Below are positions 1-20,000 of a DNA stretch of 20,000 bases, in pieces. Each line of letters starts with the position of its first letter. The stretch's first letter is position 1. The notes below the pieces were generated by a model. That model was not told the origin of the DNA and did not search any database. It saw only the letters and a list, made by a program, of their open reading frames with translations. The position numbers and the translations under genes are program-made. The DNA is from an uncultured virus (IMG/VR IMGVR_UViG_3300027278_000010). Its lineage: Duplodnaviria; Heunggongvirae; Uroviricota; Caudoviricetes; Schitoviridae. The DNA is taken from the IMG/VR virus record IMGVR_UViG_3300027278_000010; one strand, written 5' to 3'.

Positions 1-951
1 AGCACGGGAGTACCAACCAATCTCCTCTTCTTGCACCAAGCGTTCTTCTTCAGACGTGATACGAAGCATGAGTTCCTGATAAAAGGAAGACAGCTTGCCC
101 GTCTGAACAGCCATCGTGTATTGCTCTTGGATGTAGTCAAAGCTGAAGCGGTCCTCCCATGCCCCACAGAAATCCTCTCGTGTGCAGGGGAAGCGTTCAC
201 ATACCGGCCATACGTTCACATCCCACGCACCAGACTCAACCGCTTCAATCAGAATGTCGTCAGTGTTGAATGGCGTACCGTTGAAGATCACCTTGCGCCG
301 AGTTGGATCAAGGGCGTGGTTCACCCCCTTATAAACAGTGTCTTTGATCGCTTCCATCGAAACCTTCGACTTGGAGTCGTCATCGCTTACCAAGTCATCG
401 AGCACACATAGCACCGGTCGCTTACCGAAAATCTTCGTACCACGAAGACCAGTCTTGGCACCAAACATCTTGACCCCAAGCATGTGTCCTTCGACGTTCA
501 CAAATTCCAGATATCCGTCTGTGAATGTCGCGTGTGGAATCCACTGCTGCAAAAAGGCGCTGTTGTCGTAGCGAAACTTGATGTTCTTCTTGGCAGACTT
601 CACGCCGTTGTCCATCGAGTCGGACACGTAGATCATGCCAGTGACCTTACCCAATCCAGGTAGGTGACCGAACATCGCAATGAAGAGCACCAGATACTCC
701 ATAAACAAAGTCGTCTTCGCTGCACCACGGAAGCACAGGTTGGCGATGTACTTGTTTGGAGAGATCACCTTGTCCAACATCTTTAGGTGAACAGGTGGGG
801 TTTTGTGGCTTTCGCCTTCTTCGCCATTGACCAGCTTGATGAAGTTCATGAAGGTCAAGGCAAATTCGGATGGCAGGTAGTCACTGGAGTTCAGCTCTGA
901 ATAGCTGACCTGATTCAGCCACTCGTCAAGCTTTTGCTTTTGCAGCGTCAT
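1..951 (-). CDS. terL: Terminase large subunit (N4 gp68-like), N-terminal ATPase part; runs off the window
   Basis: Not in the ORF track because it has no stop in the window. The ATG at 951 overlaps the upstream TGA. Translates MTLQKQKLDEWLNQV...KTPPVHLKMLD...LCFRGAAKTT (Walker A variant)...GAKTGLRGTKIFGKRPVLCVLDDL (Walker B)...FNGTPF, typical of N4-like TerL. Confidence 0.95.
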   Translation of the reverse strand, partial: MTLQKQKLDEWLNQVSYSELNSSDYLPSEFALTFMNFIKLVNGEEGESHKTPPVHLKMLDKVISPNKYIANLCFRGAAKTTLFMEYLVLFIAMFGHLPGLGKVTGMIYVSDSMDNGVKSAKKNIKFRYDNSAFLQQWIPHATFTDGYLEFVNVEGHMLGVKMFGAKTGLRGTKIFGKRPVLCVLDDLVSDDDSKSKVSMEAIKDTVYKGVNHALDPTRRKVIFNGTPFNTDDILIEAVESGAWDVNVWPVCERFPCTREDFCGAWEDRFSFDYIQEQYTMAVQTGKLSSFYQELMLRITSEEERLVQEEEIGWYSRA

Positions 952-1151
952 GGTCGTTCTCCAACATACCCATTTGACTGATCGACCTTATCCTTTGCCA
1001 GCTTGAGTGCAGCGACTCGTTCGTCCTGATGGGTGAATCCCATCAGAACAATAGCAGCTGGACGCTCTCCATTAAGAACAGCGCCCCGGAGTTTTGTTGG
1101 CCAAACATAATTCTGTTTCTTATTGGACTTCCAATATACCTCTATGATCAT
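948..1151 (-). CDS. Hypothetical protein, 67 aa
   Basis: ORF translationally coupled at both ends by ATGA overlaps with the gp69-like gene and terL. Confidence 0.7.
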   Translation of the reverse strand: MIIEVYWKSNKKQNYVWPTKLRGAVLNGERPAAIVLMGFTHQDERVAALKLAKDKVDQSNGYVGERP

Positions 1152-1819
1152 ACCACTTCGCCTTGGATGATTCGTTGACCAGCAATCTCGCGGGTGTTCA
1201 CACCAAGCTCAATCAATTCTTGCTGACGCTTGGCCATAGATGCCAATGCTTCACGCATCTCGTTCATACCACTCGACTCATTGATATCAATGCTGATCTT
1301 ACCAGCTACTTCTTTCGGTTTAGCCAAGTGAGTGAGGATAGAGTTGGCCGCAGTGGTACGCACCATCTCGCTCTGTGCGTTTTGCATCAGGTCCACTTGA
1401 GTATTGATAGCCTTCTGATAGTTCTCTTGGTTCAACAACCACACTGGAATCAGCGACTGTTCCAGGATTGCGTTGACCAGTTTACCTTTGTGGTACGCAG
1501 CAACGTATGAAGAGATGTCTTTGCTGGACGTACCCTTAGCCACCAGTGCTTGATGCCGGCTTGGAAAGGTTTTGAAGTAGGCGTCTTGGTTGCTGTACCC
1601 CATGTGCTTGAAGCTGACATAGGCAACGGCATGCACATAGTCTTCGGACTTGTACTTGCCTTCCTTTAATACGTGGGCGTAGCTGATGAAATTTTGCTGC
1701 ACCTGCTCGGCTATCAGCGGGTCTGCAACGATGTTGTTGACCAGATCAGCCAGTTGCTGAGTAGCAGCAGTCTTCAGGTTGGCAGGCAGCGCCTGAGCGA
1801 TTTCCTGTTTAGTCAGCAT
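1148..1819 (-). CDS. N4 gp69-like conserved protein (proposed small terminase subunit)
   Basis: MLTKQEIAQALPANLK...YVHAVAYVSFKHMGYSNQDAYFKTFP...SSYVAAYHKGKLVNAILEQS...SEMVRTTAANSILTHL resembles N4 gp69; lies upstream of terL; GAGGA RBS. Confidence 0.85.
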   Translation of the reverse strand: MLTKQEIAQALPANLKTAATQQLADLVNNIVADPLIAEQVQQNFISYAHVLKEGKYKSEDYVHAVAYVSFKHMGYSNQDAYFKTFPSRHQALVAKGTSSKDISSYVAAYHKGKLVNAILEQSLIPVWLLNQENYQKAINTQVDLMQNAQSEMVRTTAANSILTHLAKPKEVAGKISIDINESSGMNEMREALASMAKRQQELIELGVNTREIAGQRIIQGEVV

Positions 1820-1840
1820 GATTCTTCCTCTAATTTATGT

Positions 1841-1862
1841 AGAGGGGAGTCTCCTCCCCTCT
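1841..1862 (-). other. Intergenic 9-bp hairpin with GAGA (GNRA) loop on the minus-strand transcript, no U-tract
   Basis: Minus strand reads AGAGGGGAG-GAGA-CTCCCCTCT between the 1870-2634 gene and the gp69-like gene. Confidence 0.6.
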
Positions 1863-1869
1863 TCCTTTA

Positions 1870-2634
1870 TTACTGGGTTTGACGAGCAACGCGAGAAGCG
1901 AGGCTGTTGTAGTAGGTCTGCATAGCCGAAAGCTGATTGAGCATATCGTTACGCTCTTCTTGGATCAGGCTCTTGAATACATCGCCTTCGGTGAACATAC
2001 GCAGCTTGGTGATGTTACCACCCAGAGTGGCCAGCTCGCTTTGCATGCGGGTCACATGGGTTTGCACCTTTGGAGTAGCCACAAGGGAGTAGCTTTTCTC
2101 AAACACATCTCGCGGTGACCAGGAGATGTAACCGTCAAAGCCAGCTACGTTGTTGATGCCACCGTCCACGTATTGAACCAAGTAGCCCTCATCCTCACCG
2201 TTCTCATCGAGCGGCAGGCTCCAACCACGCAGGATGGTGTAGTCCAGACGATTCATTGGAACAAAGTGAACAACCTTCTGGCCGAGCGCAGTCTTCACAG
2301 GCTCTGCTTGATGAAGGATCGCGCCGGTAGGTACGCCTGCTTTTTCGATAGCAGCAAGACGACACTTCAGCTCATAGCCCATGAGCATCCAGATTTTTTC
2401 TTCGGCATTCTCTCTGGAGATTTTTTCGCCGGTGCTCTTCACGTAGTTCTCAGGACTGGCACACGCAGATTCGCCGGTCACCATGAAACCGTTTTGCAGG
2501 GTGATCACGCAGATGGTTAGCAAGCCGTGGTACAGGAACTCCACATTCTTGATGTTCGCTTGTTGCATATCCCGAGTAACACGGGGGGCAAGGGCAGCGG
2601 CCTGAAGTTCTGCTTCGGTAATGCTTGTGGTCAT
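1870..2634 (-). CDS. Three-domain putative anti-defence protein: Phage_gp49_66 (Acb4-like) + 'GYISWSP' domain + crAss001_48-like (Sequestin-like) helical domain
   Basis: ATG at 2634 after GGAGAG RBS. Domain 1 TICVITLQNGFMVTGESACASPENY...KIWMLMGYELK; domain 2 KVVHFVPMNRLDY...RGWSLPLDENGEDEGYLVQY...GYISWSPRDVFEKSY; domain 3 HVTRMQSELATL...KLRMF...FKSL...QLSAMQTYYNSLASRV. Confidence 0.75.
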   Translation of the reverse strand: MTTSITEAELQAAALAPRVTRDMQQANIKNVEFLYHGLLTICVITLQNGFMVTGESACASPENYVKSTGEKISRENAEEKIWMLMGYELKCRLAAIEKAGVPTGAILHQAEPVKTALGQKVVHFVPMNRLDYTILRGWSLPLDENGEDEGYLVQYVDGGINNVAGFDGYISWSPRDVFEKSYSLVATPKVQTHVTRMQSELATLGGNITKLRMFTEGDVFKSLIQEERNDMLNQLSAMQTYYNSLASRVARQTQ

Positions 2635-2836
2635 ATCTCTCTCCAATACATCTCTAGGGTATGCGGACCACCCGTCTATTTTTTCTTTGGGTGGTTGCTT
2701 CTTGCGATTTACACTTTAGACTCTTTATAGTTTTTGCTCAAACTCTTTCTCCTACAAGGACAAGGAGGGCCATTCCTATTGTCTGTTGATACTCAACAGC
2801 CACAATAAAAACTGAACTTCCCTAATCAAATGAACG

Positions 2837-2845
2837 TGTTATATT
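2837..2845 (+). promoter_or_regulatory. Putative host sigma70 extended -10 promoter
   Basis: TG-T-TATATT at 2837-2845 with a weak -35 TTCCCT at 2818-2823; predicted start about G2852. Confidence 0.5.
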
Positions 2846-2851
2846 CGCGTT

Positions 2852-3054
2852 GCGCCTGGGCTGCTACCAGGGGTGATGCTTCTTGGATTGCCATAGCAAC
2901 CCTAGCGGAAGTGGGGATATAACAACCGCAGGTGACGGGCCGCTACTCCTTCTGGAACTACACCAGTCAGGTCAGAGTCACTAGCAGAGGCAGTCTGCTG
3001 GAAAAAAACGCAGGGGGAAGGGATCAGGCTTACATTGGCTGGTCCCTTCTTTTT
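2852..3054 (+). ncRNA. Candidate structured non-coding RNA (~200 nt)
   Basis: Five successive stems between an extended -10 promoter and an intrinsic terminator; no convincing RBS/ORF inside. Confidence 0.5.
3017..3054 (+). terminator. Rho-independent terminator
   Basis: GAAGGGATCAG (3017-3027) pairs with CTGGTCCCTTC (3039-3049), followed by TTTTT. Confidence 0.8.
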
Positions 3055-3078
3055 ACCCACTACTTCAAGATATCTCTA

Positions 3079-3333
3079 ATGACCGACCACCTATTTATGT
3101 TCAGAAAAGATATTGGATGGAGTCCTTCTTCTGAGACTTATCTGTATTCGACTGACTGCAAAGACACAGTTCTTCTGGTTATGAACCAAGAGGAAAAGCA
3201 CCTCTACACAGGGTTGGCTTTGATGTACGGCAAGTCACCTGAGCTGCTGATCTTCTCAGAGGACTACGATCCGTATGGGGATGCTGCATTTGGTAGACAG
3301 GTCTTCTGCACCTTCAAACCAAGCAACTCTTAA
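3079..3333 (+). CDS. Hypothetical protein, 84 aa
   Basis: 3' part of track ORF 2932..3333; ATG 3079 lies downstream of the terminator; protein-like composition but weak RBS. Confidence 0.5.
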   Translation: MTDHLFMFRKDIGWSPSSETYLYSTDCKDTVLLVMNQEEKHLYTGLALMYGKSPELLIFSEDYDPYGDAAFGRQVFCTFKPSNS

Positions 3334-3410
3334 ACATAGAACTATCTTTGTATATGGAGGGGTAGCCCAAAATTTTTCATACGGATTTTGGTGGTAGGCA
3401 TGTTTCGTGG

Positions 3411-3497
3411 TACTTCTCACACATTCACACCCACCCCAAATAACAACTACCCCCCCGGTATCACACTCTCACACCTCACACCCTACCCCACCTTCTA
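3411..3497. repeat. C/A-rich tract with five TCACAC copies around a C7GG core; probable genome terminus / terminal-repeat region
   Basis: TCACAC at 3417, 3425, 3461, 3469 and 3476; only two G in ~87 nt on the + strand; lies between the late genes and the first early promoter. Confidence 0.6.
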
Positions 3498-3503
3498 GGT
3501 CGG

Positions 3504-3521
3504 GACGCTCTGCGTCTATTG
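3504..3521 (+). promoter_or_regulatory. Virion RNA polymerase hairpin promoter (early promoter 1)
   Basis: GACGC-TCT-GCGTC-TATT-G: 5-bp stem, 3-nt loop, 4-nt A/T spacer, then G, the architecture of N4 P2 (GAAGC-TCC-GCTTC-TTTT-G); directly upstream of gp1. Confidence 0.8.
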
Positions 3522-3554
3522 GCACTATCGCCACTACTACTTAGGAGTATCACC

Positions 3555-3881
3555 ATGGCTACTGCACGTCTTACCTTCGGCTCTATCTTGGCCACTGTAA
3601 ACACCACTGCAAACACCATCACAGCTACCCTCGACGCAGCCAGCTCTGGCGTAGGCATGCTCAATGCCTTCGTCGATAACGCAGCTAAACATCAGAAGGC
3701 TCGTATCGCCGTCGATAACGAAGACTTCATCGAGAACCTCATCCGTGACAAATCACGTGAACGCACTGCTTCCACTCTGGAAGTACAGAAGTTCATCGCT
3801 CAGTCACCGGAACATGCTGAAGCTTACAAGTCAGCATACGAAACCTACACCGCAATCCTACGCCCTGCAAAACAGGGCTAA
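3555..3881 (+). CDS. N4 gp1-like early protein (middle-transcription cofactor)
   Basis: AGGAG RBS then ATG 3555; MATARLTFGSILATVNTTA...FIAQSPEHAEAY resembles N4 gp1; first gene after the vRNAP promoter. Confidence 0.8.
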   Translation: MATARLTFGSILATVNTTANTITATLDAASSGVGMLNAFVDNAAKHQKARIAVDNEDFIENLIRDKSRERTASTLEVQKFIAQSPEHAEAYKSAYETYTAILRPAKQG

Positions 3882-3895
3882 ATCCCACCTAAACC

Positions 3896-3916
3896 GTGGC
3901 GGCTAGCAACCGCCAC
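3896..3916 (+). other. GC-rich hairpin after gp1, no U-tract
   Basis: GTGGCGG-CTAGCAA-CCGCCAC. Confidence 0.5.
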
Positions 3917-3943
3917 ATCTACAACCCCAGGAGAGTCACAGCG

Positions 3944-4036
3944 ATGGTCAACTATTTGATCCTTCCAGCAGCTTACTGTGCCTTCGGCACTTGGCTTCTA
4001 CTCAGCGCGCTGAACGCGCTTAACCTACCAATCTAA
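3944..4036 (+). CDS. Small hydrophobic protein, 30 aa
   Basis: Below the track cutoff. AGGAG RBS; MVNYLILPAAYCAFGTWLLLSALNALNLPI. Confidence 0.55.
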   Translation: MVNYLILPAAYCAFGTWLLLSALNALNLPI

Positions 4037-4056
4037 CAACCAAAGAGAGTCTCTTT

Positions 4057-4230
4057 ATGCTCAAGCCACTCATGTTCATCATGACCGGAATCGTCTACTC
4101 GTTAGTCTCATTCCAAACTTGGGAATATCTGTTCGGTGTAAGCATGAAAGGCTTTCACCCACTCCTAAGTTTACTGGTCTTAGTTGGTGTAACCATTGTC
4201 TGCCTTGTGGCAGTCAAGCAAGAAAACTAG
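4057..4230 (+). CDS. Small membrane protein with two hydrophobic segments, 57 aa
   Basis: MLKPLMFIMTGIVYSLVSFQTWEYLFGVSMKGFHPLLSLLVLVGVTIVCLVAVKQEN; fills the gap up to promoter 2. Confidence 0.55.
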   Translation: MLKPLMFIMTGIVYSLVSFQTWEYLFGVSMKGFHPLLSLLVLVGVTIVCLVAVKQEN

Positions 4231-4247
4231 GCGCTCCGCGCCTTTTG
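4229..4247 (+). promoter_or_regulatory. Virion RNA polymerase hairpin promoter (early promoter 2)
   Basis: A-GGCGC-TCC-GCGCC-TTTT-G; loop, loop-closing base pairs and spacer match N4 P2; upstream of gp2. Confidence 0.9.
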
Positions 4248-4304
4248 GGAATGATCCCTAGAGCAATCCTGCTCAATCTCTTCACTGCATCAAGGAGTAA
4301 CATC

Positions 4305-4700
4305 ATGGGCGATATCAGCTTTGAGAAAACCTTCGGCAATCAAGCCAAAGCAGCAACCGCTGTTAAAGAGGATCGCCCTAAAGCGAACCTCTGGCTGAAC
4401 ATCGGCTACAGCGTTGAAGTCGATACTGCTGAAGGCGTCGAGCAGCGCTTCGTAAGCCTGCCGGTCGGCATTCCATTGGACACTATGGAACCTCTGCCGA
4501 CCAACAGCCGCAATGCAGACTTCGCTGCATTCCAAGCAGCACGCAACAACCTGCATGAGCAAATCATGGCAGCTGCTCAAGCACTGCAACCAGGTGAGGA
4601 GAAAATCCTCAATCTGCAAATCCAACTCCGTCGTGTCAACGAAGAGTCGGTTGCAGTTGACTCCAGCAAAAACCAGTTCATCAAACCACTGGCGCTGTAA
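4305..4700 (+). CDS. drc: N4 gp2 / LUZ7 Drc-like ssDNA-binding activator of RNAP II
   Basis: AAGGAG RBS then ATG 4305; DRPKANLWLNIGY...FVSLPVGIPLDTMEPLPTNSRNADF...LQPGEE...LQIQLRRV matches the gp2/Drc family. Confidence 0.92.
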   Translation: MGDISFEKTFGNQAKAATAVKEDRPKANLWLNIGYSVEVDTAEGVEQRFVSLPVGIPLDTMEPLPTNSRNADFAAFQAARNNLHEQIMAAAQALQPGEEKILNLQIQLRRVNEESVAVDSSKNQFIKPLAL

Positions 4701-4705
4701 CCAAC

Positions 4706-4737
4706 AAGGGCTATCTCCACTCGGAGGTAGCCCTTTT
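4706..4737 (+). terminator. Rho-independent terminator after gp2
   Basis: AAGGGCTATCTCC-ACTC-GGAGGTAGCCCTT-TT. Confidence 0.85.
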
Positions 4738-4862
4738 AATGCGTCAGAGATAGTTCAAAGCTCAACTCTGAGTTTCAACTCACCTAAATACTAAGTTGAA
4801 CTTTTAACAGTCATTTGGCTAAAGCTACCTAAACACTTAGAGATAAGTATGAGGAAGAAACT

Positions 4863-5078
4863 ATGTCACTAAAAGACCCTGTTGATAAACGTATACGTGA
4901 TCTCATCATTCGCCACGAGAACTGGAAAAACCAATGGAAAGAAGTCAATTACGGCTTTTCTGTTGAATGGGTAAGTCCTCGTGGGAAGTACATGACGTAC
5001 TCAGCTTACTGCTCTGAAGTGGAAAAGCATCTTCAGAACACCATCAAGAAAATCAGAGAAACACTGGACAAGGAATAG
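4863..5078 (+). CDS. Hypothetical protein, 71 aa
   Basis: ORF with GAGGA RBS. Confidence 0.75.
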   Translation: MSLKDPVDKRIRDLIIRHENWKNQWKEVNYGFSVEWVSPRGKYMTYSAYCSEVEKHLQNTIKKIRETLDKE

Positions 5079-5084
5079 GCAAAA

Positions 5085-5651
5085 ATGAATGTCATTGCGC
5101 TAGCAAAACTACTCAATCAGTACATCAGCCAAGGTGCTGGTGAATACCTCATTGCTGCCTTTAATCCTCCTGAAGGATTGGGCAGCGAGCTAGTAACAGA
5201 AGTGGTAACACGCGATGTATCCAACGTGCTGGAGTTCTACACCGGCACAGTTCCTCACAATCCAAACCACATCAAATGGCAAAAGCGGGATGGCTACGAA
5301 TGTTCCAGCGTCGGAGACAAACGCTTCAGTGCACTCAATGCTCTCATGCCAGATGGTCGCTCAATTGAGATGTGGTATCAGTGCGACATCAAAGGCTATG
5401 ACATTGGTGGCACTGATTGGAAGAAGGGCAAAGGCAAACCGCCTTTGTTTGAATTTCCAAACAATCAGCTATGGCAGCTGTATCTAAATCTGTGGCGACT
5501 GTGGGCAATCCAAAATAGCCATCTGATTATCGAACTCATGGAACTGGCAAAAACAAAAGACAACATCTTGTCTGATTGCTTTGCATCCAGCCCTATCAAC
5601 CAAGCACGAGCACTCGCCACCATTATCAATGAGTGGCTGGTTGGGAGTTAA
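5085..5651 (+). CDS. Putative NADAR-superfamily (DarT1-antitoxin-like) protein
   Basis: YECSSVGDKRFSALNA...GRSIEMWYQCDIKGY...WKKGKGK recalls the E-x-SS...SAFN...S-V-E-x-x-F/Y-Q-x-x-K pattern of NADAR proteins; AAGGA RBS. Confidence 0.55.
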   Translation: MNVIALAKLLNQYISQGAGEYLIAAFNPPEGLGSELVTEVVTRDVSNVLEFYTGTVPHNPNHIKWQKRDGYECSSVGDKRFSALNALMPDGRSIEMWYQCDIKGYDIGGTDWKKGKGKPPLFEFPNNQLWQLYLNLWRLWAIQNSHLIIELMELAKTKDNILSDCFASSPINQARALATIINEWLVGS

Positions 5652-5653
5652 AA

Positions 5654-5902
5654 ATGACAACTCGCAAAATCCATATTGGCAGCACTACTGCCGCAGTACG
5701 TGATGTATTCGGTCTCTCAATACAAGAAGCCAAACAATTTGTAATGAGAAGGTCTCTACTAAACAAAGTAGACGACGCATCATCTATTGATGATTTAAAG
5801 GAAATTCTCTCAAGTTTGATAAAACGTCAAATGGGGGAGGATTCCCACCAAACAGATAGGATAGATGATTTCATCAAAACCTATGATCAAAACAAAATGT
5901 AA
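5654..5902 (+). CDS. Hypothetical protein, 82 aa, with an L7/L12 CTD-like motif
   Basis: GGGAG RBS then ATG 5654; AVRDVFGLSIQEAKQFV. Confidence 0.7.
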   Translation: MTTRKIHIGSTTAAVRDVFGLSIQEAKQFVMRRSLLNKVDDASSIDDLKEILSSLIKRQMGEDSHQTDRIDDFIKTYDQNKM

Positions 5903-5912
5903 GGAGAAACAC

Positions 5913-6200
5913 ATGCACCTCTTAGCAACTGTATTTATCCCTCCACATGGCAAACAAGAAATCATTGAAATAAAAGATGTAGCTGTTGAAGACAAAGAAT
6001 ACTTTGTCAAAAACAACATTGATATTTCAATGGAAGAACTCAGCACTGGCGTGAAAGTAGTTTACGCCGACTGGGGCAATCGTATGACCGATGGCACACC
6101 AAAAGAATCAATGGTGTTCTCCCGTGATAACGAAACTTGCGCAAGCACTCTCAAACGCTTGCGCTTAGTGGTTGAACTCGAAAAAGAGAACAACCTTTAA
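5913..6200 (+). CDS. Hypothetical protein, 95 aa
   Basis: AAGGAG RBS then ATG 5913. Confidence 0.8.
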   Translation: MHLLATVFIPPHGKQEIIEIKDVAVEDKEYFVKNNIDISMEELSTGVKVVYADWGNRMTDGTPKESMVFSRDNETCASTLKRLRLVVELEKENNL

Positions 6201-6320
6201 GGAATCGGTTTCCCCCTCGCGGGGAAAACCTCTCGCACCGAGTACCAACTATGTATCGAAATACAACCACAGATACATATGGTGGTTACACCATCTTTGA
6301 ACCAAAGGAGCTAAGAAGCC

Positions 6321-6617
6321 ATGACAACTTCTCAACAGTTAGTCCAAGCAGCCCTCAATCGCCAACTTCCAAAGAAACAAATCGAAGCAAACTCTGTAAG
6401 TGGCTTAGTAAAAGCCGCTGTAAAGATCATCAAGAATGAAATCAAAGTGTCGGGCACTGACTACTTGATTGAACGTGTGGCGAACTACACAGACACCACC
6501 ATCACCAAACCAACACTCATGCGTTGGGTAAAGAGCGAAACTCATACGCCGCATCTCAGCAAGCTCAATGCTGTGCTGATTGCGTGCGGATACCAACTGT
6601 CGTTGGTGAAGAAGTAA
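6321..6617 (+). CDS. XRE/Cro-like helix-turn-helix protein
   Basis: AAGGAG RBS; IERVANYTDTTITKPTLMRWVKSETHTPHLSKLNAVLIACGYQL is an HTH-like pattern. Confidence 0.7.
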   Translation: MTTSQQLVQAALNRQLPKKQIEANSVSGLVKAAVKIIKNEIKVSGTDYLIERVANYTDTTITKPTLMRWVKSETHTPHLSKLNAVLIACGYQLSLVKK

Positions 6618-6799
6618 TGGGCCTCGGGCCAATAGTGAATGGGAAACAGCAACCCATCACTCCCTATAAAGGTTCATGGGCTGACTCCATGAACAAACAA
6701 GAACTCTGGGAAGCTGACCCAAACTGCAAACACGAGGTAAAACCAGCTCCAGGCGGTGGTGTGAAATGCACCAAATGCCGTGGCTGGTTTTGTTACTGA
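6617..6799 (+). CDS. Small Cys-rich (zinc-ribbon-like) protein, 60 aa
   Basis: TAATG coupling with the previous gene; DPNCKHEV...GGGVKCTKCRGWFCY. Confidence 0.75.
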   Translation: MGLGPIVNGKQQPITPYKGSWADSMNKQELWEADPNCKHEVKPAPGGGVKCTKCRGWFCY

Positions 6800-6800
6800 C

Positions 6801-7070
6801 ATGGCCCATTACCTCGTGTACTGGAGTTCAGGAAAGAGTGAGCCTCGTGCTTCTAATTGGTACACCTTGAATGGGGTAATCACTCACGCATCACCTGCTC
6901 TTAAAGAATGGCAAGGTGGTAGTCACAAAGCACTCGTGCGTTACTTGCATCGCCATGGCTATTCAATAATGCACATCAACAATCTGTGCGCTCCAACAAG
7001 CATCGCTTACCACAATCAGCTTAAAAGCTGTGTGGACAGTCTTCTTCAACTAATGAACGAAAGGAAATAA
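6801..7070 (+). CDS. Hypothetical protein, 89 aa
   Basis: ATG 1 nt after the previous stop; packed operon. Confidence 0.65.
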   Translation: MAHYLVYWSSGKSEPRASNWYTLNGVITHASPALKEWQGGSHKALVRYLHRHGYSIMHINNLCAPTSIAYHNQLKSCVDSLLQLMNERK

Positions 7071-7072
7071 CT

Positions 7073-7258
7073 ATGTACTACGGCGTATTAGCAACACTGA
7101 CTGCTTGGTTGATCATTCTTGTGATCAACATTGTATTGAGCCGCCCAAATGAACACATGAACTACCCGAAAGTTTACTTTCACTTAGTTGTGTTCATCAT
7201 CATAGGTATCGTCTTCGGTTCGTTTTACGAACTCTGGGCAGAGGTGCCTTATGAGTGA
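7073..7258 (+). CDS. Small membrane protein with two hydrophobic segments, 61 aa
   Basis: AAGGA RBS; two hydrophobic stretches. Confidence 0.75.
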   Translation: MYYGVLATLTAWLIILVINIVLSRPNEHMNYPKVYFHLVVFIIIGIVFGSFYELWAEVPYE

Positions 7259-7415
7259 CCCAACAAAACCCAAGTATCACTTGTTAAAAGGCACCGCAGC
7301 AGATGGTGCCAAAATTGCTGTGTGCGGTAAAACCGTACATGAACATTTAATCAGCAAAGATGCGGTCCTCGTATCTTGCTCCAATTGTCTCAAATGGATG
7401 ATCAAAAATGGCTAA
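7251..7415 (+). CDS. Small zinc-finger-like protein, 54 aa
   Basis: Not in the track. GAGGT RBS; MSDPTKPKYHLL...AVCGK...VSCSNCLKWMIKNG (H...C...CxxC). Confidence 0.7.
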   Translation: MSDPTKPKYHLLKGTAADGAKIAVCGKTVHEHLISKDAVLVSCSNCLKWMIKNG

Positions 7416-7791
7416 GCCAATCTTTGTATTCGGTTCAAACGAAGCAGGTATGCACGGTGCTGGCGCAGCCGCATTTGCATATAAGAACAAGGGTGCACGT
7501 TACGGTAAAGGCTACGGTCATCATGGTGATTCGTGGGCTATTCCAACCAAAGACATGGACATCATGACTTTGCCGCTTGACCGCATTAACGACTACGTGA
7601 CTGGCTTCCTTGCCTATGCACGTGGTCACCGCAAGCTGACATTCCAGGTCAGCTGCATCGGCTGTGGTCTGGCCGGTCTCAAGCATTCTGACATTGCACC
7701 GATGTTCAAGAACGCACCTGCCAACTGCCAATTCGATGAGAAATGGCGTCCTTATCTGGGCGATGCTTTCACCTACTGGGGAACCTTCTAA
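7408..7791 (+). CDS. Macrodomain-like protein (N4 gp14-like, 'IFVFGSN' family)
   Basis: IFVFGSNEAGMHGAGAA...WAIPTK...IGCGLAG resembles the macrodomain loops N-x(5-6)-GGG and IGCGIAG/IGTG. Confidence 0.75.
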   Translation: MAKPIFVFGSNEAGMHGAGAAAFAYKNKGARYGKGYGHHGDSWAIPTKDMDIMTLPLDRINDYVTGFLAYARGHRKLTFQVSCIGCGLAGLKHSDIAPMFKNAPANCQFDEKWRPYLGDAFTYWGTF

Positions 7792-7964
7792 TGGCCAGGT
7801 CTCCCAGAAGAGACCAAAAGCCAGAAGGCATTCCCTTATTGCAGCGCACGTCTTCCGGGCGTGTGGTGCTATTGCATGCCTTCTACGAAACACCCTGTTT
7901 TTACTGGTTTCGTGCATCGAAATTAGCCAAACAGTCCAAGCACTATCAGCTCACTCGTCTTTAG
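7791..7964 (+). CDS. Hypothetical basic protein, 57 aa
   Basis: TAATG coupling; MARSPRRDQKPEG... Confidence 0.55.
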   Translation: MARSPRRDQKPEGIPLLQRTSSGRVVLLHAFYETPCFYWFRASKLAKQSKHYQLTRL

Positions 7965-7976
7965 GAGAAAGCACTC

Positions 7977-8795
7977 ATGGCCAACATGAAACTGATCAAC
8001 CACCAACGTGAGTTGGAAAAGCTGTTCAACAAGAATCAGCTGATACCTCGTATCAAAGCTGAGTTTATGAACTGCACTGCATTCGACTTTGTTGAATACA
8101 TCCAAGACAACGGCATTCCTATTGCCTTTGGTCTTGATCTGCTTGTGCAGATGCAGCTTCACAAACGCATTCAGTTGCCGGCTCTAGTTGGCATCATGAA
8201 CAAACACTTTGACGATCCACAACAGACAACCGACATGCTGTACCACTGCATGAAGATTGACCTGCTGGATTGGCACAGTGACCTCAAGGTCTTCATCGTG
8301 AAGTTCACCATCTCGCAAGAGGTGCAGGATGAACTCGACCGTTTCCAATTCCCATTGCCAATGGTCGTGATGCCCAAGCTGGTCAAGTCAAACCGGGATA
8401 CCGGTTACTACACCAGTCTGGGTTCCATCATCCTCAAGAAGAACCATCACGACAACGATGTGTGTCTGGACCACATCAACCGCCTCAACAAAACCAAATT
8501 CGTCATCAACTCAGATGTAGCCAACATGGTTAAGAACCAATGGCGAAATCTGGACAAGGCGAAAGAAGGTGAAACAAGAGATGACTTTGAGAAGCGCAAA
8601 CGTGCTTTCGAGAAGTACGACCGCACCTCTCGTGATGTGATCAAACTGATCCAGCAAGAAGGTGAACACTTCCACCTGACTCACAAGTACGACAAGCGTG
8701 GCCGTACCTACTGTCAGGGCTACCACATCAACTACCAAGGTGCCCCTTGGAACAAAGCTGTCGTGCATTTTGCCGACGCTGAGGAAGTCGTATGA
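7977..8795 (+). CDS. RNA polymerase II subunit 1 (N4 gp15-like)
   Basis: AGGAG RBS; FQFPLPMVVMP...HKYDKRGRTYCQGYHINYQG contains the DxRGRxY motif of T7-like RNAPs. Confidence 0.97.
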   Translation: MANMKLINHQRELEKLFNKNQLIPRIKAEFMNCTAFDFVEYIQDNGIPIAFGLDLLVQMQLHKRIQLPALVGIMNKHFDDPQQTTDMLYHCMKIDLLDWHSDLKVFIVKFTISQEVQDELDRFQFPLPMVVMPKLVKSNRDTGYYTSLGSIILKKNHHDNDVCLDHINRLNKTKFVINSDVANMVKNQWRNLDKAKEGETRDDFEKRKRAFEKYDRTSRDVIKLIQQEGEHFHLTHKYDKRGRTYCQGYHINYQGAPWNKAVVHFADAEEVV

Positions 8796-8917
8796 GCGGA
8801 CGCTATCTCTACTGCCAGAACACAACATGCGGTGTGTACCTAGGATGCAGCGGTGGCGATAGCTGCTCGATCTGCGGATGGGTAGCTGGCCGCAACATGA
8901 ACGATGAGGAAGAGTGA
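8792..8917 (+). CDS. Small zinc-ribbon protein, 41 aa
   Basis: Not in the track. ATGA overlap; MSGRYLYCQNTTCGVYLGCSGGDSCSICGWVAGRNMNDEEE. Confidence 0.65.
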   Translation: MSGRYLYCQNTTCGVYLGCSGGDSCSICGWVAGRNMNDEEE

Positions 8918-9132
8918 TGACCAAGAAGAAAGTAATCCCGGTACATCTGGTGTCCTTTGGTATCTCCGTAACAGGGGATCTCGACATCCTTGAAGAGGAT
9001 GAAAAAGGACAGACAGTGAACTACATAACAGTCGGCTCTATGACCCCAGAGAGTCTCGACTACATCATTGAACAACTCCAGTCGATCAAGGCCAGTCTTG
9101 AAGACTGTCCTGTTCGTGCAACTCATCACTGA
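8917..9132 (+). CDS. Hypothetical protein, ~71 aa
   Basis: TGATG coupling; GAGGA RBS. Confidence 0.7.
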   Translation: MTKKKVIPVHLVSFGISVTGDLDILEEDEKGQTVNYITVGSMTPESLDYIIEQLQSIKASLEDCPVRATHH

Positions 9133-9140
9133 GGTGTGCC

Positions 9141-9407
9141 ATGAGCATGATTACTGTGAAACTGCATCAATACACCTATCAGGTATACCCTGAAAATGGT
9201 GTTGTCATGGCCAACGAACGCTCCGGCGATTGGTTGGTGAATGATGAGGCCACTAAGTTGCGTGTCTACGCAGCTTGGCATCGTCAACAAGGCACAGTTG
9301 GCAAAATGTTCAACGGCCACAGCTATGTAAAAGCCTTCGGCCATGTCATCAATCTGAAAACTGGCAAGCAAGTCACTGATCCCAACATTGTTGGTATGTT
9401 CAAGTGA
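9141..9407 (+). CDS. Hypothetical protein, 88 aa
   Basis: GAGGT RBS. Confidence 0.75.
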   Translation: MSMITVKLHQYTYQVYPENGVVMANERSGDWLVNDEATKLRVYAAWHRQQGTVGKMFNGHSYVKAFGHVINLKTGKQVTDPNIVGMFK

Positions 9408-9556
9408 ACGCTGAAGAGCTTTACCAAGAGATGAAGGATGCTCTGGCCTACTTTGGACTGAGCTTCCATTCAAAAGACCATGTAACAGTGTCCATTGATG
9501 GTAACAAACTGGTCTTCGCCTATAACAATCGTTACGTCGTTGTAACCATACCCTAA
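9404..9556 (+). CDS. Hypothetical protein, 50 aa
   Basis: Not in the track. GTGA overlap; MNAEELYQEMKDALAYFGLSFHSKDHVTVSIDGNKLVFAYNNRYVVVTIP. Confidence 0.6.
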   Translation: MNAEELYQEMKDALAYFGLSFHSKDHVTVSIDGNKLVFAYNNRYVVVTIP

Positions 9557-9583
9557 TTAGAAATAACTTCTAAGGAGCACACG

Positions 9584-10780
9584 ATGCAGAAGTTCACTGG
9601 TAAGCAATACCTACAGATCGACGTAGCATCCAACTTCGGTCTGGACAAAGAAGAGTGGAACACTCGCCTTGCCTGGTTTGAGGCACATGAGCCTCACCTT
9701 GAAGGCATGCTTGATAAAGCAAAAGAGCCTGCTCTGTACTTCGCAGCTGTCCAAGCCTGGCGTGCTGTGCAACGTGGTGAGCCTACTGGCTACCCAATAT
9801 CCCTTGATGCCACAGCAAGTGGCCTGCAAATCCTCGCTGCACTCACAGGTGACCGTAAGGCAGCTGAGCTGTGCAACGTAGTCTCCACAGGCAAGCGTGA
9901 AGACGCCTACACCAACATCTACAACTACATGCTGGACAAGATTCAAGGCGTAGCCATGGTATCTCGTGACCAAGCGAAAGAGGCTGTCATGACTTCCCTG
10001 TATGGCTCAGAAGCTGTACCAAAGCGGGTATTCGGCACGAGTAACCTGCTGGCTACCTTCTTTGAGACAATGGAAACACTCGCACCTGCTGCATGGGAAT
10101 TGAACCAAGCCTTCCTGACTATGTGGAACCCTGAAGCCCTGTCGCATGACTGGGTGCTTCCAGATAACTTCCACGTTCACGTCAAGGTCATGACCCAAGA
10201 GAAACACGTAGTTCACTTCAAGGATGAGCCGTTCGACATCTTCCTGGATGTCAACGCTCCAACAGACAACGGGCGTTCCCTAGGAGCCAATGCCACTCAC
10301 TCTGTTGATGGCATGATCGTTCGTGAAATGAACCGTCGCTGCAATTACAACCCGGCTCGGGTGCAACAAGTGCGTGACGCTCTCAATGACATTGACAGCT
10401 CTGCTACCGACGAAGAAGACGAGGAAATGGTTGCTATCCTCTGGAACCATTACGAGCAATCAGGCTACCTGTCTGCCCGTATCCTCGACCATCTTGGTTG
10501 GGAAAACATCCACTATGTTCGACCAGAAGTAATCTGGGAACTCATCAACAGCTTGCCTGCCAAGCCATTTGAAGTGATCTCAGTGCACGACTGCTTCCGT
10601 TGCTTGGCCAATTATGGAAACGATCTTCGTATCCAGTACAACATCCAACTGATGTTGTTGGCCAAGTCCAACTTGCTCGGTTACTTGATCTCCCAAATTA
10701 TGGGAAGAAAAGTCAGCATTGGTAAGCTGGACCCAACACTTTACAACGACATCATGGATACAGACTACGCACTGTCGTAA
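9584..10780 (+). CDS. RNA polymerase II subunit 2 (N4 gp16-like, catalytic)
   Basis: Motif A PISLDATASGLQ, motif B RDQAKEAVMTSLYGS, ANATHSVDG, motif C SVHDCF. Confidence 0.98.
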   Translation: MQKFTGKQYLQIDVASNFGLDKEEWNTRLAWFEAHEPHLEGMLDKAKEPALYFAAVQAWRAVQRGEPTGYPISLDATASGLQILAALTGDRKAAELCNVVSTGKREDAYTNIYNYMLDKIQGVAMVSRDQAKEAVMTSLYGSEAVPKRVFGTSNLLATFFETMETLAPAAWELNQAFLTMWNPEALSHDWVLPDNFHVHVKVMTQEKHVVHFKDEPFDIFLDVNAPTDNGRSLGANATHSVDGMIVREMNRRCNYNPARVQQVRDALNDIDSSATDEEDEEMVAILWNHYEQSGYLSARILDHLGWENIHYVRPEVIWELINSLPAKPFEVISVHDCFRCLANYGNDLRIQYNIQLMLLAKSNLLGYLISQIMGRKVSIGKLDPTLYNDIMDTDYALS

Positions 10781-10786
10781 CATCAT

Positions 10787-10819
10787 GGAGACTAGCCTTT
10801 GGCTGGTCTCCTATTTTTT
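10787..10819 (+). terminator. Rho-independent terminator
   Basis: GGAGACTAGCC-TTT-GGCTGGTCTCC-TATTTTTT. Confidence 0.85.
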
Positions 10820-10838
10820 CCCGTCAGAGGATACACAA

Positions 10839-11321
10839 ATGAATTATCAGGTTGCATTCAACCCAACCACCAAGGTTGCCAAAGTTCAAACCAAAGGCGA
10901 TGCCGCAGGCGCTGGCTTCAGTGTTATCGGTGAGTTTGCTCATGGTGACCCTGATCCACTGGGCCACACCCATAATCATGTGATGTATCACCATGTTCGT
11001 GATGCCCTGTACAAGATCAATGTCTTAGACATGCAAAGCGTCGATATCCAACTCGATAGCGAGTACATCGCACTGACTGGCATCTCCTCGCTACCGGCGA
11101 CAGTCAACCTGGCCAACGGTGCTACCCAACAGATCGCCAACACCTTCACCCCAGCTAACGCCTCCAACCAAGGCGTGACCTACTCCACCACCAACGCAGC
11201 TATTGCTTCTGTGAGTGCGAGCGGCCTGATCACCGCAGGTGCAACTGACGGCGTAGCCACCATCACTGTCACCAGTGCCGATGGTGCTCGTACCGACACC
11301 GTAGTGGTGACCGTAGCTTGA
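10839..11321 (+). CDS. Ig-like (Big_2) domain protein, probable capsid decoration protein (N4 gp17 position)
   Basis: GAGGA RBS then ATG 10839; C-terminal ...FTPANASNQGVTYSTTNAAIASVSASGLITA...GVATITVTSADG is a Big_2 domain; follows gp16 as in N4. Confidence 0.85.
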   Translation: MNYQVAFNPTTKVAKVQTKGDAAGAGFSVIGEFAHGDPDPLGHTHNHVMYHHVRDALYKINVLDMQSVDIQLDSEYIALTGISSLPATVNLANGATQQIANTFTPANASNQGVTYSTTNAAIASVSASGLITAGATDGVATITVTSADGARTDTVVVTVA

Positions 11322-11358
11322 TTTAATCTCAGCCCTTCTTTGGGTTGATTGACCACTT

Positions 11359-11384
11359 AAACCCATCCTAGTGATGGGTTTTTT
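11359..11384 (+). terminator. Rho-independent terminator
   Basis: AAACCCATC-CTAGT-GATGGGTTT-TTT. Confidence 0.8.
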
Positions 11385-11409
11385 ATTTCTAAAACATGGA
11401 GTTATCCGC

Positions 11410-12243
11410 ATGACTGCAAAACAGCTATTCCGTGGTAACAGCGACAAAGTTTGCCCTGAAAACTCCCATCTTCGTGTAACGGAAGAAGGCAACATCATCT
11501 TTCCGTCACAGGAACTGATTCATTCCCAACTGACGCACATCGTCAGTGTGTTCAAGGAAAGCGAAGCTAAAATCCGGCCACACAGTCACCTGACTGGACC
11601 CAGTGGCTCCGGTAAAAGCTTCCTGCTCAAGATGATCTCCAAAGAACAGCGTATCCCCTTCATTGAAGTGAACGCTGCTGGCCTGACCTCTGAAGGTCTC
11701 TCCGGCAACTCACTGTCGAAGGCACTACGACCTCTACGAGAGCACTGGAACGAGCCAAACATTATCTTCGTGGATGAGTTCGATAAGTTGTTTCTCCGCA
11801 ATGGGGAAACCACAGAAGGATTCCGCTCAGCAGTTCAGGACGAGTTCCTGACCAGCCTCGAAAGTAAGTACACCAGCGTGTTCACCGATTACGGTAAATA
11901 CGATCCAGTGGTCGTAGAGAACAGTCTGTTCATCTTCGCCGGTGCGTACTCCAACCAGAAAATCACCACCATGCAAGAACTCAAAGCTGCGGGCTTACGC
12001 ACTGAGTTTGTTGGTCGTGTGCCCTTGGTGTTCGCAACCGAAGAAGTCGCCCTGGAAGAGCTGATCGCAGTTATTCCCACCATTGACCTCTTTGTGCAGT
12101 ACCGCAAATTGTTCAATAAAAACAAGGTATCCCGCGACGTAAACGGGATTATCGAACTGCTTCGTGTTCAGAACGAAGAAGCCAAAATTGGCATTCGCTT
12201 GCTGAACTCGTGCATCCATCAACATTTCATGAAAGTGAAGTGA
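11410..12243 (+). CDS. Minimal ClpX/HslU-like AAA+ ATPase
   Basis: GGAG RBS then ATG 11410; Walker A GPSGSGKS, Walker B IIFVDEFDK, LFIFAGAY, GLRTEFVGRVP (Arg finger), GIRLL (sensor 2). Confidence 0.88.
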   Translation: MTAKQLFRGNSDKVCPENSHLRVTEEGNIIFPSQELIHSQLTHIVSVFKESEAKIRPHSHLTGPSGSGKSFLLKMISKEQRIPFIEVNAAGLTSEGLSGNSLSKALRPLREHWNEPNIIFVDEFDKLFLRNGETTEGFRSAVQDEFLTSLESKYTSVFTDYGKYDPVVVENSLFIFAGAYSNQKITTMQELKAAGLRTEFVGRVPLVFATEEVALEELIAVIPTIDLFVQYRKLFNKNKVSRDVNGIIELLRVQNEEAKIGIRLLNSCIHQHFMKVK

Positions 12244-12298
12244 GCCTTATCCGTGGGTACTGGCTGCGTCGCTACTTCTGTAAAAAGGGAGTCAAACT

Positions 12299-12823
12299 GT
12301 GACTGAGAAATACAAAGGGGTGCCTCGTGTTCGCATGACGCTAACCCCAGCGATCCAAAACCGGGTTCTTCACCAGCTGAGCACAGCATTTGGTATCCAG
12401 GAATCTTGGGATCGGGTGCATGAAATCACCTGCTACTCAAGCGACTTTGGGCATTTCATGTCCCTGCTTGCAAAGATGGATAGCCCACCGACCTTGAAGC
12501 AACTGAAGGTTGAATACGTGGATATCCGTAAGGACATCAAGCGTACTTCGGTACATCAGCGTCCCCTCAACTGGGAAGCTTTCCAGAAAGAAGACGATGA
12601 GCTTCCTGTAGAACCAGCGGTAGTAAATGCCTCGTTCCCCGTAGATTATCGGTCAGATGCCGTGAACTTCGGGGATGCTCTCAATGAAGCAGGATGGATA
12701 TTCTCCAATGAATGTCCTGAAAAAAGTGCCACGTTGTTTAACAACATCAAAGCACCACTACGTCTGGCAATCCTGAAATACCTGGATGAGGTAGACAAGA
12801 AAAATGCTGCTGCTAGAGCCTGA
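12299..12823 (+). CDS. Hypothetical protein, 174 aa
   Basis: GGGAG RBS then GTG. Confidence 0.8.
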   Translation: MTEKYKGVPRVRMTLTPAIQNRVLHQLSTAFGIQESWDRVHEITCYSSDFGHFMSLLAKMDSPPTLKQLKVEYVDIRKDIKRTSVHQRPLNWEAFQKEDDELPVEPAVVNASFPVDYRSDAVNFGDALNEAGWIFSNECPEKSATLFNNIKAPLRLAILKYLDEVDKKNAAARA

Positions 12824-13193
12824 TCCCCTTGGGATGGCGGTAGACAGCGACAGAAGGGACCAGGTGATAAAGCGAATTTATGAGCGCGTTGTCATCCAAG
12901 ATTTGGGCTGTGTGATTGATCACCAGCCTAGCCCCTGCCACATCTGGACCGGTCCTGATTCGGGTACTGGTCGAGGTGGGGGATACGGTCGAATGTCCCT
13001 AAACAGCCAAACGGTAGCCGTTCATTTGGTTGTGTTTACCCATTACTACGGCTACATCCCCGGTAAAAAGCAGGTAGATCATTGGTGCAATAACCGCCTC
13101 TGCTGCAACCCTGCACATCTTGAACTTGTCAGCCACATCAAAAATCAGAAACGGCGAGCATTGCGAGCCAAAGGAGATACCCGTGTCCAATAA
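12804..13193 (+). CDS. HNH endonuclease (N4 gp22-like)
   Basis: CHIWTG...GYGRM...VAVHLV...VDHWCNNRLCCNPAHLELVSHIKN. Confidence 0.9.
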   Translation: MLLLEPDPLGMAVDSDRRDQVIKRIYERVVIQDLGCVIDHQPSPCHIWTGPDSGTGRGGGYGRMSLNSQTVAVHLVVFTHYYGYIPGKKQVDHWCNNRLCCNPAHLELVSHIKNQKRRALRAKGDTRVQ

Positions 13194-15192
13194 ATTCCCT
13201 CTGTTTGCCGCACAAGTGACAAAGAACTTCGTTGCTATGAATAGCAATGAGTTGTTCACCATCGGTGTCGAAAAAGACCTCATCTGGGACCACTACCTGA
13301 AGTCTTTCCCTGAAGGCACCAACCCGGTGTTCCGTGTTAATACGGAGCATGACGGCAGCTACGACCGTAATTTCATCAAGAACATTGGTCGCTTGGTAAC
13401 CATCACCGACAGCAATACGCTGGTTTCGGTATGGGAAAACTGCCAAGACATGCCCTACCCGTACAACGTGGTAGCCGAGCAAATGGACAAGTTCGTCAAG
13501 AGCTTTGCCATTGCTGACCTGTTCCGCACCAAAGAACAGCGTTACGGTTCTCTCCCAACCAAAGAGTTCCTGCAAGATGGCGTCGGTGCAATCACCTGGA
13601 CCCACTTCTATGGTGCAGTGCCTGCTCGCTTTGTGAGCAAAACACCGGCCAGCATCATGGGCAACTACAAGACTGCGGTTCACGTCTTCCAACGTGGTCT
13701 GGTTGAGTTGGCCAGCGAGGCTCTTCAAACAGTCCTCGATCTGATTTCCAATAACAACCTCTACCGTGGTGACGAATTTGAAGCTGCAATCTTCAGCTTC
13801 GCCTCCATGCAGCGTACTTACTCGGCACCCCAAACCGACGAAGAACGCAACATCTTCGTGTGGAAATACGCCTGCGATCCTGCAAGCCGTTTCCGTAACA
13901 CTGCCATCGGCACCCTGATCCAAGACCTTTCCGAAGGTGTTGAGTTGGAAGCTGCTGTGCGTATGTACGAAGCCAAGGTGGCACCGGCCAACTACAAGCG
14001 TCCAACTGCGTTGATCACGCCAAGCATGATCACTGCCGGCCTTAAAAAGCTGGATGAGCTGGGCCTAAGCAATGCTGTTTACCGTCGTGCTGCCAACATC
14101 AAAGACCTGACCATCAACAATGTGTTGTGGGCCAGCTCTCCGGCTGAAAAGGCCATGCGTAGCGACCTGGAGCAAAGCCTCCTGTCTTCTTCACAGGTGA
14201 AGGCTCCTAAGCCTGTGAAAGCTACCGGCGACAACATCGGCATTGACGTGTTTATGCGTGATGTGGTGCCAACGGCTATGACGATGGAACTGCTGTTCAA
14301 AAACAGCCTGAAGCCCAATCTGGTAAGCCTGACAGCCCCGGCTGAACCAAGTGAAGCACCAACCGGCCTGTTCGCTTGGAACAACGATTTCGCCTGGTCG
14401 TACATCGGTAACCTCACCGATTCCATCAAGGAAAAAGTGAAGCGTGCCGGTGGTAACACTGAGGCCAAACTGCGTGTATCGCTGGCTTGGTCGAACGCTG
14501 ATGACCTGGATATTCACTGTGACTGCCCTGACGGTCAGATTTACTTCGGCAACAAAATGGGCATTCTCGACGTTGATATGAACGCCGGTGGTGTTCAGAA
14601 CGCAACTGACCCGGTTGAAAACCTGAGCTGGTCAAAACCACGCGATGGCCAGTACACCGTCAACATCAACCAGTACAACCAACGCAGCATGGACAATGTT
14701 GGTTTCCAAGTGGAACTGGAATTTGATGGCCAAGTGCACCTCTTCAGCCACCCACGGGCAGCTGTAGGCAACAAACGTGTTCTGACCTTCAAGATCGTCA
14801 AGGGTGAGATCACGGACATCAAATCTGAGCTGGAAAGCTCCAGCACCAGCAAAGAAGTCTGGAGCATCAAGACTGAAACCTTGGTTCCGGTGTCGGCCTT
14901 GATGTACAGCCCAAATCATTGGGATGAGAACCAAGTGGGTAACAAGCACTGGTTCTTCATGCTGGAAGGTTGCTTCAACAACGAGCCAATTCGCGGTATT
15001 TACAACGAATACCTGAACAACAAGCTCAACGAACACCGCAAGGTGTTTGAGGTTCTGGGCAGCAAGACGATGTGTCCTGTAGTACCAGACCAACTCAACG
15101 GTGTCGGCTTCTCCTCTACCAAAGAGGGTGTGGTCACCATCAAAGTGGCTAGCTATTCCGGCGAAGTCAAAACATACAACGTGCAATTCTGA
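13183..15192 (+). CDS. Large conserved phage protein (669 aa) with a YfaP/DUF2135-like domain
   Basis: AAGGAG RBS then GTG 13183; LRVSLAWSNADDLDIHCDCPDG...LDVDMN...PVENLSW...GQYTVNINQY. Confidence 0.85.
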   Translation: MSNKFPLFAAQVTKNFVAMNSNELFTIGVEKDLIWDHYLKSFPEGTNPVFRVNTEHDGSYDRNFIKNIGRLVTITDSNTLVSVWENCQDMPYPYNVVAEQMDKFVKSFAIADLFRTKEQRYGSLPTKEFLQDGVGAITWTHFYGAVPARFVSKTPASIMGNYKTAVHVFQRGLVELASEALQTVLDLISNNNLYRGDEFEAAIFSFASMQRTYSAPQTDEERNIFVWKYACDPASRFRNTAIGTLIQDLSEGVELEAAVRMYEAKVAPANYKRPTALITPSMITAGLKKLDELGLSNAVYRRAANIKDLTINNVLWASSPAEKAMRSDLEQSLLSSSQVKAPKPVKATGDNIGIDVFMRDVVPTAMTMELLFKNSLKPNLVSLTAPAEPSEAPTGLFAWNNDFAWSYIGNLTDSIKEKVKRAGGNTEAKLRVSLAWSNADDLDIHCDCPDGQIYFGNKMGILDVDMNAGGVQNATDPVENLSWSKPRDGQYTVNINQYNQRSMDNVGFQVELEFDGQVHLFSHPRAAVGNKRVLTFKIVKGEITDIKSELESSSTSKEVWSIKTETLVPVSALMYSPNHWDENQVGNKHWFFMLEGCFNNEPIRGIYNEYLNNKLNEHRKVFEVLGSKTMCPVVPDQLNGVGFSSTKEGVVTIKVASYSGEVKTYNVQF

Positions 15193-15199
15193 GGTCAGC

Positions 15200-15622
15200 A
15201 TGACAACTGAAAACCTGTTTGAATTGGCTTCCCGCAAGAAGCTGCGTTTCCAATCGGCCAAAGGCGAACTGACGGTTGAACAACTGTGGGATTTGCCGTT
15301 GATCAGCAAGAGTCCAACCCGCGATGTCAAATGCGATCTGGACACTTTGGCTCGTGACATCAGCCGTGAGCTGAAAGCCCAAGCTGAAGACAGCTTCGTG
15401 GAAACGAAGACCAACCCTGAAAAGGCCCGTCTTGAACTGGCCCTTGAGCTGGTCAAGTACGTCATCGGCGTGAAAATCGAACAGCGTGATAACGCTGAAA
15501 AAGATAAAGAACGCCGTGTAGAGCGTGAGCGTTTGCTCAACGCTCTTGAGCGCAGCCAGGAAAAAGCTCTGGAGGAACTAACTCCAGAGCAAATCCAAGA
15601 AAAGCTGAAGCAACTCGGCTGA
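15200..15622 (+). CDS. Conserved coiled-coil phage protein, 140 aa, partner of the upstream gene
   Basis: GAGG RBS then ATG 15200; LFELASRKKLRFQSAKGELTVEQLWDLPL with a charged helical C-terminus. Confidence 0.85.
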   Translation: MTTENLFELASRKKLRFQSAKGELTVEQLWDLPLISKSPTRDVKCDLDTLARDISRELKAQAEDSFVETKTNPEKARLELALELVKYVIGVKIEQRDNAEKDKERRVERERLLNALERSQEKALEELTPEQIQEKLKQLG

Positions 15623-15627
15623 TAGAT

Positions 15628-15661
15628 AAAACCCCGACTACCAAGTCGGGGTTTTGTTTTT
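15628..15661 (+). terminator. Rho-independent terminator (possibly bidirectional)
   Basis: AAAACCCCGACT-ACCA-AGTCGGGGTTTT-GTTTTT. Confidence 0.9.
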
Positions 15662-15686
15662 GAGTCTTTAACTCCCCGGAGTCACC

Positions 15687-16136
15687 ATGAGCAATCAAGA
15701 AAACACCCCAAAGTATGACTTTCAGAACATGGATGTGAAACTGTATTTGGCCCTCAAAGCAGCTTACACACCATCCCCTGTTTTGAAAAAAGAGGAACTT
15801 ATCCGCATTGAGCAAAATGCCCACAATGTAATGGAAGAGTTCCGTCTGTCACTAGGCCCATTGCCTCATTGGGCAGTTGATCGTAATTGGGAATACGCAC
15901 TTATTCCCGGTGCACAACTTTGTACCAAAGATGGTCGTATTGTGGGCAATGCTCATATCATCGGTTTCGGTGATGCAATGCCTGTGTCCCATACACCAAC
16001 TTTTCTGTGTCTGACAGATGCTGGAAACACTCTTGTGTACAGCGAAGTCGAGATACTGAATAACTTCAACATTGGTGACTGGTTAAGTGACCCTGTTGAT
16101 GTAATAAAACGCTTCAAGAAAGAGGATGTTCTATGA
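15687..16136 (+). CDS. Hypothetical protein, 149 aa
   Basis: GGAG RBS. Confidence 0.8.
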   Translation: MSNQENTPKYDFQNMDVKLYLALKAAYTPSPVLKKEELIRIEQNAHNVMEEFRLSLGPLPHWAVDRNWEYALIPGAQLCTKDGRIVGNAHIIGFGDAMPVSHTPTFLCLTDAGNTLVYSEVEILNNFNIGDWLSDPVDVIKRFKKEDVL

Positions 16137-16717
16137 ACATGGCGTATATCGCAATTGTGGATTACATACTCGCATTTGCTGTGGCTCATATCATGGAAAA
16201 CCCAGACAGTGACTACCCTAGAACCTACGGGGGAACCACTGGTTTTATGCACTCACGCCCTGAATACATGCCTGAACCAGGTGATCTGGTCAGACTGGAT
16301 TCCATGCGTGATCCTGAGTTCAGGCTCTGCTGGCTGATTGCCGTTACTCTGGACAACAAGAACGGCTTCCACGTTTATACCGTGGAGTCTGTCAAAACAG
16401 GTGCAATATGCGACTGGTCAAATGTCGGTATTTCGATATTTCATCGAAAGACAAAAGACAATCATCCTGAGTGGCGTTGGACAGACATTCAATTCTCTTT
16501 CCGTGATTTGTGGTTTGCTGCTTGTTCAGAACAGTCTGACCACGTTCATGTTCCTACTTATCCAACCTTTGAAGATGGCAAAGTAATTCTCGAATTACGT
16601 CGTCGTTTTTCACTGCAAGATGAGCCGCGTATTTCTTTGGTTGTTGAGAACTATGAAGTGCTCACTCAAGATCAACTTGAGGACATTTATTTGGACATGA
16701 TTAAGAAAGATGCTTAA
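16133..16717 (+). CDS. Hypothetical protein, 194 aa
   Basis: ATGA overlap and GAGGA RBS; SH3-like PEPGDLVRL segment. Confidence 0.8.
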   Translation: MNMAYIAIVDYILAFAVAHIMENPDSDYPRTYGGTTGFMHSRPEYMPEPGDLVRLDSMRDPEFRLCWLIAVTLDNKNGFHVYTVESVKTGAICDWSNVGISIFHRKTKDNHPEWRWTDIQFSFRDLWFAACSEQSDHVHVPTYPTFEDGKVILELRRRFSLQDEPRISLVVENYEVLTQDQLEDIYLDMIKKDA

Positions 16718-16718
16718 C

Positions 16719-16752
16719 AAAAAGCACCCAACTATTGGGTGCTTTTCTTTTT
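16719..16752 (+). terminator. Rho-independent terminator (possibly bidirectional)
   Basis: AAAAGCACCCAA-CTA-TTGGGTGCTTTT-CTTTTT. Confidence 0.9.
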
Positions 16753-16809
16753 ATAAACGTGGCATTGGGCAATACCGCTTAGCCGCCAAACAGCAAAACA
16801 GAGGTTATC

Positions 16810-17847
16810 TTGACTAATTTTTATCGTTGCACTCCACGTAAGCTTAAAGAGCTGATGACTGATGTACTTGCTGCACAGCTTGTGCCTTATGTCATTAGCT
16901 CACCCGGTATGGGTAAATCAGCAATTACCCACACTGTAGCCAACGAGTTCAATCTCAAAATGATTGACCATCGTTTGTCCACTTCAAGCCCCGAAGACAT
17001 GAGTGGCTTGCCGCATTTTAATGCCCGTGGTCGTGCTGAATTTGCACCCTTTGAGGATTTGTTTCCTCTGGATGATGACCCACTGCCTCAAGGCAAAGAC
17101 GGCTGGATGCTCTTCTTGGATGAGTTCAGCTCAGCCCCCAAAAGCATCCAAGCACCTGCCTACAAGCTGATCCTGGATCGTATGACAGGGCAGCGTAAGC
17201 TCAATGAGCGTGTGGCTATTGCTGCTGCTGGTAACCATGCAACTGACCGGGCCATCGTAAACCCGATCAGCACCGCTCTTCAGAGCCGCATGGTGCACTT
17301 GGAGCTGGAACTCAGCTTCGATGAGTGGCTTCTCGACGTGGCTATCAAGGAAAACTACGACCCAAGGATCATTGCATTCTTGTCGCAATACCCGTCAAAG
17401 CTGATGGATTTTCGCCCGGATCACCAAGAAAAAACCTTCTGCTGCCCCCGTACTTGGGAGTTCATGAACAAGTTGGTCATTGGCAAAAGCATCACCGAGG
17501 AGAAAGCTGCTATGTACGCAGGCACTATCACTTCCGGTGTAGCTGCTGAGTTCCTGCAATTCAGCTTGCTGTCTGGTTCTATGATCAAGGTAGCCGACAT
17601 TCTGGCCAACCCAGTGAGCTGCCCTATTCCGGGTGACAATTCCCTACGTTGGGCAACTGTGTCGCACATGATGGAGAAAATCACCGAAGACAACTTCGCT
17701 AAATTGGCCACTTATGCCAACCGTTTTAGTTTGGACTTCCGTGTGCTGTTCTACCGCTCCGTGATGGTTCGTCATCCTCAGTTGCGTCGTCACCCTGCTT
17801 TCGCCAGTGCTCTTATTGAGCTTTCCCGTTACCTCACTGACTGTTAA
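16810..17847 (+). CDS. MoxR-related AAA+ ATPase (N4 gp24-like)
   Basis: GAGG RBS then TTG; SSPGMGKS, LFLDEF, AAAGN, LQSRMVH, FCCPRTWE. Confidence 0.93.
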   Translation: MTNFYRCTPRKLKELMTDVLAAQLVPYVISSPGMGKSAITHTVANEFNLKMIDHRLSTSSPEDMSGLPHFNARGRAEFAPFEDLFPLDDDPLPQGKDGWMLFLDEFSSAPKSIQAPAYKLILDRMTGQRKLNERVAIAAAGNHATDRAIVNPISTALQSRMVHLELELSFDEWLLDVAIKENYDPRIIAFLSQYPSKLMDFRPDHQEKTFCCPRTWEFMNKLVIGKSITEEKAAMYAGTITSGVAAEFLQFSLLSGSMIKVADILANPVSCPIPGDNSLRWATVSHMMEKITEDNFAKLATYANRFSLDFRVLFYRSVMVRHPQLRRHPAFASALIELSRYLTDC

Positions 17848-17856
17848 GGAACAGAG

Positions 17857-18084
17857 ATGAAACTTGAACCAGGCCCAGTAATTGTGGCCCGTAGCTCTGG
17901 GTTGATGTGTGCAGCACGGCTGATTTCTGAAGACGACGAGCGCTATTTCGTCAAAATTCAGGACAACAAACGCCCGCAGTACATCTACAAAAACAAAGAC
18001 ACCGTTCAGCTGTTCCGTGATACGGACGCTGCAATGGACTGGATTGATGAGGTGAATCGTGGACGTGGAAAATCTACAACGTGA
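17857..18084 (+). CDS. Hypothetical protein, 75 aa
   Basis: AAGGA RBS; lies between the ATPase and vWA genes. Confidence 0.75.
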   Translation: MKLEPGPVIVARSSGLMCAARLISEDDERYFVKIQDNKRPQYIYKNKDTVQLFRDTDAAMDWIDEVNRGRGKSTT

Positions 18085-19195
18085 GCTTGACCGAGTTAAG
18101 TCAAAAGTCTTTCTAGGCAAAAATGCAGCGTTCCTTGGATCACTGCTTTGCTCCTTGAATTTCATTTGGGACGAGTCCACAGAAACTGCTGCCACAAACG
18201 GCTTGTCGTTCTGGTGGAATCCCAACTGGTTTTTGGAGTTGCCCCCAGCTACGAGGGAAACAGTTCTGCTGCATGAGCTGTGGCATCCCGGTCGATTACA
18301 CATGATACGAAGGGGCAATCGTGACCCAGAAATCTGGAACTATGCCTGCGACATTCGTATCAATAATGACCTTGAAAATGAAGGTCACAGCTTTGTTGGT
18401 GCCGAGGACTGCTGGAAAGACCAGTCATTCGGAAACATGGTTGAGGAAGACATTTACGACTTCTTGATCCAAAACCAAAAACCCCCACCGCCCAACGGTG
18501 GTTCATGGGGTGCAAAAGACAAAGGTGGCGACATAACCCTGCTTGATCAAAAGCAGATCGTCAGTGCCGTAAACAACGTGGTACGTGCGATTCAACAAGC
18601 AAAAATGGCCGGTGATGCTGGGGCTATCCCCGGTGGCATCGAAACCATTATTGAGAAATTCTTGGCTCCCATTGTCCCTTGGGAGCAGCACCTGAATCAG
18701 TTCTTTACTGACCTGTGCGATGAGGATTACAGCTGGAAGCGACCCAACAGACGCCACATTGGTGACGACCTGTACCTGCCTTCACGCATACGGGACGATG
18801 GTAAGCTTGAGCATCTTGCGTACTACCTGGACGTTTCAGGCTCTGTAAGCAACGCTGATGTGCTGCGCTTCAACTCTGAGGTGAAGTACATCAAAGAGTT
18901 TTTCAATCCTGAAAAGCTCACGCTTGTACTGTTCGACACTCGCATAACAGCAACCTATGAGTTCAGCCCAGAAGACACTTTTGAAAAAATCGTCGTCGTG
19001 GGCCGAGGTGGTACTTCTTTGGTTCCTGTGCGTGAGCACATCCAAGAACACAAACCAACTGCTGCTGTCATTTTCTCTGACTTGCAGTGTCCTCAAATGC
19101 AACCACTGGATTTTCAAATCCCAGTGCTTTGGGTGGCCATAAGGGCTGCTGGTAAAACAGTGCCTTTCGGTAAGCTGATTCACATAAGGAATTAA
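18059..19195 (+). CDS. HExxH metallopeptidase-like + vWA domain protein (DUF2201 type, N4 gp25-like)
   Basis: TAATNG, LLHELWH, WNYACDIRIN, YSWKRPNRR, MIDAS DVSGS, GRGGT, FSD. Confidence 0.93.
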   Translation: MDVENLQRELDRVKSKVFLGKNAAFLGSLLCSLNFIWDESTETAATNGLSFWWNPNWFLELPPATRETVLLHELWHPGRLHMIRRGNRDPEIWNYACDIRINNDLENEGHSFVGAEDCWKDQSFGNMVEEDIYDFLIQNQKPPPPNGGSWGAKDKGGDITLLDQKQIVSAVNNVVRAIQQAKMAGDAGAIPGGIETIIEKFLAPIVPWEQHLNQFFTDLCDEDYSWKRPNRRHIGDDLYLPSRIRDDGKLEHLAYYLDVSGSVSNADVLRFNSEVKYIKEFFNPEKLTLVLFDTRITATYEFSPEDTFEKIVVVGRGGTSLVPVREHIQEHKPTAAVIFSDLQCPQMQPLDFQIPVLWVAIRAAGKTVPFGKLIHIRN

Positions 19196-19197
19196 GC

Positions 19198-19692
19198 ATG
19201 ATCATCAACGGTAACTCTTTGATTTTCATGGAACCTATCGTTGATATGGTTCCACTCAAAGAACACATTCACGGCACTAGCTATGGCCTTGGAGAAGCTG
19301 GCTACGACATCCGCATCAAGCAAGATGTCAGCTTCCTTCCTCAAGGCACCAAGGGACCGTGCGTGCTCGTCAATGGCGAAATGACCTATGGGCGTTTTGC
19401 CCTTGCTTCTGCCATTGAAGAGTTTCAGATGCCACGTAGCCTGGTCGGCATCGTTCATGACAAATCCACTTGGGCAAGAAAGGGTTTATCAGTGTTTAAC
19501 ACTGTGATCGAGCCTGGTTGGCATGGTTTCTTGACGTTGGAACTCGTGTATCACGGCAATGAACCTCTGCATATCAAGGCAGGCTCAGGTATTGCTCAAG
19601 TGATCTTCAGCGAGATCAAGCACCCAACCAGCTACTCCGGCAAATACCAGAACCAAGAAGACAGACCAGTGCCTGCACGGGACTCTGTTTGA
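19198..19692 (+). CDS. dcd: dCTP deaminase (N4 gp26-like)
   Basis: SYGLGEAGYDIR, DKSTWARKGL, TVIEPGWHGFLTLEL, IAQVIF, YSGKYQNQ. Confidence 0.95.
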   Translation: MIINGNSLIFMEPIVDMVPLKEHIHGTSYGLGEAGYDIRIKQDVSFLPQGTKGPCVLVNGEMTYGRFALASAIEEFQMPRSLVGIVHDKSTWARKGLSVFNTVIEPGWHGFLTLELVYHGNEPLHIKAGSGIAQVIFSEIKHPTSYSGKYQNQEDRPVPARDSV

Positions 19693-19708
19693 TTGGTGTG
19701 AGGTGCCT

Positions 19709-19909
19709 ATGAGCGAAACCACCAACACGATGGAAGAACGCAACGCAAGTCAGCGCAGGACCATCCTGAAGCAAGTGGACCGTATCAGAGAACTTGAGGT
19801 GTGGGAGAAATTCGCAGCACACCTCTTAAACAACTGCAACGGTCAGACCATCACACCAGAAAATCTGGAAAAATGGTTAGAAGAGTCTCAAAAAAGCAAG
19901 AAAACTTGA
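19709..19909 (+). CDS. Hypothetical protein, 66 aa
   Basis: GAGGT RBS then ATG 19709. Confidence 0.7.
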   Translation: MSETTNTMEERNASQRRTILKQVDRIRELEVWEKFAAHLLNNCNGQTITPENLEKWLEESQKSKKT

Positions 19910-19973
19910 CCCTACTGCCAATGCTTTTTTGGGTTGATAAACCCTTTCATTCATCCCGTAATAAGGAAAATCC

Positions 19974-20000
19974 ATGAGCTTCATTCGTGCAACTCAGAAA
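19974..20000 (+). CDS. Start of the next gene (partial)
   Basis: AAGGA RBS then ATG; MSFIRATQK... Confidence 0.55.

Follow-up and report, generated by a model that had tools for sequence, protein, structure and literature searches.

A putative counter-defense protein of an N4-like phage that combines the Acb4-Sequestin type of fusion with an inserted, unnamed and highly conserved domain

The closest described relatives of the gene considered here are phage proteins in which two nucleotide sponge domains are joined in one polypeptide. According to Tal et al. (bioRxiv 10.1101/2025.07.12.664507), in which PF21825 was given the name Sequestin, this family is the one most often fused to Acb4 with 91 instances of Acb4-PF21825 fusions, including that of phage YH6 (their Fig. 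1C), and the Acb4-Tad2 fusion of Pasteurella phage Pm86 was shown to counter Thoeris as well as CBASS. In the same text the contacts with 3'cADPR are given as R8, E12, Q47 and R61 in SequestinA and R7, E11, Q45 and R59 in SequestinB, with mutation of the glutamate, the glutamine or the last arginine abolishing activity (Tal et al.). The SPO1 Acb4 protein was assigned to PF13876 in Chang et al. (bioRxiv 10.1101/2024.12.30.630793). The Acb4 of phage N4 is reported to bind c-di-AMP at 111 nM and to trigger PanDA.

The fusion that has been studied most directly is gp59 of Pseudomonas phage vB_PaeP_C2-10_Ab09. In Fedorova et al. (bioRxiv 10.64898/2026.06.04.730250) gp59 is a tetramer that binds 1'',3'-gcADPR tightly and 3',3'-cGAMP more weakly, with binding of 2',3'-cAA also reported, and it is a strong inhibitor of type I Thoeris, a partial one of type II-A CBASS, and a trigger of Panoptes. 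The same text describes a hot spot between the genes for the primase and the virion RNA polymerase (vRNAP).

The gene reported here lies in a 20,000-nucleotide stretch of DNA from an uncultured virus, referred to below as the window. From its sequence the encoded protein appears to be a fusion of the published Acb4-Sequestin type plus an inserted, unnamed and highly conserved domain, called X below. In the reading favored here, to which as a whole a rough probability of 55% is attached, the gene would encode a three-module counter-defense protein of an N4-like phage in which X has an autonomous activity; we infer the ligands, the oligomeric states, the activity of X and the timing of expression. 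The features of the locus are as follows.

2637..2644, minus strand: Shine-Dalgarno-like GGAGAGAG, 2 bases 5' of the ATG at 2634, read from the sequence, with a putative function
1870..2634, minus strand: the whole ORF, an Acb4 - X - Sequestin fusion of 254 aa plus stop
2338..2577, minus strand: module 1, predicted Acb4-family domain (PF13876), aa 20-99, three strands and a long helix (Pfam, Foldseek)
2299..2337, minus strand: linker, aa 100-112, poorly conserved, with 0 of 13 columns conserved at >=90%
2080..2298, minus strand: module 2 (X), aa 113-185, unnamed sponge-associated domain (phrog_872; hhalign to RyR Tad)
1885..2061, minus strand: module 3, predicted Sequestin-family helical hairpin (PF21825), aa 192-250 (Pfam; R196, E200, Q234, R248)
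1841..1862, no strand assigned: 9-bp G+C-rich inverted repeat between the stop of the ORF and the start of the next gene, possibly an intercistronic hairpin
1148..1819, minus strand: next gene, 223 aa, phrog_2109 (small terminase subunit in the annotation of phage Arace01), E 1e-94
948..1151, minus strand: 67-aa ORF matching no family
1..951, minus strand: N-terminal part of the large terminase subunit, running off the window (phrog_38, E 4.7e-51)

The ORF is real, with an ATG at 2634 and its stop codon at 1870-1872 on the minus strand, and a recorded contig of 76,110 bases contains the identical sequence; an alternative in-frame TTG start at 2646 would give 4 extra aa. The proposal of the first-pass annotation that this is one 254-aa ORF made of three compact modules held up, with Pfam families at both ends, phrog_872 in the middle and an AlphaFold2 model of the whole protein (from an 85-sequence alignment, mean pLDDT 93.2) consisting of three separate units at aa 7-99, 114-181 and 193-253. 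In a PDB sequence search with the whole protein neither X nor the Sequestin module had a relative of solved structure.

Module 1 was assigned to PF13876 (Phage_gp49_66), scoring 83.1 bits (E 2.1e-23) over aa 20-92 where the cut-off is 27, and its model matched SPO1 Acb4 (PDB 9e4w) in Foldseek with an rmsd of 1.4-1.7 over 67-71 columns (probability 1.00; TM by target 0.68-0.74), with the dsRBD-like fold of three antiparallel strands and flanking helices seen in 9e4w present in the model. On this sequence and model evidence module 1 is judged a member of the Acb4 family, in agreement with the earlier assignment. The pocket of SPO1 Acb4 was taken as K36, F48, E49, V56, Y57, F62, N63, I66, T70 and K81. 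In a weak phmmer alignment (E 0.48) the two stacking positions keep an aromatic residue (F48 to F50 and F62 to Y64) and others are changed (K36 to L38, E49 to M51 and Y57 to A59), suggesting that the pocket is conserved only in part relative to SPO1 with several base-reading residues differing. The loop E55-N63, which follows strand 3 of the module, is nearly invariant within this phage family. By homology module 1 would act as an Acb4-type sponge, forming a tetramer and sequestering cyclic dinucleotides (3'3'-cGAMP, c-di-AMP) of CBASS-type systems.

Module 3 scored 46.5 bits (E 3.5e-12) with PF21825 (crAss001_48) over aa 192-250, the cut-off of that family being 24.8, and was modeled as a two-helix hairpin with helices at 193-215 and 225-253 and pLDDT of about 96-98 (AlphaFold2). 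All four ligand-contact residues are present as R196, E200, Q234 and R248, with the spacing of R7, E11, Q45 and R59 in SequestinB, as mapped by eye on motif spacing against the SequestinB row rather than by structural alignment. The residue mapping for Acb4 is weaker than this one since it is based on the phmmer alignment at E 0.48. Across 85 homologues E200, Q234 and R248 never vary, and R196 is kept in at least 90% of them. The Pfam match above cut-off and the four contact residues bear out the initial identification of module 3, which on its sequence is a member of the Sequestin family and by homology would be a Sequestin-type sponge, sequestering the Thoeris signal 3'cADPR as an antiparallel dimer. 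One polypeptide directed against both CBASS and Thoeris, as had been proposed, is consistent with the presence of both sponge families; as a novelty the proposal fell away, with 91 such fusions published and Ab09 gp59 already tested by both biochemistry and genetics. The two-sponge part of the protein is thus ordinary, because the logic of one protein against CBASS and Thoeris had already been published.

Both Pfam domains were found in 81 of the best 120 near-length homologues listed (the window protein included), the other 39 having PF13876 only and being mostly about 186-225 aa long, and many of the 120 are on 72-77-kb contigs. Some part of the protein was matched in 606 of 50,697 phage records, with >=80% coverage in only six of them (Arace01, CL, CRC2, RHph_X3_15 and Philippe, the last under two accessions).

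Module 2 matched phrog_872 at aa 111-186 (E 2e-20), while Pfam had nothing for X alone, even with E allowed up to 10. When aa 105-190 served as the query of an exhaustive HMMER search, the hits numbered 1199 representatives (clustered at 50% identity) at E <=0.001 and 544 at E <=1e-10. The topology of X is strand-strand-helix-strand-strand-helix (four to five strands and two helices in the monomer model), with invariant columns at Y132, R136, G150, Y155, N162 and W172. The X-only model reached pLDDT 91.2. Searches with this model gave nothing significant against the PDB in Foldseek (best E 3.1), and the best of 48,161 chains in VIA-align was a DUF1653 protein (3be3) at Z 3.9 (52 residues, rmsd 2.5), with the next rows being Tudor/chromo/CarD-like at Z of about 3 and a second look giving a best Z of 3.2. 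All of these fold matches are in the tool's range for common arrangements and gave no functional hint. The profile of X had no match among PDB sequences at E up to 10, and a homodimer prediction with two copies scored 0.24 (mark 0.42), a value that speaks neither for nor against self-association. Among the papers searched none names or tests canonical X.

Two identities for X were examined. As a member of the cGAMP-cleaving Acb5 family, X would make a protein that both sponges and degrades CBASS signals, a reading for which only its size (about 70 aa) and a conserved Arg and Trp speak. The one Acb5 homologue compared, ORF 8 of Haloarcula virus SH1 (listed in Table S5 of Tal et al.), is unrelated to the X profile (hhalign probability 0.27% over 7 columns) and gave nothing better than E 0.43 in BLASTP. 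By eye X has no motif in common with the printed Acb5A and Acb5B rows, nor does it have an invariant His to match H61 of Acb5A, and Acb5 is reported mainly from phages of Actinobacteria, Bacillus and Haloarcula whereas X occurs in phage records mainly of Proteobacteria phages. The Acb5 identity entertained in the first-pass annotation is therefore set aside as extremely improbable. X is likewise distinct from Tad2 (PF11195/DUF2829), as hhalign against the Tad2 domain of IME11_19 gave 2.2% over 17 columns; one ESM Atlas structure row hinting at PF11195 was unsupported by hhalign. X spans aa 11-80 and Tad2 spans aa 83-165 in both IME11_19 and Bas69_0022. These X-Tad2 proteins of IME11 and Bas69, together with the Tad2-only class in the tally below, agree with the earlier statement that module 2 is a small domain fused to Tad2/DUF2829 in other phages.

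The partners of X were tallied by a Pfam scan of 146 of the best 150 X relatives (of 1199), counted by hand, the other four having been left out as already known to carry PF13876 and PF21825. A known sponge domain (Acb4, Sequestin, Tad2 or the Acb2/Tad1 hairpin) was found in 97 of the 146, distributed with the remainder as follows.

Acb4 and Sequestin: 21 of 146
Acb4 only: 14 of 146
Sequestin only: 25 of 146
Tad2 only: 32 of 146
Tad2 and Sequestin: 2 of 146
Tad2 and Acb4: 1 of 146
Acb2/Tad1 hairpin: 2 of 146 (one under the cut-off)
YceI: 1 of 146
No partner Pfam family: 48 of 146

Sixteen of the 48 relatives with no partner family (16 of the 146 scanned) have <45 aa outside X and so are essentially free-standing. 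The remaining 32 carry partner regions, among which an all-against-all BLASTP found no pair at E <=1e-3; six of these unannotated regions gave sub-threshold matches to Sequestin, Tad2 or the Acb2/Tad1 hairpin, and 26 gave not even a weak match to any sponge family. Other X-only genes were found outside the scan. One, of 73 aa, is in the complete genome of Pseudomonas phage HHBS14_1, where it lies two genes upstream of a gene for an Acb2/Tad1 hairpin. Clusters consisting of X alone are also present in the ESM Atlas, at 78 aa (114 members) and at 75 aa (58 members). The Sequestin homologue table of Tal et al. contains the core X motif 164 + 58 times, and two proteins in their Lockin table start with an X-like domain. 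X does not appear to be among the tested Sequestins, since the 12 of 13 that could be inspected are all single-domain. Taken over all sources X is joined to nearly all known sponge families (Acb4, Sequestin, Tad2, the Acb2/Tad1 hairpin, RyR Tad and Lockin), standing at the N-terminus, in the middle or at the C-terminus depending on the fusion.

The one X-like domain with a published test is the N-terminal part of RyR Tad, the gp68 protein of Pectobacterium phage vB_PatP_CB1. The X profile aligned with aa 3-70 of RyR Tad in hhalign (95.1%, E 3.2e-8, 68 columns), pairwise BLASTP gave E 0.003 across the core motif, and a Foldseek search of BFVD with X found the RyR-domain protein of Yersinia phage TG1 at probability 1.00 (E 0.028). 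On these alignments X and the N-domain of RyR Tad are judged to be homologues. These matches favor the main rival reading, that X is structural only, forming a strand-swapped dimer that holds, spaces or raises the avidity of the sponge oligomers in a protein of two specificities. In the RyR Tad crystal the first strand is swapped to complete a five-stranded sheet that helps dimerization (Fedorova et al.), and the N-domain (gp68_N of phage CB1, aa 1-86) showed 'no apparent activity' against type I Thoeris when alone (Fedorova et al.), a result that also counts against an autonomous X. The variable position of X within its fusions is also possible for a connector. Against this, X exists as free-standing genes, its conservation exceeds that of both sponge domains, its invariant residues are Tyr/Arg/Tyr/Asn/Trp, and its partners manage without it, as the X-less Acb4-Sequestin protein Ab09 gp59 is already a tetramer and the C-domain of RyR Tad is active alone (Fedorova et al.). 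The X copy of gp68 is diverged, and two features of canonical X, the R-G-W and the acidic-loop motifs, are missing from it. A purely structural role for X is on balance unlikely.

That X has an anti-defense activity of its own is left here at close to even odds, with X binding, if so, its own signal or target and being carried beside two sponges in one polypeptide. The free-standing genes (16 of the 146 relatives, HHBS14_1 and the Atlas clusters) are in keeping with this activity. X is also the most conserved module: in 85 three-module proteins the mean pairwise identity is 61% for X, 49% for the Acb4 module and 34% for the Sequestin module, with 25 of 73, 13 of 80 and 7 of 59 columns, respectively, conserved at >=90%. 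Its fusion partners, as judged from sequence, are sponge families in 97 of the 146 relatives, with RyR Tad and Lockin in addition. More specifically X could add one more family to the phage immune-signal binders, or else be some other autonomous counter-defense module, perhaps the most widespread one, and as a binder it would have the protein neutralize three signals, not two; this narrower form is put forward only tentatively, as somewhat doubtful. X is net acidic (net charge -4, family mean -4.2), which would speak against a nucleotide sponge, though overall charge says little about a pocket. Its motif is also missing from the table of candidates screened for charged pockets in Tal et al., where it occurs in the Sequestin and Lockin tables only, and this too counts against a nucleotide sponge.

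The acidity of X, along with its richness in aromatic residues (14%), would suit a domain directed at a protein, by which X might blunt the sponge-sensing Panoptes and PanDA systems, interfere with an effector, or bring the protein into virions for delivery at the next infection. X accompanies sponges of unrelated folds and ligands, which fits a function tied to being a sponge, and PanDA and Panoptes are triggered by N4-like Acb4 and Acb4-Sequestin. The position of the gene within the late cluster and the annotation of one Acb4 homologue in Agrobacterium phage OLIVR1 as a 'putative structural protein' point the same way. A role in evading these guards is weakened, however, because Bas69 (species N4) has X-Tad2 beside Acb4 and yet is restricted by PanDA through Acb4, X giving no protection in that setting. 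A protein target of this kind is considered a long shot, and a protein-directed or other role for X, when pooled, remains improbable. An autonomous X thus continues to be the reading preferred here.

As first described, the fusion gene is upstream of and co-oriented with the terminase genes, phrog_2109 (1148-1819) and phrog_38 (1-951) both being on the minus strand. At the DNA level the window matched known phages in the terminase region only (16 records, 74-78% identity); where the taxonomy of these records was opened they were Schitoviridae, and the others, of ~70-76 kb, were matched over the large terminase gene only. The same order of divergent early genes, fusion gene, phrog_2109 gene and large terminase gene is seen in Arace01, inbricus and Rhizobium phage RHph_X3_15. 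This terminase-side locus differs from both the primase-vRNAP hot spot and the site of the Acb4 and X-Tad2 genes in N4 and IME11. The nearest record, a 44-kb fragment estimated to be 59% complete, has one Acb4 match and one X match, and no Tad2 match was found in the 44 kb.

Expression of the fusion gene may be late, judging from its position at the head of the terminase/late cluster, and the protein may therefore be made as the late structural proteins appear. Such timing would be sensible because structural proteins have been described as triggers of these defense systems (Fedorova et al.). A sigma-70 scan found no minus-strand site upstream of the ORF and two sites in all, both on the plus strand, against 2.4 expected by chance. 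The inverted repeat at 1841..1862 was flagged as terminator-like on the plus strand only, its role on the minus-strand mRNA being putative. Pfam matched none of the 10 neighboring plus-strand ORFs.

The interest of X lies in its breadth, with 1199 representatives and a presence in the N4 species itself (Bas69). Tal et al. arrived at Sequestin through the same kind of "guilt by fusion", in a search that used Pfam families, and X has none. Should X have its own target it would be a common missing piece of phage counter-defense and a handle for finding further families, while as an immune-signal binder it could be used as bait, making the 26 of 32 unmatched partner regions candidate new sponge families. 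Should X be a dimerizing unit only, it would still explain how modular sponge fusions are constructed.

Among known systems SPO1 Acb4 (9e4w) has the same fold and Pfam family as module 1 but is a single-domain protein of 96 aa with about 24% identity in the structural alignment. The Acb4-Tad2 fusion of Pasteurella phage Pm86 resembles the window protein in having two sponge domains per protein, with an Acb4 part that matches module 1, and differs in having Tad2 instead of Sequestin. RyR Tad shares the arrangement of an X-homologous N-domain (aa 3-70) fused to a sponge domain; its partner is an RyR-repeat sponge (PF02026) with no Acb4 or Sequestin, and its X copy is diverged, shorter and inactive alone against type I Thoeris.

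The same Acb4 and X modules are found in the N4 species (Bas69/AlfredRasser, bas69_0023 and bas69_0022) and in Gamaleyavirus IME11 (IME11_21 and IME11_19), with 45% identity between module 1 and the Bas69 Acb4, and with X of the window protein 49% identical to that of Bas69 over 69 aa and 46% identical to that of IME11. In these phages, however, X forms the N-terminal part of a Tad2 protein and Acb4 has a gene to itself, both genes being beside the virion RNA polymerase.

Another close comparison is with Ab09 gp59, in which PF13876 is followed by PF21825 in one polypeptide, also in an N4-like phage. The Acb4 parts of the two proteins are 43% identical over 61 aa (BLASTP), while their Sequestin parts gave no BLASTP alignment. 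Ab09 gp59 is shorter at 147 aa and has no X, its Acb4 part (1-83) being joined directly to its Sequestin part (84-147), with Pfam placing PF13876 at 4-79, PF21825 at 86-143 and nothing between. Its gene is in the primase-vRNAP hot spot (Fedorova et al.) whereas the window gene heads the terminase cluster. By analogy the two proteins would be expected to have the same function, that of a sponge for gcADPR and cyclic dinucleotides.

The fusion gene, encoding an Acb4 module, a middle module (X; aa 113-185) and a Sequestin module, lies on the minus strand with the gene of a phrog_2109 protein and that of the large terminase, and the features around this late cluster are as follows:

948-1151, minus strand, 67-aa ORF flanked by the genes of the phrog_2109 protein and the large terminase
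1148-1819, minus strand, gene of the 223-aa phrog_2109 protein, whose Arace01 counterpart is annotated 'small terminase subunit'
1841-1862, G+C-rich inverted repeat of 9 bp between the fusion gene stop and the phrog_2109 gene start
2647-3518, divergent intergenic stretch of ~870 bases between late and early genes

The phrog_2109 protein has only a weak match to a small-terminase PHROG (phrog_2538, E 5.9e-4), such that the name 'small terminase subunit' owes more to where the gene lies than to sequence similarity. The 67-aa ORF overlaps both flanking genes by a few bases, matched no Pfam or PHROG family and has no counterpart in the annotated gene order of inbricus and RHph_X3_15. The inverted repeat, at which no plus-strand gene ends, was scored as terminator-like for the plus strand in a terminator scan of the window and may form an intercistronic hairpin in the minus-strand mRNA. 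In the divergent intergenic stretch no convincing gene was found, with a 16-nt motif occurring three times (spacings of 181 and 167 bases; 75-81% identity to the reference copy) that could reflect chance, regulatory sites or a genome-end region. Beyond it, none of the 10 plus-strand early-region ORFs tested (3519-8795) matched a Pfam family at E 0.01.

Among the X relatives P0133-P0263, 32 X-bearing proteins have a non-X part of 45-163 aa without a Pfam family. BLASTP among these regions revealed no mutual similarity, and a sponge-family match, even a weak one, was missing in 26 of the 32. These regions are candidate new partner domains, perhaps sponges. X is also found in small anti-defence clusters outside N4-like phages:

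L010 995-1665, Clostridium phage CP51, 68-aa Tad2 gene adjoining an X-Acb4 gene
L011 1183-1899, Pseudomonas phage HHBS14_1, stand-alone gene for X, followed by an unknown ORF of 66 aa and, after it, a gene of the Acb2/Tad1 hairpin

An X-like domain is N-terminal in two proteins of the Lockin homologue table (Tal et al. supplementary tables, bioRxiv 10.1101/2025.07.12.664507). In several Sequestin homologues from Pseudomonas prophages, X is shortened and is missing the helix and the R-G-W loop (Tal et al. supplementary tables). It is this shortened X that the copy in RyR Tad resembles.
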